The position numbers and the translations under genes are program-made. Source: Pristiophorus japonicus (Eukaryota). From it: 64,000 nt of DNA. The stretch spans positions 45,694,001 through 45,758,000 of the forward strand of contig NC_091991.1 in assembly GCF_044704955.1 (NCBI RefSeq). The letters are read 5' to 3'. Position 1 is the stretch's first letter, and the number at the start of each line of letters is the position of its first letter. The notes under the pieces are model-generated. The model searched no databases. It had not been told where the DNA came from and saw nothing but the letters and a program-made list of their open reading frames with translations. Shown here piece after piece: positions 1-64,000 of this stretch.

Positions 1-825
1 GGCAGCGGGTCCAGCCAGGAGGAGTGGCGGCAGCGGGACCAGCCAGGAGGAGTGGTGGCAGCGGGTCCAGCCAGGAGGAGTGGTGGCAGCGGGTCCAGCC
101 AGGAGGAGTGGTGGCAGCGGGTCCAGCCAGGAGGAGTGGTGGCAGCGGGTCCAGCCAGGAGGAGTGGTGGCAGCGGGTCCAGCCAGGAGGAGTGGTGGCA
201 GCGGGTCCAGCCAGGAGGAGTGGTGGCATTGGACCAGCCAGGAGGAGTGGTGGCATTGGACCAGCCAGGAGGAGTGGTGGCAGCGGGTCCAGCCAGGAGG
301 AGTGGTGGCAGCGGGTCCAGCCAGGAGGAGTGGTGGCAGCGGGTCCAGCCAGGAGGAGTGGTGGCATTGGACCAGCCAGGAGGAGTGGCGGCAGCGGGTC
401 CAGCCAGGAGGAGTGGTGGCAGCGGGTCCAGCCAGGAGGAGTGGTGGCATTGGACCAGCCAGGAGGAGTGGCGGCAGCGGGTCCAGCCAGGAGGAGTGGT
501 GGCATTGGACCAGCCAGGAGGAGTGGCGGCAGCGGGTCCAGCCAGGAGGAGTGGTGGCAGCGGGTCCAGCCAGGAGGAGTGGTGGCAGCGGGTCCAGCCA
601 GAAGGAGTGGTGGCAGCGGGTCCAGCCAGGAGGAGTGGTGGCATTGGACCAGCCAGGAGGAGTGGTGGCAGCGGATCCAGCCAGGAAGAGTGGTGGCAGC
701 GGGTCCAGCCAGGAGGAATGGTGGCAGCGGGTCCAGCCAGGAGGAGTGGTGGCAGCGGGTCCAGCCAGGAGGAGTGGTGGCAGCGGGACCAGCCAGGAGG
801 AGTGGTGGCAGCGGGTCCAGCCGGG
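1..825 (+). repeat. G-rich minisatellite, about 30 units: a 28-bp unit GGCAGCGGGTCCAGCCAGGAGGAGTGGT interspersed with a 27-bp variant GGCATTGGACCAGCCAGGAGGAGTGGT; runs off the window start
   Basis: Direct tandem repetition; all three + frames are open only because the unit lacks stop codons. Confidence 0.97.
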
Positions 826-3027
826 GTGGGGGGGGTACAAGTGGCAGCGGGTCCATCCGGGGGGAGCGGTGGCCACGGGTCCAGCTGGGGAGGAGGTCCT
901 TTGTTGCCCTTTCGGCAGCGGTGGGGTAGCAGTCCTTTCGGGGAAGCAGGCTTCAGCTTGCTTCAACGTCTCTGGTTGTCCTGGCAACTTCAGCTTTTCA
1001 CGCGTGCCCAGAGAGTTTTTAGCGCAGACTTGAAGCTCCACCCCGCCAGACTAACTTCGGAGAGCATTGCACCAAATTCAAATATTTATTTGGCAAAAGT
1101 CCCGATTTTTTTTTTTCCTGGCACAAACGTACACAAAAAAAATCATTCGTTAACATGTGTGAGTGCCAAAAATCCAGCAAGTGGAAAATAAGAGCCTTGG
1201 TAAGAAAAAGCTGTACATTAATAACTGTTTTGCTTATAATCCGATAACTGTTGTACTTTTCCCAGACTGAGAACGCAGGGAAGCATGGTAACTCTCATCT
1301 TTGGCAGGCATGGAAAGCTGGCGCTATCGGATCACTGGTCATTCGACACCATGTCCAATTCTCCTTGAAATTAATGGAAAGGAAGATTGGGCAGGATGTA
1401 CAGCAGGCAGCCACTCTGATGATAGTTTTACCCCTTCCTGCCTCGCCAAAGTTAGAGTGGAAGTCTCCTACTCCAATTTATTCATTTCTAAAACCTCACA
1501 ACCGTGGAACTCTTTGCATGCACCAATCTTGCCCTCATCTTACAATTTACATGCTTTTAAAATGCAAATTTTGTATCGCTCAATCATTGCTTTCCTGATT
1601 TGCCTCGTCTTCTCTCCTGTTTGTTTGACCTGAAGGATATCCTGCATTAAGAGCCTTGATCCTCCACCTACGTTGCTCAATTTAAATAAAATGTCACTTT
1701 CATGTCCAGCAATAATCTACAATTATCCGTGGGAGCAATTTATATTGCAAATTATCGATTCTGTTAAAAAAAATGTTTCAACTCTACTCTCTGTTAGAAT
1801 GATTTATTTTTACTGAGAGATTCCTATTTTTCACAAGAAATTTGAACAGCTTATCTCACTGCATTCTCATCTGTGAGAAGTCTTCACACAGAGGCCCCAC
1901 AAGACTATGTGAAATTTTAACAGTTTTGCTAAATTAAATGTACAGATGGCACTGCTTCCTTCGTAGGCATTTCGAGCTAGTTTTCTCAAATATGAAAGAC
2001 AGATGTACAATAAAGTGGGAAATTTTGGCACGCAGTGTTATTTGTCACTTGTGATGATTTTCATAAAAGAAGCAAATTTAGCTCTCGCCAAATTATTCAC
2101 GAGGGGATGATCAGAGCTGTTATAGTTTTTTCATATTTTGCTATTCTGTGAATGATTTGCACTTATGCTTATGATTTTTCACACAGATACTTCCTGTTCT
2201 ATGGTGTCCAAGTTTAGATATGTTGTTGAGGTGTTAAAGCTCTTCCCAATAATTTTCCAGGCTTGAACAATGTGCATTTATATTCGGCTGTAATTAACCC
2301 CATTTATTTTCTATTTGAAGTTACTCACATCAAAGAAATATATTCAGAAACCATAGTAGCATCTGGAATGTGGAGGGCGGTCTGCAGTGTGATCTGGAGA
2401 CCGTGTAGTTGGGGCCAGAATAACCAGACACCTGGGTTGAGGAAGAAGTTTCTGTCATCCTCTAAACTTCTGAAGGGAGGGGAAGCAGTCAAGCTGGTTA
2501 CAAAGTTTTGAACATTTGTTTCAATCTTTCTTTATATTCAGTGACAACACAAGAAATAGCATCATATCCATTATATACGATGGATCAAACCAAAACTTTA
2601 TGCTCCTTGGAATTTCTTTCCTGAAGGAAGCTTGCAGCTTGAAGTGATTGGTACCATTTTTACTTAATTATTACAGTAGAACCCCTTTAAATTATTTTCT
2701 TCATTGGGATGATTCATTTTTAAATGTTTCAAGTGTTTTCATTCACTGTCACCTTTTGCTAAATTATTACAATGGTCACTGTAAATGAATAATATCAACA
2801 AAATGAATTTGAAAGTAATATAACAATGTAAAAACAAATTATACACAACTATAAATAAAGGAGTAATGACCAGGTTAGCCTCTGGGCTTCCCGATATTGC
2901 TGCAGCCAGAGCAGTGGGGTGCCATTTGGCGGTCACCGTGTCATGGTAACAAGGTCCGGCCCTCAAACTGGAGCGGGCTTCCTTCCTACACTATAGGACA
3001 GCCATTCAATAGTTAAATTCTTTGGGG

Positions 3028-3091
3028 CAGTTGGGAGAGCACTGACTGAAGATTGAAAGGTCCCTGATTCAATCCTGAGTTTCAGCATTTT
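3028..3091 (+). pseudogene. Degenerate tRNA-Phe(GAA) gene relic followed by TTTT
   Basis: cagttgggagagc-actgactgaagattgaaaggtccctgattcaatcctgagtttcagca aligns with vertebrate tRNA-Phe (CAGTTGGGAGAGCGTTAGACTGAAGATCTAAAGGTCCCTGGTTCGATCCCGGGTTTCGGCA); several differences are CpG decay; 5' acceptor strand is disrupted. Confidence 0.8.
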
Positions 3092-3104
3092 ATCAGGTGG
3101 ACAG

Positions 3105-4030
3105 AGACAGGTGATATGGGCAGACACATGGCAGATGCAATTTAATGCAGATAAGTGTGAAGTGATGCACTTTTGGAGGAACTGCATTAAGAGGCAGTAT
3201 AATCTAAATGGTACTACGGCTGGAGCGTCCGAAATCGGAAACCTCAGGACCGAGGCCGTTCCGGATTTTGTGTACTTCCGGATTATAGAACGTCTTTCTG
3301 ACATCCCGAATTCGTAAATGCCTGGGCCGAGGTAAAGTGGGGGGGTGCGGGTGGCGGCGGAGCGGGGTGAGTGAGTCCAGCGGCGGAGCGGGGTGAGTGA
3401 GTCCGGCGGCGGAGCGGGGTGAGTGAGTCCGGCGGCGGAGCGGGGTGGGGGGTCAGCGGTTCCAGGTCAGGGGTCGGCGGCGACCAGGAAAAACCTGCGT
3501 TGAAGACCTACAAAAAAGATAAGTTAAGATTTTTATTTTTTTAATTCTTTTTCAGCGATTTAGGAGATAAGGGTTTTGTGAATGTTTTGTGAATTTTTAT
3601 TTTTTGTTTTTTGAATTTTTTGGTTGGTGTTTTTCCCCCTCTCTCGGCCCAACTCTCAGCGGTAATTGGTTTCAAATATGCACCCCAGGTCCCTCTGCAC
3701 TACAGATCTGGATTTCGGAACATTTTCCGGATTGCGGATGACCCCGCCACAGATCAGCCCAATGTCTGGATTCCGGAACATTCCGAATTTCGGAATTCCA
3801 GATTTCGGATGCTCAGCCTGTATTTTGAGGGGTGTACAAGAGCAGAGGGACCTAGGGGTGCATATTCACAAATCATTGACGGTGGCAGGGCAAGTTGATA
3901 AGGCAGTCAAGAAAGCATATGGGATACTGGGCTTTGAAAATAGGAGTATTGAATAAAAAAATAAGGAAGTCATGCTAACCCTTTACAAATCACTAGTTAG
4001 GTTTCAGCTGGAGTATTGTGCACAATTCTG
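3105..4030 (+). mobile_element. CR1 LINE ORF2 fragment, split by a MITE at 3217-3820
   Basis: WADTWQMQFNADKCEVMHF...NGT joins ILRGVQEQRDLGVHIHKSL...KKAYGILGF across the insertion. Confidence 0.9.
3217..3820. mobile_element. Non-autonomous Tc1/mariner-pogo-type MITE with TA TSD; internal ~26-bp tandem repeat at ~3354-3450
   Basis: TA|cggctggagcgtccgaaatc ... gatttcggatgctcagcctg|TA; removing it restores the CR1 frame. Confidence 0.8.
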
Positions 4031-4037
4031 CGCTTTA

Positions 4038-4499
4038 AAAAAATTTGTTCATGGAATGTGGGTGTCACTGGCAAGGCCAGCATTTATTGCCCATCCCTAA
4101 TTGCCCTTGATAAGGTGGTTGTGAGCCGCCATTTTGAACCGCTGCAGCCGGTGTGTTGAATGTACTCCCATAGTGCTGTTAGGGAGGGAGTTCTGGGATT
4201 TTGACCGAGCGACGATGAAGGAATGGCGATACATTTCCAAGTCAGGATGGTGTGTGACTTGGAAGGGGATTGTGGAGGTGGTGGTGTTCCCATCCACCTG
4301 CTGCCCTTGTCCTTCTAGCTGGTAGAGGTTGTATGTTTGGGAGGTGCTGCCGAAGAAGCCTTGGCGAGTTGCTGCAGTGTATCTTGGAGGTGGTACATAC
4401 TACAGCCACGGTGCGCCGGTGGTGGAGGGAGTGAATGTTTAAGGTGGTGGATGGGTGCCAATCAAGCAGACTGCCCTGTCCTGGATGGTGTCGAGCTTC
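4038..4499 (-). mobile_element. 3' end of a non-LTR retrotransposon (clade unresolved, RTEX-like by my recollection)
   Basis: Minus-strand HSFIVARSKSQNSLPNSTMGVHSTHRLQRFKMAAHNHL, followed by AATAAA and a 3' UTR. Confidence 0.7.
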
Positions 4500-4911
4500 T
4501 TATTAGTAGGAAGATATTAGGCCTTGTAGTAGTGGTGCATCTGTTTGATCCAAGTAATGCAACTCAAATGGGGATGGAGTGGCTTTATGAATGTCCACAT
4601 TAGGGTTCTTTGAAACTGAATGCTCAAGAAAACTGACTTTGTGGAGTATCTTAGTCCATGTTACTCTATACAGGTGCAACAGTGGATTTCTCATATATTT
4701 TTTGCTGCACTAATATGAGTGATCCAAACAAAATAAGATTTTTATGAACATAATAACATCATGTTGCACTTTCACTTTCCTGGGACCTTTCTCAGGTAAT
4801 TTTCAAAACCCCATACCTGACTCTTTTGTCGATCAATAGCAATTGAATATTTCTGAAAGCCACAGTTTATTGTGAATTTCTAATGGTTGTACAGAACTAA
4901 AGCAGGTCAAT

Positions 4912-5621
4912 GGCCCTGAAATTCTGGTCAGAGGCTTCCTTCGGACGAACGCCTCCGACCCGAAATTTCTCTACGAATGTACCTAGTGGTCCCGGAGGTG
5001 CCTTGGATTCTGGTTGGAGACCTTCTTTCCACACGCTTCGCAGCGCTTCCACGTCTTCTAGATACGGACAGAGAAGCTGGAGTCACATGGGCCTGGACCA
5101 CCAATCACTGTGAAGTATTCTCATTGATAGTAATAGGAACTCCAATTTTATGAGTTCCCATTACTATCAATGAAAATAACCCCCTAAAACACCCAAACAC
5201 AACATTTAAAAAAAAAAAGCACTACAAATATTTAAAATTAATTGAAATTAACGTTAATTAAATGTTTTAGAAAAATTTTTTTTTTTTTAATGTGTTTTAA
5301 TAGGGTTTAAAATAAATTTACCTTAGTGGACAGGGTTTTTAACTATAAAAATGTGTATTTAAATTTTATTATTATATGTTTTAAAACTCTTACGCTGGTA
5401 AAAGTAGGCTATGTGGCTGCTTTCACCAGGTGTAAAAGTTTGAAGGACATTCGCTGGGCAAGAGATGGGCACTAATGTCCTTCTCCCGGATATGCTGACG
5501 ATCTGTCAAGAGATATCTTAACAGATCGGAAAGGCTGGTTTTCGGCGCATGCGCATTGCGCGCCAAAAAATTTATTTTGTGAGTCGTCACCAGGTCCATA
5601 CGTATTCCGTATTTCAGGGCC
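4912..5621. mobile_element. GG..CC MITE (PIF/Harbinger-like), family A copy 1
   Basis: TIR ggccctgaaat / atttcagggcc; internal similarity to 12375-13129 and 49044-49671. Confidence 0.8.
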
Positions 5622-5974
5622 ATTAAGTTAAAAAGCAAACGTTATCACTAATTAAAATCTTTTATCCCAAGTCCCCAAACGCTGACTGGAGTATTGATTG
5701 GGAAATTACCTAATTTGCTAACATTAAGCACTTTTACTGAAAGTTGGACTACGAAACACAGTCTAGAAGCTGTAGTGTTAGCAAAAATGTTTTTAGATGT
5801 GTATTGGCAGTGCAGTGGCACAATGTACTGTTATAGTTGTGCATTGCATCACATTCAGTAAAAGTTCCTGTGTTAGGAAATTATCTGCTTTCATAATGAA
5901 TAATCCAGTCAGGTTTTCAGGACTCACGATAAACATTTTAATTAATGGTAATCTTTTTTTTAACTTATTGACTA

Positions 5975-7055
5975 TTCTTTGACCCCTCTGTCCTTGCAAC
6001 CCACCACCACATCTACAATCACCCTTTACTCTCCAAAGTCCTTGAACTTTATCGTCACTTCCTGGATTCAGCTTTCCCGTGTTTGAAGCGCTTTGATCTG
6101 GTTTCCTCCCCTGCTCCAGCACTGAAATGGCCCGAATTCAACTTACAAATAACATCCTCTATGACAGTGACAATGCTGCTCTCTCAGACTCATCCACCTT
6201 GCCCCCCCTGTAACCTTTATCCTCATCTTCGTTGTCCAATGCCTCTCCTTCATCGTCCAGCTCAGTGGGTCTGCTGTCGTGTGGTTCCATCCTTACCTAT
6301 CTAGTTGTAGCCAGCAATGGCGCTTATTTCTGTTCCCACATCGTTACCTCTGGACTCCCTCAAAGATTTATTCTTGACCCCTTCCTCTTCCTCATCTCCA
6401 TGCTGCCCCTCAGCGACATCATCTGAAGATGTAGTATCAAGTTCCACATATATGCTTATGGCGCTCAGCTCTTCCTCTCCACCATCTTTCTTGACCCCTC
6501 CATTGACTCTGTTGTCAGATTCCTTATCTAATATATGACGAAGGGTCATCGACCTGAAACTTTAACTCTGTTTCTCTCTGCACAGATGCTGCCTGACCCG
6601 CTGAGATTTCCAGCATTTTCTGTTTTTATTTCAGATTCCTGCGTCTGCAGTATTTTGCTTTTGTCCTTATCTAATATCCAGTCCTGGATGAACCACAATT
6701 TCCATAGTTAAACATTGGGCAGGCTGAAGCCATCATCTCTGGCCTCACCATAATCTCCGTACTTTCGCCATCAATTCCATCCCTCTTCCCAGCCCACTGT
6801 TCGCACCCTCGATGTCTCATTTGACCCTGGCGGAGCTTCCAACCACATATTTTCTCCATCACAATGAACAGCACTTCTATCTCTGTAACATCACCCGTTT
6901 CCTCTTCTGCCTCAGCCCATGTGCCACTGGAACCCTCATCCATACCTTTGTTACCTTCAGATCTGACTATTCCAATGCTGTTCGGGCCCGCCTCCTATTC
7001 TTCACCCTCCTTTAAACTTCAGCACATCCAAAACTCTGCTGCCCATTTCCTAATC
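5975..7055 (+). mobile_element. Degraded L2 LINE RT fragment
   Basis: VTSGLPQRFILDPFLFLISMLPLSDII and LIHTFVTFRSDYSNA ... KLQHIQNSAA are L2 ORF2 motifs. Confidence 0.85.
6535..6663 (+). mobile_element. Solo Penelope-like pLTR fragment with a hammerhead-like core, inserted in L2 with a 14-bp TSD
   Basis: TCCTTATCTAATAT at 6521-6534 and 6664-6677; core tgacga-agggtc-atc-gacct-gaaac; same repeat adjoins the Penelope ORF at 39019-39135. Confidence 0.8.
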
Positions 7056-7165
7056 CTGTAGAGCAGATAATGTAACTTTCATTGGGTGTCATCATAATAA
7101 GATACCCAATTGGTCATTTTGAATATTGTAAAGCAACAGCCCAAAAACTAATCCCTGCCAGACTC

Positions 7166-9100
7166 CTTCTCTTCTTCTTAGGCAGTCGCTCGGAGTCAGG
7201 GATGACTTGCTTCCACACTAAAAATGAGTCCTCGGGTGACTGAAGTGTCCGATGCGTGACCTACAGTCTCTGTCACAGGAGGAATGGGAGGTTGGGGTGC
7301 CTGGGTTGCCGTGCGCTCCTTCCACTGTCAACGCTTGGCTTCAACTTGCTCTTGGAGAAGAGACTCGAGGTGATCAGTGCCTTCCTGGATGCTTTTCCTC
7401 CACTTTGGGTGATCTTGGGCCCAGGATTCCCAATGGGTCTGTGGTGTTGATGTGGATGTTGCACTTTTTTAAGGAGACTTTGAGGGTGTCCTTGAAGCAT
7501 TTCCTCTGCCCACTTGGGGCTTGCTTGCCGTGTCAGAGCTCCGAGTAGAGCGCTTGTTGTTTTGGGAGTCTCGTGTCAGGCATGCGGACGATGTGGCCTG
7601 TCCAGAGGAGCTGATCGAGCATGGTCAATGCTTTGATGCTGGGGATGTTGGCCTGGGCGAGAATACTGACGTTGGTGCGCCTATCCTGCCAATTGTTTTG
7701 CAGGATCTTGCGGAGGCTGCGTTGGTGGTACTTCTCCAGTGTTTTTAGGTGCCTGCTTAAAATAGTCCATTTCTCTGAGCCATACAGGAGGGCAGGTATC
7801 ACTACTGCTCTGTAGACCATGAGCTTGGTTCTGGGTTTGAGGTCCTGGTCTTCAAACACTCTTCTTCAGGCGACCGAAGGCTGCACTGGCACACTGAAGG
7901 CAATGTTGGATCTCGTCTTCGATGTCTGCCCTTGTTGACAGTAGGCTCCCAAGGTATGGAAAATGGTCCTCGTTGCCTCATCATGGATTTTGATGACCGG
8001 CGGGGGGCGGGGGTGGGGGGGGGGGCAGTGCTGTGTGGCAGGGACAGGTTGGTAGAGGACCTTTGTCTTACAGATGTTTAGTATAAGTCCCATGCTCTCG
8101 GACGCCTCGGTGAAGGTGTTGATGATGGCTTGGATTTCGACCTCCGAGTGTGCGCAGACACAAGCGTCATCTGCATACTGTAATTTGATGATGGAGGATG
8201 GGACGACCTTGGATCTGGCCTGGAGGCAGCGGAGATTCCTGTTTGTCCTGTAATTTAGCTCCACTCCAGCGGGGAGCTTGCTGAGGGTGAGATGGAGCAT
8301 TACCGCAAGGAAGATCGAGAAGAGTGTTGGTGCGATGATGCAGCCTTGCTTGACCCCGGTCTGAACGTGGAATGGGTCTGTGGTGGATCCATTGGTCAGG
8401 ATCACGGCTTGCATGTCATCGTGGAGCAGGCGGAGAATGGTGACAAATTTTTGAGGGCAGCCGAATCTGAGGAGGACGCTCCATAATCCCTCACGGTTGA
8501 CAGTGTTGAAGTCTTTTGTGAGGTCAAAGAAGGCCATGTGCAGGGGTTGGTGCTGTTCCCTGCCTTTCTCTGGTATCTGCTACGCAGTGGAGATCATGTC
8601 CATTATGCCCCTTAGTGAGCGGGATCCACATTGCAACTTTGGGAGTAGCTCTTCAGCCACAGGGAGAAGGTGATTGAGGGGATTCTTGTGATGACTTTCC
8701 TAGTGGTTGACAGCAGGGAAACTCCTCTGTAGTTACCGCAATCGGACTTTTCACCTTTCTTGAAGGTGGTCACGATTACAGCATCTCTGAGATCTCCTGG
8801 CATGATGATCTCCTTCCAGATAAGAGAGACGAGGTCATGAATCTGCACCAGTAGTGCTTCTCCGCCATGTTTTAGTGCTTCGGCGGGGATTCCATCTGCT
8901 CCTGATGTCTTGTTCTTCAGTTGATGGCCTATTCAACCTCTTGCCGGGCTGGGTTTGTGCTGAGATGGTGACGGGTGGCATGCTACGGGATGGAGTTGAG
9001 GACACTCATGTCGAAGACAGAGTCTCGGTTAAGGAGATCCTCGAAGTGTTCCTTCCAGCGGGCACTGATTGCCTCTCTGTGCTTGATGATGCACCTCTCC
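7166..9100 (-). mobile_element. RTE-clade LINE, 5'-truncated, frameshifted RT
   Basis: KKGEKSDCGNYRGVSLLS, MAFFDLTKDF, GVKQGCIIAPTLF, LQYADD, VYRAVVIPALLYGSE; (GAA)n tail at ~7166-7180. Confidence 0.95.
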
Positions 9101-9699
9101 ACTAGTAACCTGTCCCCACACAGTAACCTGTCCCCACACACCCTGTCCCCACACAGATCCATAAAATGAATAACAACTTCCTGTCTACGAGAATCCAACC
9201 CAGAACTGCCTGCTAATCACACAGGCATCAGTGTTATTAAGTATACTACGGTGTTGCATCTTGACAAAGATTTTGTGAAACAAGTGCAAAATTTGTCCAT
9301 AGCAGTTGGAAACTCCAGCTCACAGGCCCAAGTGAATTTCCAATTCAAACCCCAGGCTCCATAATGAAGGGCAGGCCTATTGCAACCATTTCAACTGCTG
9401 CTTAACCAATTTTATGGATAACTTTAATTATAATTTTTGTTATGTGTTATTTAATAAATATTATTTCAAGCTGTAAATACTTATCTCAATGAAGAGGAAG
9501 AATGGCTAAAAAACAAATAAATCTTTTGGGCTAAATGGTATTTATGGTAGAGCAATGAGCCATTGATTGTCATTATGAGGGCGCTAATTAACACAGGGAT
9601 GTACTAATAGATTGGGCATAAATAGGGGGTGACAAAGCAGACGCAAATGGCTACAGCCCACTAATTTTTTCAATACAGGAAAATATAATGGAATGAATT

Positions 9700-10210
9700 A
9701 TCAGGAGTAAACTTGAAGATTGCCTGAATAATAGCCTAATAGACAGTGGACATGCTTTGAGAAGCAGAAGATCCTACATGACTAACCTTGTTATCCCAAC
9801 TGGACTGTAGAAAGCCGTACGAAGCGATATTCCTCGACTTTCAAAAATCATTTGACAACACTCTACATGAAAGGCTACTAGTTAAGCTGAAAATAGTGGG
9901 GATTCATCTTTGGGAGTGGATAAGAAATGAGCTGGCGTGTGCTTTGTTGTGTTAGGAGGGAAATGCTAAGTGGGTTTCCCAGGAATTGGTGCTGGGATCT
10001 CTTCTGTTCCTAATTTACATTAGCAACTTGGATTCAGAAACTCCAGTCAGGCAGATTTGGAAACTAAGGGACAATGGAATCAGAGGAAGCAGCTTGGGAA
10101 CTATAAAATGAGTTGGACAAAATATATAAGTAGGCAGAACAGTGACAAATGAAATTATAGCCAGCAGAAAACTCAATTGTGTTTTAAGGCTGCCAGTCAA
10201 GAAACAGCAA
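9700..10210 (+). mobile_element. Ancient CR1 RT remnant
   Basis: IFLDFQKSFDNTLHERLLVKL and SGFPQELVLGSLLFLIYISNLD are recognisable despite stops. Confidence 0.7.
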
Positions 10211-12374
10211 GTTCACAAAACCAATCAATCAAGTTGCTTAAATGATTTATTTTCAGACACTATTTTGTTTCTTGCTTAGATCAGTGTTTTCAATGAAAAA
10301 TAACATAACATAATAAAATAATAAATAATAATAAAAGGAAATAAAATAACACATATAGCATAATAAATACACAAATTGCAGAATTAAGAAAAGAAAACTA
10401 AAAGTAGCCATTAAATTAATGATTTACTGAGTTAAGTTCCTGTTTGAGTTGGAGTTTCCCCCTTGAATCTGAAGGCTACAGAATTCCAGCTGCTTTGAAG
10501 AAATTATGTGTGAGAGAGATATACATGGCAGAAGTTATGAATCAGGCAGAACCAATTGTGAGGAGTAGTGGAGGGAAAAACATCCCAAAAAATAATAAAT
10601 TTTTTCCATCATTTTTATACAGTTTATTCTGACCTCAGAAGCTGCATCTGGAGTCATCAGTCAGCCAAACCGTTGTGGATAGACATCTGCTTAGGTGCTA
10701 CACATTGGAGACAGTGGGTCAAAACCTCGCTGGTCAGTGTTAAATCAATGAGAGCTTCAGCAAGATCTAGTCTACTCTGAAAAGTGATTGAGTGATTGGC
10801 AGGGCATGGGGGCAAGTCCACTGTGAAAAGTGATTGGCGAGGTGGCCAGGGTGGGGGAGGGGGTGCGGGAGCGGGAATCTTTATAATCAGCTAAATAATA
10901 GAAAAAGGATGAACATTTTGAGAATGAAGGGAAAATATTGCAAATTACTTTGTGAGATAGAGTTTAAAAAGTTATTATGTAAATAATTGGCAGCAAGAGA
11001 TTTGGGGAAAATTGTAACAAAGTTTACTTGTATCTTAAGTAATACAAAAGCATGTGTCGGTGTGTATCGTTCAGTATCAGAAAGGTGCATAATTTGTTTT
11101 TGGCCTTGAGCCAGTCATGATAGATTGCTTCAGTAATTTTGCTGCATTACAGTGTTGGACGAAACGCTATTGTGTGTAGACTGTAAGGGCACTGCGGCAA
11201 ACGTCAGCAATTGCACTTCAGGTGCCTGAACTCTCCATCAACAACTGCACAGGGGTTGTACTAATACACAAATAAAAGCAAGGAGCATAGCCTGGGATTG
11301 AATGGCCATGAAAGCACCGGGGAGTTACAAGAAGAAAGGAAAATGAAAAGGCAGAGCTGGAAAATCCACAGCCCTAGTCCTACAGTTGCAAATTGGTAGA
11401 GAGGAGCAGTGAGCTTGCATATGCAGAAAGAACAGCAAATATAGAACATGTATATCTGCCCATCTATCTTGAAAGCGAGTTTGTTTGCAGTATTTGCCAG
11501 AGTCCCTGATTCCTATTGGCAGGAGCAGCTGACAGAATTCCCAGCAGCAGCAGCCTAATAAACAGTTTTCATTTTAATGACACTTTCATTTTTGAGTTAC
11601 CTCTTCAGAGACTCTTAAACCCTTCCTTTCTCCATGTTGGATTCCACAGGTAATCTTGTCTTGTGTCATTAGGTAAACAAAATGATTCCATAAAATGAGT
11701 TTCCAGATGAAGTGTTTCCCACAGGCCCGTATGTGGTGATGCTGCATCACTTGGCTTGAAAGGAGCTGTATTTATACTGTTTAAAATAATCTAGCAATAT
11801 AAAAACTACCTGCAGAGCCAAATCAAGGGCATCCAACGTAGCACTGCTCACAGAATTGACATCATTTCCACAATAATTATACTTTTGGACACGTTCACTG
11901 ATGTGATGCAGCTTCTTTATTAATCGGTTTGCTTATATATCATTTAGGACAATGTATTTTTAAGAATTAGAAGAAGAATATTATAATCAGCTGTAAACTA
12001 CTTCTAAATATGAAATATGATGAGTGTTTCTAACTCACTTTCCCTGAAATTTGCCATTATGGAGTTATCACTGTTTAATCCAGGATGTCAGAGGGTTTAT
12101 TGTCCCTTGAAACATAAATGTGATATGTGATGTTAACACATCTCTGAAGCAATTTCAAAACGTTTGTTTGAAAATGATGCTAGATTCAGTATAACCGCTG
12201 TTATATTGGATACACTCGAATTGGCTCAGTGAAATATAAATTTTATATAAGATGGTAAAGCCCTATTAACTAAGTGTCTCAAAATCTGAGCAGCCCATCA
12301 GCACAATACTTTTTTGCAGAACCAATGTGCATCTTGCCACTTTTTAAAATACCTCTCATAAGCAAATCAATATT

Positions 12375-13129
12375 GGCCCGAAAACTGCGGTCGGAGGCTT
12401 CCTGCGGACGGATGCCTCCAGCCAAATTTTTTATTAACGATAATATCTGGTGGTCCCGGAGAAACACAGAATTCCGCTCCGGGGCCTCATTGCGCAGTCC
12501 AGCTTACGGGCCCATTTCTTCCAGGAGCATATACGTAACCTGGGATCACATGGGCCTGGACCACTAAACACAATGTAGTATTCTCATTCATAGCAATGGG
12601 AGCACCATGCTCCCATTACTATCAATGAAAATACCCCTAAAATCAAATAAAACACCAACATAAATTTAAAAAAACACTTCACTTTAAAAAAAATTTATAG
12701 CAATTACATTAAATTAAATGTTTTCGAGAAAAATTTATTTTTTTGAAATTTAAAAAAAAATGTTTTAATAGTGTTGAAAATAAACTTATCTTTATAGACA
12801 GGGTTTTTAATGCAAAAATAAATAATAACATTTAATGTTTCTATGTTTTAAAACTCTTACGCTGGTAAAGGTAGGCTATACGCCTGCTTTTACCAGGCAT
12901 AAGAGTTTGAAGGACATTTGCTGGGCGAGAGATGGGCAAATAGCCCAAATCTCCGCCCGCAAGTGTCCTTCTCCCGAGGATGCATGCGATCTGTCGAAAG
13001 ACATTTTGACAGATTGCAAAAGCCGGTTGTCGGCGCATGCACATCACGCACCGAGAACCGGCATTTGCGAGGCCTCTTCGCGTGCATGCGCACATCGTAC
13101 GCACCTGGAGAGGCTGCAATTTTCGGGCT
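12375..13129. mobile_element. GG..CC MITE, family A copy 2, 3-bp TSD ATT
   Basis: att|ggcccgaaaa ... ttttcgggct|att; homologous to 4912-5621. Confidence 0.8.
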
Positions 13130-13709
13130 ATTATTAGAAAATATTAGTTTATTGGCTTAATATACATTGCATTTAAAATGTTACATTTCCCTGTTCAGAA
13201 TGCTAGCAAATACACAAACTGATTTTTATTGGATTGCTGATCATGTCATCCCTATTGGCTCCATATATTTCAAAAACCTGTAGGAAGCTCTGGATTTTAT
13301 TTCTAATACCTTATATCTTATATAGCTGTTGTAACATAATTTCACAGTGCAAATCAAGTACAGATAGTTTACGTAATGCTAAAGTTAAAATTTGAGATGT
13401 TTTCCCGTTTAAAATGCTGAGGGCAGCGGGCAGGGTGTTAATTTTTTCAAATTTTAACAGTGACCACTTGAAATGCTGTTGACATCCACTCTCCGCTGGC
13501 TGAGTTCCTTCAGTGGAATTCAGTTATCCTCAGCACCAGAAATATGGTCAATCAGATTTGCCCCTAATAATAATAATTTTGTACCACTCAAGTGGCTAAA
13601 TAGTCACCTAACATGTAAAGTACGGCCAAGGTTGCTAATTTAGCTGTGATGGAAATCAACCAGAACAGTTTGTTATGCCCATTTTTTGCATTACAGGTGA
13701 TGTATAAAT

Positions 13710-13862
13710 ACTAGGAGATTCAATAATAACTTTCAAAAGGGAATTGGATAAATATTTAAAGGGGAAAACTTGGTTGGGATATGAGGATATGGCAGGGGAA
13801 TGGAACTAATTGGATAGCTCTTTCAAAGAACCGGCACAGGCACGATGAGCTGAATGGCCTCT
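13710..13862 (+). mobile_element. CR1 3' end, interrupted by the L2 insertion; tail resumes at ~14733-14752
   Basis: ttcaaaagggaattggataaat...gctctttcaaagaaccggcacaggcacgatg...gaatggcct; ttctatgattc tail. Confidence 0.75.
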
Positions 13863-14733
13863 AAATTGTCAGACCGCTTGTCCAACATGCAGTTCTGAAT
13901 GAGCAGAAATTTTCTCCAATTGAATATTGGGAAGACTGAAGCCATTGTTTTTGGTCCCCGCCACTGACTCCATCCCTCTCCCTAACGTCTGTCTGAGACT
14001 GAATCACACTGTTCGCAACCTTGGTGTCATATTTGACCCGGAAATGAGCTTCCGATTACATATCCATGGCATAAAGGCTGCCTATTTCCACCTCCATAAC
14101 ATCGCTCGTCTCTGCCCCTGCCTCAGCTCATCTGTTGTTGAAACCCTTGTCCATGCCTTTGTTACCTCCAGACTTGACTATTCCAAAGTACATTTGGCTA
14201 ACCACCTACGTTCTACCTAACGTAAACTAGAGGTGATCCAAAACTCGGCTGCCTGTGTCCTAACTCGCACCAAGTCCCGTTCTCCCATCACACCTGTGCT
14301 CGCTGATTTTCATTGGCTCCCGGTTAAACAACACCTCAATTTCAAAATTGTCATCCTTGTTTTCAAATCCCTCCATGGCCTCATCCCTCCCTGTCTCTGT
14401 AATCTCCTTCAGCCCCACAACCCCCCGAGATGTCTGCGCTCCTCATTCTGCCCCCTTGAGCATCCCTGATTATAATCGCTCAACCATTGGTGGCCGTGCC
14501 TTTTGTTGCCTGGGCCCTAAGCTTTGGAATTTTCTCCCTAAACCTCTTCACCTTTCTACCACTCTTTCCTCCTTTAAGACGCTCCTTAAAAAGCACCTCT
14601 TTGACCAAACTTTTGATCGTCTGTCTTAATTTCTCCTTATGTGTCAAACTTTTTGTCTTATAATACTCCCGTGAAGCGCCTTGGGACGTTTTACTACGTT
14701 GAAGGCGTTATGTAAATACAAGTTATTGTTGTT
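13863..14733 (+). mobile_element. L2 LINE 3' fragment
   Basis: VRNLGVIFDPEMSF, ETLVHAFVTSRLDYS, HWLPVKQ, GGRAFCCLGPKLWN; (GTT)n-like tail. Confidence 0.93.
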
Positions 14734-16479
14734 CTGTATCATTCTATGATTCAATTCTAAAGCAAACAGTATAAATATTTTGCAATAACAATCTTTGGTA
14801 ATACAATGCACTACATTTTCCATTTATGACTATTAACAAACCAAAACTGTATTGATATTTCTGGACAGAATCTTGAATTTAATAATCTTTGTTGATGATC
14901 TTTATCAGAAACTCATATGAAACCAAGATACTTCCAAAGAAATAGCATTGCAAGTATCATCCTGTATCATCAGGCCTACTTATCATATCTATCTCACTCG
15001 CTGTTCATTTTTCAATTGCAGATTGCCCTGTTTGTCACATTAAGCTGTTGCAAATCAAGCTTCTATTATTGATGCTATGGGTGGTGTTGCACATAATTAT
15101 GTATATCTTGATATGAATTCAGTGTTTTTATGCATTGCTTCACGTATTTAAGAACATATAGCATTTTATAATGAATTAAAATAGCTTAGCATGGTCAATG
15201 TTTACCTGTATGATATGAGATCGTGAGATATCCGCGAACCTTACATACAAGTAATAAGCAGATATCAACTGGCAGCCAGGTTACAAAATCTCTGGCCGTG
15301 GCACTCTCACCGTCACCATCAGATGTTTCAGCAGCATTTTCCAAATTATTCTAAACTGGGAATGCATATATTTTGTGGAATCTCAATAATTCTTTTGTAT
15401 AGTAAAGGATTTAAAAAATAGATGTTTATTAAAGGGTCTGCAATTCGCTAGTAGCATTGCAGCTAGAATAGAGAGTGATGGCTGAGAGCAGTGGGCAATG
15501 TTTGTGTGAGTAGAAGCAATTGCTGAGTTAATGATAAAGCATTTGGAGAGTCTCTTGAAAGAACTTGAAACCACAGCTCAATAAGGTCCTGAAACAAAAT
15601 TCAAAGCTGAACCTTATCAAAATAAATTACAGGCAGGGATTAGGTGGAAAACATTTCACAGGATTATATGAAGCTTGCAACAAATGGGAACTTCATGCAT
15701 TGATTTGCAAGAAGGCAGCTCTTTTGTTCTGTTGGAGGACTTGTGAGCTCAGTATGACTGCCTCAAGATTGCTCTTATGAGAACAGGAGTCTGAAGCAAA
15801 ATATCCTACAGATATGTTGATTCTTTTCCCTCTGTTCAACTATTTTTTTCTGCAGTTTACACATTCAGGGAAAAAAGTCCCAGAAGGATTGATTGAGTGA
15901 CAGTCTATTTTCTGGGAGGATAGAGGTGTGGATTTCTTTCCATTTGCTGAGAGAAGCACCAAAGGACTTTGTTTCTTGGGAATAGACAGATGGCTCATGT
16001 AAAATGAGTTTGCCAGTAACCCCGTGAGCACATGATTCATGGTGCTGCAGAAAACTAACAAAGCAGCGCACTGCTGCCGGGTTCCACAGAGGATGCTGCT
16101 CTGTAATGGGTAGACTGAAAGGTGAACACTACTGATCAGAACTGAAAATATGCACCATTCTTTTATGTAACTCACCACAAATTATCATTTTAAACCATAA
16201 CTAAATCTTCCTAGTCCATTTAAAAAATATTAAATTGAATTTAGCTATATCAGTTTATATTTTTTTGAAGAAAGATGATCCTGACCAAATGTGAAATATT
16301 AAAAATTCAACCATCCAAAATCACCGTTATGGTAACATACATTTATAGAGATGATCTTTACACGCTTTAGTATTAAAAATACCTTTGAGAATGTGCTGTT
16401 TAAGCACCATAAATTATATTTTCATAGGCAGACAACAGAATGTCTGAACTTAATTCCCAATGGCGAGGTTATGATTTGT

Positions 16480-16705
16480 GTGCCAAACTGGCTGAACTGA
16501 TAGGACTCTTAACTCTGGGATCAGAAGGTTGTGGATTAAGTTCCATTCCAGTCTCTGATCTCAATACATAGGCTGACAGCCTATACAGTACTGAGGGAGT
16601 GCTGTACTATCTCAGGTATCGTCCTTTGGACGAAATGTTAAACCAGGTATGTGTGTTTTGATAGTTTACCTGGACGTTAGAGATTCTAGGGCATTATTCA
16701 AAGAA
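16480..16705 (+). mobile_element. Degraded tRNA-derived Deu-domain SINE (SacSINE1-like)
   Basis: ggctgacag...agtactgagggagtgctg...gtcctttggacgaaatgttaaacc matches the Deu core; reverse copies at 20393 and 50565. Confidence 0.7.
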
Positions 16706-17530
16706 CATCATCATAGGCAGTCCCTCAAAAATCGAGGAAGATTGCTTCCACTCTAAAAGTGAGTTCTCAGATGACTGTACAGTCCAATACGGGAATTACA
16801 GTCTCTGTCACAGGTGGAACAGACAGTCGTTGAAGGAAAGGATGGGTGGGGAGTCTGGTTTGCCTCCTTCGCTGCCTGCGCTTGTTTTCTGCATGCACTC
16901 GGCGACGAGACTTGAGGTGCTCAACGCCGTCCCGGATGCTCTTCCTCCACTTAGGGCGGTCTTTGGCCAGGGATTTCCAGGTGTCGGTGCGGTTGTTGCA
17001 TTTTATCAAGGAGGCTTTGAGGGTGTCCTCTGCCCACCTGGGGCTCGCTTGCCGTGCAGGAGTTCTGAGTAGAGCACTTGCTTTGGGAGTCTTGTGTCGG
17101 GCATGTGGACATTGTGGCCCGCCCAACGGAGCTGGTCGAGTGTGGTCAGTGCTTCGATGCTGGGGATGTTGGTCTGATTGGGAACACTGATGTTGGTGTA
17201 CCTATCCTCCCAGGGATTTGCTGGATCTTGTGGAGACAACGTTAGTGGTATTTCTCCAGCGATTTGAGGTGTCTGCTGTATTTGGTCCACGTCTCTGAGC
17301 CATACAGGAGGACGGGTATCACTATAGCCCTGTAGACCATAAGCTTGATGCCAGATTTGAGGACTTCGAACACTCTCTTCCTCAGGCGACCGAAGGCTGC
17401 ACTGGCGCACTGGAGGTGGTGTTGGACCTCGTCGTCGATGTCTGCCCTTGCTGATAGTAGGCTCCCAAGGTATGAAAAGTGGTCCACGTTGTCCAAGGCA
17501 ACATTGTGGATTTTGATGACCGGGGGACAG
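16706..17530 (-). mobile_element. RTE LINE 3' fragment
   Basis: VDHFSYLGSLLS, AFGRLRKRVF, LRWAGH...MPDTRLPKQVLYSEL; (TGA)n tail. Confidence 0.93.
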
Positions 17531-17709
17531 TAGGGAGTGTATCTAGTGTCATGACCAACATTCCTCCCTCAAACCGATTGGGCATTGTTGTTCATGAGAC
17601 ATTGCTGGTATATAACATTAGTCAAAGCACTTGAAAACTAGTTCATAGTATGAAGCACTTTGAGACATTTCAATATGATAAAGCACTGTTACGATGCAGC
17701 TGTTAGTAA

Positions 17710-17900
17710 TAATTCACTGCCTGACAGGGTGGGGGAAGCAGAATCAATAGTAACTTTCATAAGAGAATTGGATATGTACTTGAATAGGAAATATGTACAG
17801 GGCTATGGGGAAAGAGTAAGGCAGTGGGACTAATTGGTTAGCTCTTTCAAAGAGCTGGCACAGGCACAATGAGTTCCTTTTGTGCTGTATGATTCTATAT
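17710..17900 (+). mobile_element. CR1 3' end fragment
   Basis: Similar to 13710-13862; ends tatgattctat. Confidence 0.75.
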
Positions 17901-18434
17901 GTGGATTCACTTGCACTAACTCCTGGTGCAACACACTGAACTGCTACTTTAAAACATTTTAATTTGATTATGTTGGTAGTTTAGAAAAAAAATTCACGGA
18001 GCTATAGTAATTGTAGGGTGGCTACCTTGATCAGGATATTGAGAAGGTTTCACTAGACACAGGCATCCAGGTTTGGTCAAGTGAGATCTAGGAGATAACT
18101 TTGCAAGAAAGTCATTTGTAAGAGTGATTATTAATATAAATAAATATATAGGTATGGAATTTCCTGGACTGCATTTACGCAGAAATTACACTGATATTTA
18201 CGCCAGTTTCTACATCAATCTTGCCAACGTAAACACAGGCACAAATTATCTGAGAATCGCGTTAGCAATCGCCGTAAAAATCAGCATAAAATAAGTGCAA
18301 TTCAATACAAACAATTGGGACCCGAGCAAAGAGTGGAACATACACCATCCTCATTCTTTAAGTCCCTTTTTGTCTTGTTTATGTTATGAAAATTAACTTT
18401 TGAAGGCATCAAACCATCATTTATGCACATTAAG

Positions 18435-19028
18435 CACAGCAAGGTACAGCAAACACTTAGGAAGGCAAATGGTATGTTAACCTTTATTGCAAAGGCATTA
18501 GAGTACAAGGGTAAGGAAGTCTTACTGCAACTATATAGGGCTTTGGTGAGACCACACCTGGAATACTGTGTACAGTTTTGGTCCCCATACCTAAGGAAGG
18601 ATAAACTTGCCTTAGATTGAATTCTAGGACGAGAGGGCTGCCCTGTGAGGAGAGATTGATTACAAATATTCTTTGGATTCTAGAAGAATGAGAGGTGATC
18701 TCTTTGAAAAATAGAAAATTCTTAGAGGGCTTGACAAGGTAGATACTGAGAGGTTGTTTCCCCTGGCTGGAGAGTCTAGAACGAGCGATCATAGTCTCAG
18801 GATAAGGGGTCCGCCATTTAGGACTGAGATGAGGAGAAATTTCTTCACTCAGAGGGTTGTGAATATTTGAAATTCTTGATAGATTTTTGGGCACTAAAGG
18901 AATCGAGGGATATAGGGATCAGACCAGAAAGTGTAGTTTGATGTAGAAGTTTAGCCATGATCTTATTGAATGAAAGAGAGCAGGCTTGAGGGGATCTCTG
19001 GCCTACTCCTGCTCCTATTTCTTATGTT
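18435..19028 (+). mobile_element. CR1 3' fragment
   Basis: KANGMLTFIAKALEYKGKEVLLQLYRALVRPHLEYCVQFWSP; tail cctatttcttatgtt. Confidence 0.92.
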
Positions 19029-19034
19029 GCTATT

Positions 19035-19732
19035 TGTTAGCGTTAGTGTTTTCTTAGAAGAATCACTCAACACTCAGAGTCGGTTCCAATGCTGATGCAG
19101 CTTTTATTACGCTCAGCGGGGAGGAAAAACTCAGGACCGTATCCAGGTTTCTCTCCACAGAACAAAGGGTTACATGCACCTTTTATATGTTTCACAACAG
19201 TTACAAAACAGTTTACTACAGCTACACAGCCCATCACGGCTGGACACAAGCCAATCACAACGATTATAGATTACATATAGGTTCTTTTAACCCAATAGAA
19301 TTCCCCTATTATCCCGGGAACCATATGTTCGGTTATTGTCAGCTTGGGCTGATCGATGACTTTATAGGTTCTCTCCCTAGTTCTTTCATCTGGGAGAAAT
19401 AATTGGTTTATAACCTTGTTTACAGGAGATGGTTTCCCTCTTATCTTTCTTCCTGGGGAATTAATTGGTTTATGACCTTGTTCACAGGAGATGGTTTCCT
19501 TCTTATCTCTGTCTTCCCGCATCCCAGGCATTCCTACAGTGGGCCTCACAGGGTTATTGCTTGGTCATTGAATGTTTAACAGTTCACAGCTTGACTACCT
19601 GATTTCCCATCATGCCTGGGCAGCCATTTTATGTGTGTGTCCACTTTAAACTTATATGCGTTTAGATATATCTAGCAGGTGCCTAATGCCTAGTATTCTG
19701 GTATGTTCTAAAGGTGCCTACCTCCTACAACA
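19035..19732 (-). mobile_element. 3' LTR (~700 bp) of an ERV-like LTR element, preceded by a PPT and ~250 bp of internal sequence (to ~19980)
   Basis: Minus strand: PPT GAAAGGGGGAG (19734-19744), TG start, two ~57-bp U3 direct repeats (~19391-19447, ~19454-19509), CCAAT at 19251, TATAAAA at 19181-19187, AATAAA at 19103-19108, ends CTAACA. Confidence 0.8.
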
Positions 19733-20392
19733 ACTCCCCCTTTCGGTAAAGGGACTAGTCCTAGTCCCCTTTTAACCGACCATTCGACCTTTATTAGATT
19801 TTGTGCACGGCCCGGTACTCCCTGCCTCAACGTGCTGGCCAGTCACGCGGTTTCAGGAGTCCCGGTTGCTTAAATCGAATTGACAAAGGCCAAATCCTCC
19901 TGCCCCCTTATAAAACAGGCTTGTTTAGTATCCGGGGAATGGTGATTTGTCCGTCTTCGTTGTGCGTGGTGTCAACACAGCATGTAAATTCAATTATGGA
20001 AGCTTTTCTCTTTTTAATATAACAGATTCTGATGCCTTTAAAAAAACGCATTCAAAGATGTAGAAAATACATTGCAGGTCTCAGTAAGAAGAAATAAAAT
20101 AAAATTGCTATAAAACACCATAAATAGTGATTTTGCATTTTGCTATCCTAAAATTATAGATGTAAATTTATGCCCGTTCAGAATGGACGTAAATGCAGGA
20201 AACATGCATTCCCTGAGTCTTTTGTATGGAGTCGGTGCTATAATAATAAGCAAATATGGTTTCAGTGGACGTACCACAGGAACAGTGCACATGATCGATG
20301 AAATTCGCACATAGCAAAGTTTTGGCATAAAGCCAGAGTAAATCAGTTAAATCAGGAAATTTGGCCATCTTGATCTCAAGCTATGAAACAAA

Positions 20393-20790
20393 AAAGAAAG
20401 ACTTGCATTTATATAGCATCTTTCCGGACCACAGAATGTCCCAATGAAGTACTTTTAACGTGACAGTCAATATGCGCGCAGCAAGCTCCCATGAACAGCA
20501 ATGGGATAATGACCAGATAACCTATTTTTGTTATATTGATTGAGGGATAAATATTGGCCAGGGTACTGGGGATAATTCCCCTGCTCTTCTTCAAAATGGT
20601 GCCATGGGATCTTTCACGCCCACCTGAGAGAGTTTAATGTCTTGTCTGAAAGATGGCACCTCTGATAGTGCAGTACTGTACTGGAGTGCGTCAGCCTAGA
20701 TTTTTGTGCTCAAGTCTCTGGAGTGAGAATTGATCTCACAATCTTCTGACTCAGAGGCGAAAGTGCTACCTACTGAGCCACAGCTGACAC
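20393..20790 (-). mobile_element. Deu-domain tRNA SINE with L2-like tail
   Basis: tRNA-like head gtgtcagctgtggctcagtaggtagc, Deu core, tail gctatataaatgcaagtcttt. Confidence 0.85.
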
Positions 20791-22711
20791 TAAGGTAGCT
20801 GAAAAGCTGAACGATTGTGTAGTAGGTATTCTCAGGAAAGGTACACATTTCCCTTTATGGTACCAATGATATTATATTTCTGTTTTACTTGGATGTACAG
20901 AAGGAGAGATAATGCACAATCCCCCCAGATTGCAAATGAATCATCTGAATATGTAATTCTATGTCATGGTACATTGGCTTAATTTATATTTGTATTACAA
21001 GTTCTTAAAAAAAATTTAACTTTTTCATCCCGTACGGCCTATTTTTTAGAAACAAATCAGTTTTGTTCAGATAACTTAAAAGTTGAAGGGAAAAGAAAGA
21101 GAAATAGAATGAGAAATAAAGAAAGCTAATGGGTATTAACTAAATTAGGAAGGGGATGTACAATAGCATTCGGCAATGCTGATGTTAGACTTCTTAATGG
21201 AAAGAAAAATAAAGCCAGAAAGGGCTACGTCAAAAGTACATCGGGATATCTGTTAACAAATTGGGAATCAAGAAGGTGTATTCTGTCAATTATCAATATC
21301 TTAGAAAAGCTCCTAGTATCAGGGAAAAGGCAAAAAGGGGATGGAATGGAGTCTGTTTAGCCCAACCTGATCCCTGTCTGCAGTCAGCTGGATAATGGAT
21401 GTGGGAAGATGATGGTCAAGGCATTTAGACCTCCCAAATGAAATTAAGAAAAGGTTAAAAGATAATTAAGAGTAAATGAAAGTAAATTAAATAACATTTT
21501 AAGTTTTTATTGATATTTCATATTTTATGGCATATAGATCTAACTACCTCCATTAGAAAGTCCAGCATCAGTATAACAGAATGCTAATGTGCATCTCCTT
21601 CTTCATTTAACTAAGTACCAATTAGTTTAAATGCATAATTCACTTATTCGTGAGTCCTGTCCAAATACAATAAAGTAGAATGTACTTGAACAGTGAGGAG
21701 AAACATTGTAAGTACAAGTTTATACTAAATTCAATATTCTGAATTTGAATGCTGTTTGGGTGTTAATATTTTGAATATGATGATATAATTGAACTCTTTG
21801 ACACTCTAATACATTTTTTTCAGGTTTTGTTTCAAAAAGATTTGCACAGCATTTTTTATTCTTTTCTAATCATTTATAAGCTTAGGCAAAAGAGGAAAAT
21901 ACTGAAAGCAGAGCAAACCAAAAATGGAAACATTAAAATGCTGCAATAGCCAAAAACATACTTACCACTGAAAATCAATCTTGATGGAAAATATAATGGG
22001 TTGCAATTGTCCCTACAGGGAGCTTGCTTTTATGGGACCCCTTCTGAGATGGCAAGTGTTTGCTAAAGAATAGATTTCTGGATATCTTGCCTGCACAACA
22101 AATATGTACGTGTTTGGACTTGATGTGAACTGATGTCTGAACATGAGAGGCCTGGTAGTTCTGATTATTGGCATGACAAATAACATTTAAAGTGGAAGCA
22201 CAGTTAATATAAACCTTGACTTTACTTTGATGAGTGACCTTTATTGACCTTGAAGATCACTTCAAATCACCCAAAATATACCCTTTTTAGATATATTCAA
22301 CTTTGCTTTTGTTTAAGATACCAATGCCCTGAATGTCTTAGACCTTCTAATTCCCTTAACACACTGGTTCTCGTGGCTCCTACCTTTATGATTGAATGAA
22401 TAACGTTTAACTCTGAGAGCTGTCTATAGTCAAGGTCACAAAGCCTCTACAGTTCACTTTCATAAAAACCTTAAGCATAACACATTATCTGCTGCATTAC
22501 AGCCTACATTCTCCGTGAAACTTTGGGTACAAAGCATCTTGGGCGGGAGTGCAGAATGAGCCGCAGGAAATCAGCAACCTGTTTTACGCTACCACCCAAG
22601 GAAATTCCTAACCTTTACAGCAAGCTTTATTTCCCCCTTCCATGAAACAACAAATTAGATATTTCACCAACATCTAATCCCCATTCTCTGCCATGAAGAT
22701 CATCTCTCTTG

Positions 22712-22990
22712 TTCCATTTAAGACTGAGATGAGGAGAAATTTCTTCACTTAGAGGGTTGTGAATCTTTGGAATTCTCTACCCCAAAAGGCTGTGGGTGCA
22801 AAGTCGTTGAGTATATTCAAGGCTGAGATAGATCGCTTTTTCGACTCAAGGGGAATCGAGAGATATGAGGTTCGGGTGGGAAAGTAAATTTGAGGTCGAA
22901 GTTCAGCCATGATCTTATTGACTGGCGGAGCAGGCTCGAAGAGCCATATGGCCTACTCCTGCTCCTAATTCTTATGTTCTTATTATGTTC
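22712..22990 (+). mobile_element. CR1 3' end
   Basis: FKTEMRRNFFT; tail tcttatgttctt. Confidence 0.88.
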
Positions 22991-23009
22991 TTGTGTATAT
23001 TAGTAAGGT

Positions 23010-24636
23010 TATTCTAACTGAGTAACTGAAAGAAATTAGTATTAGTAAAAACATCGTACAGGAGAAATTAATGGGACTGAAATCCAATAAATCCCTTGGA
23101 CCTGATGGCCTACATCCTAGGGTTTTGAAAGAGGTGACTTTGGAGATAGTGGATGCATTGGTTGTCAGCTTCCAAAATTCCATAGGTTCTAGAATGGTTC
23201 CCGCAGATTGAAAGGTAGCTAATGTAACCCCGCTAGTTAAGAAAGGAGGGAGAGAGAAAACGGGGAATGATGGACCAGTTAGCCTGACATCAGTAGTAGG
23301 GAAAATACTAGAATCTATTATTAAGGATGTGGTAACAGGGCACTTGGAACAAATAATATGATTGGGCAGAGTCAACATGGATTTATGAAAGGAAAATCAT
23401 GTTTGACAAATCTGTTAGAGTTTTTTGAGGTTGTAATTAGCAGACTAGATAAGGGGGACCAGTGGATGTGGTTTATTTGGATTTTCAGAAGGCATTCGAT
23501 AAGGTGCCACACAGGAGGTTATTGAACAAAATTAGGGCTCATGGGATTGGGGGTAATATACTAGCATGGATTGAGGATTGGTTAAAGAACAGAAAACAGA
23601 GAGTAGAAATAATCGGGTCATTTTCAGGTTGCCAGGTTGTAACTAGTGGGGTATTGCAAGGAACAGTGCCTAGGCCTCAGCTATTCAGAATCTATATCAA
23701 TGATTTGGATAAGGGGACCAAATGTAATATATTCAAGTTTTCTGATGATACAAAGCTAGGTAGGATGCAAAGAAACTTCAAGGGATATAGACAGGCTAAG
23801 TGAGTGGGCAAGAACATGGCAAATGGAATATAATGTGGAGAAATGTGAAGTTATCCACTTTGATAGGAAAAATAGAAAAGCAGAGTATTTTTTAAATGGT
23901 GAAAGATTGGGAAATGTTGATGTTCAGAGGGACCTGGGTGTCCTTGTACACAAATCACTGAAAGTTAACATGCAGGTACAGCAAGCAATTAAGAAAGCAA
24001 ATGGTATGTTGGCCTTTATTACAAAAGGATTTGAGTATAAGATTAAATATGTCTTACTGCAATTATATAGGGCCCTGGTGAAACCACACCTTGAGTATTG
24101 AGTACAGTTTTGGTCTCCTTACCTAAGGAAGGATATACTTGCCATTGAGGGAGAGCAACGAAGGTTCACCAGACTGATTCCTGGGATGGGGGGATTGACC
24201 TATGAGGTGAGATTGCGTAGACTAGGCCGATATTCTCTAGAATTTAGAAGGATGAGAGGTGATCTAATTGAAACATACAAAATTTTACATGGTAGATGCA
24301 AGGAGGATGTTTCCTCTGGCTGAGGAGTCTAGAACCAGGGGTCACAGTCTCAGAGTAAGGAGTTGGCCATTTAGGACTGAGATGAGGAGAAACCTCTTCA
24401 CTCAGAGGGTGGTGAATCTTTGTAATTCTCTACCCCAGAGGTCTGTGGAGGCTCAGTGGTTCAGTATATTCAAGACAGAGATTGATAGATTTTTGGATAT
24501 TAAGGGAATCAAAGGATATGGGGATAGTGCAGGAAAGTGGAGTTGAGGTAGAAGATCAGCCATGATCTCATTGAATGGCGGAGCAGATTTGAGGGGCCGA
24601 ATGGCCTACCCCTGCTCCTATTTCTTATGTTCTTAT
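23010..24636 (+). mobile_element. CR1 LINE, 5'-truncated, RT to 3' tail
   Basis: DVVYLDFQKAFDKVPH, FSDDTKLG, EYNVEKCEVIHF, TRGHSLRVR; tail tcttatgttcttat. Confidence 0.96.
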
Positions 24637-25504
24637 TCCTCCCCCCCTCCCCAAAGTTTCCATCACAGTTGCATCCTTGTAAATGATTTGTACGAATGTA
24701 TGTGTTTCCTCACCCTCAATAAAAAAAAATGTCCTCATTCATTCAGAAAGGAAGGATTAAATAGATGAGGCTCAGCGATTTACTGAAGAACAAACCATTG
24801 AGTGATGTTGGCACTTGAACTCTCGAACAGAAAAGGCAAGTGAGTTATGCAGATCTGAGTCCCTGGTGGTCTATTTTTGGATAGACCCCCAAGCCCTGCT
24901 GTGCCTTTTCTTTATAGTACTACACATTGACTATTTTTTTTAGTTTATTTAAATGAGATACATTGTGGAGGTAAAGCCTTCTGTATAAATTATTTCCCTC
25001 TATAATATGAAACCGTTACTAAAAAAAAATTGCATTACCTCATACTTTAGACATTTTGTTGTTTTTCGTTCTGTTTTAGGTCCTCCCTCCCTGCAGCGAG
25101 CTGCTCAGTGGATGGCAACTACACAGCAGTACCCACTCAGTGCTGAACCTTCCTGGCACAGTGCAACCTGAACCAGGGGAAGAAAATTGGTGGGATTATT
25201 TCCTATGGAGCTATTTAATGACATGTCCATAGCTAACTTCCTACTGACAGGGGAAATCTCAATTGCCAGTTCTCAACAGGAGACAAAAAGTAACCGATAA
25301 TCTAACAACATGAAGTAGGTTTTTTTCACACCACACAGCTATAGGGAATAGTCCATTTTGAAAATATTACTCCATATTTTCATTTTTTCTTTAAAAGATT
25401 GAAATGACAAGGTATCTTTATTCTATGATGCTTACTATCATGAAAAACTGCTGCAGCTGTGTGAATACAGAGTTGCTATTCTGGGACTCAGTCATATGGC
25501 AGTT

Positions 25505-27075
25505 ATAAAATCATTACGGATGCAGGAGGCCATTTGGCCCATCTTAGTTCATCCATCCACAATGACCCTAAAGCATACCATTGCAGCATCCAATTGCTTC
25601 TGAAATTATTCCAGGCTTTTTGCTTTCAATCCTCTATCCAGGCGTCTAGTCCGTATGTTGATCATTCTTAGTGTGAAGTGAAACTTTGTGATAGCAGTCC
25701 TATCTTTTATTAGTTTGAACTAATAAAATCTTTTCCTCCTCTCACAGTTTAAAGTAATTATCCAGTTTTACCTTTCCCTTACCATTTACAATCTTGTATA
25801 CCTCTATAAGATCAGCTTTCAAAGCTTTAAATAACCAAGGCCTAGAAATTCGGGAGTCTAGTGTGGCTGTTAAGGTCAGTTTTGTGGAAAGAATGGTGTC
25901 CACCTTGCTTCTGGTGCAAGCCATATTGGTGAGGCCAATAAAGGAGCTGCTGTTTAGCTTCGTCTGAAGCAGGCATTAGATGATTAATATATTCAAGTAA
26001 GGGGAATAATGCCTGCTTCTGCTCCCTAATGCAAATTTGGCCTGCGTCTGATCAGTCAGCGCCGCCGATGTTTTACTCTCAGGAAAATAAATGTTAAACA
26101 GCGCCGAATGGGGAAAAAGCTAAGTACTTACCATTATCCTCACTCCCAACTCTGACCTCCAGGACCTCTACGATCTCCCTCTGATCCTGGCTCTGACCTC
26201 CAGTTCTCTACGATGCTGGCCCTGGGCCCTGAGCCCTGACCCCCATCCCCATCCCCCCTGGCCCATCAACCCTGGCCACAAACTCACCGCCTCCATCCTG
26301 GCCATGACCTCCCTCCCGATCCTGGCCTGGATCTCTTTGCCCCCTCCCACCCAGTCATGGCCATGACCTCCCTCCCAATCTTGGCCCCACCTCACAGTCC
26401 TTGCTGGGCATTCAACTGATGATAATGGGTTCCGGTGCTGCCTGTGATCTTTTTACAGGCACGAACAAGCCTTGCCCTCCAATAGGACTTTATCAAATTT
26501 CTAGGCTCAAGTTTCTCCAGTTTTTCCTCAAAGTTCGACCTCTAAAACTAGGGATCATCATGTTTCTTCTTTTCTGCACTGACTCTGGGAATTGACTGTC
26601 TCCCTTTGTGTCTTTGATGAGAACTTGATGCAGTACTCAATGTGGGCTGAGCAGATCACTGTGCAGTTTGATCATGACTTTGACTGGCTTGTATTCGACT
26701 GTTTTGGATATGTAGATCAATATTCTTTTGGCTTCATACATTGCTGCTCGACATTGGTTGAGTGTGTTGAGTGACAAGTCAGCTCAGACTCTTGGATCTT
26801 TTTCAGTTTCATCCTTAGCTTTTTCAACTCCATGCACTGTGTGTTCCCCATTTTCCCTTACTTTGTGCAATTCTTCACATTTATTTGTGTCACTTTTCAT
26901 CATCTGTTCTTTTCCCTACTTGTATATCTTGTCCAACTCATTCTGTAATTCCTGAGCTGCTACCTCTGATTCTTCTTACTTTGGTATCATCTGCAAATTT
27001 GACCAACTTGCATTGAGTTTCTGAGTCCGAGTCACTGATGTAAATTTAAAAAAGTAGTGGTCCCAACACTAGGGA
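25505..27075 (-). mobile_element. Old CR1 fragment split by a MITE
   Basis: Minus strand FADDTK (ttggtatcatctgcaaa ~26980), LIEVYKI, 3' hairpin ggccatttggcc. Confidence 0.7.
25839..26507. mobile_element. GG..CC MITE with 3-bp TSD CAA and C-rich internal repeats
   Basis: caa|ggcctagaaatt ... aatttctaggct|caa. Confidence 0.7.
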
Positions 27076-27084
27076 TATTTAGGG

Positions 27085-27225
27085 ATAAATATTTGCAATT
27101 AAATTGGGGGAACTCCCCGGCACTACTTTAAACAGTGCCATGGTATCTTTCACGTCTACCTGATAGGGCAGACAGGGCTTCGGTTTAACATTGCATCCAA
27201 AAGACAGCACCTCCGAAAGTGCCAC
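27085..27225 (-). mobile_element. Partial Deu-domain SINE
   Basis: cagacagggcttcggtttaacattgcatccaaaagacagcacctcc resembles the 50565-51025 copy. Confidence 0.65.
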
Positions 27226-28440
27226 AGCCACCCCACCCCCGCCCCCTTGCCTCATCTACTGACAATCTCAGGAAAATCTAGGGTCAGTGGTCTGTAGTTG
27301 AGCAGTACAACTTTCAATTGCAATGCATATATTTGTATGTTATATTTGGGGTAGTCTGTTGACTTGTGTTACCAAGTGTTCATATTATTGGTTATGACTG
27401 ATAATGGATACTGCTAAGAGGTTCAGTGGTCAAGTGTTACGATGTAAATTCCCAAGTTAATAAAATCTTGTGTAAGACAGTATTTTGAGAAACATTTCTT
27501 TTTCTGTGAAGTACTTGGCAAGCATTCTATGTAAAAAAAAAGCATAAAATGACGGATACAGGACCAAGAGATTCTTTGACAATGTTACTTTAGTTTAATT
27601 AAAAGAATTATGATCTAAATAAAAGATGACATTTCTTTCAAATGATTGAGGAATTGATCCAGTAAATAGATACTGATGCTTTGGCAACAGACATTGCAAA
27701 GATTAGGGTGATGTAGGGGTTGTAGGGGTCATGGGCAGGTGGTGAGGGGATAGAATAGCAGGTGAGGTAGAGGTCTAAGCTGGTTGAGTAACTTGAAGTG
27801 ACATACATCAAATTGAGGTTGTTTTCAATTTATTGACTTGACACATTCTATATACAGTTGATGTCATGTTGATCTCATTCTGGCATGTGATCTAGCATTG
27901 CCAAAAGATTTTCTTTATATGTGTAAGAGTTTAAATTCATATCTCTTAAATAAGCACAAAATATGAAAAGAAGATATTTTAAAGCATGACCAGGAAACAA
28001 ACTGCTGTACCAGTTCAGCCTATGGCTTTCCAAGTATGTGATTTTGTCATTTAAAAATGAAGTAAAAATGCCTTATAATTTTCTGATTTCTTTGATATCT
28101 AATTATTTTAGACTACAAATGTAATAGCCCTTTTCTGCTGCCCTAATTTTATAAACAGCCACGTTAAAAAGTTAGCATTGTAACCTGAATAACAGATTCT
28201 GGACATGAAATTGGAACTTTTAGCACCGGCCATTAAGGCCGGTTGTGCAGACAAAATGGCGGCTACCTTGCTTCTACTCACTTCCGTGAGGAACGTGGTG
28301 GTCACCATTTTGGGCAGGTCATCAGTGCTGCCATTGATGTCACTCACCGCCCATATGTAAATGTTGTAGATCGTGACGTCAGTCAGCGTGCAGTGCCTGA
28401 ATTGATGCACGATCTGTGATTTTCAACATCGCTGCTCTTA

Positions 28441-28985
28441 ATCATCATAGGCAGTCCCTCGGGGTCGAGGATGACTTGCTTTCACACTAAAAATGAGTAC
28501 TCAGGTGATTGATAAACTGATTTTAAACCGAGGACGATGCCTGTGCATGAATTCTTTTAACGTGGGGTGGCCGTTGCATACCAGCCACCACACGGGCTTG
28601 ACAGTGCAAGGTCTTGGTCCAATGGCAAGGGGATCCAAAACGACTGGAGACCAGGGTCCGTCGCATGTGCCAATACATACACACAAACTCAAACGTACTC
28701 CTACTGTCCTCCTTCCCACAGGACCTCTCACGCAATGTGAGCCTCACGACCTCACAGCCTTGCTATTGGCCTGTGCTGCGCCTTCCCTTGGTCTTGTCCA
28801 GGCTGCTCCACCTCTGGGCTCCGACCTCTCCGCTCCTCCATGCCTCGTCTGTCCTCTCCTCTCCGGACCTCGCCGGTCCCGACCTCTGCTCCACGCCGCT
28901 CCAAGATATGTCACCAATCATCTACCTGCATTCTGATGGCGTCTAATTTTGTCGCAGACTTTGGTTTTGTCGCCCTCTCGAGACC
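28441..28985 (-). mobile_element. Non-coding element carrying the RTE 3' end (RTE-dependent SINE-like)
   Basis: atcatcataggcagtccctc...gatgacttgctttcacactaaaaatgagt is shared with the 7166 and 16706 RTE ends; no RT sequence follows. Confidence 0.65.
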
Positions 28986-30688
28986 ATTGTTGATTCTGCT
29001 GCTGCTCTTAATACCGCCCTCTCCAAACCATGTACATAAGAACACGCATGATGCAGTACAACAGAGACACTGCCAGCAATTCTTAAAGGGACACACTCAA
29101 CTTTCAGGCAAGTTTAGATTTTTGCTTTTGGACTGGCATTTGTACATTTTATTGGAGTAGTGGCTTAGTGCAATACATTTAAAAAGTTGTTAAAATGTGC
29201 AGGGAGTGCTGCTGGATGTTTGCAAGGCTTTGGCTGTTAAAGGAAGGTCTTAGAGTTAAAGGAAGACTACTTTCTCCCAGTCCTGGGGGCTTTAGTTGCA
29301 GTCCCCCTTGGGCTGCAGCATCATATGGAGATGGAGCAGAGGCAGCAGGAGTGAGGAGGAAGCAGAAGAGGAAAAAGGGGAAGGAAGGAGGCAACCGAGA
29401 CAGCCCCTTTCTGGTTGGGATATCCAGGATCGAATCCGCCAGTGATATCAGTGAACCCAACTCCAATTCCCCTTTCAACATTTGTCCCACACCCTACCTT
29501 ACCTTCCCTCTGTTACTGACCATCACAGCGTCCTCTTGGCTACAATGCTGAAATAAAAGCCACCACAAAGCACTCCTTCCAACCCAACTTTATCCATATA
29601 TGCATCCAATAGTACATCATAAAATCAACTAATCACCCTTGTGCATTCCCTTAGTGACTGTCTTGCGTGTGCCTTTGTCTATCCTAGAGATGTCCCCCAG
29701 TGCTACCCCAGTGGCTGCAATCTGGCTGGTGGAAGGCTGCTGACTTTCATTGGGGGATACTGCAGATTGCCTTGCAGGATGACCTGGAGGAGTTGGTGGC
29801 TGGGAGTGTGAAATTGAGTGATGTTGTTTCTGCTTCTTCTTCACTCTTTTCTCCCTCTTCTTGGTCAACCACTGGCTGGGCAGGTTGCATTTCTTGAGGG
29901 GGTGTGAAATGAGGAGGTCTAAAGAGTAGGGTTGTGGTGAGGGGAGGGGGTAAAGCAAGAGCTGCATGCTTTCACCATGTGTAACTAATAAATCAGAAGA
30001 GAATGTGGGTTGAGGGGGAAGTGGGATGTGAGAAGGAGAATAACATATGAGGATACCAGCATCATGTATTCTTTCAGCCCTGCCATTGGCCAAGGGCTCA
30101 GCCATGCCCCTGCTAAGAATGATTAGCACCGTCTCCTCCAAGGGGGTGAGGTGAAGCAAGGAATCTGCGGTGTGCTTGAGGTTTGTTAGAGATTGCTAGT
30201 TAGTGAGCGATGGGGAGAGGGCGGTTGTGCATTGAATAGTGTGAGAGCCTAGTGGTGCAGGTGGTAGGCGATGGCTTTTGAAGATGCATTCACTGAGCTT
30301 GACAACTCGTCTGAGGTCATGAAACTTCCTTGGGCACTGGAGCCAGGTTCTGGGGATAACTCTGCCGGCAGTGATGGATTTGGCCATCGGGTCCTCCCTC
30401 CTTCTTTCTAGAGGGCTACTTTTAGCACTTTTTATGTACAGAAGGTATTGTGTATCTGTAAAGCATACACTCCCATGTTCCGCCACCAGGGAGCTCATCC
30501 CCTGAAGTCCCAAGGGATCCCAGCATCCCTTGGGAGCACTGTATATAAGCCGGCCCCTAAGGCCTGTTCCTCACTCTAGAGTGTCTTATTAAAGACTGAG
30601 GTCACTATTACTTTAACCTCCCTGTGTGCAGCCTCATCTGTGTTAGGAACACAATAACTGGCGACGAGAATACGAATCCAATGCAAAG

Positions 30689-31560
30689 ATGCAGCAAACT
30701 GTGGGCATCCTGGAGAAGTTCTCGGAGGGTGAGGACTGGGAAGCCTATGTCGAACGGCTACACCAGTACTTTGTAGCCAACGAGCTGGATGGAGAAGGAA
30801 GCGCTGCAAAAAGCAGAGCGGTCCTCCTCACAGTCTGCGGGGCACCGACCTACAGCCTCATGAAGAATCTTCAGGCTCCGGTGAAACCCACAGATAAGAC
30901 GTGTGAGGAGCTGTGTACACTGGTTCGGGAGCATCTTAACCCGAGGGAGAGCGTGCTGATGGCGAGGTATCGGTTCGACACGTGCCAGCGATCTGAAGGT
31001 CAGGAAGTGGCGAGCTACGTTGCCGAGCTAAGGCAACTTGCACGACAATGTGAGTTTGATGGCTACCTGGAGCAAATGCTCAGAGACTTTTTTGCACTGG
31101 GCATTGGTCACGAGACCATCCTACGAAAACTTTTGACTGTAGAGACACCGACCCTCAGTAAGGCCATTGCAATAGCACAGACGTTTATGTCCACAAGTGA
31201 TAACACCAAACAAATCTCTCAGCACACAAGTGCGAGCAATGTTCATAAATTAACTGGAACTGTGTTTGCGAGCAGAAATGTACAGGGCAGAACCCACGAG
31301 TCTGCAACTGCCAGCAGGCCTCAGGTGACCCAGATGACTCAGAGTCCCCAACAATGGATGAATGCAAGGCAATTCACACCTTGTTGGCGTTATGGAGACT
31401 TCCATTCAGCCTATTCATGCCACTTCAAATGTTTGTAAGAGCTGTGGAACAATTGGGCAGCTCCAACGAGCTGTAAGCTCTGCAAAACCTGCTAACCACC
31501 ACATGGCAGAGGAAGATCGGTCCATGGTGGATCAAAGCAATTTCGAGCCTCAGAGAGAGG
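30689..31560 (+). pseudogene. gag: Gypsy gag (degenerate tandem CCHC knuckles, frameshifted)
   Basis: DWEAYVERL, MARYRF, YVAELRQLARQCEF, CWRYGDFH...C. Confidence 0.93.
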
Positions 31561-31566
31561 AGGCAG

Positions 31567-34500
31567 ATGCTGAAGTACACGGGGTGCACACATTTTTGTC
31601 AAAGTCTACCTATAATGCTAAACGTAAAATTGAATGGCTTACCCGTATCCATGGAACTGGACACTGGCGCTAGCCAATCCATCATGAGTAAAAAGATGTT
31701 TGAGAGACTGTGGTGCAACAAGGCATTCAGACCAGCCCTGAGCCCCATCCACACGAAACTGAGAGCATACACCAAAGAGCTTATCACTTTCCTGGGCAGT
31801 GCCATGGTCAAGGTCACCTACGAGGACACGGTGCATGAACTGCCACTCTGGATTGTCCCGGGCGATGGCCCCACACTGCTTGGAAGGAACTGGCTGGGCA
31901 ACATCCACTGGAACTGGAATGACATCCGAGTGCCATCACATGTCGATGAGGCCTCATGTACACAGGTTCTTAACAAATTTCCTTCCCTTTTTGAGCCAGA
32001 CATTGGAAACTTTTCCGGGGCGAAGGTGCGGATCCACTTGGTCCCAGACGCACGACCCATTCACCACAAGGCGCGAGCGGTACCTCACATGATGAGGGAG
32101 AGAGTGGAAATCGAGCTGGACAGGCTGCAACGCACGGGCATCATCTCCCCAGTGGAATTCAGCGAGTGGGCCAGCCCGATTGTTCCAATACTCAAAAGTG
32201 ATGGCACGGTCAGGATTTGCGGCGATTATAAAGTAACTATTAATCGTTTCTCGCTACAGGACCAATTCCCGCTACCTAAGGCAGACGACCTATTTGCGAC
32301 GCTGGAGGAGGCACGACGTTCACCAAGCTCGACCTGACTTCGGCCGACATGACGCAGGAGCTGGAGGAGTCTTCGAAGGGCCTCACCTGCATCAACACAC
32401 ACGAGGGACTGTTCATCTACACAGATGCCCGTTTGGAATTCGGTCGGCTGCAGCGATCTTCCAGAGAAACATGGAGAGCCTACTCAAGTCGGTCCCACAC
32501 ACGGTGGTCTTTCAGGACGACATATTGGTCACGGGTCAGGACACCGCCGAGCAACTACAAAACCTGGAGGAGGTCCTCCAGCGACTGGATCGCGTAGGGC
32601 TGTGGCTGAAGAGGTTGAAATGCGTCTTCATGGCAAAAGAAGTGGAGTTTTTGGAGAGAAAATCGCGGTGGACGGCATTAAGCCCACAGACACCAAGACA
32701 GAGGCTATCAGGAATGCGCCCAGGCCACAGAATGTCATGGAGCTGCGGTCGTTCCTGGGACTCCTCAACTATTTTGGTAACTTCCTACCGGGGTTAAGCA
32801 CCCTTTTAGAGCCCCTACATGTGTTATTGCGCAAAGGTGAGAACTGGGTATGGGGAAAAAAACAAGTAATTGCTTTTGAGAAAGCCAGAAACATTTTATG
32901 CACCAACAAGCTGCTTGTATTGTATAACCCGTGTAAAAGACTTGTGCGAGCATGTGACGCGTCGTCGTACGGAGTCGGGTGTGTATTACAACAAGCTAAC
33001 GTTGCGGGGAAGTTGCAACCTGTCGCCTATGCTTCCAGGAGCTTGTCGAAGGCCGAGAGGGCCTACAGCATGATTGATAAAGAGGCATTAGCGTGTGTGT
33101 TCGGGGTAAAGAAAATGCATCAGTACCTGTTTGGCCTCAAATTTGAGCTGGAAACCGATCACAAGCCCCTCACATCCCTGTTCGCTGAAAACAAGGGGAT
33201 AAATACTAATGCCTCAGCCCGCATACAAAGGTGGGCACTCGCGCTATCAGTGTATAACTATACCATCCGCCACAGGCCAGGCACCGAGAACTGTGCGGAT
33301 GCTCTCAGTCGGCTACCATTGCCCACCACGGGGGTGGAAATGGCCCAGCCTGCAAACTTGTTGATGGTGGCGCAGCCCGCAGACTTGTTGATGGTCATGG
33401 AAGCATTTGAAAATGATAAGTCACCTGTCACGGCCCGGCAGTTTAGGACTTGGACCAGCCAAGATCCTCTGCTGTCCCGAGTAAAAAACTGTGTACTGCA
33501 TGGGCAGCATCCCCGTTGAAATGCAAGAGCCAATCAAGCCGTTCCCGCGGCGAAAGGACGAGCTGTTCATTCAGGCAGACTGCCTGTTGTGGGGTAACTG
33601 CGTAGTGCTACCAAAAAAGGGCAGGGAGACATTCATCTCAGATCTCCACAGCACACACCCGGGTATAGTAATGATGAAAGCGATAGCCAGATCCCACGTG
33701 TGGTGGCTCGGTGAGACGGTCGGGAGCCTTTCTTTCCCTGGTGGACCGCGCCTAGGTACAAATGTCTGTTCTGGTGTGTTGGCTGTGCCCTCGCTGGGCT
33801 GGCGTGTTGTTGGCCCTGCAGGGCTGCTAGGTGAGCCTGGCCTTGCTGGGCTGTTGGGCGTGATGGGTTCGATTTCCTGGTCCGGCGTGGTGTCGTTGAT
33901 CCTTTGGGTGTGTGTTGTGGGCTCTGACTTGGAGTCCTGTATATGGCAATGCAGCGTGTGTGCTCAGTTGAGCAACGTGCCCAGAGAGGCACCACTAAGT
34001 TTGTGGTCCTGGCCCTCCAGTCCATGGTCGAGGATCTATGTCGACAATGTGGGCCGGTTTCTCGGTAAAATGTTCCTGGTGGTGGTGGATGCTTTTTCAA
34101 AATGGATTGAATGTGAAATAATGTCAGGAAGCACCGCCACCGCCACCATTGAAAGCCTGAGGGCCATGTTTGCCACCCACGGCCTGCCTGACATACTGGT
34201 CAGTGACAACGGGCCATGTTTCACCAGTGCCGAATTTAAAGAATTCATGACCCGCAATGGGATCAAATATGTCACCTCGGCCCCGTTTAAACCAGCCTCC
34301 AATGGGCAGGCAGAGCGGGCAGTACAAACCATCAAACAGATCCTTAAACGAGTCACAGAAGGCTCACTCCAAACCCGCTTGTCCCGAGTACTGCTCAGCT
34401 ACCGCACGAGACCCCACTCGCTCACAGGGGTGCCCCCGGCTGAGCTACTCATGAAAAGGACACTTAAAACCAGACTCTCGTTGGTTCAACCCAACCTGCA

Positions 34501-35020
34501 TGATCAGGTAGAGAGCAGGCGGCAGCAACAAAATGTAAACGATGGTCGCGCCACTGTGTCACGGGAAATTAATCTGAATGACCCTGTGTATGTGCTAAAT
34601 TATGGACATGGTCCCAAGTGGATCGCGGGCACGGTGATAGCTAAAGAAGGGAATAGAGTGTTTGTAGTCAAACGAGACAATGGACACATTTGCAGAAAGC
34701 ACCTGGACCAAATGAGGCTGTGGTTCACAGACTGCCCTGAACAACCCACAGCAGACACCACCTTTTTCGAGCCCACAACACACACCCAAAGGATCAACGA
34801 CACCACGCCGGACCAGGAAATCGAACCCATCACGCCCAACAGCCCAGCAAGGCCAGGCTCACCTAGCAGCCCTGCAGGGCCAACAACACGCCAGCCCAGC
34901 GAGGGCACAGCCAACGCAGCAGAACAGACATTTGTACCGAGGCGGTCTACCAGGGAAAGCAAGGCTCCCGACCGCCTCACCTTGCAAATAGTTTTCACTT
35001 TGATTTTGGGGGGGGAGTGA
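31567..35020 (+). pseudogene. pol: Gypsy pol (protease, RT, RNase H, integrase), several frameshifts
   Basis: LDTGAS; WASPIV, RICGDYK, FQDD; CDASSYG, ETDHKPL, NCADALSR; H..H/C..C, SDNGP, AERAVQT. Confidence 0.96.
33710..33924 (-). repeat. Inverted copy of 34769-34981 inserted into the integrase coding region
   Basis: Reverse complement matches base for base over 33778-33924, with a few differences over 33710-33777. Confidence 0.97.
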
Positions 35021-35360
35021 TGTTGTGTATCTGTAAAGCATGCACTCCCATGTTCTGCCACCAGGGAGCTCATCCCCTGAAGTTCCAAGGGATCCCAGCA
35101 TCCCTTGGGAGCACTGTTCTTCACTCTGGAGTCTCTCATTAAAGACTGAGGTCAGTGTCACTTTAACCTCCCTGTGTGCAGCCTCATCTGTGTTAAGAAC
35201 ACAATAGAAGGCAGTTCAGCTTTAAGAGCTGCAGTCTGCCTTGAAGAAGCGCAGGCTAGCTTTAAGTGTCGCTAGCCTTGCTCCAGTGACGTGAAATTCG
35301 GCCCCCTGTGAGCACACAGCCTGTCAGCAGCATATTCCACGCTAGGTGTGTGCTCTTATT

Positions 35361-36931
35361 GGGCCCAAGTTTCGGGCCGCGCCTAGAACGGCGCAGCCCC
35401 GACCTGGACGCCCGTTTTTCGCGCCACAAAATGCGCCTAAATAAAATTACAGATTCTCCGGCTCCCTGCTGGTCTACTTGAGTCAGGCGCGGCGCAGCAC
35501 GAGCAGTTGGGGGCGGAGCTAGGTCCCTGCGCTGAAAACAGTGCCGGGACCTCTGCACATGCGCGCTACAATGGGCGCGCATGTGCAGTAGCTCCAGGCG
35601 CCCATAAATGTGTGGGAGGGGCACGAAGCATGCAGCCCCTAGCCTGGCCGAATGGCCTCACTGGGGCTGCGTGCATAAGGCTGCCTCCCACGCCCAGCTC
35701 CTGCTTCCTCCCGACCCGACCCGACTCCCGCTTCCCCCCCCGCCCCCGGACTGGACCCGACCCACGCTCCTCCCTCCCGCCCACCCGACCTGACCTCCCT
35801 CTCCCTCCCTCCCTCCGACCCGAACCGAATCGACCTCCCTCCGCCCCCCCGACCCGACCCGCGCTCCCGACCCCGGACCCGTCCCGACCCAACGCCACCT
35901 ACCTGTAAATCTGGTGCTGGGGATGGGTCCTGCCCGAAGTCTTGGGCCCGGCCCATTCAGCCTCCCCCACCTTCTCCTTTCCCCCCTTCTCCTTTCCCCC
36001 CCTTCTCCTTTCCCCCCCTTCTCCTTCCCCCCCTTCTCTTTTCCCCCCCTTCTCTTTTCCCCCCTTCTCCTTCCCCGCCCCTCTCCTTTCCCCCCTTCTC
36101 CTTCCCCTTCCCCTCTCTTTCCCCTTCTCCTCTCCCCCCCTTTCCCCTTCTCCTCTCCCCCTTCCCCTTCTCCTCTCCCCCCCTTCTCTCCCCCTTCTCC
36201 CCCTTCCCTCCCTTCCCTCCCCCTTCTCCCCCTTCCCTCTCCTCCTTCCCATCCCTCCCCGTTCCCCCCCTCTCTCCCTCTACCCCCCTCCTCCCCCTCC
36301 CCTCGCTGTCAGAAACACAGACACTGACAGACAGAGAGTGAGAGACACACAGACAGAGATAGAGACACTGACCGAGACACACTGGGGGCGGCGGGGGTGG
36401 GGGGCATCCCAGCATGCTGTTGGAGGGCTCCCGGTGCTGCAGTCGGTAAGTAGAAAATGTTTTATTTGATTTTGAAAAAAATTATTTCTTATTAATTTTT
36501 TTGATTGATTCATTGGTTGATTTATTTATGTTTTTATCATTTATTATTGATGATGGCTCTTTATTTGTAAAACTGAAGTGTTTAATGTTTGTAAACTTCC
36601 CTTTAAACCCCCCCGCCATTCCCTACGCCTGATTTGTAACCTACGCCTGATTTCCTAAAATGTAGACAAGGTTTTTTCTAGCGTACAAAAATCTTCACTT
36701 ACTCCATTCTAAGTTAGTTTGGAGTAAGTTTTCACTGCCGAAACTTTGAAAACAGGCGTAAGTGGCCGGACACGCCCCCTTTTGAAAAAAAAATTCTGTT
36801 CCAAAGTGAAACTGTTCTAACTGACTAGAACTGGAGCAAACTAAATGCCGAGAATTTGAATTTCTAAGACACTCCGTTCTACACCAGTTGCTCCAAAAAA
36901 TCAGGAGCAACTGAGGCTGTAACTTGGGCCC
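35361..36931. mobile_element. GG..CC MITE family B containing a ~340-bp polypyrimidine tract (~35960-36303) and GACA/GA repeats
   Basis: TIR gggcccaagtt / aacttgggccc; related in reverse orientation to 46353-46891 and 47470-48601. Confidence 0.85.
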
Positions 36932-37794
36932 ATAGTGTTAATTAATAGGCAGCACTAAATTAATGTGCTACCTGTCCTTTCTGAATGATGCGCTATCGAA
37001 TTACACCCCTTTTGTCTGTTACCAGCTTCCTTGTACAGTCAATTCTTCTCAACATTAAATTGATTTTCTAATTTCAAAAAAGTGCTTGTAAAAGTAAATT
37101 CTCTTTTACGAATTTAAGTCATATTGCAGTATAAATTGCGCTCAGGCCATATACCTATATAGCTCAGCAGATATTCGATGCAAAGGCAGGCTTTGACAGT
37201 TGAATTACACCAACTTACAAAATGTGTCTAAAGTCACAACTGCTGCAGTGTAGTTGTAAAGCTGCACTTTTTCTTGCTGAAAGTATTATGTCACAGAATG
37301 AAAGGGAACAGATTTTTAACTTTAATTTGCCAACAAGGCACATTCTCAGTCTTAATAAGCCAGACCGCAGGTTGTGAGAGTGAAGTTGTGTCAGAATACT
37401 TCCCCTACAGGCAGGGAGGGAAAGAATAGAGGGCAAGTATAGCAGCTGGTTCCAAAAGGCTAGGAACAGGTCAGTCACCAGCCCACACAGTTGGGAATGG
37501 TATATGGCACAGTATAACCTTCAAGGAGAAAGAAGAGTATTTTAAAATGGACAATAACGTTTTGTGAGTTTACTTCAGTACTTTCAAAAGACAATAGCTT
37601 TGAATCTCACCGCAGAGACCCTTTATTAAGGACACATGGGATGTTAACAGATGCACAGGGGATAAAAATACAACGGTAATTGGCAAAAATCTGAACTTGC
37701 TTTATATTTTTCATTAAAAAAACTCCAGGGAATTTAGATAGGTGCGTGGTTAAGTTTGTAGTGGTGAGTGCTTCACATTGGGTACAATTGGGAT

Positions 37795-38448
37795 CGAATC
37801 ATGGAAAGTTACAGCACAGAAGAAGGCCATTTGGCCTGTCATGTCTCTGTTGGCTGTTAGAAAGAGCAGTTGTACTTAGTCTGACTTTGCCACTTTTTGT
37901 CGGAAGCCCTGTAAGTTCCTCATCCTGATGTACCTGTCCAACTCCTTTTTGCAATTATTTATGGAATCAGCTTCCTCCACCTTTTTAGCTCGAGTGTTCC
38001 AGATCCTGCCAACTCTCTACGTGAAAAAAATTCTCCTCATCGCCCCTCTAGATCTTTTGCCAGTGATTTTGAATCTATGATCTCTGGTTATTGATCCACT
38101 TGCCAGAGGGAATAGTTTTTTGTTCTATCTACCCTATCAAAACCTCTCATCATCTTGAAAACTTCTATTAGGTCATCTCTTAGCCTTCTCTGTTCCAGGA
38201 GAACCGTCCCAACTTTTACAATCTCTCCTCATAACTGAAATCCCTCATCCCTGGTAACATCCTGATAAACCTCCTCTGCCCCCTTTCAAAGGCCTTTACA
38301 CCTTTCCTGAAATGTGGTGCCCAGAATTCCCTAGCTGAGGCCTAACCAGTGATTTTCAAGCTCTATTGTGACCTCTTTCCTTTAATATTCTATTTCTTTA
38401 TTTATAAAGCCAAGTAACCCATATGCCTTTTTAACTACCTTATCAACG
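37795..38448 (-). mobile_element. CR1 3' fragment
   Basis: VDKVVKKAYGLLGFINKEIEY; 3' hairpin ggccatttggcc. Confidence 0.8.
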
Positions 38449-39135
38449 TTCCTTTGGGATGCTGGGAAGGAAGGGGTAGATGTGTTAGTGGTGGCATCAC
38501 GCTGGAGGTGGCAGAAATGGCAGATAATTTGTTCAGTGTGGAGGCTGGTGGTGGAAGGTGAGGACAAGGGGAACTCGATCATTGTTATGGGAGGAAGGGG
38601 AACGAGTAACAGCAGAAGTGTGGGAAAAGGGAACAGATATGGTCAACAGTGGTGGAGGGGAATCATTGGTTGGGGAAAAAGGAAGACGTATTGGAAGCAG
38701 TGGTGTGAAAGGTGGTATTGTCATAACAGATGCAACGGAGAATGGGATAGAGTCCTTACAGGAGATGTAATCAAGGTAGCTGATAGAGTCAGTAGGCTTC
38801 TAGTAGATATTGGTTGACCGCCTATCCCCAGAAATGGAAATAGAGGAGTTGAGGAAGGGAAGCCAAGACTTGGAGATGGAACATCTGAAGGGGAGGGAGG
38901 GGTTGAAATTGGAAGCAAAGTTAATGACATTTTCCAGTTCAGGGCGAGAGCAGGAAGCTCCGCTGATAGTCATCAATATACTGAAAAAAAAGGGGAGGGA
39001 GGGGACCTTTGTACGAATTCGACCTGACACGTTAACTCTGTTTCTCTCTCCTCAGCTGCTGCTTGGCCTGCTGAGTATTTCCAACATTTTCTGTTTTTAT
39101 TTCAGATTTCCAGCACCTGCAGTATTTTGCTTTTC
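38449..39135 (-). mobile_element. Penelope-like element fragment (RT C-terminal part and linker) with an oppositely oriented pLTR at ~39019-39135
   Basis: GASCSRPELENVINFASNF...LPFLNSSISISGDR, RVPLVLTFH, HFCHLQRDATT. Confidence 0.85.
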
Positions 39136-39254
39136 TTTCAATGCAGTTATGTTACTTTGAACCCACTTGAGAAGAGTTGGTGGAATTGTTTGTTTGATTG
39201 GGACAAGTTTCTCTGCTCATCAGCAATTTCTCCTGACTAAGCATTTTACAAGAA

Positions 39255-41110
39255 ACAACAACTTGCATTTATATAGCGGCCTTAACATAGGTACTTCACA
39301 AAGGAAAAGCTGATGCCAAGCACTAATCGGGTTTGGGGAACAACTGAAAGCATGGTCTAGCAGATAGGTTTTGAGGAGGATGTGAACATAAGAACATAAG
39401 AAATAGGAGCAGGAGAAGGCCATACAGCCCCTCGAGCCTGCTCCGGCATTTAATACGATCATGGCTGATCTGATCATGGACTCAGGTCCACTTCCCCGCC
39501 CGCTCCCCATAACCCCTTATTCCCTTATTGTTTAAGAAACTGTCTATTTCTGTCTTAAATTTATTCAATGTCCCAGCTTCCACAGCTCTCTGAGGCAGCG
39601 AATTCCACAGATCCACAACCCTCAGAGAAGAAATTTCTCCTCATCTCAGTTTTAAATGGGTGGCCCCTTATTCTAAGATCATGCCCTCTAGTTCTAGTCT
39701 CCCCCATCAGTGGAAACATCCTCTCTGCATCCACCTTGTCAAGCCCCCTCATAATCTTATACGTTTCGATAACATCACCTCTCATTCTTCTGAATTCCAA
39801 TAAGTAGAGGCCCAACCTACTCAAATTTTCCTCATAAGTCAACCCTCTCATCTCTGGAATCAACCTAGTGAACCTTCTCTGAACTGCCTCCAAAGCAAGT
39901 ATATCCTTTTGTAAATATGGAAACCAAAACTGCACGCAGTATTCCAGGTGTGGCCTCACCAATACTCTGTACAACTGTCGCAAGACTTCCCTGCTTTTAT
40001 ACTCCATCCCATTTGCAATAAAGGCCAAGATTCCATTGGCCTTCCTGATCACTTGCTGTAACCTTTTGTGTTTCGTGCACAAGTACCCCCAGGTCCCGCT
40101 GTACTGCAGCACTTTGCAATCTTTCTCCATTTAAATAATAATTTGCTCTTCGATTTTTTTCTGCTAAAGCGCATGATCTCACACTTTCCAACATTATACT
40201 CCATCTGCCAAATTTTTGCCCACTCACTTAGCCTGTCTATGTCCTTTTGCAGATTTTGTGTGTCCTCCTCACACATTGCTTTTCCTTCCATCTTTGTATC
40301 GTCGGCAAACTTGGCTATGTTACACTCAGTCCCTTCCTCCAAATCGTTAATATAGATTATAAATAGTTGGGGTCCCAGCATTGATCCCTGCGGCACCCCA
40401 CTAGTTACTGATTGCCAACCAGAGAATGAACCATTTATCCCTACTCTTTGTTTTCTGTTCGTTAGCCAATACTCTGTCCATGCTAATATATTACCCCCAA
40501 CCCCATGGACTTTTATCTTGTGCAGTAACTTTTTATGTGGCACCTTGTCAAATGCCTTCTGGAATTCCAAATACACCACATCCACTGGTTCCCCTTTATC
40601 CACCCTGTTCGTTACATCCTCAAAGAATTCTAGCAAATTTGTCAAACATGACTTCCCTTTCATAAATCCATGCTGACTCTGCTTGACCGAATTTTGCTTT
40701 TCCAAATGTCCTACTACTGCTTCTTTAATAATGGACTCCAACATCTTCCCAACCACAGATGTTAGGCTAACTGGTCTATAGTTTCCTGCTTTTTGTCTGC
40801 CTCCTTTTTTAAATAGGGGCGTTACATTTGCAGTTTTCCAATCTGCTGCGACCTCTCCAGAATCCAGGGAATTACCACCAATGCATCCACTATCCCTGCC
40901 ACTACTTCTCTTAAGACCCCAGGATGCAAGCCATCAGGTTAATTGGAGGTGGCAAGATAGAGAGTTAGGGAAGAGAGATCCAGAGATTAGGATCAAAATG
41001 ACTCAAGGCTATGCTACTGATGGTGGAGCAGTGGAAGAGAGATGCCTAGGAAGCCAGGGTCCGCAGACCAAGGCTTCAGCTGTGACGGGCTGGAGGAGGT
41101 TAGAAGTACA
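39255..41110 (-). mobile_element. Old L2 3' fragment split by a young CR1
   Basis: aacaacaacttgcatttatatagcg tail; L2-like sequence resumes after ~40938. Confidence 0.55.
39385..40937 (-). mobile_element. Young CR1 LINE, 5'-truncated
   Basis: QHGFMKGKSCLTNLLEFF, SGVPQGSMLGP, FADDTK, LVRPHLEYCVQFW; (TCTTATGT)n tail. Confidence 0.97.
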
Positions 41111-41498
41111 GTGGGGTGAGACTTTCTGAGAGATTTCCATTAACATATCCACATCATTTCATTGACTTCAATCTTTTATGGGCTTAATATCAGCTGCTCA
41201 CAGGTTGATGGCAATGAGTGTCCAAAGATAATCCAGTTATGCTAATTACATCCTAATAAAACATGCTTTGACTGCAGTGTGATTAAAGTAGTGATGATAC
41301 TTATCTGACCACTGGCTGAACAATTAAGAAAGGGCATGTGTCAGCCACTTCATTAGTTGCAGTTATACTAAGGGTGCATATTTGAATAATGCATTTGCAT
41401 TGGCCTTTTTCCAAATATTAAAGTCATTAGTTATAACTATTCTAATTGAAGATAAACATTAATACAAAATAAACAATGATTTATTTTTAAAATACTCA

Positions 41499-43830
41499 GG
41501 GCTGGATATTCGACTGCCTTGTACCTCTGGTAGCACCCCAGAGGGGCGGTAAAAGGTGTTTTAAGGCGTAACGGTGGGTGGCCAGCTTTTACCACCCGGT
41601 CGGCAAATTTGACTCCGGGTTTGTGGCGGCGCAGAAACTTAGCGTCCGCCCTCTAGTTTCAATGAGATCATGACGTCAATTATCGTGCAACGCTCCGCTA
41701 GTGCCCCGGCTGCAAAATTAGGCTGTAACGCCGCATTATACTCCCGCCCCAAGAGACGCCTGAAAAACCAGGCGGTCCCACGTTCCAGTAAGCGGTATTT
41801 GAGGGAAGAGGTTCCTACATCGCAGGTCACATTGACTGCAACGTTTTACACACAGCACGCTGCTTGAAGCTCTGACTTGAATGTGGTACTTTTATCTGCC
41901 ATTAAGTGTCCTTACAACTTCAATGAAAGAATTTAATGGGGGCATTACTAATTCACCAGCATATCATCCTCCATGCTATTGCTAGGCGGCGTCAGGATAG
42001 AAGGGCTCACGGCTGAGGAGAGGCCGAAGACATCTGGGGAGGAGGGCTTACTCCCCCACAGGTTTACAGACACCAGCGCTCCTACCTCCAGCTCTCTGAG
42101 GAGCAGTGTGTGAGAAGGCTGAGCTTCCAAAAGGAAATGTTGACAGAAATATGCCATCTTCTACAGGCAGACGCTGCTTGGACTGTTCTGGAGGCAGCCT
42201 TCAATACTCCCCTCAACGGGTATCCGAATTTTTATGGTGTGCTGCATGCTGCACAGCTTGGCCATCATGAGAGGCCAGGCATTGCCAGTGGGGATTGCAG
42301 GCTCAGCTCAGGAGGGGGAGGACGAAGAGGAGCCTGGCGAGGCTCCCATTGGACAGCCACACCATCCACGGTGGAGGCAGCATGGAGATACTGCCGGACC
42401 AAGAGCCGCATGTCACCAGCTTATAATGGACTGCTTCTCCTGAATGGAGGAAGCTGAGGGATGGAGCTAATACTGGCTACGCTATGTGCCCCCATAAAGG
42501 CATATCTCCGGTGAATGTTGGAATGATGCACACGACACCAATGGCAAAAGATCAAAGTGACATTTTACTGCAACAAAGTAACAAACGTTCCCCCCACCGA
42601 AAGAAAACCATACATTATACAACGTTCTGTTGCAAGGCACAGACCAACAATCAACGTAACTATTTACAGATGAAATAAAAAGTCAGAGAATCTCCACAAC
42701 CTAGTCCTGCACACTATTTGGACTTGCCTTGAGCTTTGCCACCCCTACCCTTTACCTACTTCCCAGGCCTACTGCTCCTCCTCAACGACGCCTCATTGCC
42801 TACAACAAGGCTGCTTGAGGGCTGCTGTGTTGGTGGGCCAGAAAATGCACATGGCCTAGGACGACGCCCTAGACCAGGTCTGGGCCTGGAAAGCCTGGCT
42901 GCTGCAGACTGCTGCACCTCACCATCGGCGGTAGCAGTCTCTGCTGGATCGGGAGTGGACCGCGTTAGGTGCATGATCGGAGAGTCAGTGGTGGGAGCCA
43001 GAATGCTGTCATCTTGAGGAAGGATAGCACCTTCCATTTCCTGGGGACCACTGTCACTCACACGGGACTGGGCCTCAGCATCCGGAGCACGATGTTTGAC
43101 CACAACTTGCTGGCCTGCTTCAGCACCGTCACTTGCCTGTTGGACAGTGGGGAACACAGAGAGGATGGCAACAGTCAGAGACTGCATGACATCACCAAGC
43201 TGGATCGTAGCTGCTGCAACATTACCCATGGCATGTGCCACGCACTCTGGAACTCCACTGTCGCTGCTGGAACCCATCTGCCTCTGTGAGAGGGCAAGGA
43301 TGGGCTTGATGGAGTCTTCAGATACACGGACAATGCATGAGACGGCCGCTGCCACACCCACGGCAAGTACGTTTATGCTCTGTGGGACCCTATCCAATGC
43401 ACCCATGAGCTCACGATGCATTTCCGTGTTCTCCCTGGATATAGCCACTAATTCCAGGTCCACGTCTGCCTATCTCTGAGCAGGAGTACTGTGTTGACTC
43501 ACCCTACGGGGAGCTGGCCTCTGAGCTTCCCCTTCCACTGGGCGTGCTGTAGGCTACTGTGACCAGGAGCCTCAGTGTCCTCAAACCCCTCAAAGTCACC
43601 GTCCTCCCCCAATGTTGTGTCCCCACACGGTGGAACTGATAGGGTCTGACGTAGACTGTCCTCCCCTCCCTCATCATCTCCCCCATGGCCCGATGGCTCA
43701 TGGGAAGGCTGATGCACTTCTAGCTAGTCATCTGTAAGCACAAAACAACAGATGTGTAGTTAGCAGCAGGGGAGGGGGCAGGCAGATAAGATGAAGGTGG
43801 CATGTAAATGTAAAGGGACTACGCCACTTG
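41499..43830. mobile_element. PIF/Harbinger transposon relic: transposase (+, ~41937-42440) lacking its catalytic core, and convergent second ORF relic (-, ~42756-43735); right end lost
   Basis: VYRHQRSYLQLSEEQCVRRLSFQKEMLTEICHLLQAD abuts RCLDCSGGSLQYSPQRVSEF...CCMLHSLAIMRG; left TIR gggctggatatt. Confidence 0.85.
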
Positions 43831-44299
43831 ATATTAGGGGTCAAGAAAGTCATATCAATCGCAAATGCCATTCACATACTGTCACTCCAGATGCTGAGGC
43901 ATGAGAAGTTTGGCACCGAATTGACATCTGGAATTAATGGACATGTTGTCCTCAGCCACATGTGTATCGTACATCCTTCTTATGATGTCCTTGGGCATCA
44001 TGATGACATTGCTCTGATCAATCTCACACTGATCCCACACTGTCCTTGGGTGAAAGTGATTTGTAATCACGCTACTGGCTTGCTGTCTCGTAGTCATTCA
44101 GGGACATGTAAGCTGAGTTGTTCTCATCCCTCACAGAAGGCACCAATCTTGCAAGTATTTTCTGAAGAAGCCGTCAGAATTGAAAACTGCAACTCAGTAT
44201 AAGGTTTTGTCTTTCAGTCTTTAAGCTCGCATGCTTTGCTTGGTTCCGCTAGGTGAATATTCCTGTTTCCAAATGGGGAACCAAGGAATGACGCCAAAC

Positions 44300-45090
44300 C
44301 AAAAGCAAAAGACTGCAGATGCTGGAAATCTGAAGCAAAAGCAGAAAAGTATAGAAATGCTCAGCAGCTCAGTCAGCATCTGTGGAGTGAATAGGAGGCC
44401 GAAATTGCCCTTCGCCCCAAATGGAACGCACTTACCATTTTTTTAAAACGCAAATGCATGGGGTGGAGAATCCGGCGAAATTCAGCTCTTTATTTTTTTT
44501 TACAGATGTGGTGTCATCAGCAGGGCGGAAATGCGGGTGGGTCAGTTAAAGGGGAAGGCCGCTGCAAACTTTGCAGCCACTTTAGTGGCAAACACTGGGC
44601 CACCAGGGAAGGTTTCGGCCTTGCCAGCGATCCGGTACCCAAGAGGGGGTGCTGGGCTACCTGTTGGCGGCCCAGCCGAACCCATGGCCACCATTGTCGG
44701 GCCAAACTGGCAGTGCGCCTTCCACTTTAAGGGCGGACGCGCCGCCCAGCCACAGGCAGCTTCCCGCCGGGGAAAACTGTCGAGGGCACCGAGCGATGGC
44801 CGATCCGCTCCTGCCGGGCAATTTCCCGTGGGGTGGAAAGAGGATCACCGCCGGTCGGTAAGGGGTCGGCACGCATCCTACGGGGCGGGAAGATGACCGG
44901 GGTGGTCCCGTACACTGTTCCAAAAATAAAGGAGGGCAATTTTCAAAATGGTGGCCGCTCCACGCCAACCGAGCAGTGAATCCTTACCGACCCATTGCCA
45001 TCTCTTTAAGGCGGTTACGGCTCTGATAGAAAGGGGCAATTTCAGCCCTATATATTTTAATGTTTCAGGTGTAGATCCTTCACTAGAACC
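44300..45090 (-). mobile_element. Penelope pLTR fragment interrupted by a MITE
   Basis: aaagcaaaagactgcagatgctggaaatctgaa...gcatctgtggag, resuming as ttaatgtttcaggt after 45050. Confidence 0.7.
44395..45049. mobile_element. GC-rich GG..CC MITE, family C
   Basis: TIR gaggccgaaattgccc / gggcaatttcagccct. Confidence 0.8.
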
Positions 45091-46209
45091 AGTTTTGATG
45101 GATGGGCCAGAAATTGCTGCAATGGCAGGTCTGGCGATGAAGGAGGTTAATTGGGATTTTATGCTCACCATTGACATTACACTATATTTGCGCCACAATT
45201 TGCTGGAACATTGATCAAATAGCACAGTGATGTCAAAGTTGCATCTGGGACCTCGTGACTGTCATGCCCAATGGTCTATCTCCTTGAGCAATGAAAGAAA
45301 AGGATAGAGAAAGAAACGGAGTGCAAGACGGAGAAGGAAATGGGGTGAATTTAAATCAGATGAAATATTGGGACAGAAAGAGGAATGGAGGGGGAAATCA
45401 AGAGAGTGCATAAAGAGAGAGAGAAAAAAAGACAATAGAAAAGTCAGAAAAAAATTAAAAAGAACAAGCAGACTACGTACATAGATAAAGGTAGTGTCTG
45501 AACATAATATTGGTACATTTACTTTTGTGGCAGCTGGTTAGCTTAATGTACATGTGTACACAGCCAACAGTGGAACTAATCTGAGGTAAAACATTTTAGA
45601 CAGAATTTACAGTCTGATGGATGTAGTGATGTGGGTGGCACTAAAAGAAAATCAACCTACTTATATGATGTATGTTGTTAAGTATTGCTTTGAGCAATAG
45701 AAATGTGTGAAGACTCTAAAATCTGCCTGAACTGCACACGTTGCTTAATTGGCTTGAAACTCGCAACATGCCTCAATGTGTTTTTGCTATTTAATAGATC
45801 TCTCAGCAGTGATAGTTACACCCAATAACACATGTTTCCTAGTTAAGAAAATAACATTTAAATCCTGCTGGTGCTGAGACAAGGTGCGATGTTACAATCG
45901 GCATCAATTTCATATGGTGCAGAACATACAACAGTGAGATGTGGATAACATTCTATTGAAGTGTTGCTAAACAAATTTGGCACAACAGTGATCAACATAA
46001 GAAATTCTGGCAGTACTGCAGAAATAACCAAAATTATATCCTGCTGCCTCACCTCAAACCTTGGCGGAGATGTGTGGTTTCAGTGCGTAGATATTGGGGA
46101 GGTGGCAAAGAGAAGGAAACGTACATCGGTAATAACGTTCCATTCCAATTTTGCCATTGCTTGACCATTGGTGCCGTAAATAGCACTATGACCGAGAAAA
46201 AGGGGAAAG

Positions 46210-46965
46210 GAAATCTGTGTAGGCTGGAAATCTGAAACAAAAACAGAAAATGCTGGAATTCCACTGCACGTTAGCATCTGTAAAAGAGGAAAGAACAGGT
46301 TAATCCTTCTGGTAGAATTCTTCATTCTCATGAAGGATTATACCCAAACCATGGGCCCAAATTTGCCCAGGAGTTGCTCCGTTTTTTTTTTGGAGCAACT
46401 TGATTTTTCTGGAGTATCTTAAAAATCCCCATTCTGCACATTTAATTTGCGCCAGTGTAAGTGAGTTCGTGAGGATATTTTTTAGTTTAGTTTAGTTTTG
46501 TTCAAAAGGGGGCGTTACCAGCCATCTACGCCTGTTTTGGCCATTTAGGCCAGTTTGTACAGCTGATAGTTGCACCAAACTAACTTAGGCCAGCGTATGT
46601 GGCCATGGTGCAAAAGGCCATTCAGCCGGGGATAGGTGCGGTGGGTGAGACTCCCGGCGCATGCACGAACGCTCCAATGCGCATGCGCTCCCCTGCCAGC
46701 ACTCTTTCAGCCGCACAGCCCTAGCTCCACCCCCCCCCCCCCCACTGTGATTGCCACACCACGCCAAGCACTAGGACAATCCACAGAGCGGGGAGAATTC
46801 GGCGATATATTTTCGGCGCCATTTTGAGAGCAGAAAGTCGCCGCATCTCAGGTAAGTGCGCCGAAAAAACCGGAGGGCCAAATTTGAGCCCATAGAATCT
46901 ATCTTTTCTCTTTACAAGTGCTGACTGACTTGCTGTGTGTTTTCAGCATCTTTATTTTTGTTTAG
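46210..46965. mobile_element. Inverted pair of degraded Penelope pLTRs, split by a MITE
   Basis: gctggaaatctgaaacaaaaacagaaaatgctgg (minus copy) and catgaaggattatacccaaac|tctttacaagtgctgactgacttgctg (plus copy). Confidence 0.6.
46353..46891. mobile_element. MITE family B, short internally deleted copy
   Basis: TIR gggcccaaatttg / caaatttgagccc; ends nearly identical to 47470-48601. Confidence 0.85.
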
Positions 46966-47469
46966 TACGATGATCATGTTGACACTGACACAGCAGTGGT
47001 GTCCAAGCACCATTTCCCCAACATAACAAGATCTACGATCCCCATCTCAGTTTGTCCAGAGAAGGCAGATGATCCTTCTATTTGCGATATGTGCACTCAT
47101 TCCTTCCCAGGTCTGTGCACTGCAGTAGATGCAGCAGTGCTGTGAGCAAAATGGTTTATATAAGCAAAGCACATTACAATATACCATATAGTGCTATTGA
47201 ATGGAATGCTTGTTTTGTTCTGGATCACAATAAATCTAGTGCTAGCTGCTGCTGAAAGTGGAATTGGAATTCGTCCAGGATAAAATTATTGAAATGTATA
47301 ATTTTTACTTTCTCTGTGCATCAGAGCAAAGTATATTGGAAAAGGCAAAGATCTGGCTGCTTGCACCATTGTTTTAAAATTAATCATAATCATTTTGCTA
47401 TTGGGAAAAATAGGTTAATGATTTATACTTTTGCTGCCAATTTGCATATAAACATTAGGTTGAAACATA

Positions 47470-48601
47470 GGGCCCAAATTTGCCCAGGAGTTGCTCCGTT
47501 TTTTTTGGAGCAACTTGATTTTTCTGGAGTATCATAAAAATCTCCATTCTGCACATTTAATTTACGCCAGTGTAAGTGAGTTAGTTAGGATTTTTTTTCA
47601 AAAGGGGCGTTACCAGCCACCTACAGCTGTTTTGGCCATTTAAGCCAGTTTGGACAGCTAATAGTTGCTCCAAACTAACTTAGGCCAGCGTATGTGGCCA
47701 CTTGTGGTCGCACAGAAAACCCTTGTGGAGAGTTAAGAAATCAGTGCAGGTAGGTACTAATGACTTGACTAAAGAATGTGAACAGGATCAAACAGCTATA
47801 CAGGACTGACAAACTTTGCAAAGTTAATTTACTTTACAACAGAAGCATTCATGGAAGCTTAAACTACAAAAATAAAAGAAGTAGAGACAAAACATATTTA
47901 CATAATTTTTTCAAAATATCCAAATAAAAAATAGAAGTACCTCCTGTTCGTAGGAAAGTATTTTCATCAACAGGGTTAAGGAAAGTCTTGAGTAAGCTCA
48001 TTACAATTACTGGCTACACAGTTATCACACTGCCCCCCCCTTCCCCCCCAATCAAAACTCTCCTCTCTTCCCCCCGCCCCCTGTCAAAACTCTCTTCTCC
48101 TCCCCCCCCCCCCCCACCATCAAAGCTCTCCTCTCTCCTCCCCCCCGGATCAAAACACTCCTTCCCGCCCCCCCCCACCCCGATCAAAACTCTTCCCCCC
48201 CCCCCGATCAAAAGTCTCCCCACACCAACCTGTTTCTTGTAGCCCTCAGCGCGGGAAGGCAGCGGCCGGCCTGTGCGGCAGGCCACTCGGCCCAGGATAG
48301 GGGCGGGTCGCGTTGGGTCCCACGCTGCAGGTACGCATCATCACAATCATGGGAAGAGCTACTGCGCATGCGAGAATGTTCTACTGCTCATGCGGACAGC
48401 TGCCGCCACTCTTCTAGGTGCAGGGCCCTAGCTCCGCCCCCCCCCCCCCCCCCAGTGGACTCACCACACCACGCCTAGCCCAGGGAGAGTCAGCAGAGGG
48501 GCCGCAATCCGGGGACATCTTTTTGGCGCCGTTTGGATCGTAGGAAGTCAGTGCATCTCACGTGAGTGCGCCGGAAAACCGGGTGGGCCAAATTTGAACC
48601 C
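47470..48601. mobile_element. MITE family B with a C-rich tandem array (~48030-48230)
   Basis: TIR gggcccaaattt / aaatttgaaccc. Confidence 0.85.
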
Positions 48602-49043
48602 TTAGACTATCAAGTATAACTCAACAAAACAAATTGGGAGAGTAGAGTATTTTGATTTAACAGTTAATTCTATCGTATTTAATTCATTTTTGCAAATTAT
48701 TCATAAAAAATAAACCTTATCCTACACAGCTGAAGTACAAAAAAAGCCTGTCTCCTCTTTATAAAACTTGGGAGTATATAACTATTCTGTCGTTGAGGTG
48801 GTTTATTAATGAATTGGTCTAATTTAACCTAATTTATATGTATAAGTTGTTAATTACTAGATTAATATTATGTTATATTTGAACAGAGAATATAGAGTAG
48901 CTTTGGGAAATATATATACTATAATACATAAAAAGCCTATTTTCTACCTGTATGAAATGAGATTATATTAAATATACTCTTTGGACAGCTGCCTTCGAAC
49001 AGACAAAATCCTTGTTAAATATCTGGCAGACCGACAGCATATC

Positions 49044-49671
49044 GACCCTGAATTTGCAGTTGGAGGCTTCCCGCGGGAAAATGCCTCCAATCCGCAAATA
49101 AAATGCCTGTGTACCTGGTGGCCCGGGAGGTCCTGGGCCGATCTCGGGTGCATGCGGTTTGCAAGCGCCCTTGGGATCACGTGGGCCAAGCCAATGAATG
49201 AAAGAAGGGAATCCGCATTCATGCTTATGGGGATTCCATATGTACGGAAACCCCATAAACATGAATGGGAACAGCCCAAAAAATACACCTACACTTCAAA
49301 TAAGTTACATCATTAAAATTAATGACAGTGGTATGAATTAATTATTTAAAATTAAATATTTTAAACAAAAATGTAATTACTGAAAAATAAATTTACATGT
49401 TTTAACAGGTCAAAAATAAACCAGCCTTATTGCACAGGGTTTTTAATGTATAAATGATTTATAACATTTTATTTTTATGTTTTTTAAATCTCTTAATCTT
49501 ATGCCTGCCTTTACCAGACGTAAGAAAAATAGCCCAAATAGCCCAACTCTCCGCCCATCAATGCCCTTTTCCTGGGGATGCATTGGATCTGTCAAGAAAA
49601 TTCTTGACAGATCTAAGTTCCGGGTTTTTGCGCATCTCATACGTGCCCGTACAGGCCAAAAATTACAGCCC
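49044..49671. mobile_element. MITE family A, copy 3 (more diverged)
   Basis: gaccctgaatttgcagttggaggcttcc ... aattacagccc; same internal layout as 4912 and 12375. Confidence 0.7.
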
Positions 49672-50564
49672 ATAACTTTGTTTTAAATAGGGGCATTATA
49701 GGCTTGCAATCAGAAATTTCATCGAACTAATTGTGTACCAGGTGTGTACAGTAATTTTCATACTGAAAAGGCTTGGCTTTCCATTTTCTCCAACCAATTT
49801 ATCAGAGGATCTGGGGCAGGAGAAGGTGGAAAGGCAGCTCGGGATGTGTATAGCTGTATCCCCACCACCCTGCTGCATTCCATTGGCTGGTTCTGGCAGC
49901 ACAAACCCCCCAGCCTTTGCCCCCATTAGACATGCAGAAAAGTTGAACACAGGTGCCTGTCACCCAGGATTCAGTGTCAGCGGAAGAGACACCAGGGTTG
50001 AACTGGAAGTGGGGCATGTGAATGTGATCTCAGACCAATGCCATGCACAGGCCCTACCAATAAAATGGAAAATGTATGTTTAAACAGTTTTATCAGTTGT
50101 CTATAAATCAAATTTATCATTTGAAGAGCAGTGTTGTTCCGTTATCCAAACTTTTTATGATATGAGAATCTATGTTATAAATGATTTTTACATCTGATTT
50201 ATTACCTGGATATTTGAACCACAACCATCAGTACGTCATAACCCAATAGAAGCAGATTTGTTGAGCCCGATTTTCCAGTGCTTTCTGAAATAATGTTCCC
50301 ACAAGCAGCAGTAAAACTGGGCTTAATGCAGCAAATTGACTATCAATGTTTTCAATGTGGGATCGGAGTTTGGGTAATGATATTTTCCCGGTTTCAGTCA
50401 TGGTTCCGGCAGAGTGGCGTTAAAGTCTCAGCAATGCTGTAACTTTAGCGCCGATAGTCATGGCGTTTGCCATTATTTCACCATAACTATGGCGCTATGG
50501 GCCAGCAAATTTCCTGCCATTGATTAGAATGCAGTTCTTTTTTAAAACTTAATGAGATAGATAG

Positions 50565-51025
50565 AAAGAAAGATTTGGATTTATATGGCGCCTTTCACAA
50601 CCTTGGGATGACCCAAAGTGCTTTGCAACCATCGAAGTAATTTTGAAGTGTAGTCACTGTTGTAATGTGGGAAACGTGGCATCCAATTTGCGCACAGCAA
50701 GCTCCCACAAACAGTAATGTGATAATGACCAGATCATCTGTTTTAGTGATGTTGATTGAGGGATCAATATTGACCAGAACACTGGGGATAACTCCCCTGC
50801 TCTTCTTCAAAATAGTGCTATGGGATCTTTTACATCCACCTGAGAGCAGACAGGGCCTCGGTTTAATATCTTATCTGAAAGATGGCACCTCCGACAGTCC
50901 AGCACTCCCTCAGCACTACACTGGAGTGTCAGCCTAGACTTTTGTGCTCAAGTCTCTGGAGTGGGACTTGAACCCACAACCTTCTAACTCAGAGGTGAGG
51001 GTGCTACCAACTCAGCCACAGCTGA
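50565..51025 (-). mobile_element. Near-complete Deu-domain tRNA SINE (SacSINE1-like)
   Basis: Head with A/B boxes (tggctgagttgg, ggttcaagtcc), Deu core gctgacactccagtgtagtgctgagggagtgctg, tail gcgccatataaatccaaatctttc. Confidence 0.88.
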
Positions 51026-51999
51026 GGTATGCTGGCAGTTTATAGTGCATTCAACTTTGATTTCTGCATTACACGTGCATTTCTGAGATTGGTAGCTTTG
51101 TCACTTTATTTTTGTCTGCGTGCGTGTGGTTGACATTGGTTTTATTTGCACTTGCTTGAGAGAATCTAATTGGAAAATTACTGATGGTTGTAAGTGAAAT
51201 CTAGAGCGGGGAGGGTGGGGGGTGTCGCGGAGAGGGACAGACAGGCAGCAATACTGTTAATGCACGCACAAAGGAGGTTCACTAATTGCTTGCTGAGCTT
51301 CTTTTGTTTACTCGTAACATTCCTGCAAAATTACAGGTCATGGAAATATGCTTATGAAGTAACAGCCCTGTAAAACCTTGCTGGCTATAATATGTCTCTT
51401 CAGCTCCTTTCAAAATCACATGCAATCTGGTGATAAAGATCAGAATGCAGGAGTCACAGCAGTAGGAAGAATGACTGGAAGAAGAACCGACACAGCAAAA
51501 AGAAGTCTGCACTCGAACCTTGAACATCTTTTTCAAAGACACAGTGCAGCAAACAGTAGAATAGAGTTCATAATATAAAGAGTACTGGTGTTTTAAATCT
51601 GGATTTTTTAATATAGAAACCACAGAATGGGAGCTAAGTGAAAATTGTATATTGCTATGATTTATAGAGTAGATTTTATGATCTTTACAAATCCCAGTCT
51701 CCTTTGAGGAAAATAACTCCAACTATCATTATCATGCTACTTGCAAGGCAATATAAAAGCAATTAATTGACCTGCAGATAACACAATAATACATGATGTT
51801 TCCAGGCAAAAGGAAACTCATATAGCAGCTAGATTCTGATGCTGGCATATTGAAGAGAAGAAGAAACACTGGATTCTGTCAAATAACTCATATTTTCCCA
51901 GAGCGCTCAGTAAAAGTCATTTACAAGCTGCTATCTCTACTTGTACCAGATGTCCAACACATAAGCTTGGATATTCCTCAAGCCACCTCAGGCAGGTTA

Positions 52000-52562
52000 G
52001 GGCTGGACTTCCACCCACTGCAACCGTGACCCTGACCCATTGTTCTGGAATGGAAATGTTTTGTTGCCAAGGAAGGGGTCCAACAGAATTCCCACAGCTA
52101 AGAGCCAAGTCCATCATTGCCAAGGGAGTAAAATACCAATGGTGTTGCAGCACCTGACGAGGAGGACGAGGGGGCAGAAAAGCATCGACTATCAGTGTTA
52201 AATTTTTGTTTGGGTCACAAACTGAGACCTTGATTCAGTGAATGGGCCCCTGTCTCTTCAAAGGGGACTCCAGCAGGCCTTCCACTGTTGCCCCCTAGTC
52301 CACTGCTACCCACCTCATGTTATCACAAGGACCAGTGATCTTCAGTCAGGGGAAATGGCTAGGTTGCTCGACCCCACTTACCTGCTGTCATTTACCTGCA
52401 ATGGGATGGTGAAGGGGTGGCCAGTAACCTTCTCTGCTGGGGTGGTGGGAGAAAGATATAGATCGGGTGGGGAGGTGGCAGTAAGCCTTCTGTCTGATCT
52501 TTCCACTATTTCCATGGTTATCCTGCTGAATTTGGAGTGAAATAGTACAAGAAAATCCAGGC
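52000..52562. mobile_element. Probable old GG..CC MITE
   Basis: gggctggacttcc ... gaaaatccaggc. Confidence 0.4.
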
Positions 52563-52844
52563 TCTGGTTTGTAATAAGTGCTTTAGGGGTTTAAGAACTT
52601 TTATTGACTATATTTTGAGAGAAAATGCAAAGTAAGGGAATTTTGCATGCTGATGTATAGCATCTTTTTTGTTTCATGGATTATGTTTAATTTGGACTTC
52701 TTGCCTGCAGCACTGCAAGCAACACTTGACCAGTGTTGAGATTTGCTTAGATCTAGTCTTTCAAATAATCAAGTTCAAGTGCAAACCAATAAGATGGGTA
52801 TATTGTATTTAATTGGAGTTTAAGATGGAATATAACACACTAGT

Positions 52845-55800
52845 TGTTATGTATGTAAACCTGTAATTACCATGTCTAACCACCAGAGGGCTTATCCGCT
52901 GGAGTCCCAAGGGATCCCACAATCCCTTGGGAGCCCCTGTATATCAGGAGGCCTCACAAGCTGCAGAGGCGCTCTGAGATCTGTAATAAAGGACTACGGT
53001 CACACTTACTTTGAGCTTGCAGTCTCTAGTCTGACTCTTTATTCAAGACATAACAACTGCCGATGAGATACAGATTACGAACCCAATGCAAAAATGCAGA
53101 GAACTGTGGGCATCCTGGAGAAATTTTCGGAGGGAGATGATTGGGAAACTTTCGTGGAGCGACTTGATCAATACTTCGTGGCCAACGAGCTGGAAGGAGA
53201 AGGGAACGCTGCTAAACAAAGGCCGATCTTCCTCACCGTTTGCGGGGCACCAACGTATGGCCTCATGAAAAATCTGCTCGCTCCAGCAAAATCTACAGAC
53301 AAGTCGTACAATGAGTTGTGCACACTGGTCTGGGAGCATTTAAACCCGAAGGAAAACGTTCTGATGGCGAGGTATCGGTTCTGCACGTACAAGATGTCTG
53401 AAGGCCAGGAAGTGGCGAGCTATGTTGCTGAGCTAAGGCGCTTTGCAGGATATTGCAAATTTGAAGAGCACTTGGAGCTTATGCTCAGGGACTTCTTTGT
53501 ACTTGACATTGGCCATGAAGTAATATTTCGCAAACTTTTGACTGTAGAGACCCCAACCTTGAGTAAAGCCATAGCGATAGCCCAGGCGTTTATCTCCACC
53601 AGTGACGATGCCAAACAAATTTCCCAGCACAATAGTGCTGCTGCAAATACTGTGAACAAAGTAACATTGTTTTCGAATTGAAATGCACCTGGCAGGACTT
53701 ACACGCCTGTAGCTGCACTTCCGCAGATGACTCAGAGTCCGCCATCAAGGGTGATGAATACAAGGCAATTAACACCTTGTTGGCGCTGCGAGGGTGATCA
53801 TCGATTCCATTCATGCCGCTTCAAAGGATACGTTTGCAAGGGTCGTGGAACAATGGGACACCTCCAACGTATGTGCAGGCGAGCTGCAAACCCTGCTAAT
53901 CCTGCAAACCACTATGTTACAGAGGAGGACAGATCCACAGTGGATCATGACGAACCAGAGCCTCAGACTGAGGAGGCAGAGGTATATGGGGTGCACACGT
54001 TTACCACAAAGTGTCCCCCAATAATGCTGAAAGTTGAATTCAATGGACTCCCGGTGTCCATGGAGCTGGACACGGGCACAAGCCAGTCCATAATGAGTAA
54101 AAAGACTTTTGATCAATTGTGGTGCAACAAGGCTTCAAGGGCCAGTCCTGACTCCCATTCATACCAAATTTAGAACGTACACAAAGGAACTGATTCCTGT
54201 AATTGGTAGTGCTACCGTAATGGTCTCCTACAATGGAGTGGTGCACGATTTACCACTCTAGGTGGTACCGGGCAATGGCCCCACGCTGTTCGGCAGGAGT
54301 TGGCTGGGAAAGAGACGCTGGAACTGGGACGATATCTGAGCGTTTTCGTCCGTTGGCGACACCTTATGTGCCCAGGTCCTAAGCAAGTTCCCTGCGCTGT
54401 TCGAACCAGGCATCAGGAAGTTCCAAGGAGCAAAAGTGCAGATTCATTTGATTCCGGGGATGTGACCCATCCATCACAAGGCAAGCGCGGTACCTTACAT
54501 GATGAGAGAGGGTGTGGAGATCGAGCTGGACAGGCTGCAATGAGAGAGCATCATTTCGCCGATCGAATTTGATGAGTGGGCTTGTCCGATTGTTCCAGTC
54601 CTCAAGGGAGACGGCACCATAAGAATCTGTTGTAATTACAAAGTAACTATCAATCATTTCTCACTGCAGGATCAATACCCGCTACCAAAGGCAGACGACC
54701 TATTTGCGACGCTGGCGGGAGGGAAGATGTTCACGAAGCTGGACTTGACCTCGGCCTACATGACGCAGGAGCTGGAGGAATCTTCGAAAGGTCTCACCTA
54801 CACCAACACGCACAAAGGTCTTTTCATTTACAACAGATGCCCGTTTGGGATTCGATCAGCCGCGGCGATATTCCAGAGGAACATGGAAAGCTTGCTGAAG
54901 TCGGTCCCCGCGCCGTTGTCTTTCAGGACGACATCTTGGTTACAGGTCGGAACACCGTCGAGCACCTGCAGAACCTGGAGGAAGTTCTTAGTCGGCTTAA
55001 TTGTATGGGGCTCAGGCTAAAACGCTCGAAGTGCGTTTTCCTGGCACCTGAAATGGAGTTCATGGGGAGCAGAATTGCGGCGGACAGCATCAGGCCCACT
55101 GATTCGAAGACGGAGGCAATCAAAAACGCAGCAAGACCACAGTACGTGACGGAGCTGCGGTCGTTTCTAGGACTCCTGAACTACTTTGGTAACTTCTTAC
55201 CGGGTCTTAGCACATTGTTAGAATCCCTGTACTCTTTACTGTGTAAAGGAGATGAATGGGTATGGGTTAAAAACCAAAAAAATGCCTTTGAGAAAGCTAG
55301 GAAGCTGTTATGTTCAAACCAATTGCTTGTGTTGTACGGTCCATGTAAACGTTTGGTACTAGCATGTGATGCAACAAGCTAATGAATTTGGGAAATTGCA
55401 ACTAGTTGCTTATGCATCCAGAAGTCTGTCTAAGGCCGAGAGGGCCTCTACAGTATGATCGAAAAAGAAGCGTTAGCGTGTGTTTACAGGGTAAAGAAAA
55501 TGCATCAATATCTGTTCGGGCTCAAATTTGAATTGGAAACCGATCATAAGCTGCTTATATCCCTGTTTTCTGAAAATAAGGGGGTAAATACGAATGCATC
55601 GGCCCACATCCAGAGATGGGCGCTCACGTTGTCTGCATACAACTATGCTATCCGTCACAGGCCAGGCAGAGAAAACTGTGCCGATGCTCTCAGTAGGCTG
55701 CCATTGCCCACCACCGGGGTAGAGATGGCACAGCCTGCAGATTCAGTTATGGTAATGGAAGCATTTGAGAGTGAGCAATCACCTGTTACCGCCCGACAGA

Positions 55801-57349
55801 TTAGAACCTGGACAAGCCAGGACCCCTTACAGTCCTTAATAACAAAACTGTGTGCTCCATGGGAGTTGGTCTAGTGTCCCGTTAGAGATGCAGGAAGAAA
55901 TGAAGCTGTACCGGCGGCGCAAAGATGAAATGTCTATACAGGCAGACTGCCTCCTATGGGGTAATCGGGTAGTTGTGCCAAAAAAGGGCAGGGACACTTT
56001 CATTAGTGATCTCCACAGTACCCACCCAGGCATTGTAATGATGAAAGCTATAGCCAGATCCCGCGTGTGGTGGCCCGGTATCGATGCAGACTTAGAGTCC
56101 TGCAGGCACAAATGTAATACATGTTCCCAGTTAAGCAATGCACCCAGGGAGGCGCCACTAAGTTTATGGTCTTGGCCCTTCAAACCGTGGTCTAGGGTTC
56201 ACGTCGACCATGCAGGCCCATTCTTGGGAAAAATGTTTTTAGTGGTTGTAGATGCGTACTCCAAGTGGATTGAATGTCGGCAAGCACGTCCGCTGCCACC
56301 ATTGAAAGCCTACGGGCCATGTTTGCCACGCATGGCCTGCCTGATGTCCTTGTAAGTGACAATGGGCCATGCTTTACCAGTGCCGAATTCAAGGAATTCA
56401 TAACCCGCAATCGGGTCAAACATATCACGTCTGCCCCGTTTAAGCCAGCGTCCAACGGTCAGGCAGAACGAGCAGTTCAAACAATCAAAAAGGGTAACTG
56501 AAGGCTCATTGCAGACTCGCTTATCCAGAGTCCTGCTTAGTTACCGCACAGGACCCCGCTCGCTCATCGGGGTCCCTCCAGCTGAACTGCTCCTGAAAAG
56601 GGCACTTAAGACAAGTCTCTCATCAGTCCACCCTGATCTACATGAACAGGTAGAAAGCAGGCGGCTTCAACAGAATACATATCATGATCGCGCAAATGTG
56701 TCACGAGAAATTGAAGTAAATGAATCCTGTATTTGTGTTGAACTATGGACAAGGTCCCAAGTGGATTGCTGGCACTGTTTTGGCCAAAGAGGGGAGTAGA
56801 GTGTTTGTGGTCAAACTCGCAAATGGACTCACCTACAGAATACACTTGGACCAAACCAAACTCACATTTACGGACTATCCAGAACAATCCACAATAGACT
56901 CTACCTTTTCCGACCCTCCAATACACACACAAGTGGCAACTGACCCAGCGGTTGACCACGAAGCAGAACCCATCACCCCCAGCAGTCCAGCAAGGCCAGC
57001 TGCGCAGCAGCCCAGCGAAGGCCCAACAAATGACTCACCAGCACCAGCATTTGCACCTAGATGATCAACCAGGGAAAGGAAGGCCCCAGATCGACTCACA
57101 TTGTAAATAGTTACACTCTTGACTTTGAGGGGGAGTGTTGTTATGTATGTAAACCTGTAATTACCATGTCTAACTACCAGAGGGCTTATCCCCTGGAGTC
57201 CCAAGGGATCCCACAATCCCTTGGGAGCACCTATATATAAGGAGGCCTTACAGGCTGGAGAGGCACTCTGAGATCTGTAATAAAGGACTACGGTCACACT
57301 TACTTTGAGCTTGCAGTATCTAGTCTGACTCTTTATTCAAGACATAATA
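52845..57349 (+). mobile_element. Full-length, mutated Ty3/Gypsy (Mag-like) LTR retrotransposon, copy 2 (different LTR subfamily)
   Basis: TSD CTAGT (52840-52844 and 57350-57354); 211-bp LTRs 52845-53055 and 57139-57349 (about 11 mismatches by eye); degenerate PBS tgccgatgag; PPT gagggggag. Confidence 0.98.
53094..57105 (+). pseudogene. Gypsy gag-pol with multiple stops, frameshifts and small deletions
   Basis: DWETFVERL, CWRCEGDH..C, LDTGTS, KLDLTSAY, FQDD, ETDHK, WWPGIDADLESC, SDNGP, AERAVQT. Confidence 0.96.
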
Positions 57350-57492
57350 CTAGTTATACAACAAAAACATACGACTGTGACAAGTAGCTGGTACCGAACC
57401 CAATCGGACAGACGGCTGGCATATGCAAACAACTCTTCTGATTCGTTCTCCTTCTTACATAGGATATATGGCACAGAAACAGAGAAACATAT

Positions 57493-60400
57493 TCATAGAA
57501 ACATAGAACATAGGTGCAGGAATAGGCCATTTGGCCCTTTGAGCATGCACCACCATTCAATAAGATCATGGCTGATCATTCCCTCAGTAGCCCTTTCCTG
57601 CTTTCTCTCTATACCCCTTGAACCCCTTAGCCGTAAGGGCCATATCTAACTCCCTCTTGAATATATCCAATGAACTGGCATCAACAACTCTCTGCGGCAG
57701 AGAATTCCATAGGTTAACAACTCTCTGAGTGAAGAAGTTTCTCCTCATCTCAGTCCTAAATGGCCTACCCCTTATCCTAAGCCTATGTCCCCTGGTTCTG
57801 GACTTCCCCAACATCGGGAACATTCTTCCCGCATCTAACCTGTCCAGTCCCGTCAGAATCTTATACATTTCTATGAGATCCCCTCTCATCCTTCTAAACT
57901 CCAGTGAATAAAGGCCCAGTTGATCCAGTCTCTCCTCATATGACAGTCCGGCCATCCCTGGAAATCAGTCTGGTGAACCTTCGCTGCACTCCCTCAATCG
58001 CAAGAATGTCCTTCCTCAGATTAGGAGACCAAAACTGAACACAATACTCCAGATGAGGCCTCACTAAGGCCCTGTACAACTGCAGTAAGACCTCCCTGCT
58101 CCTATACTCAAATTCCCCAGCTATGAAGGCCAACATACCATTTGCCTTCTTCACCTCCTGCTGAACCTGCATGCCCACTTTCAATGACTGATGAACCATG
58201 ACACCCAGGCCTCGTTGCACCTCCCCTTTTCCTAATCTGCCACCATTCAGATAATATTCTGCCTTCATGTTTTTGCCCCCAAAATGGATAACCTCACATT
58301 TATCCACATTATACTGAATCTGCCATGCATTTGCCCACTCACCTAATCTGTCCAAGTCACCTTGCAGCCTCATAGCATCCTCCTCACAGCTCACACCGCC
58401 ACCCAGTTTAGTGTCATCCGCAAACTTGGAGATATTACACTCAATTCCTTCATCTAAATTGTTAATGTATATTGTAAAGAGCTGAGGTCCCAGCACAGCC
58501 CTGCGGCACTCCACTAGTCACTGCCTGCCATTCTGAAAAGGACTCGTTTATCCTGACTTTCTGCTTCCTGTCTGCCAACCAGTTCTCCATCCATGTCAGT
58601 ACATTACCCCCAATACCATGCGCTTTGATTTTTCACAGCAATCTCTTGTGCGGGCCCTTGTCAAAAGCCTTTTAAAAGTCCAAATGCACCATATCCACTG
58701 CTTCTCCCTTGTCCACTCTGCTAGTTACATCCTCAAAAAATTACAGAAGATTCGTCAAGCATGATTTCCCTTTCATAAATCCATGCTGACTTGGTCTGAT
58801 CCTGTCACTGCTTTCCAAATGCGCTGCTATTTCATCTTTAATGATTGATTCCAACATTTTCCCCACTACTGATGTCAGGCTAACCGGTCTTTTCTTACCC
58901 GTTTTCTCTCCTTCCTTTTTTAAGCAGTGGTGTTACATTAGCTACCCTCCAGTCCATAGGAACTGATCCAGAGTCGATAGACTGTTGGAAAATGATCACC
59001 AATGCATCCACTATTTCTGGGGCCAGTTCCTTAAGTACTCTGGGATGCAGACTATCAGGCCCCGGGGATTTATCGGCCTTCAATCACATCAATTTCCCAA
59101 ACACAATTTCCTGCCTAATAAGGATATCCTTCAATTCCTCCTCCTCACTATACCCACTGTCCCCTAGTACATTCGGAAGGTTATTTGTGTCTTCCTTCGT
59201 GAAGACAGAACCAAAGTATTTGTGCAATTGGTCTGCCACTTCATTGTTCCCCATTATAAATTCACCTGAATCCGACTGCAAAGGACCTACGTTTGTCTTC
59301 ACTAATCTTTTTATCTTCACATATTTATAGAAGCTTTTTTTGCAGTCAGTTCTTATGTTGCCTGCAAGCTTCCTCTCGTACTTTATTTTCCCCCTCTTAA
59401 TTAAACCCTTAGTCCTCCTCTGTTGAATTCTAAATTTCTCCCAGTCCTCCGGTTTGTTGCTTTTTCTAGCCAATTTATATGTCTCTTCCTTGGCTTTAAC
59501 ACTATCCTTAATTTCCCTTGCTAGCCATGGTTGAGCCACTTTCCCCGTTTTATTTTTACTCCAGACAGGGATGTACAATTGTTGAAGTTCATCCATGTGA
59601 TCTTTAAATGTTTGCCATTGCTTATCCACCGTCAATCCTTTAAGTATCCTTTGCAGTCTATTCTAGCCAATTCACACCTCATATCGTTGAAGTTACCTTT
59701 CCTTAAGTTCAGGACCCTAGTTTCCGAATTAACTGTGTCACTCTCCTTCTTAATAAAGAATTCTACCATATTATGGTCACTCTTCCCCAAGGGGCCTCGC
59801 ACAACAAGATTGCTAATTAGTCCCTTCTCATTACACATCATCCAGTCTAGGATGGCCAGCTCTCTAGTTTGTTCCTCGACATATTAGTCTAGAAACCATC
59901 CCTAATAAACTCCAGGAAATCCTCCTTCACTGCATTGCTGACAGTTAGCCCAATCAATATGTAGATTAAAGTCACCCATGATAACTGCTGTATCTTTATT
60001 GCACACATCCCTTATTTCTTGTTTGATGCTGTCCCCAACCTCACTACTACTGTTTGGTGGTCTGTACACAACACCCATTAACGTTTTCTGCCCTTTGGAA
60101 TTCCGCAGCTCCACCCATACCGATTCCACATCATCCAGGTTAATGCCCCTCCTTACTATTGCATTAATTTCCTCTTTAACCAGCAATGCCACCCTGCCTC
60201 CTTTTCCTCTCTGCCTATCCTTCCTAAATGTTGAATACCCTTGGATGTTGAGTTCCCAGCCTTGGTCACCCTGGAGCCATGTCTCCGTGATGCCAATTAC
60301 ATCATATCCGTTAACTGCTGTCTGCGTAGTTAATTCGTCCACCTTATTCTGAATACTCCTCGCATTGAGGCACAGAGCCTTCATGCTTGTCTTTTTAACA

Positions 60401-61095
60401 CACTTTGCCCCTTTAGAATTTTTCTGTAATGTGGCCTTTTTTGTTTTTTGCCTTGGGTTTCTCTGCCCTCCACTTTTACTTTTCTTCTTTCTATCTTTTG
60501 CTTCTGCCTCCATTTTATTTCCCTCTGTCTCCCTGCATAGGTTCCCATCCCCCTGCCATGTTAGTTTAACCCGTCCTCAAGAGCACTTGCAAACACTCCC
60601 TCTTAGACATTGGTTCCGGTCCTGCCCAGGTGCAGACCGTCTGGTTTGCACTGGTCCCACCTCCCCCAGAACCGGTTCCAATGTCCCAGGAATTTGAATC
60701 CCTCCCTCAAGCCACATATTCATCTGAGCTATCCTGCGATTCCTACTCTGACTAGCACGTGGCACTGGTAGCAATCCTAAGACCTTTGAGGTCCTACTTT
60801 TTAATTTAGCTCCTAGCTCCCTAAATTCGTCTCGTAGGACCTCATCCCGTTTTTACCTATATCGTTGGTACCTATATGCACCACGACAACTGGCTGTTCA
60901 CCCTCCCTTTTCAGAATGTCCTGCACCCGCTCCGAGACATCTTTGACCCTTGCACCAGGGAGGCAACATACCATTCTGGAGTCTTGGTTGCGGCCGCAGA
61001 AACGCCTATCTATCGAATCCCCTATCACTATAGCTCTCCCACTATTTTTCCTGCCCTCCTGTGCAGCAGAGCCACCAACGGTGCCATGAACTTGG
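57493..61095 (-). mobile_element. Near-full-length CR1 LINE: ORF1 SGNH esterase part, ORF2 APE endonuclease and RT, 3' tail; disrupted
   Basis: IGDS...PGARVKDV...HIGTND (SGNH); LNARSI, ITETWL, VYRPP, MGDFN (APE); FADDTK (RT); (TTCTATGT)n tail. Confidence 0.97.
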
Positions 61096-61248
61096 CTTCA
61101 TCCACATAACCATATATTTTTAAGTATCCCTAATTTCTAACACCAGTGACATGCAAATGTCGAATTCAATATCTTGCACACAAATAATGTGCACACTGGC
61201 ATTGTTATGTCTGACATTTGTAGAGGCCAGTCACCAGCTTTTATCCTG

Positions 61249-61354
61249 TTCTCAGTGTCTGGAATTTGTCAGGGGTTTCATACATCAGTCTGCATGAGTT
61301 CAAGGGCAAAGTCTTAGCTGATATCGGAATATACTGGCACACATGAGCAAAGCT
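61249..61354 (+). repeat. 106-bp unique-looking segment duplicated at 62205-62310
   Basis: Direct copies with one mismatch (tagct / taact). Confidence 0.97.
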
Positions 61355-61699
61355 TGTCATGTAATGAACAGAATCTCTGGTCTGGCTAATCAGCATCACA
61401 TGCCTGAAGGCCCTGATTTCAAAATACTACCTTGGAGAGATGTGGGAACTGCCAATTCTCATTAGACAATTTGCCATGGGTATTCAGAGTTCCATGTTTC
61501 TAAGATGTATTATTGACATTGACAAGCAAAAAAACATTGATTTGTTTTACATGAGCTTCCCGTGGTTCATTAGTAAACATTCATTCATTCTGCTAGGTTG
61601 TGAAGATCAAAATTCAACTTTGTAAATCCATCCTCATCCTAGTTCAGCTTTCCCTGCCTCATACCGGGGATTCTTTCTGGTTTTCATATCATCTTCCTC

Positions 61700-62496
61700 C
61701 CATTCTCCTAACGGGGCGCTAACTGGGTACAATGGCGTTTTCGCCCAGGGGAGGCATCTCCGAGGGAATTGCCCCGGCGGTTTGGGAGGCACCATCTCGG
61801 CAGCGCCGTGCATGATGATTAGTATCCCAGGCCAGCGCTCAACTACGATGACATAATCGCCGTGCTCGCCGGCCCTGTCCCGACCCCTTTGCGCACCGCG
61901 GGGAAAATTGCCCCTGGGGCAGCGAGGCTGGCGCGGGCGGATGTCAACGGCAGCTTCGCGGGTCGCAAAGCTGGCAGACATCTGAGGTCGGGACGTGCCT
62001 TAAAAGGGAGGCCTTTAGCGCCCCGGGCCGCCATTTTTATTTGTTGGCTGACTCTTGCGTCGGCCTGACAATGGCGGTCCTCACGTCGACCGGGCCGCCA
62101 TCGTGCAGCCCGGCACTCCGCCCCACGCTGGCCCGGTTGATCGCCTCCGTTGCCGGCCAGTGGCTGCCACCAAAGGGGCTGCAGAGTGCCTAGCGGCCCT
62201 CCCCTTCTCAGTGTCTGGAATTTGTCAGGGGTTTCATACATCAGTCTGCATGAGTTCAAGGGCAAAGTCTTAACTGATATCGGAATATACTGGCACACAT
62301 GAGCAAAGCTCGTGCCACACTGCCGCCCCGGGAGCGCCCCTTCAAGGAAGCAGAGCACCAGAGGCAGTGCTCTGCTTCATTTGAGAGGCGCACGGTTCAA
62401 TACTGTGTCGGAGGCGGGACCTCCGGGCCGGGCGCAGGAAGTCCCGGCCCCAGAAGATTACTGCCCCCTATTGCGGCAAAGGGCAATTTCCAGCCC
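61700..62496. mobile_element. MITE related to family C (left TIR lost) carrying the captured 106-bp segment
   Basis: Right TIR gggcaatttccagccc; internal similarity to the reverse complement of 44395-45049. Confidence 0.7.
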
Positions 62497-63339
62497 TATC
62501 GGTTCTTTAGTTATTAAAACCAATGACATTTGCGAGTTGGGTGGTCAACCATGAAGGGCACTTGTCCAAGTCGCCAGGGGCAGGACAAGGTCTACTTAAC
62601 TAGAAGTGATACCAATATACTGTAGGTAAACAGAACGCAACTAATTACAAAGGCTGGTATTTAAATATAAAAAGGAAATATTTAAATAAATGTATATTCA
62701 GAACCCTGGAATTTCAACTTCCACCCATTCTACCAGCATAAATTGAGCAACTGGAAACAGAAATTGGATGGGAGTTCTTTTAAGCTATAATTCTGCCCAC
62801 TTTGCACTGATTTAATTTTTCCTAGGGCAGGGGCCATCAGAAATGTCCATTTCAAAAATGAGTAGGAGCTCATTCGGGACATAATTTCTAAAGGACACCC
62901 TTGTGAAATAGGTGTGCTGTGTTGCTGGGGATTGGGGTGATGGCAGCCCATTAAGTAAATCAAATCTGCAACTTTTCAGTCATTTCTTGACCATTGTTGA
63001 TTTTTCTTTTTTAAAGTCTAGAATTGACTACATTTTACAAACATCAAAGGATATTCACCATGTGAAGGGTTAAAAGTATTTTCCCTGTCATGGACTGAAT
63101 ATCAGTGCGTGTGAAACTGAAGGAGTGCAGTTAGCAACATTTTCTTTTTAAAAATCATTTCAGAAACAAATTGAATAGCTTCCCGGAAATTGAACATCTA
63201 CAAAACAATAGCTGAGCCTGTGGAGAGTTAAGTATTGCTATTTACCAGCAGCACTCTTTATGATATGACTGTTGTTTACAGCATGTAAACTTCAGGAAAG
63301 CTCCAGCTGGCCTCAGCTCCCTATTTTAGATATGTTATA

Positions 63340-63890
63340 GGAGCTGAAATTGATGAACTTACCGCCGACATTCCGCTGCTCGAACCGCCCAGTGCCACTT
63401 TCGAAGTGGCCTGGAGGGGAGAGCCATCAGGAAGTGCCCGCCGATGTCAGTGGACGGCCGATGCACGTAAGTACACTCCCGCCCGCCGAGATGCCAGATT
63501 GGTGCATGGAAGCTACTCTGTCCTGAATGGTGAGTGTCAAGATCCTGTAAAAAAAAAGGTAAATGGAATGTTTTTAAATTATTTCTTTACAGGTACTTAC
63601 CTGGATGGGATCCCCTGAAGGTCCTCAGATATTTTTTTTTGTTGGTGATGATTTTTATTTTTACCTCTTCAACCCTCCGTGGGCCCGACTCCATCCTCGG
63701 CAGCACTTGGGCGGCAAGTGCCTCTGCCGCCGAGAATGAGACCTCCCGCCCGCCCAGATTGGTGGTGTACGTCGTTGATTTGCCACCTGCCGACCTTCGA
63801 GGGACCTCGGCGATGAAAACCCCACCAAAAGTACCATCCTTTACCTCGGCGACACTTGGGCGGGCAGAGGCCTTGACCAAGTTTGGCCCC
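63340..63890. mobile_element. GG..CC MITE
   Basis: ta|ggagctgaaatt ... aagtttggcccc|ta. Confidence 0.7.
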
Positions 63891-64000
63891 TATAGTCACT
63901 GAAATCATACTTTTTCATTTCAGAATCCCATATATTATTTTTCAGTTTTCTCAAATAATAGCTGCAGATTTTGTGTTGCACAGGGCATATTCAAGTTTCA

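Follow-up and report, generated by a model that had tools for sequence, protein, structure and literature searches.

A decayed Gypsy-type LTR retrotransposon of Pristiophorus japonicus carries, within pol, an inverted copy of its own pol 3′ end. The structure is real in the assembly, and we regard it, with a probability of roughly 0.55, as the neutral scar of one microhomology-primed template switch, likely made when a chromosome break was repaired early in the life of the copy. The case for neutrality comes from the commonness of such structures in the family and from the decay seen here. It adds one more case to a class of templated insertion that is already known, here within a decayed Gypsy copy. 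Positions refer to the window, the 64,000-nucleotide stretch of NC_091991.1 (45,694,001–45,758,000, forward strand) that was analysed; the assembly as a whole (GCF_044704955.1) comprises 5.92 Gb in 4,318 contigs.

The Gypsy copy and its inverted duplication

The element occupies 30446–35206 on the forward strand and is flanked on either side by an intact target-site duplication, GAAGG (30441–30445 and 35207–35211). Its 5′ LTR (30446–30656), with TATATAAG at 30542 and ATTAAA at 30588, is followed by a candidate primer-binding-site-like motif (30659–30668), and a polypurine tract-like G run (35008–35017) precedes the 3′ LTR (35021–35206). Gag-pol is broken into five reading-frame pieces. Pfam searches recovered an aspartyl protease, RT_RNaseH and rve (the integrase core) in Gypsy order, with gag-like matches from the first frame; the LTR pair, the target-site duplication and the order gag–protease–RT/RNase H–integrase together place the copy in Ty3/Gypsy. 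The LTRs differ by 11 substitutions over 184 aligned nucleotides (6.0%), and a 25-nt deletion in the 3′ LTR takes out the TATATAAG motif, which is absent there. The 5′ LTR keeps it, as the first-pass annotation pointed out, and the motif is also common in the family: at least one is retained in 80 of 96 sampled loci. Decay along the element is uneven, with about 14 rare letters plus the 25-nt deletion in the last 293 nt (34914–35206), whereas the 211-nt 5′ LTR has three and the neighbouring 145 nt none. At position 35251, the contigs of runs X2 and X4 in which the 3′ LTR continues into its flank have A where the assembly has G (depth approx. 6); this is another allele or another individual with the same insertion site. 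Elsewhere, the window holds a 28-nt tandem array at 1–950 and LINE-type RT copies at 23064–24636, 39388–40939 and 57500–59096, which lie 15–33 kb apart in opposite orientations and are approximately 73% identical.

The insert lies at 33710–33924 (215 nt, minus strand relative to its donor) and copies the 213-nt donor arm at 34769–34981, from which it is separated by an 844-nt spacer (33925–34768) holding the integrase core, located there by Pfam as the annotation had proposed. It had been described as the reverse complement of the donor; the inverted relationship stands, but the match is imperfect, at 96.3% identity with six substitutions and one 2-nt indel. Microhomologies that had been proposed at the two junctions, GGT at 33710–33712 (outer) and CTC at 33922–33924 (inner), are indeed common to the host site and the donor at the respective ends. 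The replacement of about 5 bp also held up: since 5 nt separate the two triplets in 84 of the 87 sampled copies for which we could place both flanks, 5 nt were lost at the insert, and the net gain is 210 nt. A second Gypsy copy in the window (52843–57347; LTRs 95% alike, target-site duplication CTAGT) has WWPGIDADLESC at the insert site, as had been noted, but it belongs to a related subfamily of only 74–78% identity, and much closer copies are present elsewhere in the genome.

No other inverted repeat above 90% identity was found among blastn self-hits across the 64 kb. In the predicted RNA fold the arms pair from end to end, in line with the earlier suggestion that a transcript would fold into a duplex. 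Both arms lie outside the LTRs, the donor ending 26 nt short of the polypurine tract-like run. Contigs of four runs were compared with 33400–35400; with up to 25,257 pieces per run the comparison was swamped by the family, and none among the longest pieces listed bridges a junction. A stop-free frame of 511 codons (33485–35020, forward strand) in the integrase region passes through the insert. We considered it as a selected protein and rejected this: the upstream pol lies in several frames and the insert is stop-free in one of its three frames, so that chance suffices, and the frame is probably incidental, the upstream pol being frameshifted. Fossil A-to-I editing was likewise rejected, as the six arm differences are of mixed types.

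Donor, age and uneven identity of the arms

When the genome was searched for both junctions, as the annotation had recommended, each pattern (allowing one mismatch and degenerate CpG sites) gave a single match in 5.9 Gb, its own locus, so the rearranged form never multiplied. The indel haplotype of the insert likewise matched only itself in the assembly. A wider search for spread of the variant was also fruitless: among 40 candidates scored out of 1,576, only the locus itself spanned the whole query.

For the donor comparison, 29 copies were picked on the integrase core. Over the inner 145 nt, the insert has no differences from its own arm and 1–10 from the 29 other copies, while none of 406 copy–copy pairs lies within one difference. 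Two minority letters common to both arms occur together in 3 of the 29 copies. Judged from these alignments, the putative template was either this element or a near-identical copy that went unseen, which agrees with the template switch from its own 3′ end that had been suggested. We considered a donor in another copy; the top matches did beat the element's own arm for the insert, but they had been selected on the insert, and among the 29 core-selected copies the inner arm matched its own arm only. Nor did an origin of the element's own 3′ end in another subfamily hold, as its 37-nt haplotype has one match, itself, and its rare letters are unlinked elsewhere. In the outer 68 nt, the element's own arm has four rare letters and the insert two plus the indel, with none in common.

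The arms differ at 6 of 213 positions, which is not significantly below the LTR divergence (p = 0.09, computed with an LTR difference of 12/184). We dated the duplication with a simple Poisson model, in which 4.5–6 rare letters are expected per arm over the life of the element. The likelihood peaks at time zero and is approximately three times lower at 35% of the element's age. Because no rare letter is common to both arms and because the arms differ at six sites, the model favours formation of the duplication at or soon after integration. The duplicated copy may have existed during the expansion of the family. Dating by divergence cannot separate reverse transcription from early repair.

Identity between the arms is unevenly placed. 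All seven differences (the six substitutions and the indel) are confined to the outer 68 nt (34914–34981), and 34769–34913 is identical to the insert. An identical inner run of at least 145 nt has a probability of approximately 0.002 under uniform placement, for a pattern that was noticed post hoc. Neither inner arm has any rare letter; 3 of 117 sampled copies are likewise free of them, and the probability of finding both arms in this state would be approximately 0.0007 if they had aged independently. The simplest account is that the inner 145 nt were probably homogenised by later conversion between the arms, and plain conversion still requires 1-in-40 luck over the zero rare letters. The alternatives are selection on the duplex, a second donor and polishing of the assembly. 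It is not clear that identity next to the loop is a general pattern, as the longest-run probabilities of seven other arm pairs ranged from 0.02 to 0.8, with two below 0.05. Y-chromosome palindromes, the arms of which are kept identical by conversion, offer a likeness to the inner arms, although they extend over many kilobases (PMC3723533) and the conversion proposed here is deduced from one identity run of 145 nt.

Inverted duplications across the family

A 24-nt arm pattern, with up to one mismatch allowed, gave 6,359 and 6,342 matches, so the family numbers at least 12,701 copies. We drew two samples, together 1.4% of the family and not chosen to find its youngest members. The first comprised the first 100 listed places of the arm pattern along C1, equivalent to 96 loci (L104–L199). 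The second comprised 96 short loci from similarity searches, a choice biased to the best matches and probably towards intact copies; 80 of these were re-fetched at 6.5 kb, three were extended for opposite-strand pieces and kept outside the pooled count, and 13 were not extended. Median LTR-pair divergence was 6.2% in the first sample (n = 65) and 5.4% in the second (n = 54), with a minimum of 2.4%, and the 6.0% of the window copy sits at the family median. The longest stop-free frames were 747 aa (96 loci) and 815 aa (80 loci) for a coding span of approximately 4.1 kb. There was no young copy among the 176 sampled loci and no stop-free frame above 815 aa in any of them.

Inverted repeats were scored at 88% identity or more within family DNA. 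The first sample had such duplications at 5 of 96 loci (L104, L114, L115, L121 and L155), with a sixth case, L167, at an LTR end with its donor in the flank. The second sample had none, either in the 96 loci at short length or, in family DNA, in the 80 loci at 6.5 kb, although 5 of the 80 had inverted pairs of other repeats within 6 kb. The contrast of 5/96 with 0/80 has p = 0.06. Pooled, 5 of 176 loci (2.8%, 95% interval 0.9–6.5%) extrapolates to 118–826 copies, a rate that is uncertain because the second sample gave 0/80. The type with a long spacer (2–3 of 176) extrapolates to approximately 18–620 copies.

Among the individual cases, L121 (3611–3984) repeats 383 nt of its 3′ end in inverted orientation across a 1,050-nt spacer, and L114 (832–1224) has 393 inverted nt across 1,009 nt. 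L115 (1063–1250) and L155 (991–1144) are fold-back palindromes at the 3′ LTR boundary, and in L115 the inverted piece stops precisely where the LTR begins. L104 (4824–6138; C1:48056500–48066400) has an inverted insertion in two segments, one of 1,177 nt (99.8% identity) and one of 142 nt (99.3%). Since the copied 1,177 nt take in approximately 400 nt past the 3′ LTR and differ at two positions, against 14 of 209 between the LTRs, this insertion formed in the chromosome, long after integration. L167 (5575–5650) has a perfect 76-nt inverted copy of flanking DNA from 415 nt away, which replaces the end of the 3′ LTR. Two smaller pieces lie outside the pooled count: 45 nt (95.6%) at L201 and 82 nt (87.8%) at L200.

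Several further observations were made on these loci. The L104 copy is nested in an older, oppositely oriented relative, and the inner end of its insertion lies no more than 2 nt from the donor position of the window insert (approx. 34769–34771), a common position that reflects chance or a preferred priming site. The spacers of the long-spacer set (the window copy, L114, L121 and L104) measure 844, 1,009, 1,050 and 1,077 nt, and those of two other inverted duplications 344 and 415 nt. L164 (1566–2255) and L200 (6459–7132) each contain an inverted 5′ LTR–gag piece, the match to the window copy ending at 31132 and 31136.

Origin and significance of the insert

Under repair, our preferred reading, a chromosome break would have cost 5 nt at approximately 33713. 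The 3′ single strand of the right-hand end would then have folded back at a 3-nt match (CTC/GAG) 844 nt away, polymerase would have extended the fold-back outward by 213 nt, and the new end would have annealed to the left-hand end through GGT/ACC, sealing the break. Arm-to-arm conversion would later have homogenised the inner 145 nt. A transcript crossing the locus would form a duplex, but so would those of many other loci of the family, and nothing singles this copy out for a part in silencing. We rank repair first because the two datable family events (L104 and L167) are chromosomal and because the signature fits. Against it, the likelihood maximum at time zero suits reverse transcription at least as well.

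The signature falls within the ranges that Pace et al. 2009 (PMC2671141) give for human repair-mediated duplications, of which they report 824 with a donor no more than 5 kb away. Like those, the insert is at least 50 bp long (215 nt) and lies in a transposable element, with its donor less than 5 kb away (844 nt), short microhomology (3 nt at each end) and a small deletion (5 nt), and it has neither poly(A) nor a target-site duplication of its own. The human set is described as having a mean of 162 bp and a maximum of 619 bp, with microhomologies of 2–9 nt and deletions of 1–15 nt, and at least one member is oppositely oriented, as here; self-templated inverted insertions fell outside that survey by the design its authors describe. 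Such duplications are also given for chicken, zebrafish and other mammals at 0.08–0.65 per Mb of repeat DNA, densities that are not comparable with our counts as the filter removed multi-copy donors. The spacers of 844–1,077 nt lie near an apparent donor-distance peak of approximately 1,200 bp in the human data, which the authors say is perhaps an artefact of their method (PMC2671141). Snap-back synthesis is a described repair route in the SD-MMEJ model (PMC5728401), and inverted templated insertions (MMB-TI) occur as human germline variants (PMC8421209). Both share with the insert an inverted copy of a nearby template set between microhomologies, but the templates reported in these surveys lie within approximately 100 bp or closer, compared with 213 nt copied from 0.8–1.3 kb in the window.

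A close rival reading, less probable than repair, ascribes the same neutral structure to reverse transcriptase acting before integration, with the minus strand folding back, 213 nt being copied toward the polypurine tract and the RNA template being rejoined 5 nt further on. Retroviral ‘deletion with insertion’ provides a precedent. The donor lies wholly within the element and 3′ of the acceptor, as we infer a minus-strand fold-back would need, and stops 26 nt before the polypurine tract. The arms have no rare letter in common, and their outer 68 nt differ at six sites, at or above the LTR divergence; several family events are also LTR-like in divergence and abut LTR ends (L115 and L155). On the other side, both family events that can be placed (L104 and L167) are chromosomal, the 45-nt piece at L201 has its donor 5′ of its acceptor, and our literature search found no paper on such inverted insertions made by retrotransposon reverse transcription.

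An artefact of assembly or polishing, affecting either the whole insert or merely the identity of the inner 145 nt, is improbable. A family of 12,700 copies does invite mis-mapping during polishing, but the insert has letters of its own and a 2-nt indel seen nowhere else in the assembly, and the repair-type microhomology, 5-nt loss and intact target-site duplication lie in a 187-Mb contig.

The first-pass annotation had gone further, suggesting a hairpin-RNA ‘killer’ allele. On this functional reading the locus would be transcribed in the germ line, the duplex would be diced or edited, the small RNAs would silence the family in trans, and selection would keep the inner arms paired. Some evidence is consistent with this, including the predicted fold, in which the inverted duplication gives the long stem that a killer-type hairpin needs, the 5′ LTR with its TATATAAG and few rare letters, the inner arms free of rare letters and an event that may date from the family's expansion. 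Single silencing loci are also known. Mu killer, which duplicates the TIRA end and part of mudrA and gives a hairpin of approximately 4 kb by read-through from a flanking gene, dominantly silences the active element (PMC3440606), and in koalas a single KoRV-A insertion in the 3′ UTR of MAP4K4 sets off piRNA silencing (PMC12264075). With Mu killer and Ac killer (PMC13635294, 10.1101/2020.01.07.897926) the window copy shares a transposon derivative, an inverted duplication and a potential hairpin RNA. The Mu killer stem, however, includes an element end, while that of the window copy would be 213 nt of pol tail. KoRV-A in MAP4K4 and antisense Tirant (PMC13226689) are animal examples of one copy silencing its family in the germ line, which is the role that the annotation had in mind, but as described they work while an invasion is still under way, through piRNAs made from copies inserted into host transcripts, in contrast to an internal hairpin in an old family.

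We nevertheless consider the killer allele very unlikely. To our knowledge, plant killers depend on RNA-directed DNA methylation, which vertebrates lack. With at least 12,701 copies, an estimated 118–826 inverted self-duplications (from 5/176) and other repeats lying in inverted pairs at 5 of 80 loci, sources of duplex are not limiting, and this single copy is one of an estimated hundreds. The arms are limited to the pol tail, outside the LTRs and promoter, and decay has gone unchecked in the outer third of the duplex. The LTR divergence of the copy is the family median, so it cannot be called a late one, and none of the 176 sampled loci retains a long open frame. Nor was a host-gene domain that might provide read-through found in 133 scanned frames (of 187 stop-free frames outside the two elements), a scan insensitive to short exons that returned only LINE RT/endonuclease matches and one match within the tandem repeat that opens the window. 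The killer reading is unsupported rather than refuted.

Least probable of all is a recent event with two donors, in which the inner 145 nt were templated by the element's own arm and the outer 68 nt by a different member of the family. It would account for identical inner and diverged outer arms, the insert shows the letter usual in the family at each of the four positions where the element's own outer arm is rare, and two-donor events are known from 20 cases in Pace et al. (PMC2671141) and from L104, but the outer haplotype of the insert matches only itself in the assembly and the element's own inner arm must still have zero rare letters.

On the likeliest explanation, the insert is nothing more unusual than a scar left by repair or copying in an element that is now dead. 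The modest value it has lies in belonging to a set that can be counted: a few percent of the copies in this large Gypsy family seem to have acquired self-templated inverted insertions, and a genome-wide measurement of them is feasible. The hairpins would, should they prove to yield silencing RNAs, be a vertebrate counterpart of Mu killer. It is a long shot that hairpins in 1–3% of 12,700 copies, including the one described here, had their stems kept paired by conversion and were the source of the double-stranded RNA that brought the expansion of the family to a halt; if true, this would be a route by which a retrotransposon burst ends itself, via its own repair scars.
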